From assembly GCF_006345805.1 (NCBI RefSeq), contig NC_043004.1:1860001-1924000 (forward strand): 64,000 bases of DNA. Reading direction: 5' to 3'. This DNA comes from Octopus sinensis. Its lineage: Eukaryota. The notes beneath the pieces were generated by a model. That model was not told the DNA's origin and made no database searches. It was given only the letters and a program-made list of their open reading frames with translations. Below are positions 1 to 64,000 of this stretch, piece by piece (position 1 is the stretch's first letter; each line of letters begins with the position of its first letter). The translations under genes were made by a program, and so were the position numbers.

Positions 1-3
1 TAT

Positions 4-47
<44 letters not shown>

Positions 48-156
48 GAGATGCGATTAAAATTCGATCATGTTTCAAGATATTTTTGAAATAGTTTTGC
101 TTCTGCTGCTGCTGCTGCTGCTACTGCTGCTACTACTACTACTACTACTACTACTA

Positions 157-200
<44 letters not shown>
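1..200. repeat. (TA)n and (CTG)/(CTA)n microsatellites
   Basis: Directly visible. Confidence 0.95.
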
Positions 201-1142
201 TTGTGTATATTTAGTCATTATTTTTGTTCATTTTAGCTCCTGAATCTGTGATAACTATAATAAACGAGTTGAGAAGTTGGAAAGAAAACAGCAGAGAGAA
301 TTAATGTCTTCCGTATCAGCAAATATATTCAGTGGAATAAATGGTGCTTGTTTACTATAATTAGTGGGTGAAAAGATGCAATTTACTATCTCGTTGCATG
401 AACAACAGCCGGATAAGTGCAGCAATGTTACTCAAGAGAATCAGATGCACGGATGAAAGCACGGTTAATGAACCAACTACTGCCATCTACGTAGGGTGTG
501 GTTCGGAGCATCGGTTTGGAACTGAGCAAGGTTTCTCTCCATAAAACTAGCTTTCACTTTTGTTATTTCCCTATATCTCTATTACTGATGCTATTCACCG
601 TTGTCAGAAAGGCTACTGAACACATATGTTACTATCACAGCAATTTCTCCGATAAATTAACCGTGGTTAAGGATGAACAAAGATATTTCCTCACCAAATA
701 GTTTATGCGAAATTGTGCTTCATAGGCAATATGGATAAAATATGAGTTTCATCTACATTGACAAATCTTTGCAGTGATTTCTTTAATGACATTCCCAGAA
801 TACCATCACACTAATTACAAGATTTTCTTGATTGAATATCGTATGATATTTGTTTCTTTTACACCAAACGCACAAGGACTCGGTGCTATGATCAAAGTAA
901 TATAAATTAGGCTCATCCAGCGCTTTTCTAGATCTTAGAATATATAATCCAATGATCCAGCTTAAAACCTTTTCTCGGTTTTCAACATTTCGATCGGAAG
1001 CCTAATTGTGTCAATAGAGTTATAACAAGGACTTGAGATTCCCTGTGAGGGCACCGGGCACAGCTTCTTTCTTTACCCCAAACGAATGACAAAAGTAGGA
1101 AGAGTATGATTTGAAAAAGATCTTCTTAAAATATTATGTCAC

Positions 1143-1304
1143 GGTGCAGGCGTGGCCGTGTGGCAATTAGGTTGCTTCCCAACCACATGGATCCAGGTTC
1201 TGGCCCAGTGCGAGGCACCTTGGACAAGTGTCTTCTACTATTGCCTCGGGCTGACCAAAGTCTTGTGAGTGGATTTGGTAGACGGAAACTAAAAGAAGCG
1301 TGTC

Positions 1305-1338
<34 letters not shown>

Positions 1339-1541
1339 CTGCGTCTGTCCTTTACCCCCTCCATCGCTTGATAACCGATGTTGGTGAGCTTACGTCCCCG
1401 CAACTTAGCGGTTCGGCAATAAAGCACCATAGAATAAGTACTAGGCTTACAAATTATAATTCCTGGGGTCCATTCGTTCGACTAGAGGTGGTGCTCCAGC
1501 ATGGCCGCAGTCAAATGACTGAAACAAGTAAAAGAATAAAG
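1143..1541 (+). mobile_element. tRNA-derived SINE family B (CORE-like), full length
   Basis: A/B-box-like head, caccttgg.caagtgtcttctacta core, internal (TA)n, tail gaaacaagtaaaaga; multiple copies in the window. Confidence 0.85.
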
Positions 1542-1755
1542 TTTTATGTGTTTTACAAAGTCGTAACTAAATTAACGTTATTTTTTAATGGAAAATTAAA
1601 ACCCGATCACGGTTCCACTTGATTTTAATTATTAATCTTATGAAAATATTTAAGCATGAAATAAACTAATTAAATCAAATATACCTATAACCAATTCATT
1701 GATGATGAAGTTATGTCATGAGTTAATTGTTGTTGAAATTTAGCCGCAAGTATGT

Positions 1756-2415
1756 GGCGAGCTGGAAGGATCGTTAATGCAGCCAAGGCGGGAAGCTGGT
1801 AGATTCGCTAGCACGCCGGGCGAAATACTTAGCGGTATTTCGTTTGCTGTTACGCTCTGAGTTCAAATTCCGCCGAGGTCGTCTCTGCCTTTCACCCTTT
1901 CGAAGTCGATAAATTAGTACCGGTTGTGTATTGGGGTTGATCTAATCGACTGCCCCCACCCACTCCCCCAAAATTTCGGGCCTTGGGCTTAGAGTAGTAA
2001 AGAGTCGTTTGCACGCAAAATGCTTTGCGGCATTTCGTCCGTCTTCACGTTCTGAGTTCAAATTCCGCCGAGGTCGCCTTTGCCTTTCATCCTTTCGGAG
2101 TAAGTTAAGTTCCGGTGATACACTGAGGTCGATGTAATCGACTTTGTACTCTCTCCCAAGTTTCAGGCCTAAATTGTGCCTTTAGTAGAAAGGATTATTA
2201 GCGCGCCGGAGAAAATGCTTAACGGCATCTCGTCAGTTTTTACATTCTAAATTCAAGTTCCGCCGATGTGGGCTTTATTTTCATTCTTTCGGTTTCGATG
2301 AAATAAGTACCAGCTGACAACTGGGGTCAATAGAATACGTACCGGCTAAGCACTGGGGTCGATGTAACTGATTTAATCCCTTCCTCAAAATTTCTGGCAT
2401 TGTGCCAAAATTTGC
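1756..2415 (+). mobile_element. Cluster of three SINE family A units
   Basis: Repeated gagttcaaattccgccgaggtcg (B-box-like) and gcctttcatcctttcg...agtacc body. Confidence 0.8.
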
Positions 2416-3135
2416 AACTGATATACAGCCACACCTCATCATTTTCACATCTATGATTAGTACTTGATCTGTTACTAATGGCCTTCCAGCCATGCTCATC
2501 GGTCTTTCTTTAAGAGAAATTAAATCTAGAATTGCATCATCATGTAAAACTGCTTTTCAAAGGAGATTTGACTGCTATTTCTAGGAGGTTGAACGGTTAA
2601 GTGTGGGCTACCCAGTTGGCTCGCCTTACATGCAGCCGTTATTGGTTCATTACAAAAGATTTTTAAGTCAACAGCATTCCATTCAGTTATTTTTAGTTTG
2701 AAATAATTATTAGATATAAGAATTGTTTTGGAGTATGCTACTGTCTAAACAAGAAAATATTGAGCTCATTGCTGATATTTGTAAACAAAAAAAACACCCA
2801 TCAAAATAAAAATAATAAATTAAGCTATCACATTGATATGGCAAACACAATATTACTAAATTAAAGGTATAATTGACAATTTGGTAATTTATTTAATGTT
2901 TTTAGTAGTAAATTGGCTGAAGATAATATTTGCAATCGGTGATTAAGATTTTTCTTAATTATATTGTTAGAATAAGACGTGAAGATAATTATTATCAATA
3001 ATTAAGATCAGGATTATGAATATTAATTTTATCTACTCTTTCACGCTTTCTTGTCTCAGTCTGTTCTCTATACAGACGCGTGCACGCGCACACTCATATT
3101 CACAACCACGAATCGTGTATTCCTAAACCTCTTTC

Positions 3136-3259
3136 GTCGAGGTCGACTTTGCTTTTCGTCCTTTCGTGATCGATAAATTAAGTATCAGTTGCGTACTGGG
3201 ATCGATCTAATCGACTGCTCCCCAAAAAAATTTCGGGCCTTGTGTCTAGAGGAGAAAAG
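3136..3259 (+). mobile_element. SINE family A, 5'-truncated
   Basis: Body plus tail 2; attcctaaac.tctttc is duplicated on both sides. Confidence 0.75.
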
Positions 3260-3284
3260 ATTCCTAAACTTCTTTCCCTTAATA

Positions 3285-3666
3285 TTTTATCTTTTGCTTG
3301 TTTCAGTCATTAGACTTCGGCCATGCTGGGGCACCACTATGAAGAATTTTTAAGAATAAAAGAAAACTCGACTCTACTACTTATTTTTTCTAAAGCTTGG
3401 TACTTATTCTATGGGTTCTCCTTTGTCGAACCACTAATTTACAGGGAACATAAAACCACCAAACCGATAGCCCGCGGTTATGGATCAAACACACACACAT
3501 ATACTTACGACAAGCTTTTTTACAATTTCCGCCTACCAAATCCACTCACAAGTCTTTGGTTAGTCCGAGGCTATAGAAGAAGACATTTGCCCAAGGTGCC
3601 ACGGTGTGAGAGTGAACCCGGAACCATATGGTTGGGAAGTAGGCTTCATAACACACAGCCTGCGCC
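3285..3666 (-). mobile_element. SINE family B, diverged
   Basis: Reverse-complement match to 1143-1541. Confidence 0.75.
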
Positions 3667-6100
3667 GTCACTTTAGAATTGATAAATTCGTCGAGGAATT
3701 GCGAACTAAGGGAAACAAACTTAAACTTGATGAATCATTGTTTTCACTATATTTCCACTTCGTTTATGTAATGAATAATCTTAACTACACTAAAAGCATC
3801 TTAACTACACTAAAAGCATCGCTGGTTTTCGAAAAAGACCATGCATAAGAGAAACATCGTCATAATCCTTTTGATGGGTTGCCTTGAAGCAACACATATC
3901 AGCGACATATTCAAATTATTCATCTTTGAAATGTTTGGATCTAGATTTATTTAGTACCTCATTGGTAGGTCTATACAGAAATAATAGTTTAAGTACTTTT
4001 GACAGTATTTGCTCATTGTCTAGAAATTAAATTCGACCCCATATTACATAGTAAGGTTAACCATGTTCAGCAGTTACTTTCATTTGTAAGTGGCGCATTT
4101 ACACATAACTGACACTTAATTTCGATGGGCATCTATATTCGGATGGTTAAGGGTATAACCACAGTGTTGCCTTTTAGGAATGACCCCTTTGTTACCAGTA
4201 CTAACAATATTATCGAAACTGTCAAAATACTTCTTTGGGGCGTTTTCTTTTGAATATACATTCCCTCCCTCTTGAATAAAGCTCTTTCTTAGTTTACTTC
4301 TATTGGAAACCCTGTCGGTTTTCCTAATCAAGAAAATCGATACCTTCTCAAGTTATACAAAAAATCGATCCTTATAGAATTCCAACAATTATTTATTTTT
4401 ACCGTAAATAAAGTCTAGCAAATGTCGATCCCTCTGTTACCGTGGCTTCAAGTTACTCTGCCTCTATGCTTTGGTGGGACAGGTTTTCACTGCAGGGTAG
4501 GTTTCTTTCTACACGATTTTTATTATCTTCCATACAAGCATAATTTCACCTCTTCTTATGTCGTCCATTCCACGTTCAAAGATCTATTATCTTCAGACTT
4601 AACCTGCCAATATCTTCTCACCAGAGGCTAGGATTCGACACCTTCTTCTTTGGGGATGATATTTGCAGCAAGTTCTAGTTTGATCGCGGCCAGAGTATTC
4701 GTGATGGTTTTCTTGCAACTAAGCTTTCACATTTTGTAACTCTGTTTATATTTCACCCATTGTCATCCCTGGCAGCATTCTAAATCTAATTGGTTTTAGA
4801 GTGGTATTTGCCCTTACACTCAGAGCCGCTGTCTGTCAATAAATAAAATGCTTTTGCAATGCACATGTTGACGCTAAAATTTATCATGACATATCTTGTT
4901 GCCGTTGCCTCCAAATGGTAAGATTTCAAAGATAAAGTGAATATGATTGTTGAGGGAGCTTTCTCTAAACGAGGCATTCTCATCTCTTCCAATCATGCAA
5001 AGCGAATTTGGAAGCATCCATTATTATAGATATATTCTTAAAATCAAATGTCGAACAAAGCAGGAGACAATAGGACAAGTAAATATAACAAACTGATTAA
5101 CTATTACCTTTCTGAACAAACGGTTCCGCAGACGACCAAGGTTAATGGTCTCTCAATGCTGAACTTTATTTCCGAACTCAGAGCTAAAGTACCTGAAGCA
5201 ATCGGAGAGATACAGGAGAATAATTGACTGCACAAGAGAAACTTAATTGCTTTAATGAAGAGCAACTCTGCCACCACAGTGACCTGTACTACCAGCTTTT
5301 CGCAGTGATGATGTTTTCTTTATAGATTTTATGAATATTTAATTGTCTCATTAGTTATACAGGAATATAACAACGTTGTTTATTAAACACTTTGCATTTT
5401 TTCACAAAATCACAAAAGCACAAAGAACAAAAAATCTGTTTGGTTCATATAAAGATATATAACTTAACATCATGGTAAAGGCTACTATATCACAAGTTAT
5501 CTTTCCAGACACTATTTAGCTCCCGGCAAAACTAAATACTTTCATGCAGAAAATAAAACGAAAATCACATCTACATCGACATTCTCATGTGCAGAATATT
5601 AATCTAGGAATGAAATGCGGCGTTATTTGCGTTGATGTGTTCATGGTTAGAAGCAATTCTAATGCAAGGGATAAAGAGTGAAGTTGAAATTTAAAATCCC
5701 TGAAGTATATTAGAGGTCATAGACAAACTTCTGAACCGTGTTATGAGCGACGTATAGATGCAACAGGTGAGTAATTTAGCTGGAACATTCTTATATCAGA
5801 TGCATCGAATCTTTTTGTCATGCTGGAAAGATCAGAAGAACCTTTAGTTCTCGATGTAATGAAACCGTGCCTCTAGTCACCGGGAAAGAGACGTAATATA
5901 AATTCAGACGTTAGCCATTAAGGCTACAGACTGCTAAAAGTGGTTAGGTGAGAGAGGAATCTCTTCTTACAAATTAGAGGAAGCGTCGCGTGTTTCCCTA
6001 TTTTCTCATATGTTGTTGAAAAGCTGGAAGGTTTAAGAATTTGGCGGGAACTTGTTCTTTAAGTAATCTGTACTTAAAGAACATGTTCCTGTCGAATTTC

Positions 6101-6316
6101 TTTTATTCTTTTATTCTTTTACTTGTTTCAGTCATTTGACTGTGGCCATGCTGGAGCATCTCATTTAGTCGAACAAATTGACCACAGAACTTATTATTTG
6201 TAAGCCTAGTACTTATTCTATCGGTCTCCCTTGCCGAAACGGTAAGTTACAGGGACGTAAATACTCCAAGATAGGTTGTCAAGCGATGGGGGAGGGGACA
6301 AACACAGACATACAAA
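6101..6316 (-). mobile_element. SINE family B, 3' half
   Basis: Reverse-complement match to the family B tail. Confidence 0.75.
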
Positions 6317-7212
6317 TATAAAATGTCAAATGTAAAATGTGAAAGCTTTGTAAAAGCTTTGTTGTGTTAAGTACTGGTTGTCACAAAAAATTACAAGGCA
6401 TATATACATTCTTTGATAATAATAAGAAAAAGTTAAAAAACAGTTTACAAGAAAAATCTTGAGAAAATATTAAAAAGTTCATAAAAATATTATGATTTCA
6501 TTAAAAAATCATGCTCGTTTGGAAGTATCTCTCTATATATATACACAGAAAATTATAAGTTCAAAAAGGTCATATTTCGTGGTATTTAGGAGTTTACAAA
6601 GAATTTGAGATTATACTGACCTGTTTCACCATTTTGTCGTAAAAGGCTATTTTCTATTTTAAGGGGATGTGGGAGGTTGGTTTGGGTGGGTGGAAGGAAG
6701 AGCAATGTGGAATTGAAAGGAAAAAAATTATCCGAATAAATTATCACATATTATTTTACAGATAAAGTATCCGAATAATTATCACATATTATTTCACAGG
6801 TAAATTCCTCTATTTACATAATATCGAGGTCTTCAACATTCTTTTGTTGTCTTACCATTACTATTAATATATATATATATATATATATTATTTATATTTC
6901 CTGAGCGCCATACTAATACAATTGTTCGTTTGTTTTCCACCTGCCTTCGTCTTTTGTTTATTTTCATAAAGCTTCCCGTTATATATATATATATATATAT
7001 ATATGTAGATATATTTTCTTATGTATGTTTGTATACATTTATGAGCGTATATATGTATGTATTTATGCATTGATGCATTTGTATATTCTATATACATATA
7101 GAGGATACTATAAGGAACCATTTTCCAAAATGCAACTTATTTTTAGTCCCTTTTCCAGTAACCACTCTCTGCTGCTTCCCACCACTTCACACCCTCACTT
7201 CTCCTTTCTAAA

Positions 7213-7254
<42 letters not shown>

Positions 7255-8149
7255 TCCTCTGTATCACGATCTTCCCTTAGTCTTCTATTTTAATGTTTAT
7301 CTTAAATGTTGCTCGTTAAATTTATCTTTCTTATTTTCATTTATGTTGTCTTCTATTTATAATTACATATATTTACATTTTATTGACTTCTTTACGCTAA
7401 TTTTTGAAAACCTTATTTTTTCCAAACTATCAAACTTTAGCGGATTACAAAATATCAGAAAGAGTCATAACACACCGTTGCTCAACAAACACGAAACACG
7501 GCTCTGAAATGTGCCTATTGCGCTTAACTCCACCCATCTCAACTCAAATCCTTTTGAGTCTCACACTGTTCCAGCAAACAGATAAGAGGAGCTTGGGCAT
7601 TACTATCAATTTGTCATTTTGACATTTTCAACTGAAGTAACTTGAAGTATGCAGGGCATGTCTGTCTCTTTAACCAGCTGATAGCTGATAGGAATTTCGT
7701 CAAGATAAATTGCTAATCAGGAAATGAGAAAATACCAAACGATGGATATAATCCCTCGTCTCTAGTGTAATTTTCTGTGAAAGAAAAAAAAATTCTCCTA
7801 ATTACGCCATGAAAGCTTCCAAAAGACTGGTGTAAATAAAAGACCTGTTTTTGTATCTCAAGTGTGATATCATTATCTACAGAAAAAAAAAAAAATTTTG
7901 TTTATAATTCCGTGTTTCTAGCAACAGATAGTATCAAATACAGAAATATCTTGTATAAGGTTCCCTCATCACCATTACACTACCGTCACAGCAGTCGTAT
8001 CCTAATGTTGGATATATTTTGCTGAAAGAAAATTTGATGGCTTCAGTTAGACATCTATGGCAACATATCTACTTAGTTGGGTCTAAACAGAAACAATAAT
8101 ACTTAAAACCGGTTCGAAATATTGAAACAGGGTGAGCAAGGTCAGGGAA

Positions 8150-8323
8150 GAAGCCAAGCGATGATACCGACACCAGTATTCAGCTGGTACTTGCTTTATC
8201 GATCCGGAAAAGATGAAAGACAAAATCGATTCCGGCAGAATTGGAACTTAGAACGTAAAGACAGATCAAATGGCATTCAACATTTTTCCCGGCGTGCTAA
8301 ATATTCTGCCAGTTTTCCGCCTT
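8150..8323 (-). mobile_element. SINE family A, diverged
   Basis: Reverse-complement match to the family A head and body. Confidence 0.65.
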
Positions 8324-8736
8324 AACAACATGCATTAACGTCTGTCGTCTCAAAGCATTGAATTTCATATCACTTCTATTAGAATTTTCTTGGCTTCACC
8401 AAACGAATGTAGCAAATTCGATGCAAACACGGTATGCTAAATAGAACAGCCAGAACGTTGATAACACAAATAGCATCTCCAACAAATTTGTATTCCTCAA
8501 AGGAACATTTAGACCACATTAGATGAGTTCATTTTGGTGTAAGTCAGCATCATTTTTGTAGTGTAGTCCATTGAAGCAAAAAGTAGGAGAACTGTGTTGA
8601 TCATGAATATTTGGTATGAACTTAGTGAGCTTATATATATATAATGAATTTGTGCTGTATTTTAACGTGTATTAGGAACCCCTTAATTTTAGGGGCTTAA
8701 AATTTGGAAAAAGGGTTTTGTAAGAGATTATAATAC

Positions 8737-10092
8737 GGATCTTTTCCTTTTGATAGCCAGATTTCAACACAATTTCTAGTTAACTAAACACTTTAAAACT
8801 TCGTATACTGGTAGAATATGTCAAAAGAAAACATTATTTTCACTTGGCTTTTTTGATAAATTTGTAATTCGTTTGTTTAACGTAGTGTAATTTTTCGAAT
8901 TTTAACCAATCCTATGCTCTCTTTCGAGCTGAAATCATTTGCTGCGTTATCGATATTGATAAACAAACGAGGAGGGTTGTGTTGGCATGTACTAGAAATA
9001 ACAGCCATATCTCTTAAATCGATGAATTTCGTCGCCCAATAAAAATATTAACGATATTTTTTGAATATTTTCTTTATTTATTTTTACCAAAAAGGCTTCT
9101 CTCATGGTTTTGAAGGGCCAAAAGCAACAAAAACAAAACAATAATATGCTTAAATTGGTCTAGAGTGGGATATGAGGGTGCGCGTGGAGTGTGGGTCGGA
9201 TTGTACAAATTTGCGAAATATTTTTTCATAAAAGGATGCCCCAGCTTGTCGGAGGCTGTGATATAAATTCGGAAAAAAATCCTCGACACCAGTGAGTAAA
9301 TGGTACTTAATATATCGACCCCAAAACGATGAAACATCCATCCCCCATTTCTGGTTTATTTACCTTTTGTGTAAATTTGTTCCGGCAAGGGGCTCTATCG
9401 ACACCAGTGCGTGCGTAACTGGTACTTAATTTATCCCTAACCCTACCCTAACCCTAACCCCTAACCCTAACCCTATCCTATCTCGTGACAGCCTTCCGGC
9501 ATCGGTCGCTAGTTTTGGTTAGGTTTAGGATTAGGGGTTAGGTTCAGGATTAGGGGTTAGGTTTAGGGTTAGGTTTAGGGTTAGCGGTTAGGGTTAGAGT
9601 TAGGGATAAATTAAGTACCAGTTACGTACTGGGGCCGGTCTAAACAACGGCAGTAATTCGTTATCGATATTGATAAATAAACGTGAATTTACTAATAATC
9701 GTAAAGAAGAAATTTACTAATAAATATATAAACATGTGCGCATGCACACATGTATGTATAACATTTATGTGTGCGGATGACTAAAGAGCGAGACAGACGA
9801 GACAGACAGAAGAGAGAAGGATGAATAACACGTGTGTGTGCGCTGTTTACGTAACAGTAACCAGGATGTCTCAGTTTTTAGACGCAGCAAATGATTTCAG
9901 CTCAAATACTGGCGATTCATTGGTTAAAATTCGAAGAATTAAACTACGTTAAACTTACAAATTACAAATTTATCAAAAAACCCAAGTGAAAATAATCTTT
10001 TCTTTTGACACATTCTACCAGTATACGAAGTTTCAAATTGTTTAGTTAACTAGAAATTGTGTTGAAATCTGGCTATCAAAAGGAAAAGATCC
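8737..10092. mobile_element. Non-autonomous DNA transposon with ~210-bp TIRs and 8-bp TSD (MULE-like by structure)
   Basis: 8737-8948 (ggatcttttccttttgatagccagatttc...gctgcgt) is the inverted repeat of 9882-10092. Flanks are tataatac and tgtaatac. No transposase. Confidence 0.85.
9435..9605. repeat. Interstitial telomere-like repeats: (CCCTAA)n, ~36-bp spacer, (TTAGGG)n
   Basis: Degenerate CCCTAA units at 9435-9480 and TTAGGG units at 9517-9605. Confidence 0.85.
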
Positions 10093-10401
10093 TGTAATAC
10101 TTCCATGTATAAGAAACTCACATATTTTTAAACATAATTTTTGACAAAAATGGGTTCCTTACGTTAAAATACGGTATATTAGTATTGTGTGAGCAACCGC
10201 CACTACATTCCAGACAGGCGTATCCTGTAATTTTTGCTCATCGATTAATCTCCCTTGTCGTGAATCAGAGTGTGACAAAAACGATAAAATAGGACCCAGA
10301 TAATACCCTAGCTTTCATATCATCGTGAAATATTATCACAGTCCACTGACTTAGTGATATTGTTAAAGGTGAAAGTAAATATCGTAGTCTCCTTCCCACA
10401 G

Positions 10402-10466
<65 letters not shown>

Positions 10467-10769
10467 GCGTGTGTATTTTCTGTTAATGCACAACACGTAT
10501 TTTATCATTAGCCATGCAATAAGGCGCTGGTTCAATTCTAACTTGTTTGTCGTAGAAACATCTTTCTGACCAGGTAAATAAGCAGATGGTCAAGTAAAGT
10601 ATACCTTGATAGTTAGGACTCCGTGTAGCCTTTGGCTCGGTCAATGCGACGGAGGCCTTAACCTTAACAAACATGTCACACTTCCTTCCACACTCTATTT
10701 TAACACCTCTTCATAATCAACAGCGAACACCATCTTTACAAACACGACCACTTAAAACTTAAACAAAAT

Positions 10770-11213
10770 CACCGCCAACACCACCACCACCACCACCACC
10801 ACCACCGCCACCACCACCACCACCACCACCACCACCATCACCACCACCACCACCACCACCACCACCACCATCACCACCACCACACCACCACCACCACCAC
10901 CACCATCACCACCACCACCACCACCATCACCACCACCGTCGCCGTCGAAACCACTGCACGCCGTCGCCGCCTTCACCACCACCACCTTTGTATTCACCAC
11001 AAACCTACTATGATACCATGGTAACCAGCAGCGCGTATACAAAGCATTCATACAAATATTTGGAGATGCTTACGGGGATAAACAGTCTGACAGAACACAC
11101 ACACACACACACACAGACACACACACATCATAAACACACACGCATGTGGATATATGCAACGAATAGGCATACATGCCTATGGATTTATACATACATAATT
11201 TCACATGCTCGCG

Positions 11214-11252
<39 letters not shown>

Positions 11253-11390
11253 GCATATACATACATATTATACATATACATATATACATACATACATACA
11301 TATATATACATACACACACAGAGAAATACAGAGAAAGACAGAGAGAAAGTGAGAAATGGACATTGAGATAGACAGATAGATAGATAGACA
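10770..11390. repeat. (CAC)n, (CA)n, (TA)n and (GATA)n microsatellite cluster
   Basis: Directly visible. Confidence 0.9.
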
Positions 11391-11921
11391 AATATTGTCA
11401 GTGTAGCAGAGTAGTGTTACATGTATCCTAGATAATTGTTTTTTTCTTTATGAGAGATCCATTAATTGCAACTCCAATTGCTTGTAGTGACGCTGATCGC
11501 CGTAGTTGGAACATTAAAGGGGGTGGAGTGTGGGTGGGGCTGATGTGTTTTCAATGCACCGGTTGACCCCAAAAGTATGTGTTCGTTTTATTGACACAGG
11601 TGCTTGGCCAAATGTTTGCTTCAATGGATATTACCGTAAAATTTCGTTACTGTTTACATCTCTAAGTACAGGCAGAAGATTATTCTTACCTTTTATTTTT
11701 TATATTAATTTCTCAGGTGTTATTTCTTGTTTGTTTCTCATTTTAGTGGATCACATCTTAAGGAGTTCATGTTGACCAATATGGCAGAGTTGGCCATTGA
11801 CAATTTATTTCTAGATTTTTTTTTAACGTAAATAAACTTTAAATGACAGACGTGTCTATTAAACTGGGAGTAATCTATTTGTATGCGTGAATATACTCGT
11901 TATGTTTGAATATAACATTTA

Positions 11922-11965
<44 letters not shown>

Positions 11966-12642
11966 GCTCAGTCTGTCTATACGTATGCATGTAAGTCTAT
12001 AGATAAGACGTTCATTAACGAAACACTTTTGTGACATGTCCTGAATCAAAGTATATATATTTTTTTATGTATTCAACAACATAAATTTGATTTTGATGAA
12101 ATAAAAATGTGAGGAGAAGAATTTCAGGAGAGAAGAAAGATTTTATACAGAAGGAAAAGAGGAAGAAGATAATAGATATGTGGGTGGGAAAATTATCAAT
12201 TTAATAGGATATTAGGGTAATCCATTGATTAATTCTAAGAAATCATCATAAATTTCAAATAAAAAAGTACTACCACAAATGTTCTGTTACATGAACTTCC
12301 TTTTTTAATATTTTCTAAGATGAATATCAAAAAGGAGGCGATCACAAAGTTCGAGAAATTGAAGACATCAGTTCACTGTTCAACAGACATAACCTATGGA
12401 TGTAATTGAATTCTAATTTCCATATGTATATCTTAACCACATGTATCACTGCTTCACAATTTTTGTGAAGCCTGAAATAAGTAGCGTGCATGCGCTCTCG
12501 CCAATACTGATTCCTTTCTTTGGAATTTTTTTGACACAGTGACATGAAAATATTTCATCGACCTCTGAGAGATGAAAGGGAAATTAGATCCAAAATAATT
12601 TAAGGATTTAGAGTAAATACTATACAATATTTTATTTCAAAT

Positions 12643-13047
12643 AAGGCGGCGAGCTGGCAGAAACGTTAGCATGCCAGGCGAAATTGCTTAGCGGTATTTC
12701 GTCTGTCACTACGTTCTGAGTTCAAATTCCGCCAAGATCGACTTTGCCTTTCATCCTTTCGGGGTCGATTAAATAAGTACCAGTTACACACTGGGGCCGT
12801 TGTAATCGACTTAATCCATTTGTCTGTCCTTGTTTGTCTCCTCTGTGTTTAGCCCCTTGTGGGTAGTAAAGAAATAGAAATAGGTATTTCGTCTGTCTTT
12901 ACTTTCTGAGTTCAAATTTTACCGTGGTCGACTTTGCCTTTCATCCTAACAGCGTCGATAAGTTAAGTACCAGTTATTTACTGGTGTCGATCTAATCGAC
13001 TGGCCCCCTCCCCCCAAATTTCGGGCCTTGTGCCAGGAGTAGAAAAG
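12643..13047 (+). mobile_element. SINE family A dimer with 17-bp TSD
   Basis: aatattttatt(t/c)caaat at 12626-12642 and 13048-13064. Confidence 0.88.
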
Positions 13048-16000
13048 AATATTTTATTCCAAATCTCCCTTTATATCAGGTTGCCTTCATCTCGTTATGT
13101 TAATCCTTTTCTTAAAAATACTGTCGCCTCAAAGTAAATGAGTCGGCTTCAACCGTGATTCAGAATAAGGCCAAGATTTTGGATTAGTTTACTGATCTTG
13201 TCATGGTATAACTGTAAATGGAGGTCTTATTTGACTCAACTCACACCCTTAAGGTGAAATAATTGTAACTGTGTGGCAACAATGCCTATCCCCTACGCCC
13301 GATTTCATATTCTATATATTTTTTATTATTTTCGACTCAGCCAACAAAGACGGGCTCAGCCTCCGAAGGTTAATAATGTGGTTGGTATTTCTCTTAAATT
13401 GTTGCAAGTTGGCAGTGAGATAATTAAATATAGTACGAAAGGGTGGAACGGGTGGATGTAATAGTAATAGCTTCAGAATATTATTGACTGCAAAGTAAAA
13501 AATCAGCCCTTGAAATACTTGGCCCAATAATGTAAAAGGCCGAAATTAAATGCTATTGAATATTCTGTCTGAGGTAACATTCTTTCAACTAAGTCTCTAT
13601 TTCTGCGTAAATATTAATTTGATTGTTAGAAGGATCGTTGTCGATTGAACCATTCTCCAAATATTACTAGTTTACATGATGTAGTCTCTTGAACAACGAC
13701 AGGCAAAAACTGAAATTTAATGTCAAAACTTTGATGGCCGTAATTAAATAACGTAAGGCAAATTTTAGTGAGTTTATTAGTTGATGACCTCTGATTTCAA
13801 TGATCTGAACTATCTCCACACGGGAGAAAACAGCGTTAAGAATCAATAGGAAATGTTACTGACTTCATTCAAACGTCTACCCAAGAGGTTAAAACAATTG
13901 AACTTCGTCTACAATGACAATTGCTATAGTCTAGGATTAAGTTTTCTCAGGAACCTAAGCTTCACAAAGGTTGAAAGCATCTCTCATCGTGTGTGCTGAT
14001 CTTTATGCCGTCTGTAAGCTAGGAGGTTAATTGGACGTTAACCATACTAAATATATATGGTCGACTCAAATTTCATAGCATTGTTTTGGATGTTGCGAAA
14101 TATGAGGAGGAGTCTCAACGCAAAATACTCAACATTTGACATATCATCTGAAAGATGTCTCATTCATTTGGAATCGTGACTATAAATGTTGTTTTCTCGA
14201 ACTTGAATAGCAATTAGATGACGTTGATAAAACTTGAAACTTTCCACTTTTAGTTCTTACACAAATAAAATTCTATAGAAAAGTAAAATATAGATGAAAT
14301 TTCAGTTTGTAATTCATTACGGATTTATCGTTATCGATGGTATAAATGTACTTTCATGGTCAGTGCCAAACCAGAAAAGTGTCGAACTAAATTGCTGTTA
14401 TACTTAGACCCCTCATTCTTCCTGGATCTAAACACTACATGATCTGGCGTCGCTTTTATCCATTTGCCCTTAATTGAATTACAAGCAGCTGACAGAGGAA
14501 ATTTTAGGGGACTGTATACTTTCTCTACAACTACGAACTTTTCTAATAAAAAGCAAATGTCTATTTTTTTTCTTTCTTTCATGATGTGTTACTGTCCGAA
14601 TTTCCAAATAGGGTCTTGTGAAATTAAGCTAGTGTAAAATTTATATAAATATGTGTGTATGAATGAATGTGAAGTTGTGCGCGTGTGTTTTGATTTTCTG
14701 TCCTTTCATACAACACCGTATCGGCCATGGAATCTCTCAATCATGAGGCTACTAGCAACGGAGGCTTTATACCATTATTCAGCTAGGGAAATGTATAACA
14801 TTAATTTCTGTTTATTTTTCAAGGCCTCCCAGACTGGCTCGGTTGCATGCAACGGGCTGAACTCTATTGCAGTCCGCCAGACTATTAAATTGTACAACAG
14901 TTTTTATCTAGTTCCCAAGAATTCAGAACGCAAACAACCAGAGTGATGCTGAGCAGGCCAAATTCATCCGATACGAAACGCTGCCAATACACCAAAATGG
15001 ATAAGAAGACTTCGAAAAAAGAGAGAATAAATACATAAAAGTAACAACGACCTCAACAGGATCTGAACTCTGACCGCAAACTGACGGAACTCTTATGCCA
15101 GTTATTTTGTCTTACGCGCTAACAACTCCGCCAATTCACCGTTTTGCACATTGATGTGCGTTGAACCTCTTTCTCTACGTAAAAAACCCCAAACAAGTGT
15201 AACGATGCTTTTAAGGCTGCTATTTTCTTTAATATTTATTAGATGCAACTTAGGGTATCTGTAAAGTCTTTGCTGCAGATGTAGGCCTTGATTTGCAACT
15301 AAAACCAATTTCTCTCCTGTCACAAGATGTGAATTTTTCAATAACATGTTCTTTTGTGATGCATTTAAATAAACCGTTAATGATCCCTTGCATGTTTGTG
15401 ACGGTCACCTGGTCAAGTGGTAACAAGATGAGTCATTGGACACTACAATCCTGTTTTAATTAATGGTGGAAGTTAGCTAACTGCAGTTAAAGAAAAAGAC
15501 AAATTTGACATCATTTGAACTCAGAACATAGTAGTTCAATATTATTACGGTAAAACATTTGAGTCTATATCTCCTTTAATATTGTCTTTCCCTAGAGATT
15601 CTTCTGTGTCAACCGCGATATATTTAGAAGAAAAAATAATCGGCAAAGCCTATATTTTTAAAGCTATAAAACCAATTACAACAATTAGTTTTCTCGCTGT
15701 ATGTAAACCGAGAACTCGTTTAATTTTCACAGAAATTTAAGCGAAAACCTGATAAATAGTTTCGTTCGAATCACCAAATGATTAATCTCCAGCAGAGAAT
15801 TTCTGTAAAACTATTCCAAACTACTGAAGGATGAAATTTTGAGATTGTGTTCGCGGCTGGTGTTACACGACATGGTTCCGTTTTACAGAGAGAGAAAAAT
15901 GTCTTGTCATATTGCCTTCGCTTGTTGTCTTACAATCATTTTCTTTTTGCCTGTTGCGATGAAATACTTTCCCTGACCTAGCAATCAGGCCAACCAGTAA

Positions 16001-17187
16001 GAAGACTCGATTCTGTCTGTAAGCCAGGCTAACAAGTGTATAAATATTCTGTTTGTTATACGGAACAGAACGTTTTGACATATCATGCTTTATTTTCTGT
16101 TTTGTTTTTTCCATCTTCACAATTGTTATTCCACTTTTCCGTTATTATCTTATGCAACCTAAAGAAATAAAATTGCTTCTTTCGTATACCTCTCCCCCTA
16201 AAAAAAGCGAAAGCAAAAAATGAGGAAATAACAAAGTAATCCTCATTTTCGTATGCGCTTTCTTTTAATTCTTTTTATTCATCCATTTAATAATCCATTT
16301 TCTCTGTTACTTAATACATGCCTTTGTTTTGTTATTTGTATCTTTTTTTTTATTTATATTTCATTCCCAGAAAATGGTTAAATAACATTTTTATCTTACA
16401 GGAAAAAATCCCCAACAAAAATGATGTGAAGAAGAAATTTAGTAGAGAGAAATAAATGCTAACACCCCTCCCCCATACCACACGCACATTCATAAAAAAA
16501 ACCCAGAAATGCTATTCTCAACTGATAGGTCTTTATTAAAAAAATAGATAATTTCTGCAAAACACTGGCGGTAAACCAACCTAAGATGGCTGAAAGACCT
16601 TTACAGGAAAAAGACAAAAAGAGACATTAATATAACATAATGAAGCATAATTTAGCGTTCTTCTTCTCAAGTCTACATTGCAAATATATAGAAATGGCAG
16701 TACTTCAGAACTTCTAATTATTTCTTCCGCTGTAGTATCTATTGTATCTTTTATATACAATCTTTTCATTATTAAATATTTTTTCTTAACTTCACATGGC
16801 ATCGTATTGGCCCCCAATAATTATCTCATTCCGGTCTTTTATGCATCTGTTTTATAGCATGATTGTATAAAGATTTCAAGTTAAAGCGACTTTATCTCAA
16901 CTATTTTGTATTATAGAAATATAACTGAAATGTTTACGTGAGAGATGTCGATGCTTTGGTGACCATTTACCTCGTCGGTAAAGACAGTTAATCACACAAT
17001 GTATATCATTTGCTGTATATATTGGTGAAGAACAGATGAAAGAACATTATATATAAATATATTTCCGAAAAATAGTAAATGTCTTAGGATGTTAATTGAA
17101 AATAACTTTAGAGTATTTCTAAAAATTTGGTGACGTTTAAATAAAAGGCAAGAGCTCTACACCAGGTAGAAACACAGCAAGTACAAC

Positions 17188-17622
17188 CTTCCCTTTCATG
17201 GGACTTTCGCATTAAGTTGACAACACACCATTATTTTATCGTGTTACTCTGAGAGATTTAGAAATGTATTATTTCTATATTTGAAATCAGTGAACGTATT
17301 TCACTTGAATTATTATATGTTTACAGAGGCAGATAGGCATCGACAGCTAACAAGCCATGCTACTCCAGACTGATGACGAGCAATGACTCAGAAACTAGTC
17401 TCTGGATGCTGGCTTTGCTGTGTGGAGGTGCTTATCTCCGCCTTTGTAAACATAAGGACACAGGAAATGTGTCAAGGCCGACAGGAAGCGGGGCTCCCTA
17501 GGGCTAAATAGCAGTAGTATTCTTCCGTTTCATGGGACTGTCACACTAATTTGACAACATACCACCACTTTATCGTGTTACTACTGTATAAATCTCTGAG
17601 AGATTTAGAAATGTATTATTTC
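17188..17622 (+). mobile_element. Retrozyme-like or Penelope pLTR-like partial tandem unit (~334-bp period) containing the HHR
   Basis: Imperfect direct repeats at 17188-17275 and 17522-17622 flank a structured non-coding interior that contains the HHR. Confidence 0.65.
17352..17415 (+). ncRNA. Minimal type-I hammerhead ribozyme, intact core
   Basis: UCCAGA(17364-69)-CUGAUGA-C-GAG caauga CUC-A-GAAA-CUAG-UC/UCUGGA(17401-06). Perfect 6-bp stem I extended by AAGCCA/UGGCUU, palindromic stem III ACUAGU, GUC cleavage triplet ending at 17400. Confidence 0.85.
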
Positions 17623-18899
17623 CACGTATAATGTTGTTCCTCTACACGAGATATGGTTAAATAATTACTGTCTGTGCATAACAAGCCAGATAGGAGTCGG
17701 TGCGACACACACACACGCACACACACACATACATACACGCACACACGCACAATCACACACACACATACACGCACACACGCACACTCACACAAACATACAC
17801 GCATACACACAATTCTCTATACTGATGCATCATATTTCATAATATTTTTCCAACTTGATTTTCACATTGTTTACTTATATATATATATATAGTTGTCGCT
17901 TCCGTCTTCGATTTCGTTTCATAAGCTAGGCTTTTGAAGGATTTACGCTTGAACTTCCGCGATATCTTCGATAATATTTACCATTTTATTTTTAAGATAA
18001 TATTGCTTTAAGCGAAATACCTAAACTTTTTCCAATTAAGTGGTTTCGACTAAGATTACTATTTGGTTCCACATTTTAGCTTATTACAAGAGTAACCCTT
18101 GAAAGACATGACCTGAGAAGCAGGCAATGTTGGTCTCAAACAACAAAAGGAAGTGTGTACAATAGAAAAGAAAACATCAAAGCGATGGCTTACCCTATTC
18201 TTAAGTAGTTGTTATGCCTAGCACTCACCTAACTGGCGAGCGAGGTAATACAGCTAAATTAACATGGATGAAAATTTATAAATTTTACTCTAAAAATGGA
18301 TTGCATAAGTTTTTAACAATGAAGTGGAGGGCTTCTGTCTTGGACCGTAGAAAGAACAGTAAATGTGCCTATATAAAGGATCATTACTCAAGACAAATTA
18401 ATGCTGGATATATACAAAAAGAAAAAGGAAAAGATATTGCAAGATATTCCAAAACCACTTAACAGATTTTCTACTTTTCTCTTTCTCTCTTCCTTCCTTC
18501 TCTCCACTGTTAGAAGAAAAAAAATTGATCTGTCTTTAACTGTGACTTTAATCTTTGTTTACAAATGAACAGAGGGAATAATTCGAAAATCTCAAGTTGA
18601 ACCGTGCTGAAGATTCCACAGAAAGATGAAATGATATCGTACATGTCTACTATGACAGTAATAAAGAATAATAATAAAACAAAAATTATATTTCGGTTGG
18701 CGGCCACTCTGCATTTGCCGGTCTTCATTTAAAATGGAGCGAAACCAGCAAACTCCCAAGTAATAAAGATCGGACATATCAAAAGCTTACGATTGATCCA
18801 AACTATGTTTTCAGTCGTTATAACTAGGGCAATATTTTTTAATCCTACACAAACTGTGCTAGAAAAACGAGGACAACCCATGGATTTCTATTCACGCTG

Positions 18900-19550
18900 C
18901 AAACATTTGGGAAATCAGCCAATTCTGTTCCTTTCTCAACAGCCATGTCCACCATTATGCATTGCACACACACCATATGCAAAGGAGACATTCGGTCACT
19001 TAAAACTCAATATGCTACTAGACTTGAAAGTACTCTTTTCAGTTATGTTAAAAATTGCACTTCAATACTCACCAGAGCTGGCGTCAGAACCCGTTGAACT
19101 TTTCAAATTTCTCCTCTCCAAGGGATCGATCTTGAACTTTGGGAGCTATCATCATTTGCAGCACTTCATACATCTAAACTTCTAGACGAAGACATTCACG
19201 GTTTTTTGCTCCAACAATTTTCTTTACCTCATATTAATAACCACTGGTAGTGTTTCGTAAAGTCAGATCCAATGCTGACTTACTCTCTTCGTTCACCTAG
19301 AAATGATTCCTGAGCTTGACGTTAAATGATGAACAGAGTATATTCTCCCAAGATATTAGCAAAGTTTTCCGACGTGTTTGGCATAAGAATCTCCAATGGC
19401 AACTTCATATCCATACATTCCACTTGTTTCTCATCACTTGGTGAAAGAGTGGTTTCCAATCAGTTTGTGTTATTGCCGCATATGTTGACGGAATTCTTTG
19501 TCCCCGTTCCGGCGTGCTGCAAGGTTTCTCTCGCGGAGATTATTATAGAT
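18900..19550 (-). pseudogene. Heavily decayed RTE-like LINE relic
   Basis: Hand translation across shifts gives FRCMKC, EEKFEKFNGF and YGVCAMHNG..WAV, in RTE motif order. Confidence 0.4.
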
Positions 19551-20239
19551 TAATTCAAATCCATTTCGATTTTATCAGAGATAATCTAGATTTCTTTATT
19601 TTAAATAAAATAAAGTCGTCCGACATTGTAACTGTGGCGTACTTTACATAAAAAGCAAATAGATTCAGAGGAAGGAGAGGAAGTAATGTCCCTAATGGAT
19701 AGGAAATAACAAGTAAATATGCACCTAGAAGGGGAGACGTTATGAGAAATTTGCCAAAAGCTGACGAAGCAAAAAACCAAAATAGCTTCTCGTTTCGCCT
19801 TTAACAACAACAATAGCAATGATAGCAACAAAAATAACAAAACAACCACAGCAGCAATAGTATTAATAACATTAACAATATTAATACGAATATAACTATA
19901 ATTATTGTCATACGAATAACTTCAGATACTCTGTAATATAATTTCCAACCAGCCCTTAACGATCTTTAGGAATTTAATTATAGTATTTAGCGTATATCGA
20001 GCATCTTTTTGGTGAGATGTTTTATAGGTGCATTACTCATTATAGCGGTGTTGCATTAAAAGTCAGTGACTTCAAAGATAAAATCTATTGCCAACAGAAG
20101 AGCGCTGTTCGTTTTGTTACTTGATGTTGTAAGAGTTTAAATAAATCTGGCATTAAAGTGAGTCACATTTGCATCGAAAACTGATGCCATAGTCAGCATC
20201 AACAGCATAAACTCTACAGAGACGTAAACCAGTGTCTTC

Positions 20240-20480
20240 CTCAAGTTTTAACTGTCCTAATATCTGTCACCTAAATGAAAATTGTCTGTCTCAAGCATTA
20301 GATTAGAGTATTGAGTAAAAGACTCTCTTACAAACAATAGTTAGAACAATCATCATTTAGGGTTTACGGAAAAGCCCTTTAAAGGAGATTTCTTGCAAAA
20401 TATCTAGACATTCAAACTCAGCGAATGACATGTCGCCATTCCACAATCCAAAACATTTCTAGACTTTAATGAAAGATTGC
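20240..20480 (+). pseudogene. Decayed Penelope-like GIY-YIG endonuclease fragment
   Basis: Hand translation across stops and shifts gives FNCPNICHLNENCLSQALD*, HHLGFTEKPFK and RHST/SKHF*TL. This resembles the PLE pattern CNC..CPLNGNCL...YIGLTE..FK...STELSKHIW. Confidence 0.6.
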
Positions 20481-20623
20481 TCCAGAAGTCCTTCCAGAAA
20501 ATGATAAGTCTCAATTTAGGTTTGATACTTTCTGCGGAAATTTCAAATGCTAACCCGTTTAAATTGTTAATTTTCTTCAAATTGTAAAAAGCTCACTTAC
20601 TGCAAAATGACATTAAGATTTTC

Positions 20624-20767
20624 GGTTCCGGGTTCAGTCCCACTGCGTGGCAACTTGGGTAAGTGTCTTCTACTATAGCCTCGGGCCTACCAAAGCCTTG
20701 AGAGTGGATTTGGTAGACGGAAACTAAAAGAAGACCGTTGTATATATGTATATTTATATATACGTGT

Positions 20768-20821
<54 letters not shown>

Positions 20822-20994
20822 TTGTGCGTCTGTGTTTGTCGCCCCAACATCGCTTGACAACCGATGATGGTGTGTTTGTGTCCCCGTAACTTAGCCGTTC
20901 GGCAAAAGAGACCGTTAGAATAAGTACTAGGCTTATTACAAAGAATAAGTCCTGGGGGCGATTTGCTCGACTAAAGGTGGAGAATAAAAGAGTA
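20624..20994 (+). mobile_element. SINE family B, 5'-clipped
   Basis: ggttcagtcccactgcgtggcaacttggg..., internal (TG)n, 3' half present. Confidence 0.8.
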
Positions 20995-21074
20995 AACAAA
21001 AATTTCATAAACAATACTGAGCAATGCGTGCGCACGTAGGCAATATACAACGTGATACCCAGGATAATATGTAC

Positions 21075-21330
<256 letters not shown>

Positions 21331-22164
21331 GGGTACGTTTAATTGCAGACATATATATATAGACTAGAATTGATTGATATTTTAAAGAGCTCGTGTCATT
21401 TAAAATTGCCGATGATTTTATTCCCTTCCCCCTCCGAATGCATTTACATCCCCGCCCTCCTCAAAAAAGATCTCATTTTTGATAATTCTGCATTTTTGTC
21501 ATTAGCTTATTTCTCTGCGGCAGAGCACTCAAACTACTGATTCAAGCAGATAAGAAGATTTGCATTCTGCCTATTAAACCGCCATTTTGTTTTTGTGTCT
21601 CACACATGTCTTTTAGTTTCCCTATTTATAGCTTCTTTACTCCAAATATTGATCTCATCTACTCCTTTCTTCTCCGCTTTGCTCCCAACATGTCTGTTGT
21701 TAATCAGTCAGTCATTTTGTGATTTTTCTATCTGGCTATCGCCCTTTTATATGGTTTTGTTTGACAGACAATCTCTCTCTCTCTCTCCCTCTCTCTCTCT
21801 CTCTTTTCTCTCTCTCCTCTCCTCTCCTCCTATTTTATATCTTCATAACTCTTTGTCACCTCTCTTCTCTATTTTATGTTCAGTTCTGTTCTGTTCTCAT
21901 TGCAGTGTCTTTTCCCAAGATTTGATGTCCGCTCTATCACCGGATGTGAAACCATTTTTATTAACCCGAGCCAATTTCCTTAAATAATAATTATGACGTT
22001 TTTTAAGGTATCTCTCAATGGCAGACAAGTAGGTCATCGACTACTATTGACATCAGGCAAACAACAAAAATATGAATTGCTTGCATTTTAAGCTTTATTA
22101 TCCCAGAAGGAAACTGAGGTTAGATGAGAAGCTGTGAATGTCAATTTCAAAACAAAAGCGCCAT

Positions 22165-22178
22165 TACTACTGCTACTG

Positions 22179-22226
<48 letters not shown>

Positions 22227-22425
22227 ATAATAATAATAATAATAATAATAACACAACAACAACAACAACAATAATAATAATAATAATAACAACAACAACA
22301 ACAATTATAATAATAATAATAATAATAATAACAACAACAACAACAACAATTATAATAATAATAATAATAATAATAATTATAATAATAATAATAATGATAA
22401 TAATAATAATAACAATAATAATAAT
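22165..22425. repeat. Compound (CTA)/(TAA)/(CAA)n
   Basis: Directly visible. Confidence 0.95.
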
Positions 22426-22640
22426 CGTTTCTACTGAAGGCACAAAACCTGAAAATTTGGGGGAAAGGAGATGTCGGTTATATCGACCCCAGTACGCAAC
22501 TGGTACTTATTTCATTGATCCCCAAAGTATGAAAAGCAAAGTCGACATCGGCGATATTTGAGCTCAGAACGTAAAGACGGACGAAATGCTGCTAAGTATT
22601 TTGTCCGGCGTGCTAACGTTTCTGCCGGCTCCACGCCTTG
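22426..22640 (-). mobile_element. SINE family A
   Basis: Reverse-complement head, body and tail 2, lying between TAA-type arrays. Confidence 0.8.
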
Positions 22641-22692
22641 ATGATGATAATGATGATGATAATAATAATATTATTATTTCTATTATTATTTA

Positions 22693-22975
22693 AGAATGAT
22701 TCCTGGCTTACCTTCCATGCGGCATTGTCGATGTGAATTTTCTTTCCTTTCTCCCCTTTATTTTCTTTGCTTACTTTTTTTATTTTTATTTTTCCTTTGT
22801 TTCTTTTTTTCCTTTTTCCCTCTGTCTTTCTTCTTCTTTTCCTCAGTCACATGATTTTGTAAATGAACAATCTAGTGTGGTTATTTTAATGACCTACCGA
22901 TGTATACAGTGCGTTTCTCTGCCCTAGGTGTCAGGAAGACACTCGGCATGAAATGGAAGCAGGACTGAAAGAAGA
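22693..22975 (+). mobile_element. Short 3'-end fragment related to Dong-like copy 2
   Basis: agaatgattcctggcttaccttccatgc and gcattgtcgatgtga match the last codons and stop of copy 2 (35474-35566) with ~49 bp missing between them. gccctaggtgtcaggaagacactcggcatgaaatggaag matches 35671-35709. Followed by (CAA)/(TAA)n. Confidence 0.85.
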
Positions 22976-23022
22976 TGATGATAACAACAACAACAACAAT
23001 AATAATAATAATAATAACAACA

Positions 23023-23053
<31 letters not shown>

Positions 23054-23136
23054 CAACAACATTAATATAATAATAATAATAATAATAATATAATAATAAT
23101 GATAATAATAATAATAATAATAATAACAATAATAAC

Positions 23137-23190
<54 letters not shown>
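22976..23190. repeat. (TAA)n-dominated array
   Basis: Directly visible. Confidence 0.95.
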
Positions 23191-23905
23191 TGAGGTATGA
23201 AAACAATTTCGCTTATTGTTTGTATTGATTGTATTTATTTCCGAATTAAATTTCAAAGCAGAGACTTGGAAATAGATCAAGTTTTCCTGCAAAGGCCCAA
23301 TGGCCGAAGATGCTGAAATTTTATAAGAGACGCTGCTATGGTTTATTTTGTTGTGTGTAGATGGGAAACGGATGAATGGCTGTGGTGCTAGTGTTAATGA
23401 TAAATTCATCGAGAAATATTATAGCCGAATGCATCGTGTATACGTTGCCTCTATTTGTTACACTTTGTTGAAACAACGTATTAAGATATTAAAACGGTGT
23501 AAAACTCGCTCGTTATATATTTATGTGGTATATTCTAATTAAGTGGTTTGTCAACATTAAATATTGAATTGAAAAATTAAATGAGCCGAGAAGGGGAAAA
23601 TGTTGGTTACTTGCTTGATTTGGTTTCAGTGCTAAGACAAGAAGACACCGTCAGAGTTTGCACTTTTAACAGCTTTTCAGTTTGGATTGCAGCAAGAACA
23701 ACACTAATAATGAAAACGACGACGACAACAACAGCAGCAGCAACAGTAGCAACAAAAACAACATAAGTAGGTGGAACGATAACCGAACGTTTAAAAGTTA
23801 ACATTTAAGAGTATGTGTGTGTGAGAGAGATATAGAGAGAGGGAGAGAGAGAGGTAGAGTGATATACGTAGGTAGATTGAGACACAGATAGACTGAATGA
23901 CTCTC

Positions 23906-23964
<59 letters not shown>

Positions 23965-23977
23965 CTGAATGACTCTC

Positions 23978-24048
<71 letters not shown>

Positions 24049-24049
<1 letters not shown>

Positions 24050-24462
24050 TATTTCTTTATTAACCACACAGGGTTGAACACAGGGGGGGGGGACAAATTA
24101 CAAAGTAGAGCTTTTCGTTTTGGATAGAAAAAAGGGGGTAGATTTCCGATCAAAAGGGATCGTACGAAAGAGATAGATAGATAGATATATTTCTTTATTA
24201 ACCAGATAGATATATTTCTTTATTAACCACACAGGGCTGAACACAGAGGGGACAAATTACAAAGTAGAGCTTTTCTTTTCGGATAGAAAAAAGGGGGTAG
24301 GTTTTCGATCAAAAAGGATCGTACAAAAATGATTGATAGATAGATATATTTCTTTATTAACCACACAGGGCTGAACACAGAGGGGACAAATTACAAAGTA
24401 GAGCTTTTCTTTTTGGATAGAAAAAAAGGGGATAGGTTTTCGATCAAAAGGGATCGTACAAA

Positions 24463-24466
<4 letters not shown>
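24049..24466 (-). repeat. Three ~120-bp units separated by (GATA)n; LINE-3'-end-like
   Basis: Units at ~24049-24170, 24214-24330 and 24347-24465. On the minus strand each ends ...ttgtcccctctgtgttcagccctgtgtggttAATAAAgaaata(tatc)n. Confidence 0.75.
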
Positions 24467-24555
<89 letters not shown>

Positions 24556-25123
24556 CAAGCATACATAGAGAGAAAAAGAAACAGAAATACACATTCCTAG
24601 ACAGATAGAAAGATATATACTCATTTACATATACAGATTTATTAATAACCGAATCATCAATCTGAGTAAAATACATCTTCCGCTCTCCGCTAATACAAGT
24701 ACATCAGGCTGAAGAAAGGTTTTGCGATTAGTTTAGAACTCTACGTAAATCCATGATTGCCTTATCAAGTTAATACAGTATGTTTTCAAAGAGTGATAAA
24801 CAAGGGAAGGCATAAATTATGGGCTTTACACATTTATTTATTTGCGCATCGTAGACCTACAGTTGTTTCTGATATTCATTTTAGGTGCGTTCATAGGTCC
24901 GTTTACTCAATCAGTCGACTGATCATTTGAAAAAGGTGGACGACATAAACAAATACTATAATCCTCAAAGTTTGAGCAGCAAGAACCAAAGCACACAAAA
25001 ACGAAAGTAACTTAGATGTGGGAAGATAAGAGAAGAGAATAGAAAAAAGAATTTGTTGTCATTTGTCTTTATGGGAGTATATGTGTTTTATCATAAAGCG
25101 TAAAACATAGCCCAATTCGCTAT

Positions 25124-27976
<2,853 letters not shown>

Positions 27977-28649
27977 CAACCGATACTGGTGTGTTTAAGT
28001 CCCTGTAACTTAGCGTTTCGGCAAAAGAGCCCGACAGAATAAGTACTAGGCTTACAAGAATAAGTCCTGGTGTCGATTTGCTCGACTAATAGAGGTGCTC
28101 CAGCATGGCTACAGTCAAATGTCTGAAACAAGTAAAAGAATACATATACACACACACACACACTCATATATATATATATATGTGTGTGTGTGGTGTGTGT
28201 GTGTGCGTGTGTGTGCGTGTGTATGTGTGTGTGTGTGTATGTACCTATGTATGTATATATAGATGCACACTCGTACAAATATATTTGCACTTAATGTTTA
28301 CACATACATACTAATGTTTATATTAAGCTATAAAGGCATAAAACCGAGAGTTACTAGGAAGAGCCGTAGGCAACGCCCTATGAAACGGCATGAAAAGCAA
28401 CCATAAGCGAGACTTCGAAGTCGCTGTCGCCTCTCAAGAAATAAATAATTTACTTCACTTTATTTTCTAAGTCCTTCAAACGGTTCTTGCCGTACGTCTA
28501 TAAGTAAACGAAGACTGTGTATACGATGTCTGTGCACTTCTGCACAGACACACACACATGCCTGCATATATATATATATACACGTGTGTGTACGTTTGTG
28601 TGAAATCATATTTATATACAGATGCAGACATACAAACTTGCACACGCAT

Positions 28650-28758
<109 letters not shown>

Positions 28759-30482
28759 ATATATATATATATATGTATATATGTATATATGTATGTATGT
28801 ATACATATATGTGCCCATACGCCCACACACGTACGAACACATGTAATTATGCAGAAGCGACATTCTTAAAATAGTTTCGCAGAAGAACCATCGACACAGA
28901 GCAGTAATATGAGATATGTCAAAAGACACATGGATTCAGAAATACTTCTGTAGGCTACAACGATCAGTATGCTGTTCAAGACGGTAGCATACTGCGCGCA
29001 ACTACTGAAGTTAATTTCACTATATTTTTATACACTTTCTTTGTAGCTTCGGTGTATATTCTCAACTCTGTTGACAACAACGTGCCCTACCTGATCTGCA
29101 TAATTTTGTGAAACATTCACAATTCAAGTAATATTCAGTCTATATTTCTATCAGAGCATGCTCATATTTTGTCATTCGTAGCTCTCAGTGTATTCAGCTA
29201 TGAGCAACATAGAAATTATACCTCATGAATACATGCATTGACTGTGATGTAGAATTCTTTTAATACATACTCCACTCTTTACGCTCATGGTGGACCCAAA
29301 GAATCTGTTCTTTGTCATCGAAAGCTTTCTTATCCATAATATAAGCGTATAAATATTTAATCTGATCCCTATGCTCTTTAGTTGTCAGACGCTTTTGTTT
29401 TAATATATGATTTGTTTGTTGGACAACTAACTGAAATGTGTGGATAACTGTCGGCTTTGACACTAGGCATTCATTTGTTCTGTCAAGCAAATTACGGACG
29501 TGGTTTCTCCCGATGATATATTGAGCTAACTGGATCCTATAAAGGAGCTGTTGTGGTAGCAGAACACGAAACACGGTTGAAATTCCTTCACTTAAATAGT
29601 ATATACTTGGCTGAATATTCCACGCATGTGTCTATCAGTTATGTAATTCTTAAGTAGGATCAACGGGACATAATGTGCCACGGCTGGGTTATTAAATTAC
29701 AGGTACCCACCAATATGATGGGTTTCCATAGTTACCGTCAACTCGTTTTCGCTCAAACGACTTCAGTTGAAACTAGGCTGTTGTGAAAGACATTCCTTCA
29801 AGACACCATGCGATGAGTTGGAACCGAGAATATCGTGATTGCGAAGAGAACTTTTTCACTACTCACCTACTTAACATCAACTGAAGAAGGGACAGTTGTG
29901 TATCAGAGCACAACATTTCTATGATGAACTCAGTTACGTCTTATTATCTCCCGATTTCATATCGTGCTACAATTCCTTTTCTCAATGAAATAAGCACCAG
30001 TGAAATAAATGGATATTTCCCTCTCCCAGCATCATGGCTTTGTGCCAATGATAGGATTAATATTTCACTGTAGTATTTGGTAGATTTGCACGATTGCTAG
30101 AACAATCGACTAGATGCATTTTTTTATTCAAACGTTGCCGGGTTTGACTTCTTTAATAATCTACTGTATCGATCAAAGAAACACCTGTGATTCATGTGGA
30201 GTCACTTTAGAATGCTCTGTATCTCTACCATTCTTGAGCACGTGGGCAATATTAATAAACGTCAATCATTGAACTACATTAATTATGGCATTAGATTTCT
30301 TCATGCTTCGAGAACAAATACTACCTGACACCACTCTGGATGACAAAATAAATACTGATGATGTGCTGCGATCAATTCAGTCTGATCTTATTTCTTCAGG
30401 AAATGATGCTTTATCATAAATAACCTTTCATAAAAAAATGTCATTAGGATTATATTTAATACAGTGCTAATAATAGTCTTAC

Positions 30483-31033
30483 GGCGGTGAACTGGCAGAG
30501 ATGTTCGCAGGCTGGACGAAATGCGTAGCCGTATTTCGTCTGCCGTTACGTTCTGAGTTCAAATTCCGCCGAGGTCGACTTTCCCTTTCATCCTTTCGCA
30601 CTGGGGTCGATATAACCGACTTAATCCCTTTGTCTGTCCTTGTTTGTCCCCTCTGTGTTTAGCCCCTTGTGGGCAGTAATGAAATAGGTATTTCGTCTGC
30701 CGCTGCGTTCTGAGATCAAATTCCGCTGAGGTCGACGTTGCCTTTCATCCTTTCGGGGTCGATTAAATAAGTACCAGTTACGCACTGGGGTCGATGCAAT
30801 CGACTTAATCCGTTTGTCTGTCCTTGTTTGTCCCTTCTATGTTTAGCACCTTGTGGGCAGTAAAGAAATAGATATTTTGTCCGTCGCTACGTTCTAAATT
30901 CAAATTCCATCAAGGTCGATTTTGTTTTTTATCCTTTTGGGATTGATAAATTAAGTACCAGTGAAACAGTAAGGTCGATGCAATCGACTAGTCCCTTCCC
31001 CTAAAATTCCAGGCCCTGTGCCTTTATTACAAA
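30483..31033 (+). mobile_element. SINE family A trimer
   Basis: One head and three bodies, each restarting at (g)tatttcgtc; the last unit has tail 2. Confidence 0.85.
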
Positions 31034-31343
31034 GTGTTACTTAATAGCTGTTCTTTAGATTCTAAATTTAAATCGCCTCAAAATATATATTAAACCTTAA
31101 TAGAATCGCAAAGATGAAATAACCACCTCAAATATACTGTATTCGAATGAGGTCCTCGTATTTGGGAAGAAATTTAAATATTGTAGTTATTAAAAAGTGA
31201 TTAGCTAATCAGAAATTATAGCTTTTTCGGCTGAATATTTACACACACTGACTCGCACATACATGAATACAAACATAGACGTATATATATATATTTAGAT
31301 ATAACAATGTATATAAATTTACACACACAGATACATATACTTG

Positions 31344-31374
<31 letters not shown>

Positions 31375-32146
31375 ATATGTGTGTGTTTGTGTGTGTGCGC
31401 GTGTGTGTTTGCATACGCATGTGTGTTGTTGTTGTTGTGTGTCTATCTACGAACCAGGTGTACATTGTTGTTAAGTTATTAAACTCTGAACACCAAATTT
31501 CAATTTATAATTGAAGAAAACTCCGTTACGAGCATCGTTCTTTTCCATAAGTTGTTCCTAATCCTTTTTGCTGTTGAAATGAGAAATTGTTTCAATCGGG
31601 AATAAAAAAGCAGAATTATTTTCCCAGTAAATTCATAATATAAACTTGCATTTAATTTTCAAACAGAATTCAAAACTAATCGCAGCAGAAATCATTTTAT
31701 TTAGGAACCAGATTAGAGTAATGAACAATGGTGGAAATAATGCATTTCGTGCGATTTAGCGATTAAATGTTTTTAAAAATTTCATTCTTCACTTAATCAT
31801 TCTGAGTTCAAACCCACAAATGTCGACTTTCGCTGACGTCTCTTCACTATTCATAAAGGATAACTAGTTACTACATCTTCATTTTACGCCACATCAATGT
31901 CAATACCTATGACTGTGTTTTATCAAAAAAATTATCGAACCACAAAGAGGGACAGTTACTCAGAACTATATTAGAGTATTTCATCTCTTCCCTTTGTCAA
32001 CAAGAGAGACATATTCTCAGTGACAAAACGCAGTGGGTGGTTTGTTCCCCAGGTCTAACGTGCATCAAACATATTCGGACTGGTAACAATACAATCTTCT
32101 CTTTCTGGTTCCAATAAAATGCTTCATTCGGTTGAACTATTCCTGT

Positions 32147-32231
32147 CTTATGCGAAAGCTTAAGAGCACACACTTTCGTGCCTTATGCGAGAGCTTATAA
32201 GCACACACGTTTTGCCTTATGTGAGAGCTTA

Positions 32232-32266
<35 letters not shown>

Positions 32267-32280
32267 AGAGCCTAAGAGTA
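32147..32280 (+). repeat. ~35-bp minisatellite, about three copies
   Basis: cttatgcga(a/g)agctta...gcacacac repeated. Confidence 0.75.
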
Positions 32281-32785
32281 CAGCAGAGGGTTACTTCGAC
32301 CCTAGTATTTTTCTGGTATTTATTGCATCTAGGAAAAGTAAAGTATATCCAATAAGAGCAAATATCCCATTAGATTGTAAACATTTTAATTATTTCCTTC
32401 TTAAGATGAGAAAAATTGCTTTAGTTTAATGTGAATGAAATTAAGTCTGGAGAATGTCCAACTCCGCTGCGTATTTACAAATAAATTGTCCAAGTGTAAG
32501 AAATTGACGGTCAGACACTTCACGGTATGACATTCGGGAGACAGAAGCTAATAATCTGTAAATACACATTACTTTACCAGAAGGAAGGAAGGATCAATTC
32601 ATATTATAAAAAAAACCACTACATGTATTTTAAAATATATGTTGGTGAAAGTGTGTGTGTGTGTTTGTATAGGCTTGTATGTAGAGGAGAGACATGAAGG
32701 GGAGATATATGAGTGTGCAACGGCAGAAAAGGTAGTTTACAAATTTAATAACCTTCGGTATTTACAAACACCCTTCAGTTTAAAT

Positions 32786-32870
<85 letters not shown>

Positions 32871-33004
32871 CCAATTCGATATTCGACTTATCGGAATCGA
32901 TGAAATAAATTTATTTCATCTTATTCTTTCATTAAATATATAAACTACAGTATATCTTTAAAATCTATGGCCTGCTAAATCAAGAAATCAATATACACAT
33001 AGTT

Positions 33005-33142
33005 ACATTATTTACATTATTTACATTTGACGCATATTTTTCCCCATCTTGTTTGTTGTTAACACAACGTTTCAGCCTTCTTCAGGTGTCTTGGGGAAAA
33101 TTTCGAACCTGGGTTCTCATTCCTAAGGTATCTTTCGATGTT
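33005..33142 (-). mobile_element. Second copy of the 40467 HHR-bearing repeat; stem II deleted
   Basis: Minus strand reads ...gaacccaggttcgaaattttccccaagacacCTGAAGAaggctGAAAcgttgtgttaac...tgtaaataatgta. Confidence 0.75.
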
Positions 33143-33214
33143 ATAATAATAATAATATAATAATGATAATAATAATAATAATAATAATAATAATATAATA
33201 ATAATAATAATAAT

Positions 33215-33662
33215 GGGCTACAGCAAATATTCTGCTCAATACACAGATTTGCTTGTCAGTTGTTGACCTTAACCAGTTGAGCATGTCCCTTAGTGGCTGA
33301 CGATATGTGCATCTCTGATCACGAGCAGAAGTAGTGGGGGAGCATCATGGCCATGTGTTGAGAGGGATTCTGGAGTTTGAATGGTTCACCTCTGGAAACA
33401 TAGGTGTTTCGTTCAACATCCTAAAGCAACCCTTATTCAGGGACCGTTTGAGCAGGATGGGCTACTCAACCTGAAGAAAATTCTAACTGGGCCCCACCTG
33501 CAAGGTCATGTGCTGTTATCTTGATATGAGATCACCATGTCGCGCACATATGGTTGTGATGCATGTGCCTGGTGACCTTTATCAACGGGTAGTCATGAGG
33601 GTATATGGGCTTCGTATATTTTACCCCAGTGTCACTTTGATGGCATGAACTGCTCTCTACTC
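33215..33662. mobile_element. 448-bp non-coding insert bounded on both sides by (TAA)n; probable 3' part of another TAA-tailed retroposon
   Basis: GC-richer unique sequence with sharp (TAA)n boundaries at 33214 and 33663. No ORF and no similarity to the copy 2 UTR. Confidence 0.55.
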
Positions 33663-33679
33663 AATAATAATAATAATAA

Positions 33680-35566
33680 AAAGGCCTTCGACAGTATACC
33701 GCATCCATGGATCTTGAGATCGCTGGACATCTTCAAAATTTCCCCTGTGATTTCAAACTTCCTGAAGCACAATATGTCGTTGTGGAATACGAATCTCCAA
33801 TTATACCACTCTAATGGAGTACTTGCCTCAGAAAATATAAACATCAACTGTGGAATTTTTCAAGGTGACTCACTTTCACCTTTAATATTCTGCATAGCCC
33901 TAATACCCCTTACAAGTGAATTAAACAGAACAGGGTATGGGTATAAAATTGCCAATAAAAAAATAAGCCATCTTTTATATGGATGACTTAAAACTTTATG
34001 GTAAAGACAATAATGAACTTGAAGGCCTATTGCGCACCGTGAAATCATTCAGCGATGACATCGGGATGGAGTTTGGACTTGAGAAGTGTGCCAAGGCCAC
34101 TTTCCAGAAAGGGAAAGTGAAGACCACAAATTCAGTCGTGTTAGATGTTGACACAGTCATAAGAGAGCTTGAGCAAGAACAAACATACAAATATTTAGGG
34201 ATAAATGAAGGCTCTGGTATTCAGCATGCAAGCATGAAAGAGATAATCAGGAAGGAATGTTATAGGAGAGTTCGTGCAGTCCTGAAATCTGAACTAAATG
34301 CATGTAACAAGGTGTTAGCTATAAATTCCCTAGCAGTTCCAGTTGTTACTTATAGCTACAATGTGTTGAACTGGAATATGAGTGAAGTAAAGAATATAGA
34401 TAGAAAAATACGCAAGCTGCTGAGTTGTAATAGGATGCACCACCCAAAGGCAGACGTAGATCGCCTTTACCTTCCCAGAGCCCAAGGAGGTCGAGGCCTG
34501 ATCCAATTTGAACTAGCTTACAAAACAACCACAATTGGACTGGCCAAATATCTCGAAATATCGAATGACTGGATGCTAAAGCTCGTGGAAAATCACGAGA
34601 GACGAAAGAAGCTTCATTCTATCATCAAGGAAAGCAAAAAATTGCTATTGATCTCGTGCAGGATACCCAAACTGAACAACCCGAGGGAAGTACGGCAACT
34701 ATTGTTGCAAAGAAGGTGAAAATGATGGCAATGAAAAAAGCGCACGAGCAATTGGCTGATAGGTGGGAGGAGAAACCTCTGCACGGCAAATATGTGACCC
34801 GCAGCAAACAAGCTGATGTTGACCAGAAGCAAACCCATCAGTGGCTGCGGAGCTCAGGGCTAAAAGCAGAGAGCGAAGGTTTCATCCGGGCTGCTCAAGA
34901 CCAAAGCCTATCAACCCGGAACTACCAGGCCAATGTGATGAAAAATGGAGCAGACCCAAAATGCCGATTCTGCAACGACATGATTGAAACAGTGGACCAC
35001 CTAATCTCTAGATGTAAAGTCTTAGCACAGTGGACCACCTAATCTCTGGATGTAAAGTCTTAGCACCAGTGGAGTATAAATTAAGACATGACAGAGTTGG
35101 CCAATATCTCCACTGGCTAATAAGTCGGCATTACAATATCAAAACTGCCGACAAGTGGTATAATCACCACCCTGAGGCTGTAACTGAAGGAGAAAATGTA
35201 ACCATTCTGTGGGACTTTCCAGTACATACAGACCGAACCATCAAGGCCAATAAACCAGATATTGTTGTGAAAGACCAAAACAATAAAGTTTGCTTATTGA
35301 TCGACATGAGCATCCCCTGTGATCATAATATCTCAGCGAAAGAGTTTGACAAGCTCAGAAAATATAAAGACCTACTCATTGAAATTGAGAAAATGTGGCA
35401 TCTCAAGGCGGTTACAATACCAGTGATCGTAGGAACACTAGGAATGATCAAGAAGGGAACCGAAAATTATATGAGAATGATCACTGGCTTACCATCCCTG
35501 CAAGAAGTGCAAAAGATTGTCTTAACTGGTACATCACACGTATTGAGAAGAGCATTGTCGATGTGA
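33680..35566 (+). pseudogene. Frameshifted RT-RLE ORF of Dong-like copy 2
   Basis: Four collinear ORF pieces (33645-33986, 33979-34719, 34656-35042, 35030-35566). Shifts fall at short T/A runs (~33975, ~34642) and at a 38-bp tandem duplication (34990-35065). Confidence 0.88.
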
Positions 35567-35735
35567 GAACTGTTGCTGCTCATGTATTTTAATTTAACTT
35601 TAAAAAAAAAAAATTAACGAACTACTGAGTTTGGTTTAATGGCCTACCAATATACACTATGAGTTTCTTTGCCCTAGGAGTCGGGAAGACACTCGGCAAG
35701 AAATGGAAGAAAATTTGAAAGAAGAAAAAAAAAAG
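33680..35735 (+). mobile_element. R4/Dong-clade non-LTR retrotransposon, copy 2 (divergent from copy 1); 5'-truncated, with 3' UTR and (TAA)n tail
   Basis: Begins at KKAFDSIPH right after (TAA)5. Contains GIFQGDSLSP, MDDLKLY, CRFC..H..C, RHD, KPDIVV and LIDMSIP. ORF stops at 35566, followed by a ~170-bp 3' UTR and (TAA)n from 35736. Confidence 0.93.
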
Positions 35736-38404
35736 TAATAATAATAATAATAATGATAGTAATAATAATAATAATAATTGTTATTGTTGTTGTTGTTATT
35801 ATTATTATCATTATTATTATTATTATTATCATTATTATTATTATTGCCTTTGCACAGCTTCTAACGCTGTACACAATTCCTCGTATCTGGAATACTCGTA
35901 GATATATAAATTGTTACAAAGACTCGACATATCTATATTCTTTTTTTTTCTTGAGTTCGAGAGAGAGGTACATTTAATCCGTAACAAGTTTTGGTTTCTC
36001 GTGCAAACATTTCACTTCTCATAATTCTTGTTATAATAATCTGAAACGGGATGAACTATTTCCAAGCTCAACAATCAAGCAAATCTCTCACTGTTTTCCA
36101 ATCACCAAATGACACTGAGAGAACAATGTAGCTTGAGTTCACTTATCGATATTGCATACTTTATACGACGTATTTGTGTAACATTGTACCCGAGTAATTT
36201 CTCAGAATTTAACACTTATTTAATTTCTTGTCGCTCCAAATCTTTGGTAGTTAACGAAATTAATAGAAACACAAACGACTATTGTTGTATTTTCGTTTTG
36301 TTATTTTCCTTTCTCGCTGTCTTTATTGCCTTCTGTCAATAGAACGGTGGACACCTTTACATAAATTGATTCACTCTATATTAGTGTCACTTATGACCTT
36401 TGGGCTTAAATACAAGGTAACAGATGAGAAAACTACGAAAACACCTTCACAGCCACCACTGAATTCATGCAGGCACTAGCACTTTAACATAATTAACAGA
36501 AGTCCTCGGCCAACAGTTAACTACTACAGACAAGCAATAATATTAAAGGCTTCAACTATGCCACGAATATTAGCTTCTAATTAACGGAACTTGTTAAAAT
36601 AACAGCATTGATAGCAGTTATAAAATCAGTGGCTCTCTTGTAACAACAATGCACCAATGGCGACGACTCTGGTCAGCATAACGTCCGTTAACTCTATTAT
36701 TTGGCGGATACACGTAAATTAATGATTGAACAGAAATAAAAAGTACAAGAAAATATAGAAACGGATGAGCAATAAAAATTACAAGATTCTATTCCCCTTC
36801 TCATTATAATAGCGGCTAATATGGCTGCTGTAGCTGTTGGTGTCGTTGAGGAAGTAAGGGGGCTGTTGGTCACGAATTTCTGCAAATCAAATTTTGGCAC
36901 TACTGCCAGTGCCTAATACATTCGCTTGTAATTTATCAATAGGGTTTAAATTTTCGGCTCAGTCTTGAAAAGAAAAAATGGTGAGACATTCACCAAGAAT
37001 TGACATTAAATTTTTGAACGAGAATTTATCAAGTGGCAGTCAATAGATTATTCTTATAAAGTAAACATTTTATGCAACTTTTCAATATCTTTCTTTTTCT
37101 ATTTCATTTACTTTATTAAATAGATAGAAATGACATCTTTTTGCAATGTTGATGTTATCACCAACATTGCATGCAAACGCTATTACATCTCTGTCAGCAC
37201 TCATATTAAGAAGTAAGTAGAAAAAAACTTTCAATTTTTTCTCTGCTGTACTCTTTCCGTTTTATATGAAGACGACTAAACGATTATAATTTGAATGCCA
37301 TTTCGTAAAAGCAAATATATTTCAGTTCCAGACGAAATTTTTCAAATCCACCCCACACCCACGGACCAATAATCTTTTGCTTGCTGATCAACTATAATTC
37401 GAAATGATGCCTATTTATTGCTGTAATGGGATAGAAGCATTAGGGTCCCAGATAGACGTACGATAAAGGCGATACGAACAAATAGAGGATATATTAGGCT
37501 CAGAGGTTCGTATCTTTAAATCAATCGTATTTATTTTTCAAGGCTGTAACAACTTAACCCCATTTGAGGGTCTACTAAAAACAATCTCACTGTCGATTTT
37601 TCGTTGTATTTAAAGTGAATCGCTTATGTACATCACATTTGCAAAGGTGTGTTTAATAATATTTAGTAGTTAAAGTTTGTCATTTTAAGCTCTTGTTAAT
37701 TCTGGAGGACATTTTATGTCATAAATCACAATTTTTGAACTACAAAAATATCGAAAGTTCTGAAAGCGATATTTGTTTTTGTCTTTTTTTTTGCCTTTCC
37801 TGTCTATAGCATTCATTGATATTTCATATACATTCGCATTATAGTTTTTAAAAAAATGTAACAACTAAAATGTTTATTATTGCAATTGAATAGAAAAGGA
37901 TAAGTATGATTTTATTCGACGATCCTCATTTGAGACTTTTTGAAAATGTTACCATAATTTCCAAAATAATTCACATATGAAGAAATTTTAAGTATTATAT
38001 ATTATTTTAACTCCTAAAACACGTGGCAAGGCCAAAAATTATGAATAAAAAAATTGGCTGTTAATAGGTTAAATTACAGACCGGGAAAAATATTTCTTAA
38101 AGTAAAGATTTTGTTTGGTGATATGAAATGTTGACAGGCAGCAGAATAGATTTTGCACTCATTGTTGCTAGTTACATTGTTATTATCCAGAATAGTATTT
38201 ATGTTCGTGTACTCTAAAGCTTTATATTGCTATTGTGTGCATGCAAAACTGAAGCTGTCGCTGATCCGCACAACATAACGAAGTCGTTGGGTCGTAGCGA
38301 TGCGTTTTAGCTTGTCACAATTCCAAATATATTAACAGAAAATGTATTCTTTCATACTGACACTAGACTTAAGCCTTTGATGTGATGACTAGAGCCCGGT
38401 AGTA

Positions 38405-38548
38405 CGAGGTGTGTATGAAAAGTCTTTAGCATAAAAAAAAAACATGGTACAAAACTTCTGATGAAGGTACAAGACTTCGAGGCTTAAAGGCCTTGAAGTT
38501 TCAAAACTTCAAGGCCTTGAAGTCTCAAAACTTTTCATACACTTCACG
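38405..38548. mobile_element. Mariner-type mini-MITE
   Basis: TA|cgaggtgtgtatgaaaagt ... acttttcatacacttcacg|TA, with an internal aaggccttgaagttt/aaacttcaaggcctt palindrome. Confidence 0.6.
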
Positions 38549-39009
38549 TATATATCTATGATAAACGTATATGAAATACGATTAGGAATTTGGATGCATA
38601 ACTAACTTGAATGAAAGAGATCAAGAGTCGTGTTTTTGAACGGTGAACCGAAGAAGGACGAGTTCCAAATAGCAAATATCCAACATACGGTGCTTATTAA
38701 ACAGTCTCCAGGTCAAGACTAATACAGACGCGAGTATCATTTACCATAGCTACGTTGTTCCTTGTTCCAACTCTATTTTGTTTTCTCTTGTTCCAGCTCA
38801 AGAGTTGCGGTCATACTGGGGCAACGCCGTTATGATATAATATACTAATATAATTAATATTATGAGGTCCTTATATTCGTATATTAGCAGCAATAGAGCA
38901 GGGGACAAAACGTATTGTATTATATATTCCTTATTTTATGTTTTTGATATAGGTCCCTCAAATAATAATTGAATTGAATTAGAAACCTATGTCACATTAC
39001 CACGTGACA

Positions 39010-39260
39010 TTACATGTGACCGATCAGGCTATCAGATGTTCTTATACATCGCTGGTCACAATGCGCTTTTGCATTGTTTTAGCCTTCAAATGACGCAATC
39101 CCGTTGGCTAGGCGAGCAAGCCAACATTGACCCCTTATCGAAAGGAAGACTGGAGAACGTGAAATGAAGTGCTTTATTCAAGAATACAACGCACCGCCCA
39201 CTCAGGGAATCGAAACTACGATCTAACGATCGTGAGTTCACAGCCTAACCACTAGACCAC
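39010..39260 (-). mobile_element. Third tRNA-headed SINE family (C)
   Basis: Minus strand gtggtctagtggttagg (A box) ... tttcgattccc (B box) ... cacttcatttcacgttctccag; weaker relative at 61035-61145. Confidence 0.6.
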
Positions 39261-39691
39261 TTCACAGAAGCCTATGTACTTTTACAAAATTAGTTGCCAA
39301 GGGAAATGGAGTGGCAATGGATTGGATGTCATCAAAATTCACCAACTGGAATCATTTTGCTTTTCGTCTAAATCAGATGTCGATCTAAGTTAGAACATTG
39401 CATCCTTGCGAAAGTGTAGTCTCGTACCATTAAAAGGAATCATTCTCACCACAGCTGCGGTAGCGAAGACTTGAATCAGGGAAAGAAAAAACACTTAACG
39501 ATACACAATATTTTAATGCTGAATCCTAACCTCGCACAAAAGGACAAATTGAATAAAGAGATCCTGCGTAGTTGGTTTGAAAAATATGGGATTGTAGTGA
39601 CTGGAATGATTTACAAGACGGATATGTTCATCTGTTCGTCTGGAGGATTCTGGAGCTGCGAGGTATACTTCCCCGGCAGATGGCGTTGATA

Positions 39692-39736
39692 GTGGCCTTG
39701 GAACAGTGGCTTTGGAACAGTGGCCTTGGAACAGTG
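39692..39736 (+). repeat. 14-bp tandem repeat x3
   Basis: agtggc(c/t)ttggaac repeated. Confidence 0.8.
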
Positions 39737-39899
39737 AGAACAGTTCGGATTGAGAGGTGGGAGAGGATCAATATTTAACTTTTAGCCAGTCAGATCAGAG
39801 ACACGTCAGGGTTACATTTGAGCTCAAACTGAGACTATGGATGTTTAAGGAATGCGTTCTTTCACTAAACGAGGAAGTGGCCTTAGAGTTTCTTTGGTT

Positions 39900-40400
39900 A
39901 AGACACAGATCCAGTTTTCGCTGGCTTCCTGGGGGACTTCACAGTGTCTGTCTCGGATGAGAATGTCAAAGTAGCTGGCTACTTCACTTATCATGGCAAT
40001 GAGATGCATAGCAGACTGGGCTGCAAGTTTCAAGTCTTAAAAATACTTTCGCATGCGGAAGCAGTTGTCGAGTTTGCATTCAACCAACAACTACAGTCAG
40101 AAACTAAGATGACCCCTGTTACTCGTTTGATGCCGAAGCGTCAGCTCAGACAGTTTGACCACGTTGCTCGGTACTCCGACTTGACTCCTGCGTATCGTAC
40201 TCCTTTCTGGGGATCTTTCTGGAGTGACGGCTTGTGTTGGTTGCCCACATACCGCATGGACAGGGCGGATAAAGACGCATCACTCGGAGATGGGAAATGG
40301 TCGGGACACTGCTCAGAATGTTACCCGAGGTAATCTAAGCAAATTCACTACAAACGGAGGATACAGCAACGCGCTACAACGACGCCTGACCCCATACACG
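39900..40400 (+). pseudogene. Decayed RTE-like LINE RT C-terminal relic
   Basis: ENVKVAGYFTY and RQLRQFDHVARY resemble the RTE motifs E.V..FTYLG and RQLR.FGHVAR. Confidence 0.5.
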
Positions 40401-40466
40401 ATCTGACTTCTGCGTTCGATAAAGACCGAAGAAACAATCTATAGTATTCTAACATTAATTTTTCAG

Positions 40467-40749
40467 CTCTATATTTAAGAGATGAGAAAATTAATTACAT
40501 TATTTATATATATTTTACATTATTTACATTCGATGGATATTTGTCGTCATCTAGTTTGTTTTAACACAACGTTTCCAGCTGGTATCCCCTCCAGCCTTCA
40601 TACCTTAGCAATGAGAACCCAGGTTCGAAATTTCCCCAAGACACCTGATGAAGGCTGGAGGTATATCAGCCGAAACGTTGTGTTAATAATAAACAAGGTG
40701 AGGACAAATATCCGTCAAATGTAAATAATGTAAATAATGTAAGTAATGT
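40467..40749. mobile_element. Penelope-like terminal-repeat insertion (inverted + direct arms) with 13-bp TSD
   Basis: TSD attaatttttcag at 40454-40466 and 40750-40762. Most of 40467-40600 is the reverse complement of 40649-40749. Related copies lie at 33005 and 47121. Confidence 0.75.
40640..40684 (+). ncRNA. Minimal hammerhead ribozyme motif (Penelope-type)
   Basis: GACAC-CUGAUGA-A-GGCUG gagguauau CAGCC-GAAA-CG-UU-GUGUU: 5-bp stem I, 5-bp stem II, loopless palindromic stem III AACGUU. Confidence 0.78.
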
Positions 40750-41351
40750 ATTAATTTTTCAGTTTTCCAATATGTAACGCTTTAATGTAGAGACTCCTTA
40801 ATTCAATACCAATATTATTTCTGACACTTACGAGTAAATGTCTTCAATAACCATTAGCATTAAGAAAAAACAATTGAAATGTTCACACTATAATGTTTTG
40901 TTTTGTTGTTGGTTTTTGATTTGTTTCATGCGTTTTATTAGATCCCTGTGCACTCGTCTTTAGGTGGATTATCTTGTCATAGAATATATCTCTGTGATTA
41001 GTTTCAATAAATGCCATTGTTCCCTACAAAGATTTCAGTGTTCATATCTAGCTGAGGGCGATAAGCATTCGTTCGTGAGAATAATGCACTTGAAAGACAG
41101 AAGAGAATGGGCCGAACAAAATGCAATTCAAAATAATGAAACGTTGAAGACAAACTTGACTGTCAAAAATTGTTGAGCGAATCTCGAAACGTATTTGAAG
41201 AGATCAGACCCCGGAAGCCAGACTGAAGATAGATTGCGGAACTTTTGTTTCAATATTCAAGAAGTCCGCAGCAGAATGGAATAGAAATAGATGAGAGCTG
41301 TTTGTGCTGTGGTATTGTGTGGTAGCTTTATGCAGGGTTGTAAGTTTGATT

Positions 41352-41394
<43 letters not shown>

Positions 41395-41723
41395 TTGTGT
41401 GCGCGCGTGCGTACATCTGTTCGTATGCGTGTGTGTGTGTGCGTGAGTGCGTGTGTGCATGCGCACGCGCGTGCTTGTGTGTCTGTGTGTGTATTTGTGA
41501 GTATGTGTGCGTGTTCGTGTGTGTGTACGTGTGTGCGTGTGCTTGTGTATGTCTGTTTGTGTGCGCGCGTGCATGCCTGCGTGTGTGTGCGCATGCATGT
41601 GTGTACACGAGTGTGTGTGCGCACGCGTGTGCGTGCGTCTGTGTATGTGCGTTTGTGTGTGTGTGTGTGTATGTGCGTGTGTGTATGTTCGTGTGCGTGT
41701 GTGTGTGTGTGTGTGTACGTGTG
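41352..41723. repeat. Long alternating purine-pyrimidine (TG/CG) tract
   Basis: Directly visible; explains the overlapping CV/TH ORFs. Confidence 0.95.
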
Positions 41724-44647
41724 AACGGATAAGAGAAATAATCATAAAAATACGGTGAGCTCCTGTAGCCTTGCATTACCGTGTGATGAGGTACAAATAT
41801 TGTAATGGTGTCGTTTTCCCCCACAGATCATCCCCGATGGCGTCGTTGATCACATTCCACCCATAAACATCACGCCTTATATATTCAAATATAATATCAC
41901 TAAAATTTACATCTTACAATGTGCCTTCCTTTTTATTATTATGGTAGGACTTAATTTGAAAGATATTTAGCTGTTATTTCTAACAGTTCTAGAGACCATA
42001 CAGAGGGTCATTCGCTGTTTAATTGGTCGGTTGGTTAATTCGCTAGTTAATTCGGTGGTTAATTGGTAATAATCGTTGAGGATTATCTCTGTTAGCTTTG
42101 ATCACGCACATCTACACGATTAGATGCGATCCGCGTGTTCATTGCTCCGTAATATTATGGTTGAAGTTTCCAAGTGCCTTCTAGTTTTAGGCTGGTTCTA
42201 CTGCAATTAAGTTAGAAATATTATTATTTAGAAGGTAAAAAGGAAACCACTGCAGGGTGTTCTCTCACAAACAAATCTAAAATCAGCATTCCACTTTAAC
42301 TTCACCATTTCAGTGTTATGAAATATGGCTGTGAGCAACAATCATACAAGAAAACCAATAGCTAACCTACCACAACGATGCTGAATTACAACCGAATTCA
42401 GAGAAAACAAATCTGTTTAACGTTGATGTCATTCTTCGTCGTTTTCCACTTCTTATCTGCCGTCTCAAAGGCGTCTCTGGTATTTGAAGTATCTGAGAAT
42501 GGTTAATATCAAATAAATAAAGTCGAAACTTTGGTACATCTTCTACCTGATAAAATAGTGTAATATCGAAACCTCTTAGTATAAGTCTGTCTGGAAACTA
42601 TAAACCGCCAATGTCTCACCAACACCCTTGTATATGGAGAAAAGATTATGTTCGCGATGGAACGATGGTCAAAAATATACAAGTGATTATCTAAAAGATA
42701 TAACGTTTTAAAAGCTCGGAAAAAGCATAAAAATTTCTGTGTAAGATAATTGTAGTCGTCGAGATAGCCAGAGGAACGTAAAAGAGCGTTGGCAGAAGTC
42801 TATGTCAGACAACAAGGTGGCAACAATGGCATTGGCTCAAAAATAAGTGCAACTATTAAATGGATGGCCTAAGCTCTTTCGAAATTTGATACCATCTTAT
42901 TCAACTAATTTTTATATTTGTTAGCCAATTGATAAAGGTTTCATAAAACTGGCCTTGCGTCGATTTTTGCTAATCTAATCGCATTATCTTACTGCAGATT
43001 CTACTCGCGTATTTTAGGATAACAACTTAAATAACAACAAAGTGAGCCACAACGACTATAAACAGTTGTTATTGGCATGATTGATGTTCCTGTAAAGCTC
43101 TCTGGGAACATATTGTCTATTTATACAACTATTCTAACACAGCTTGAATGTTGCAGATACAGTGTCATTTCATTTACTGGAGGCTAAAATGTCCCTGATA
43201 TCAAATCACTTAAACTGACATAAATAGAGAACTAGACAAATGCAAGAGAGACGTGAAAACAGAGAGATTGTGTGAATGAAAGAAAGTGCAAGAAATTGAG
43301 AAATAATGTGAAAGATAGAGAGAAAGTGAGAAAAGGAGCATGTGGATGCATATACCAACTTAAACTTCTAAAATGATATATCTCTCTTAGTTTGCTTGTG
43401 TGCATAAAATATATATAAGAACAACCGCGAGAAAGTAGTCACAAGAGCCGGATGTAGGAAAACGTAATAATATAATGGGTGCTAGTATAGTTGATGTAGT
43501 AAGAAAATTTCATTAATTAGTACTCAGAATAATTATTAACTAAATTACTAATCTTGATTGAAATTAAATATAGAAGATTAGTAGAAAAAAATGTTAATGT
43601 TTAGACATAGAGAGACAATTGCTGACATGTTTCGGTGCAATTAAACTTTTTCACTGAAGCATAGTGTAACGTTTACTCTATCTATCTATATATCTATCTA
43701 TCAATCTATCTATTTATCTATCTATGTTTCTATGTATGTATGTGTGTACCTGAGTGTGTGTATGTATCTATGTATGTATGTAAGTATATATATATATATA
43801 TATATATACGTGTGTGTGCGTGTGTATGTATGTATACGTTTGCGTGTGTGTGTGCATGTACATAAACATATGTGCATATACATATTATATAAATACAGTA
43901 CTTTCGATGTATAAAAGTGCTCAAAAATTTCGTGCGCAATGAGCTATAACATCCACTCCCTCAAGTTTACAATGTCTCGTTTATCACGCACCCACACTAT
44001 CTATTGACTTGACTAGAAAACGACAAATGACGATTAATTGACAAGAGTTATTGGAAGGGCTTCTTTGGCTCTTTCTTCCCTTTTTCTACTTTTCAACTTT
44101 TTTCTTCTTTTCTGCCTGCTCTTTATTAAATTTTTAAAAGAATGCCTCCTAATTTTATGAAATAACTGCTCTATTTTATTCCACAAATTTCTATTCTAGA
44201 ATAATAATATTTCCACGATGGTTGATAACTTTTATTTTTTTACAGAGAAACATATGTGAATATGTAGCGATTAAAGTTTAACTCTTATATATATATTTCT
44301 ATATTCCTGTAGTTGGCACAAACATTAGTGCCTCGTGCATTCGTACAGCTTTGCACAAAGGATTAACTCCGTTATATTTACGTAAATTGCACAAATACTT
44401 TGACAACAGGTGAACTAATGGTACAAAATAAGATTTTAGCGCACAGAGAATCAGAGAATTGAGAGTTCGTTGCAAGAGAGAAATATTGTGCACTGAGAAC
44501 TGATTGCATGTTATGAAATATTCAAAACTCTTACTTCATACTCAATGGTGTTTTTCACTTTTGGAAACTATTTGAGTATAAAAGGACAACAGTGAGTAGC
44601 AGTGGCCTATAAAGGTGAAGGGTTATGAGATCATTCATCATTATTAC

Positions 44648-44880
44648 CTATTTCTTTACTACCCACAAGGGGCTAAAGACAGAGAGGACAAACAAAGACG
44701 GACACACGGATTAAGTCGATTATATCGACCCTAGTGCGTAATTGGTACTTAATTTATCGACCCCGAAAGGATGAAAGGCAAAGTTGATCTCGGCGAAATT
44801 TGAACTCAGAACGTAACAGCAGACGAAATACAGCTAAGCATTTCGCCCGGTGTGCTAACGTTTCTGCCAGCTCGCCGCCT
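44648..44880 (-). mobile_element. SINE family A monomer, tail 1
   Basis: Full reverse-complement copy; ttcatcattatta is duplicated at the flanks. Confidence 0.85.
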
Positions 44881-47120
44881 TCTTCATCATTATTAACTTT
44901 GAGCCATGTTTTAGGCAAGACATTTAAAGCAGCCATCCCTTAGGAAGAAGAAGGTTATGAAACAGAGAAATAGTGAGAGGGGTTGAGGCAGAGAGAATGA
45001 CAGACTGATAGATCATCTTCATGATGAAGTTGTTATGTGTGTTGGTGTTCTTCATCTCCTCTCAGCCGTTCAGTGAAAGAGAAAGAAATAGAGTGAAATG
45101 TATGTAAAAATTAACTGAATAAACAGTTTAATGGAGGGAAACCTAATTGAAGATATTCAGTCAACACAGACATTGAGTAAGATTTGTGTATAAGTTACTG
45201 GGTAATTTTAGAATGGCTGACCAAGTGGTTAGGCGTCAACGAATTAATGAGTTAGGGAGCAACTCCGAGTTGGTGTGATTATTGCTTAATGGTGAGTTAG
45301 TGAGATTGTGAACTAATGTTTGTAATTGAACGAAAGCAAGAAGGAAGCGAACGGCTAAAAGAGGCGAAATTCGAAGGAAACAACAAAGAGACGGTGGAGG
45401 AGGGTTTGGAGTGGAAGAGTGAACGTGAAACAGGTTTGGTTGTGTCACAGCGGTTGTCACATTTAAAATAGCAGCAAGCAGACCGATAAATAGCATTAAT
45501 TCCTCCCCGCAAATTCTCAAATTGGTCGGAATGACGGGGAAATTAGAAGAATAGAAGCTTCCATTGCTTCTCATTTATTTATCTTAGACTGATTTCGAAG
45601 ATAATCGGTCAAATTACGCGAACTATCAAGAAGAATAAGTCTATAAAATGATAAATTTGTAGACGATGATGAAAAAATTCGTAACAAAAAAGCGAAATAA
45701 ACGCTAAAATAGAAGCCAAATTAGGAGAATTGTTGTAATGGTTGGGAGTCTAAATTGAGGAGCAAAAATTAGAGGAGAGAATCAAAATGGTGCTGAGAGA
45801 GAAAGAGATATTGATTTCGTTTGACTTGTCCCAGCACCAACTTTTACAAAGGATGTTGTATATCTCACTGAATCAAAATCAGCTTATTACTGGTACTTAT
45901 TTTGTCAGTTCAGAATTTATAGAACCAAAATAGATTACTAGAGAAAACTGAACCTAGAAGGATGTAAGGTAATCTCATAACTATCTATCGCTAAGATTTC
46001 TCTCGCTATCACAGAGCGTGGCAGCTGCACGTTTCACGTCCATTCCGAATGTAAACAGACGAATATAAATGTACGAAGTAGAGAAACGAGCGCAGCATAT
46101 TATCTGACGTTTATCGCACCAAGGAGCAAGCCTGCAAATAGCTAGAAATAGCGTCTAAACATCTCTCTTATCATATCTATATATCTATCGAAGTCATCGA
46201 CATATTTTCTAATACCAAAGAAAGCAAGCTAGTCGTTATCATAATGAATGGGTGAGAGGTCGAAGTAAGAATAAGCATTAGATAAGCGGACTTGCAGTAT
46301 CGCATTTGGAGGATTAAATTTAATTAGACCGTCATCTGACATTGGACTGGGAATCTAGTTATTTTACTTGAGAGCTATGGTTCTCTGGGGGTACCTAGGG
46401 GATGGGAACTAGGACGAAGTTTGGAGTGGGATCGCTAATTTCACTTAGAAATGATTTGAACTCACCATCGAAAGTCACCAGGGGTGGTGAATGCTTACAT
46501 CGACCTTAAAATATACAACCGGGCATAAGCGATTATTTCCTGCGAAACCCATGTATTTCTCATAGCGATCTCTAACCAGAGACGATGCAACATCAAAACA
46601 TAGCAACAACAACATCAATGATGAGGAAAATAAAATTAACTCAGTACCATCACACTATTTCGGTGAGAAAACGGTCGTAAACTACTGACCAATTATTAGC
46701 ACAACTTTCAAGTGGGCCCCTGCTCGGTCAACGTCGAAGCAGCAATACCCATAAGAGAAGCAATGACGATTGGAGAAAAGTAACTGCAAGAGTTGTAGGA
46801 GATGATGAGAAAATGAGAATAGAGAAGTCGCGCTGATCGCGGTGCAAGAAGTGATTCAAGAACCTACAGAGGTACGACGCCCTACTGATACATAAACAGA
46901 AATTGTTAAAGAGATGGAAAGCTGTTTTGAAGTCGGTGTGGAAGTAGAAGAATTTTGTCAATCACAAAAGTCAATAAAGTATGACGTGAGTATAAGTATA
47001 AAAATACACAAAACTCACAAATACGGTGAAAAGTACGAAAGAAACAAAACAAATACAAAAATATCATTAATAACAGCAGCAACAACACAATCTACAGCTT
47101 TTCTCCCCCATGAATTTCAC

Positions 47121-47263
47121 TTTTACATTATTTACATTTGATGGATATTTGTCCTCATCGTGTTTGTTGTTAACGCAACGTTTCGGCTTATATAATCTCT
47201 GCCGCCTTCAGGTGTCCTGGAGAACTTTCGAACCTGGGTTCTCATTCCTAAGGTATTTTTCGA
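47121..47263 (-). mobile_element. Third, decayed copy of the 40467 HHR-bearing repeat
   Basis: Minus strand reads taccttaggaatgagaacccaggttcgaaag...gacacCTGAAGGcggcagagattatataagccGAAAcgttgcgtt; the core is mutated. Confidence 0.72.
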
Positions 47264-47797
47264 AATTTCCAAATCTCTGATATTTCGGGATTTAATCTAT
47301 TTTACATAAGTTTAAGCAACCAAATGACTAAAGTTGAACAGAGAATTAAGAATTAAAAAAAAATTCAGAAGCTAAATCAAACGAAGTGTTAGATGCGATA
47401 TCAAGAATATTTTTTGAGAAATGTGGAATACTGTAGTGCAAACTACAAGGGAAAAATAAAAAGAAAAAAGAAGTGTTTCTGCTGGAATGTTGGTAATTAT
47501 ACAAAGAAGACAATAACAAAATGAGTTACATGAAAAGTGACTTGTAAAAATTGATAAACACACCAGCAATGTGAACGAGACACTAAGATGTTAGTTACGC
47601 AGTGCAGAGTAGACGACTATCAGCTTTCAGCTCTGATGCATCGGCTTCGGCCTCTGTACACACGACAGATACCGAATGTCATGTGACTATCAATGCCTCG
47701 AGATATTTTGCTCGTTGCAGAAACTGCGAGATCCACAGGAAAATTCATTAAAGCATGCTAAACAAAGTTTACGCATGTATGTATGCTTACATGCGTA

Positions 47798-47832
<35 letters not shown>

Positions 47833-48958
47833 AAAGATAAGTAAGCATGTGAATGTGTATTAGTGTCGTTGGATTTGTTTTGCGCTTGTGTGAATATCTG
47901 TGGCAGAATAACTGGGCGTCGTACTAGGCTATGACCTCAAAATATGGTTTGGACATGTGTGTACGATCCTGTATTAGATTGACACACTATGTGTTAGTGT
48001 GTATGTGTGTGTATATGTGTATGTTAGTGTGTGTATTAGTGCGTGTGTGTGTGTGTCTTTTGTATGTATGTGCAGACACAGTTATTGTATTCCTTTGCCG
48101 TTTTCTTTAATGGCATGATTATTCTTCCTGTGTACCTCTGTCTTTCGTTCCATCCCACCTTTCATTAAGAAAACAACTGAAATATAAATGTTTGTCAATG
48201 TCAATTTTGCACTTAACAATCTAATCAACATACGATGTTCCTTCACATGCATCTATGCGCCCCACAGTGTCTTGTCTGTTGATTTCAAAGCATGTTAAAG
48301 TTTCTGCCGAATGTCGTTCTTAAATCTATTGTTATGTTTTTTTAATCCACCATGATACAAGTGTCCTTAATTTTACTTTCTACCAGGCTGTGTTGATGTA
48401 GTTATCAAATCAGTATTGCATATCTCATAAATTTGACCACATTCTGCAACAATGTTTCAACTTGCTTAATCAACTGAAGCGCACAACTCGAAGTAACAAA
48501 CCTAGAAAAGCCATGTATTTGAGTCCAGTCTATTTTAACGTATTGGTTAAACTTATTAGCATCAAGTTATTATTAAACCGATATTTCCATTATCATTATT
48601 ATCATAGATCAAGATAGCAATACGAACTTGAAAGAATAAACTTTTTTTTATATTTTACGCTCACCATAGTTTTATTATCTATTCTCGTCAGTTTAAGAAT
48701 TTAATAATTTTATTCCTTATCACATTCAACGAGATAACATTGTCTGTAAATTCATATATCATATATCACCCCCCCACACACACACAAAAATATATACTGG
48801 TACGTGTACAAATCACAATATCGCAATTCATATTTAATAAATTATATTTGGGAATAAATGTTATAGAATGGCAAACGGGATCCCAAGATGTCTATAATAT
48901 GTAAAACAGTTACCCGAACGGTTAGTAGTACTCACCTCGTATTATTAACGCCGAAATA

Positions 48959-49392
48959 GGCGTAGGAGTGGCTGTGTGGTAAGTAGCTTGCTTACGAACC
49001 ACATGGTTCCGAGTTCAATCCCACTGCGTGGCAACTTGGGCAAGCGTCTTCTACTATAGGCTCGGGCCGACCAAAGCCTTGTGAGTGGATTTGGTAGACG
49101 GAAACTGAAAGAAGCCCGTCGTATATATGTATTTATGTATGTATGTATATATATGTATATGTGTGTGTGTGTTTGTGTGTCTTCGTATGTCCTCCCAACA
49201 TCGCTTGACAATCGATGTTAGTGTGTTTAAGTCCTCGTAATTTAGCGGTTCGGCAAAAGAGACCGATAGAATAAGTACTAGGCTTACAAAGAATAAGTCC
49301 TGGTGTCGATTTGCTTGACTAAAGGCCTGGCTCCAGCATGGCCACAGTCAAATGCCTGAAACAAGTAAAAGAGTACAAAGAGAGTAAAGAGA
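48959..49392 (+). mobile_element. SINE family B, full length
   Basis: tggctgtgtgg A box and gagttcaatccc B box, core, microsatellite and tail. Confidence 0.88.
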
Positions 49393-50028
49393 GATATATC
49401 TGAGTTCTAAGAACCGTTTCATAAATAAATGCAATTGTTGGTAAAACATAGGGATGTATAGAAACATTCATTATCTTTTTATTGCCGGACTCCATTTTCT
49501 ACCAGATCAAAACAATAAGAGCTAAGAGTGTGTTGATGGTAGGATCAATCCCATCGTATTGATGCGCATGCTCAGAGAAAGACCCGTGTCTCATGAAGTG
49601 ATTCAAATGAGCGAATAAGCACACTTGAATACAGCATGGAACATTCGAGAAATATTAATTGGTGGTAGGGACTCTGTGTTTCGTTATGCAACCATACTAT
49701 TGTACAAAGTATGTTAAGGGATTTATAAGTTAATATTGTGTCCTGTTGTGTTTGCAGAACGATTCAGTCAGTTTTAAGGTCATCTCTATTTAATGTGTTC
49801 GTAATAGGTTCGATGTGGTGCTGAAGAATGAGTCAAAACACCTGAAATATGCACACAAGCCCATTACCTATTTTTCTATCTTCGACTGCATTCTTTACAT
49901 GGACGTATTCGTGTATGAAACATCGTAACTTTCGATGCTGGCTCTAAATTCCATAGCAAATCTGTAGAGATAACTTTAAAATGTGGTTCAAGAAATATTC
50001 ATCAATTTTTCAATATTGATACTACTGA

Positions 50029-50155
50029 TTCCGAGGTCGACTTTACTTTCATCATTTCGGGATCCATAAATTAAGTACCAGATGCGTACTTGGGTCGATC
50101 TAATCCAGTGGGCCCCTCCTCCAAAATTTCGGGCCTTGTTCCTAGAGTAGAAAAG
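50029..50155 (+). mobile_element. SINE family A, 5'-truncated, 17-bp TSD
   Basis: aatattgatactactga at 50012-50028 and 50156-50172. Confidence 0.82.
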
Positions 50156-50511
50156 AATATTGATACTACTGACATGCTTCACTACATAATATGAACAAAG
50201 CGAGTTAGACAATTTCGAAAATTTCGAAAATAAGGAATCTTAGTTATGAGCACTGTATTGTAACGAGGGCATGGATCTATATATAGTGTCAGATTCATAG
50301 GTAGATGTCCGTTTCCATATTCTCTCAATCATCGAAAGTCTCAAAATAAATGCACAAAATTCTATGTCATGTATCTTGTATTGGATTCAGTGTTCTTGGT
50401 TTTGTGGTTTACAACACATATGCCTTACCTGGCAAATTTGTTTCTGACATGTAACTGTAAGCTTGAACTTTAGTTACGCTCCAGTGATCCTGTGAGCAAT
50501 ATCGTCTTGGA

Positions 50512-50718
50512 ATATATAAAAACATAATTTATTCGAACGTAAAACCGCCGTTAGAACAGCAGAAATATTGGGTAAATTACCTTTACAAAGTGAAACAATT
50601 CGTCAACAAACAGCCATCACTGTTGACAAATTTTCCCGCTTTATAAGGGTTATTTACCCAATATATCTGCTGCTCTATCGGCATTTCTCCGTCCGAAAAG
50701 AATTATCTTATTTGTATC
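50512..50718. repeat. Imperfect fold-back (arms of about 95 bp), probable old MITE
   Basis: gccgttagaacagcagaaatattgggtaaattacc... is inverted relative to ...ggttatttacccaatatatctgctgctctatcggc, with a ~12-nt loop near 50615. Confidence 0.7.
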
Positions 50719-51479
50719 GTACAATACACATTTTCGACGCTTAAAAAGCAAATGTTTGTTTATGTTTATATACGTATAAAAGTTATGTTTCATTCATTTA
50801 GAAAACAAAATAAAACCTTTTTCGTTTTACCAACTTTCAACCCCGCCACTTTCTAAGCGAACAAACTGATTTGCATCAAGTTTCGAGATTGGAGAAAAAT
50901 GGAAAAAAAAAAATGTCTTCAAATGTGTTTTCTTCAAATTTGTATATACGTTTCTTAATAGACAATTATTCCTTGCAATGGTAAGATTTTAGCATATATC
51001 TTATATTTATAGCTTGTGGAAGGCTGAAAGGCAAATTCGAACCCTTTTTCATGACTAAGAGAAGGATGGGTAGCATCCAAGATTTTTGGAAGACCTGTAA
51101 GACTGGTAAAGCGGGGAAAGAAATCCCGGCTTATTGGCTTACTCTAGAACGGAGACTAAGAATAAATACTAAACAGACTGATATCTGCTGAAGGCACTCA
51201 AGGACCAACTGTTTATTTTTGAGACAGACAACCTATTGTATTACCCAAAAAGTTTAGAATTACAAAAGGAAATGCATAAAGTCCTTCAAATCATCTTTGT
51301 ACTGCTTCTGTTCCTCTACCTTCACTTCTAATTCAAAATGAGTTCTTATATTTGTTGACCGATATCCAAACTACAGCGGATATCGGTAGTTTGGATATCT
51401 AGCCACTGGATTTGGTTAAAAAGAGACGATGAACGATGGCTAGAAGAATATTGAGTTTTATTTGATAACCAGTTGATTT

Positions 51480-51720
51480 AGCAAGCGGAGCCTCATATCA
51501 GTGTGGGGGAGGCCAGTGCGCATTGATGCCGTTGAGAGGTAGGCCCCGAAACGGCGCGCATTCTCTCCTGATGACCCCATACACTTGCTGGCTTCCGGTA
51601 TGCGGAGTTTTTGACTGGTAGTACTTGCATGTGCAAGTTGTTTGCAAGACATCATAACCAAAAAGATTTCGAATAGGTGCAAAGACAACGAAATCGAATC
51701 CAGTACATATATATTTCTTT
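51480..51720 (-). pseudogene. Possible CR1/L2-like RT relic
   Basis: SQQVYGVIRRECAPF...PPH*Y loosely resembles AS..LG.LRR...F...RP.LEY. Confidence 0.3.
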
Positions 51721-52599
51721 TTGACCTCACAGTAATAGGATTTGAAGAAAGAATAAAAGTGATGTAACTTTAAGGATGACGGTAAATCCAGTCGCTCAAA
51801 TACTGATGCCAAACATCGTTCTTAAGGAGCATAAGATTTTGTACGGAATAATATCTAACGTCTATCCTCAAGAATTTTATCTACCCCCCACAGAGTCAAA
51901 ATCAGCAAAATTTTTTATAACTGATGCACGGCATCACTCTAGGCAATGCATCATTTTATGAACATAGCATTATTTGAATCTTCGCTAGACCTACACATAT
52001 GACTATAGAAGAGAATGATATGGAATAATGCATGAGATTAAAAGAACCGACGCTTTGCTTCACTTGCGTTGGTTTCCTATTGTGGCATGAGACATCCTGT
52101 GTACACCTACAGTAAGAATGAATAACAGAAAAAAAAGTTGCTTTGATGGGAATTAACAAACGATGTTATGAGGTATGTTGCACAAATGAATCCATGCTTC
52201 CAGTGCGTAGTGACGTGACCATGCTAAAGTAAAAAAATCTTCCCATTTTCTTCAGCCAATCTCACCTCGATAACTATACTATACTCCTACAGCTTATCAT
52301 TGATTTACACATACCACGTTTATTTACATTTTGACGAACTGACGCATTGTCAATTAAATAGTTTTGCTAAAAGTGTTACCAACTGTGGGCTTAGATACGC
52401 ATTTTCGTATACCACTTCAGATTTTCCATTGTGGTTAAAAAAAAAATCAGCTCTCGATTTTTAGCTTTCAACACGAGAGATTAAGCCTATTATTTAAACA
52501 TTATCAAGTCTATTATAGGTTAAACAAAAAAAAAAATAATGGCTAATCTCCATTCAGCGCCAAATATACAAAAATAGATATACTTTTTAAATTCCTGAA

Positions 52600-52897
<298 letters not shown>

Positions 52898-52994
52898 TAA
52901 GCACATAAATTCAAAACAAGGTGGACAAAATAGTACTCGAATACCGAAGGTAGAGTAATATGCATTTTTTTTAAGACTGCAAAAATATCACAAA

Positions 52995-53036
52995 AACTGC
53001 TACTCAGAGTTTTACGTTCCCGTTCGTCGCGCAGTT
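52995..53036 (-). ncRNA. Degenerate hammerhead motif (helices intact, core mutated)
   Basis: AACUGC-gcGACGA-ACG ggaa CGU-aAAA-CUC u GAG-UA-GCAGUU; three core substitutions. Confidence 0.55.
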
Positions 53037-53722
53037 ACACACACACAAAACACACGCACACACACACACACACAAACATACACACACACACACTTATATA
53101 TATATATATATACACATACATATATATGTGTGTATGTGTGTGAGTATTGTTACAGATATAAGTGGAAATAACACAACCTACAAATACACACAACCATCGC
53201 CACACATGCAACAAATAGTTATAATTTCTACTTTTACAAGTCCTGTCGAATCATACCAAAGTCTATGTAACTTGCTAAAAATAGCAGAGAAGTTTTCCTC
53301 AATGCATACCAAAAAAGAATCACACCTTTCTCACATCCCTGTTAAGCATACCTTTGATAAATTACGTTCTAATCCCGACGAAACCATCCATTCTTTTCTT
53401 CAAACCTTAGGCTATGATTTGAGGTAATTCAACTGCTATATCTAAAAGGTTGAATAGTTAAGAAATACATACACATCGTAATGCTAGAGATGATCGTATA
53501 TGTGGAACTCACCTTTCAGGTTTTTTCTTTTTTGTTTGGAGTCTCTACACCCGACATCATTTAATCTTTTCATTCGCACTTATACACACAGGGTGAATAA
53601 TTGGCATTGTAAACACGATACATTTGACGCAAGATAGCTCTGTCTATTACGGCAGATTTCAAGGACGGCATTTTAAAAGCTTTCGTTCGTGTCACGTAAT
53701 TTTAAACAAAATACCCTGTTAC

Positions 53723-53766
<44 letters not shown>

Positions 53767-54505
53767 ATATATATATGTACACACACACAGAAGTCTTTCA
53801 AACGAAATGATAAAAATCTTATTGATATTAAGTCTTAAATGCTTTCATGAAAGCATAGCTAGTCAGCGACAAATACTTATACACACATGTACTCGCATAA
53901 CACAAGCACAAACGAACCACCGTGTCATTGACACACCATCTATGATAAGAACATTTAACCAATCACAATCTTTATTCGAGATGCGCCGTTATGCATTATC
54001 TTCAGTGGCTTGAATCACACAATAACAAAAGAGTTTATTAGCAAATGGGGTGTTAAGAAGTGCTTCACAGAGCAATACTCGCCTCGTATCGGAGATAAAT
54101 TAGAACGACCCGTTATTCTTGCTTTCGCTGTTTATAAACCTCTGTACTGTTTATTTTCATGACTTCTCCATTATTTCCTTTTTGTGTTCTCCGAAACTTT
54201 CTTAAATTTGCTTATTTTCATTCTACGGTGCGCGTGCACATTTGCACACACAAGCACGCACGCACACACACACATGAGCAAGCACACACACATACACACA
54301 CATGCATGCACGCACACATTCACACGCATACATGCATACACAGAAGCACACACGCGCAAACAGGCCCACAGGTATGTACAGGCAAGAATATTTGTATATA
54401 TGTCTGCTTTAAAGCAACCATAAATGTCAATAGTGTTGAAGAAATCTGGTAGGAAAAAATAGAAACGATGAAATATATTTTTTTTATATAACTAGCCTAA
54501 ATGTA

Positions 54506-55090
54506 GGCGCGGGCGTAGCTGTGTGGTAAGAATTGTGCCTCCCAACTACGCGGTTCCGTGTTCAATTGCACTGCTTGAACTTTGGGCAAGTTTCTTTTAT
54601 TATCGCCTCTCAAAGTCTCGTTAGTGGATTTGGTAGACAGAAACTTAAATTCGGCGATCTGGCAGAAGCGTTACCACTGCCGCTACGTTCTGAGTTCAAA
54701 TTCCGCCGAGGTTGACTTAGCCATTCATCCTTTCGGGGTCGATAAATTAAGTACCGGTTACGCACTGGGGGTAGATGTAATCGACTTAATCCGTTTGTCT
54801 GTCCATGTTTGTCCCCTCTGTGTTTAGCCTCTTGTGAGTAGTAAAGAAATAGGTATTTCGTCTGCCGCTATATTCTTAGTTCAAATTCCGCCGAGGTTGA
54901 CTTAGCAATTCATCTTTTCGAGATCGATTAAATAAGTACCAGTTATGCACTGGGGTCGATGTAATCGACTTAATTTCTTTGTCTGCTCTTCTTTGTCCTC
55001 TCTATGTTTAGTCCCTCGTGGACAATAAAGAAATAAGAAACTGAAAGAAAGTAGTCGTGTATATATATCTGTGTTTGTCTCCCACCACCC
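54506..55090 (+). mobile_element. SINE family B interrupted by a family A dimer (54646-55035)
   Basis: Family B sequence breaks at agaaact (54639-45) and resumes at agaaact (55036-42), giving a 7-bp TSD. Confidence 0.75.
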
Positions 55091-55093
55091 CTC

Positions 55094-55131
<38 letters not shown>

Positions 55132-55359
55132 AAGGTATAAGTTAGAGGTGTTAAGCCCTCTAAGGGATAGGAGTATCCAGAGGCACTTCTGGTAATTACC
55201 TCCGTAAGTGTTGTCCTTATAAGATAAAAGGTATACGGTATCAGGTAATTTAAGAGGTAAACCGTAGTTTAATGTATATATAGACGATCAGAAAATGGAA
55301 GAAAGACAACAAATAGAAGCCATTATTTAATTAGTTAAGCAAGGAGAAGGTAAGAGTGA

Positions 55360-55437
55360 GTTTACAGCTGTTTCTGCGTACCAAAGTTGAGGTAAATAAG
55401 TATTTACCTCGTTGCAAATGGTAAACGTCATCAGAAC
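55360..55437 (-). ncRNA. Hammerhead ribozyme motif with long stem II, inside a probable Penelope terminal-repeat remnant (~55133-55545)
   Basis: Minus strand GUU-CUGAUGA-C-GUUUACCA...GAGGUAAAUA cu UAUUUACCUC...UGGUACGC-A-GAAA-CAGCUG-UA-AAC. Palindromic stem III; stem I only 3 bp. Confidence 0.65.
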
Positions 55438-56136
55438 GGAGAAAGTAGAGAGGAGAATAGAGTGAAAAATAGAGGGAGAAATCGGAAAAGAAAATGTTCA
55501 ATGATTTTAGTTGGGTTCAAAGTTCGTCAAATCCATAGTTGAAGAATATATATATATATATATATTTAATCAATATAGGGTAGCAAAAAATTCAATAGAA
55601 ATTTTTTCGCCACCAGCGGTCTAGTGAGAAAGAGAAAATAGTCAGAGACTATATATATAAATTCAACAACAATTGAGGAACGGCCCATTTAAAGGTTTAC
55701 CTGAGGTTAAATACCAACTTTAAATTTGAACAGTTAAGACGACGACGTAATTGCTATCCTAATAAACATAGTTGATTCTTCAGGTAAATACATGGCAACA
55801 CTAGCAAGAAATAATTATATTTTGTGGAAATAGAATGTAAAATAATCGTTAATGTAATTTTATAAAATATCTGTTGTTGACCCTGTATTTTGTGGGTAAT
55901 TATTGTCATTGAATGATATTTCTTTTACCCGATTCGATATTTTAAAATTATTAACTAAACAATTATTTATGCTTAAAGTGTATTTTCTGCAGCTGACAGA
56001 AAAACACTCTAAAATTCCTACGTAAAATGAGGGCAATTCTACTATTGGAGAGCGCTAACTAAATATGAACTCATAACTAAATTTAAATCAAGTTGACAGT
56101 AAGCTGTTGCTTAACTAATTATATCAATTTCTGTTT

Positions 56137-56321
56137 TAGGTATTTCGTCTGTCGTTACGTTCTGAGTTCAAATTCCGCCGAGGTCGACTTTGCCTTTCAT
56201 CCTTTCGGGGTCGATAAATAAAGTACCAGTTTCACACTGGGGTCGATGTAATCGACTTAGTACCTTTGTCTTTCCTTGTTTTTCCTCTCTATGTTTAGCC
56301 CCTTGTGGGTAATAAAGAAAT
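56137..56321 (+). mobile_element. Headless SINE family A unit with 18-bp TSD
   Basis: ttatatcaatttctgttt at 56119-56136 and 56322-56339; begins at aggtatttcgtctg. Confidence 0.85.
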
Positions 56322-58804
56322 TTATATCAATTTCTGTTTAAAATATAATATCTGAATTATTTTCTCTTTCTTATTTCTTTCATGTTTTTATGAAATTTGC
56401 TTTTGCGATATTTTGACCAGATTGTTCCACTTTACTTCTTTTAAATTGATGTAACCAAATTATAAAAAGAAAAGCCTTTTCTTCCTTATAGCCTGAGTCT
56501 ATCCGACAGTTCTTTGTGACGAACCTCTTGATGCCATAATACTTAACAGGGTAAGGAGACCGTAGCTACTTATGCCAAGGGAACATGTCCGGACTTACAT
56601 AAGCATATGGATATAATATGCACATACATATGTGCGCATGTTTTTTTTTTGCATATTAGAGATATGTGTGTGTATGTTATGCTAAGATATACAGCAGAAG
56701 AATGATATTTTAAAATAATTTCTGTTTACATGTCACTGAGATTCAAACTGAGTTTTCCAGTTGCAGTCCGTGTCTACGTATACATTTGCAAACGTTGCAA
56801 ATAAATTCCATTTACTTCCTGTTTGAACATTTCGTGAAAGTTAGGCGACACGTAGTTTTTACCGAAATAAATGTAGCATCCTACGCTTACGTTTTCATAG
56901 CATCAAACATCTTAAATTAAAAACATATTCTGGAAAATATTTTTCAATAACTTCATTTCTGAATACTTTTTCACGTTCGTTATAATATATCAGAAATAGA
57001 ATCAGACGGCAATATTTAAATCGAAAATTCTTTCAACACTTACAAGAAAATTGCTATCAGAAAACATTTAGCGTTTTGACGTATTTCCCAATCCTCGTCT
57101 TTTAAATGTCTTTCAAATTTCTTTTCTCTATATGTCATTCATCATATTAAATATAACAGAGGTGGTTTCGAAAACAAACAAAACTCACTAACATTTTGAT
57201 GTATTCTGTTTAGTGACCAACTGACGTTCATAATGAAATAAACAACCTATCAATTCTCTCCTTCAAGAAGGAAGTATGGGTTAAAATATCAATTTGATTA
57301 CACCTTCAAAGAAAATATCTAATGTAATGACAAAACCAGTAAACTTTGCACTTTTTGCTGTAATATTTTGTAAATCAATAGTCCTGAAATAATGAAATTC
57401 GTCACATAAGTCTAAAATGTATTTATGGTTGTAGAAGAGCATACATTTATATAATAAAATGTCTATGTAGGAAGATACATTTTGACAAGGAGAACAAATG
57501 CCATCTGAGTAATTCAATATAGCATTTCTTTGCAGCCAGTCTAATTTTCTTTACAACTTCGTTTACAGATGGACAATAAGCATATCCTAGCTAATCTTGT
57601 ATTTTCAAAGCTAGTAGGAATGGCCAATGACAAATGTTCTGTTTATTTTGAACAGGTTAATAACCATAATTTATTTCCTTTTACTTATATTACTACATTT
57701 TCTTTGTTATTCATTTATAACAATCAAAGGTGTATGGTAATTTAAAGAAAATGTTTTCTTTTTGTATGTTATTTAATGCTATTACGTGTGGCTCGAACGA
57801 AAGGTGAAAATGGAAGAAGAAATGAAAAATTTGTTATTAATAATACCAGGTTATGAGTTCAAAGTTTTAGTCTTTAGCCATCGTGGTATTCTTGTGACTG
57901 GGTCTTTTTCATCAAGGAATTTTCATGCACATTTGTTGTGTCGTTGTTTTAGTTTATTCCCATCTTTGCTTCCTTCCATTTTATCATATTGCTGTAGTCA
58001 TGGGAAAATGTGATTCTAGGTTTATACCTGTGACAGTAACATCCTAATAGTGCAACACCTAGTGACGTGGTATAGCAAATGAGAATGGTATTTTAAGTAT
58101 ACAATATTGGATGTAGATCCACCATTTTGCCTGAGAGATGTCATAACATAAATAGCGGCACACCAGCTTAATTATTGTGGAGGTTTCTTATTAAAACCTC
58201 TACTTAACTTACTACTTATGGCAGGATGTTCTACACAGCTTTCACGTATATTAGTTTATTTTTATTTAACTTGAAGCTTAAACAAATATTAGTTAAGCAA
58301 CGAATTTTAGACAAAAACTTGCGTATTATTCAGTCAGTTTATCATATAAATACGTGTTTAATTTAGCAGGGGGGAAAATATTTGAATTAATTTACCGTTA
58401 TCTTCATCAAATTCATTGAAGATCCGCATCGTTGAAAAGTACCAACAAATTAAAATATCAGGTACTACTGGTGGCTGCTCCGGTGAAGTTTTCCAGCTTA
58501 ATGTACTATTTATTTTTATCTAAGTGAATGAGCGAAATCTTTCATATCAACATTTAGGTAGAACATTTAAGATACCATCATAAAGGTACCCATACGATAA
58601 TACACAATGAGAACGTGTTGGTCAACACATGATAGCTATTGCTTAGTTAGGAACACACAGAAGGTGAGCTTTGATGTTTATTATGCTTTCGCCCGTTGTT
58701 GGAGCATTGAGACTCTGATGCTGTTCGCAATTCTTAAATGTAATTAAGAATAGGATCTGGGGTGAATACTGAATTTGAAAACGAAATTCAACATCACAAA
58801 TATT

Positions 58805-59018
58805 CTTTTCTACTCTAGGCACAAGGCCTGAAATTTTGGGGGAAGGGGTCAGTCGATTATATCGACCCCAGTGCGTAACTGGTACTTAATTTATCGGCTC
58901 TGAAAGGATTAAAGGCAAAGTCGACCTCGGCGGAATTTGAACTGGGAACGTAACGGCAGACAACATATCGCTAAGCATTCCACCCGGCATGCTAACGCTT
59001 CTGCCAGCTCGCCGCCTT
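58805..59018 (-). mobile_element. SINE family A monomer, tail 2, 15-bp TSD
   Basis: aacat(c/g)acaaatatt at 58790-58804 and 59019-59033. Confidence 0.85.
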
Positions 59019-59425
59019 AACATGACAAATATTATAACTGAAAAATAGAATAAAGGATAAAGAATCTAAATCATTTATCAAATATTTCTGCTTGCTAAAC
59101 TCAATACTGGATACATTTTAGTTATGTTACCAAGTGGACGATTCAATGTTTGACAATATTCCCCTAGGTGAAATTGTTTCAGTACCTGTATAGCATTTTT
59201 AATCCAACCAGTTGCCAGACAATTACAACGTCACCTTATATGTATATATATGAGAGGAATTGGTATCTAGAAGATCCAAAGAATGGCAGGTAAGCGCTAG
59301 TTAAACTCTTGGTTCGATAGTGATACGGGTGAGGAGTGTAATATGGGTCTTGTATTAGCGTGCATATATATAGACAAGGCGCTGAGGAGTTTTGAGGACA
59401 TCTATAAGGAAAAATATGTAGATAT

Positions 59426-59475
59426 AGACTTACAGCTATTACTGCGATATTACGGATTTCCTTTCATCAGTGACG
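59426..59475 (-). ncRNA. Degenerate hammerhead motif related to the 55360 type
   Basis: Minus strand CUGAUGA-21 nt-GuAA-uAGCUG-UA; helices are poorly preserved. Confidence 0.4.
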
Positions 59476-60030
59476 ATGTGAGATGGTTGAATAGAGGTAA
59501 ATATTTGAGTTCGAAATAAGGAATTATTGTGGAAAAGGAGGAGATAGAGAATACAGAGGGAAATAAATGAATAAAAGTAGAAATAAAATATAGAATACAA
59601 ACCATATAAAGATATATAAAACATATAAAGTTTCTACACATCACTTTCCGCGAATAACGGAATTGCAACTACAATATCTTAATATATTTTATATTTTATA
59701 GGCTTTTGTTATCTCATTTGGTCTAGCATTTTGTCTACACATCTATTGTTGTATTTTGGGATGGTCTGCAATTAACATTATTCTCTCAGTGCCCAGCCTT
59801 TATCATTGTGGAGAAATAAATACAACAAATAGCCGTTTTTATAGTCAGAATTCAATAAGCTAGACTACATTCTCACAAGATCAAAGCTGCAAATAGATTT
59901 TAACCGAGTTGATCCGAGTTCGAGGCGTACGACAGAAGCGGTGTTGTTTTCGTCACAGTCTGGTCGATGAAGTGAGAAGCGGTTAGACACCCATTTCAAG
60001 CTATTCAATTACAATTCTCTTCTATCTCTC

Positions 60031-60242
60031 TTAGTCTTTTACTTGTTTCAGTCATTTGACTGTAGCCATGCTGGAGCACTGCCTTTGGTCGATCAAATCG
60101 ACCGCAGGACTTATTCGTTGTAAGCATAGTACTTATTTTATCCGTCTATTTTGTCGAACCGCTAAGTTACGGGGATGTAAACACACAGGCATCGGTTGTC
60201 AAGCGATGTTCGGGGACAAACACAGAGACACAAACATACACA

Positions 60243-60273
<31 letters not shown>

Positions 60274-60464
60274 CACATATATATATATATTTATATACAT
60301 ATATACGACGGGCTTCTTTCAGTTTCCGTCTACCAAATCCCCCCTCAAGTCTTTGGTTGGCCCGAGGCTATACTAGTAGACACTTGCCCAAGGTGCCACG
60401 CAGTGGGACTGAACTCGGAACCATGTGGTTCGTAAGCAAGCTACTTACCACACAGCCACTCCTG
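60031..60464 (-). mobile_element. SINE family B, full length
   Basis: Reverse-complement match to 48959-49392. Confidence 0.88.
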
Positions 60465-61332
60465 CTTTTCGTGAAAAGATATCTAAATTACTATTGTGCT
60501 CGGCCATACGTACATAAAGTTTGAGGACAACATCAGTATTTCATGCGTTTAACAAAATAATGCAACGTCATGCAAAACTTACAAGCAAGGATTGAAACCG
60601 TGGTGCTGTCTCGTCTTTAATCATAAAAGGCTCGAAATTCATCTCTGTTTTATATTTTGTTGCTATCCTAAAGTGGAGTACCTTGCTGAGTCCTGTAAAA
60701 TATGATATTCTTGACTTGGGTAACAGTTAAAGAAATAGCTATATCGGCGAAGAAGTATGTACTACCAGGAACTGTATCTACTGAGAGATTACCACTTTAC
60801 GCACTCTACGGAAATAACGATTACGATATAAACTACCTGTAAACGGGGAAAAATATCTTATAATTGATTATTTGACAATGCACATTCAATCTATATAACA
60901 AGTTCACTTTGAATAATTAAACTTGTGAATCTGTTACACCAGGAGATGAGATTATATATTTATTAAACACAATAAAATATCAGAAATAACGGTTTCATTT
61001 TATTAACACGAATATCTTAAAGCTATGGAAAGGCACGTGACTTAGTAGATCAGTAAATGGACTTCGATAAGGTCATGGGTTCGATTCCTTTACAGAGAGA
61101 AGCATTATATCCTCAAATGAGGTACTTTATTTCATGTTGCTCCGGCGTATTAAGACAGATAGAATTCCCGATTAGGATCAAGTTCACAATGATACGACTA
61201 AAATCTTGAAGCACGATCAAAGACAACACTTACTGTGGACTGCTATGTTCTGCCTTCACCCTCCGCTCACAAGGGAAGAAACAGGAATTTATGACATTTA
61301 TTTCCCAAAGCCGTTATTATTTACTTAATTAG

Positions 61333-61660
61333 GGCGGTCGAGTTTAGAAAATCGTTATCGCTCCGGATAAAATGCTTAACGGCATTTTTTGCGACTTTGC
61401 GTTCTGAGTTCAAATTCAACTGGGATCGACTTTGTCTTTTCTCCTTTTGAGGTTGATGGAATATGTACCAGTTATGCACTGGGTTCAATGAAAAACGAAA
61501 GGTGTTGACCCGAGCGAAATAAATTGCACAGCGGCATTTCGCCCGTCCTTACGTTCAGAGTTCAAATTCTACCGGGATCGACTTTGCCTTTCATCCTTTC
61601 GGGGTCGATCTAACTGACTTACCCCTCACCCGAAACTGTTGGCCTTGCGCCAAAAATCTG
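61333..61660 (+). mobile_element. Two diverged SINE family A units
   Basis: Two gagttcaaattc...gatcgactttg bodies. Confidence 0.7.
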
Positions 61661-62039
61661 AAGCTAACATTATTCTTAAATGAAATGACTGAGAATTGGA
61701 AATGTTTCGCGAGTATGTTATTCCACACGTTTCGTTTTGCTCCAAGGCGCAGCACCGTATATATGATGTATCAGCGTTAGTGTTTCGGACACGATTAGAG
61801 GCCAGCGTTGGGTGCAAGGCTACAAGGGTGGAGAAGGTTAATGTGAAAGTGAGATCTGAAATTGATATGAAAAATGGAAAATACAATTGTTGAGGTAAAG
61901 AGCGGCGAGAGGAGATAAAGTGAATGTCTAGAAAATGAAGTGAACAAGCTGCATATATGTCAAGCAGTGTAAAGAAAAACAAAACAAGAGTTAACGGTCT
62001 TATTGAATAAAATAAAAAGAAGAAACTTTTGTAAAACAA

Positions 62040-63289
62040 AGCAAAATAAATGAAGAAAAATTAAGAAAAACTGAGAGAGAAACAAGAAGGCAAGAAAAGA
62101 AGAAAATGGGAAGATTTACACAAAACAGAAGAAGAGAAAGAGAAGAGAGTAGGAAATAAGAGGGAGGGGGATTGAGGAGCTGTGGAAGAGAGTGAGAGAG
62201 GAGGGGAGAGGGAAAGAGAGAGGGAGAGATCTTTAATAAAATTTAAAGAAGCAAGGGACGTGAGATGAAGCAAGAGAACAAGAGAAGGGGAGGAGAGAAA
62301 CAGAGGCAGTTAAAAAGAGAGACAGACCAAAGAGGGGAGGTGAGAGGAACGGAGGGATGCTTTGAGAAAAAGTTAAAGAAATGAGAGAAATATGTAAGAG
62401 GGGGAGGAGGAGGGGAAGGGGGAGGAATGGGAGGTGGAGGATGAATTCGAGAGGTGCGAGAAAGAAAGAGATGCTACAGTAACAGCTGTCGGTGAAGTGA
62501 ATGAAGGAAAATGATGGGAGCGAAAACAATAAAAGAAGACCATTAGTAAAGAATAGGGTTCTGTAAGATGATTTACGAGGTAGGGAGGAGGTGGGGGGAG
62601 GAGAAAAGCAGGAGAAAGAGTGAGATTGAATAATAATAACAATGAGAAGAAGAAGAAGGAGAAGGAGAAGAAGAAGAAGAAGAAGAAGAAGAAGAAGAAG
62701 AAGAAGAAGAAGAAGAAGAAGGAGAAGAATGATAATAATAATAAGAGAAGCAAAGAGTGATTCGTTGGCACATTGTATAGATTGCCAGAAGCTTAGAGAC
62801 GTAGGGTGGGGGGGGAAAGGATGATGTGAATGCATGCATCCCAACATGCATTAGGGCCATTACCTGCAGGCTCAGTCCAGACTATGTCTTGCGGCAGCAA
62901 TTCTTGAGAATTAGCCGTAATTTCGCTCACCCAAATCCGATTGAGAGTTTGTGCATTCACAAAATTTGAGTAAATGATAAATAAATAAATTCGTGGCATA
63001 ATAATAACAGCCACAAAAAATGATAAAGACCACATACATACATACATATATACACACCCATACACACACATACATGCACATATATATATATATATATATA
63101 TATATACTTATACATATAAATACAAACGCATTCATAACCATGGAATACACTCGTCCGTACAGACACAAACAAATCATACACACACACACACTCACACGGA
63201 AACACGTCAACATATAATCCAACTATAACAATTTGTTTATTCACGCTTGCGCAGGATAGATACATGCACACGTATTTGTTGTCTAAGAG

Positions 63290-63320
<31 letters not shown>

Positions 63321-63413
63321 TATATATATATCGAGAGAGAGAGAAATAGAAAGAGAGACTGTTTGAAGTATATATATACATATATATATATAATATATAT
63401 TATATATATATAT

Positions 63414-63474
<61 letters not shown>

Positions 63475-63709
63475 GAGATAGATAGATAGTTGATAGATAG
63501 ATAGTAGATAGATAGTAGATAGATAGATAGTAGGTAGATAGTAGATAGATAGTAGATAGATAGATAGATAGACAAACAGATAGACAGATAGATATATGCG
63601 TGTGTGTGTATTATATTTGTGAGTGTATGTGCGACTGTTCAGATGAATGAACCTAATGTGTTGTGATAAGAAAAATGCATAGAAAAAAAGTAACAGGCAA
63701 CAATGAAGG

Positions 63710-63762
<53 letters not shown>
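62040..63762. repeat. Purine-rich low complexity with (GAA)n, (TA)n, (GATA)n and (GA)n
   Basis: Directly visible. Confidence 0.85.
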
Positions 63763-63764
<2 letters not shown>

Positions 63765-64000
63765 GCGAAGAAGTCTGAATGCAGCAGAAAGGGATTTTTG
63801 CCGTGGGCTGCTTTTACTGTTCCCTCAGTGTTGTGTTAAGCGTTGAAGAAGACAAACATCGTTAGCTCTTATTAGCGGAAGTTTCCATCAATTTACTTGT
63901 TGTTCACTTCCCTCAGTGTTTACACCTTGTTTCCTTGTCTCTTCCTCGGTCTTCATTTCTCATTGTATCTTATTCTAAGGAGCCTCATTTTTTTTTCGTT

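Follow-up and report, generated by a model that had tools for sequence, protein, structure and literature searches.

Positions 17188-17622 of the window, as we call the whole 64-kb stretch of DNA analysed here, hold one copy of a widely repeated, non-coding unit of about 345 nt that bears a hammerhead, the locus amounting to 1.3 units. We consider it probable that the locus is an aged genomic copy, 1.3 units long, of a hammerhead repeat family that has many copies and works as a metazoan non-LTR retrozyme. The family is likely a new one within that class, and likely a non-autonomous derivative of Penelope-like elements. Its features at this locus are collected in Table 1.

Table 1. Features of the hammerhead-bearing locus, in positions of the window
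Feature	Position	Strand	Basis or remark
Truncated upstream repeat	17188..17275	+	last ~100 nt of the unit, minus 13 nt that the second repeat and the family have
Full unit, non-coding	17276..17622	+	347 nt, GC 0.415
Side hairpin	17289..17305	+	pair 17292-17302, probability 0.996
5' arm of 24-bp basal rod helix	17316..17339	+	folding; family-minority letters at 17323 and 17326
5' side of middle helices, with unpaired UAC bulge (17361-63) adjoining stem I	17344..17363	+	folding
Stem I, 5' strand	17364..17369	+	pairs with 17401-06, 6 bp
Core CUGAUGA	17370..17376	+	sequence
Stem II	17377..17390	+	three pairs above a C-A mismatch at 10.1-11.1; loop of six bases (17381-86), the last of them A
Core GAAA (17391-94), self-complementary stem III (17394-99), C17	17391..17400	+	predicted cut after 17400, from the hammerhead consensus
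Stem I, 3' strand, and an unpaired U seven nt past the predicted cut	17401..17407	+	folding; U is position 1.7
3' side of middle helices and 3' arm of basal helix (17429-54)	17408..17454	+	folding; family letters in loose ends
Side hairpin	17457..17473	+	folding; bin of highest summed depth in 4/4 runs
Second repeat copy (3' end of full unit)	17522..17622	+	repeat comparison

A partial tandem of a short non-coding unit

The full copy is preceded by a truncated one, which is the layout of a partial-tandem insertion. Sequence comparison finds a direct repeat in two blocks, one of 61 nt with copies 334 nt apart and one of 29 nt with copies 347 nt apart; the spacing changes from the start of the repeat to its end because the first repeat lacks 13 nt. 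A direct repeat of roughly 90-100 bp in about 1.3 copies, as given in the earlier note, is therefore present, but the single period of 334 has to be replaced by 334 or 347, depending on the side of the gap. Among the loose contig ends listed, those before 17247 carry the 13 missing letters in all four runs described below, and the family unit is therefore near 347 nt. Gap aside, 88 places of the two repeats can be aligned, and 9 of them differ, all among the 59 before the gap and none among the 29 after it. The flanks of the element have two 8-mers in common, in crossed order and 17-50 nt from the ends, which are not callable as a target-site duplication; in non-LTR retrozymes such duplications, where they occur, exceed 4 bp.

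With a size of 334-347 nt and a GC content of 0.415-0.42, the unit lies inside the retrozyme range of 150-450 bp and less than 50% GC, and the retrozyme sizes and GC contents given in PMC7229834 fit 334-347 nt and 0.42. No Pfam family scores above cut-off in any of 77 ORFs (at least 45 aa, complexity-filtered) at 12.3-21.2 kb, and this locus has neither an ORF with reverse transcriptase and GIY-YIG between pLTRs nor a reverse-transcriptase relic nearby. An 'active' retrozyme locus has been defined as two complete units (bioRxiv 10.64898/2026.07.22.740005), a rule that 17188-17622, with 1.3 units and one hammerhead, fails.

Copies of the unit in sequencing runs

Part of the stretch is contained in 20 of the 24 runs listed, from 13 studies and four coded organisms. 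Contigs of four runs (X1, X4, X10 and X15) were aligned to 16701-17700 at 80% likeness; X1, X4 and X10 are DNA runs from organisms A, B and D, with X4 and X10 coming from two other studies. X1, which has no differences from the window in 576 nt, may be the window's own sample. In X1, X4 and X10, respectively, 2253, 3228 and 3521 contigs align, and the left flank is represented by single contigs. The limits 17188-17622 agree with summed contig depth, which goes up in the bin that starts at 17177 and drops in the one that starts at 17619. Within 17177-17618 this depth is 190- to 20,000-fold above that of the flank, a ratio in which overlapping short contigs are overcounted and which is not a copy number; divided by 31 it becomes 6-660, again no copy count. 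The stretch belongs to a multi-copy family. A single-copy locus, which the earlier note had named as the finding that would speak against its reading, is excluded by thousands of contigs on the unit as against single ones on the flank in 3 of 3 DNA runs.

Joints within contigs include ones that jump back 333 or 349 places. Among the 15 of 48 joints listed, 17524>17192 and 17595>17247 occur in X1 and X4, the latter with 99 and 82 letters on its shorter side, and 17619>17284 and 17487>17188 occur in X4. Loose ends before 17188 read like 17506-21 (among the 24 of 827 loose ends listed). From these joints and loose ends it follows that, in other copies, the end of the unit joins its start and the repeat joins the middle. 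The junctions fit head-to-tail units, although they would also arise from repeat-middle-repeat copies alone, and no aligned contig in the four runs spans two full units. For X15, guessed to be an RNA run, 257 contigs align to the unit but the flank has none, and depth along the unit resembles that in the DNA run of the same organism (Spearman 0.87). DNA carry-over would look alike, and contigs show neither strand nor ends nor level. A 6165-nt contig of X10 matches the left flank to 17049 and is then unlike the window, and X10 and X4 lack cover at 17653-17700; since missing cover proves nothing, neither observation amounts to an empty site or an insertion date.

A classical hammerhead with an odd pair at the base of stem II

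The type I hammerhead core spans 17370-17400, at the tip of the rod, with GUC ending at 17400. The positions proposed earlier for CUGAUGA, GAAA and GUC and for a perfect 6-bp stem I (17364-69 with 17401-06) are borne out by the sequence. Like classical type I hammerheads, the motif has all core bases, a 6-bp stem I, a U at position 1.7 and a loop II ending in A; at 10.1-11.1, the stem II base pair against the core, it has a C17377-A17390 mismatch, with only three pairs above; the earlier note does not mention this mismatch. The word 'canonical' thus suits the core letters but not this mismatched pair, and 'intact' is overstated, given the mismatch and a lowest-energy fold that slips stem I into the core. 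Nor does the label 'minimal' apply, because the geometry is classical, with a 6-bp stem I, a stem II of four positions and a short palindromic stem III. In PMC4209133, classical metazoan hammerheads have a 6-bp stem I, a 4-bp stem II and a short palindromic stem III and are dimer-dependent, and the minimal Penelope hammerheads usual in metazoan pLTRs have a 7-8-bp stem II and a 4-5-bp stem I. The long stem II, short stem I and lack of tertiary bases of the minimal type are not found in the 17370 motif. In PMC11875169, the tertiary contact is formed by an unpaired U seven positions beyond the cleavage site together with the terminal A of loop II, and the motif has both bases.

A hammerhead descriptor run on both strands of the 64-kb window returns two loci, at 17370 and 40645. 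In 300 dinucleotide shuffles of the window, 0.01 loci per shuffle have a stem I of at least 6 bp and 0.087 one of at least 4 bp. Rfam gives no hits at the gathering score across the 64-kb window, and narrower Rfam searches return 8 and 2 weak hits with no hammerhead family among them. The blank at 17370 says little, because Rfam also misses the clear minimal hammerhead at 40645.

Position 10.1-11.1 holds the second most conserved pair, where U-U is the best-tolerated mispair, and the survey in PMC3088659 that reports this rejected hits with mispairs there. The C-A mismatch may cripple cleavage. Our literature search found no publication on a hammerhead ribozyme mismatch at G10.1/C11.1; the supplement drawings of mussel and other invertebrate hammerheads in PMC7229834 may contain this core variant.

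Folding of the rod

As RNA, the 435-nt stretch folds at -132.7 kcal/mol (z -5.67), and 0 of 100 shuffles are equally stable. The long helix of the rod (17316-39 with 17429-54), earlier put at about 25 bp, is confirmed with 24 bp, a 2-nt bulge and two G-U pairs, the four pairs checked having probabilities of 0.998-0.999. The side hairpins at 17289-17305 and 17457-17473 that had also been predicted are equally well supported, with 0.996-1.0 for pairs 17292/17302 and 17460/17470. In the window copy, A17345-U17419 of the CAGC/GCUG helix has a probability of 0.21, and A17369-U17401 of stem I one of 0.38. The open-core hammerhead fold is 1.7 kcal/mol costlier than the lowest-energy fold with its slipped stem I. 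A strand-swapped double-hammerhead dimer is estimated at -30.4 kcal/mol, as against -26.0 for twice the lowest monomer fold and -13.6 for twice the active monomer; the folding estimate thus favours the dimer.

The rod has z -6.26 on the plus strand and -4.45 on the minus strand, and single-stranded DNA also folds well (DNA z -4.33 and -3.21). Because the minus strand and single-stranded DNA fold well, the two G-U pairs alone do not single out RNA over DNA, and the earlier argument from these pairs against a DNA palindrome is weak. That two of two wobble pairs are G-U on the plus strand has a chance expectation of one in four. Moreover, G17326 is a minority letter, with A in 69-78% of depth in the three DNA runs, so that the majority of the family has A-U here.

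Variation within the family

The variant table rests on pooled contigs, not single molecules, and 40 of its 117 rows are listed, 24 of them inside the element. At 14 of these 24 places, the letter of the window is in the minority in each of the three DNA runs; the window copy is therefore diverged. Among the listed rows, 1 of 67 places is variable in 17354-17420 (17384, in loop II) as compared with 23 of 280 elsewhere (Fisher p 0.034), a range that was chosen after seeing the table; the narrower core range 17364-17406 has 1 variable place in 43, which is not significant (p 0.17).

Two places in the rod give hints of compensatory change as judged from these pooled letters. For instance, 17323 is T instead of A in 55-65% of depth in X1, X4 and X10, and its partner 17447 is A in the loose-end consensus of all three. 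Likewise, 17353 is G instead of A in 64% of depth in X4, where a loose end has C at the partner 17414; in X1, G reaches 25% and 17414 is T. The middle helix is better paired in the family, with A at 17416 opposite U17348 (pooled letters), and the window copy has unpairing changes in this helix relative to the family at 17350 and 17421. In a variant from X10 (9 contigs, agreement 0.94), the stem III palindrome ACUAGU becomes ACAUGU, which is still self-complementary. That family variants seem to keep the rod paired and stem III palindromic hints at selection on RNA structure.

Neither 17377 nor 17390 is among the variable places listed (40 of 117 rows), and a loose end in X15 shows A at 17390. 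Taken together, these letters make C-A the likely family state at 10.1-11.1. A sister variant from X10 (organism D, a loose end behind 17395) has stem II in common with the window copy, but its stem III loop is reversed and its distal stem I differs. The hammerhead family likely has subfamilies with other rods.

Other elements of the window

The window is AT-rich (GC 0.31-0.41), with 98 microsatellite rows, dispersed short repeats and two LINE-type reverse-transcriptase regions. No host gene appears among the 155 ORFs scanned (77 near 17188-17622, and 78 of the 104 elsewhere in the window), and the window reads as non-coding animal DNA. A long open LINE-type ORF at 25097-27976 (+), which we take to be R4/Dong-like, lies within a TAA microsatellite (RVT_1 E 8e-29), its best relatives being about 52% identical. 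At 33576-35566 (+), a relative from this LINE group is broken up over four frames and flanked by TAA runs; one part of it is 96% identical to a database protein (P0121). One SINE-like family occurs in many places, such as 1146-1539, 20624-20977, 48964-49392 and 60016-60465, and another, with partial tandems of period ~184, at 12640-13058, 30480-31033 and 54677-55040, among others. At 9435-9605, two short telomere-like hexamer runs face each other inside an inverted repeat (8737-8947/9882-10092).

A second hammerhead family, of the minimal Penelope type, is found at 40510-40745, with related copies at 33000-33140 and 47120-47260 (minus strand). Its core at 40645 has an unpaired base after A9, a 6-bp stem II, a 2-base palindromic stem III and a 5-bp stem I. 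The forward copy at 40.5 kb is preceded on its 5' side by a truncated copy in inverted orientation, an arrangement described for Penelope-like insertions; in the 33 kb copy, part of stem II is missing. The unit at 17276-17622 has no likeness to this family (best E 0.16). Given the presence of a Penelope-type minimal hammerhead family in the same window, Penelope-like elements were likely active in this genome.

Relation to known elements

The closest known elements are metazoan non-LTR retrozymes (Mytilus, 350-390 bp; axolotl Rtz_331 and Rtz_353; Acropora, 220-245 bp; PMC7229834). Like these, the element is short, AT-rich and multi-copy and lacks an ORF, and it has a single classical type I hammerhead, a short palindromic stem III and a strongly self-paired fold that leaves the ribozyme nearly free. 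It differs from them in having C-A instead of G-C at 10.1-11.1, in a sequence unmatched to searchable families and in being known here as a 1.3-unit DNA copy. The axolotl HHR_Amex2 of Rtz_353 resembles it in a mismatch at the base of stem II that is probably family-wide here too, in unit length and in the better cleavage expected of dimers: with U-U at 10.1-11.1, its monomer cleaves 22% in an hour and its dimer does better (PMC7229834). That mismatch, however, is the one best tolerated according to PMC3088659, whereas ours is C-A and accompanies a stem III with a 2-base loop. The class proposed in the earlier note accordingly stands, on the strength of a multi-copy, self-closing unit with a classical type I hammerhead, hints of covariation and no ORF; its further claim of a copy of one circular RNA goes too far, given the differences between the repeats.

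The UAC bulge at 17361-63 presumably resembles the stem I bulge of Schistosoma Sm-alpha. That element likewise has a type I hammerhead with a bulged stem I and a loop II ending in A (contact: PMC11875169). Unlike Sm-alpha, the unit has no tRNA gene (tRNA genes: 0) and no B-box within one mismatch, so that a tRNA-like SINE head is absent. With the pLTR hammerheads of Penelope-like elements (PMC4209133, PMC8557442, bioRxiv 10.64898/2026.07.22.740005), the locus has in common a type I topology, a palindromic stem III and a partial tandem. C17377 can also be read as an unpaired base after A9, as pLTR hammerheads carry, which then leaves an extra A before GAAA. It differs from them in a unit without an ORF, a 6-bp stem I with tertiary-contact bases and a short stem II.

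Beyond the window, a strict core pattern finds 0, 0 and 0 relatives in viral, metagenome and prokaryote collections; a loose pattern gives 30 and 1 matches in these collections, none with a stem I or likeness beyond the pattern. In three contigs of one public assembly (L001, L002 and L030), a common repeat of ~45 nt shows the same C...A-flanked stem II pattern without stem I pairing; these are not relatives of the unit. Literature searches on octopus or cephalopod retrozymes, hammerheads and Penelope found no publication on such a family, which may nonetheless be catalogued under a repeat name in Repbase or Dfam.

Alternative explanations

Instead, the unit might be a pLTR, the terminal repeat of an autonomous Penelope-like element, with the locus as its 5'-truncated partial tandem, a reading that we regard as unlikely. 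A full copy after a truncated one is typical of Penelope-like insertions (PMC8557442), known elements, almost always Penelope-like ends, were matched by 24 of 57 Xenopus retrozyme families, and pLTR and retrozyme have been described as two ends of one range (both bioRxiv 10.64898/2026.07.22.740005). The depth minimum just after 17275 in X1 and X4 is as expected from a fixed 3' end with 5' truncation; in X10, however, the minimum is at 17313-46, where the window copy departs most from the family. In family contigs, the repeat is preceded by sequence of the unit itself, and at least 22 of the 24 loose ends listed read as unit variants. Furthermore, metazoan pLTR hammerheads are usually minimal, like the 40645 family and unlike the 17370 motif (PMC4209133), and the lack of a reverse-transcriptase relic near the locus also speaks against a pLTR. 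Autonomous Penelope partners may exist elsewhere in the genome.

Spread as DNA, in the form of a satellite or a hairpin-ended non-autonomous DNA element with the hammerhead as a fossil passenger, seems quite improbable. The rod does fold as single-stranded DNA, the C-A mismatch may mean a dead ribozyme, and local tandem growth by unequal crossover is allowed (bioRxiv 10.64898/2026.07.22.740005). Nevertheless, variation in loop II contrasts with a core and a stem III palindrome that persist in all three organisms, and the inverted arms are internal to the unit instead of terminal. Least credible of all is domestication of the window copy as a host regulatory ribozyme. Organism B has the same insertion, with one difference in 575 nt of flank and first repeat, and the ribozyme region is closer to the family majority than the remainder of the copy, but membership in a minority subfamily accounts for that pattern, the copy carries unpairing changes in its middle helix, and no host gene is recognised among the ORFs scanned in the window.

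Proposed mechanism

On the retrozyme reading, head-to-tail copies would be transcribed on the plus strand, and two hammerheads would pair through their self-complementary stem III and cut after the place of 17400, with the rod predicted to hold stem I for ribozyme folding. A host ligase would then close the ~345-nt monomer into a circle. A Penelope-like reverse transcriptase and endonuclease might copy circles or multimers into new sites, leaving a full unit after a truncated one. Since the locus has one hammerhead, a single copy could not release a monomer alone. Retrozyme units are transcribed, self-cleave and are circularised, probably by tRNA ligase, with Penelope-like elements proposed as mobilisers (PMC7229834), and the class is argued to derive from Penelope pLTRs (bioRxiv 10.64898/2026.07.22.740005). 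The Penelope mobilisation that the earlier note had suggested is thus already argued in print for the class (same preprint), and no Penelope ORF lies near this locus. Cleavage is not a given: of nine predicted Xenopus retrozyme dimers, eight remained uncleaved and one cleaved (bioRxiv 10.64898/2026.07.22.740005).

The 9 differences in 88 places and the 13-nt gap count against a recent copy of one circle. With a 10% difference between the repeats beside a near-unchanged ribozyme region, a template that already contained two unlike units, namely a multimer from a mixed array, fits better than a single circle copied over 1.3 turns, though the numbers are small. A-to-I editing favours an A that faces C next to a long helix. 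It is conceivable, if very improbable, that the C-A pair acts as a brake, keeping the ribozyme off until copies pair, and possibly until host editing closes stem II; were this true, the release of an abundant circular RNA would be host-switched.

Implications

With the 17370 family, the non-LTR retrozymes gain one lineage and one family, and the picture of such elements stays unchanged. A natural hammerhead with an odd 10.1-11.1 pair, missed by strict descriptors and by Rfam, suggests that surveys undercount the class. The link between retrozymes and Penelope-like elements outside vertebrates has been named as unexamined (bioRxiv 10.64898/2026.07.22.740005), and the partial tandem described here, beside a separate Penelope-type hammerhead family, is a test case for it.
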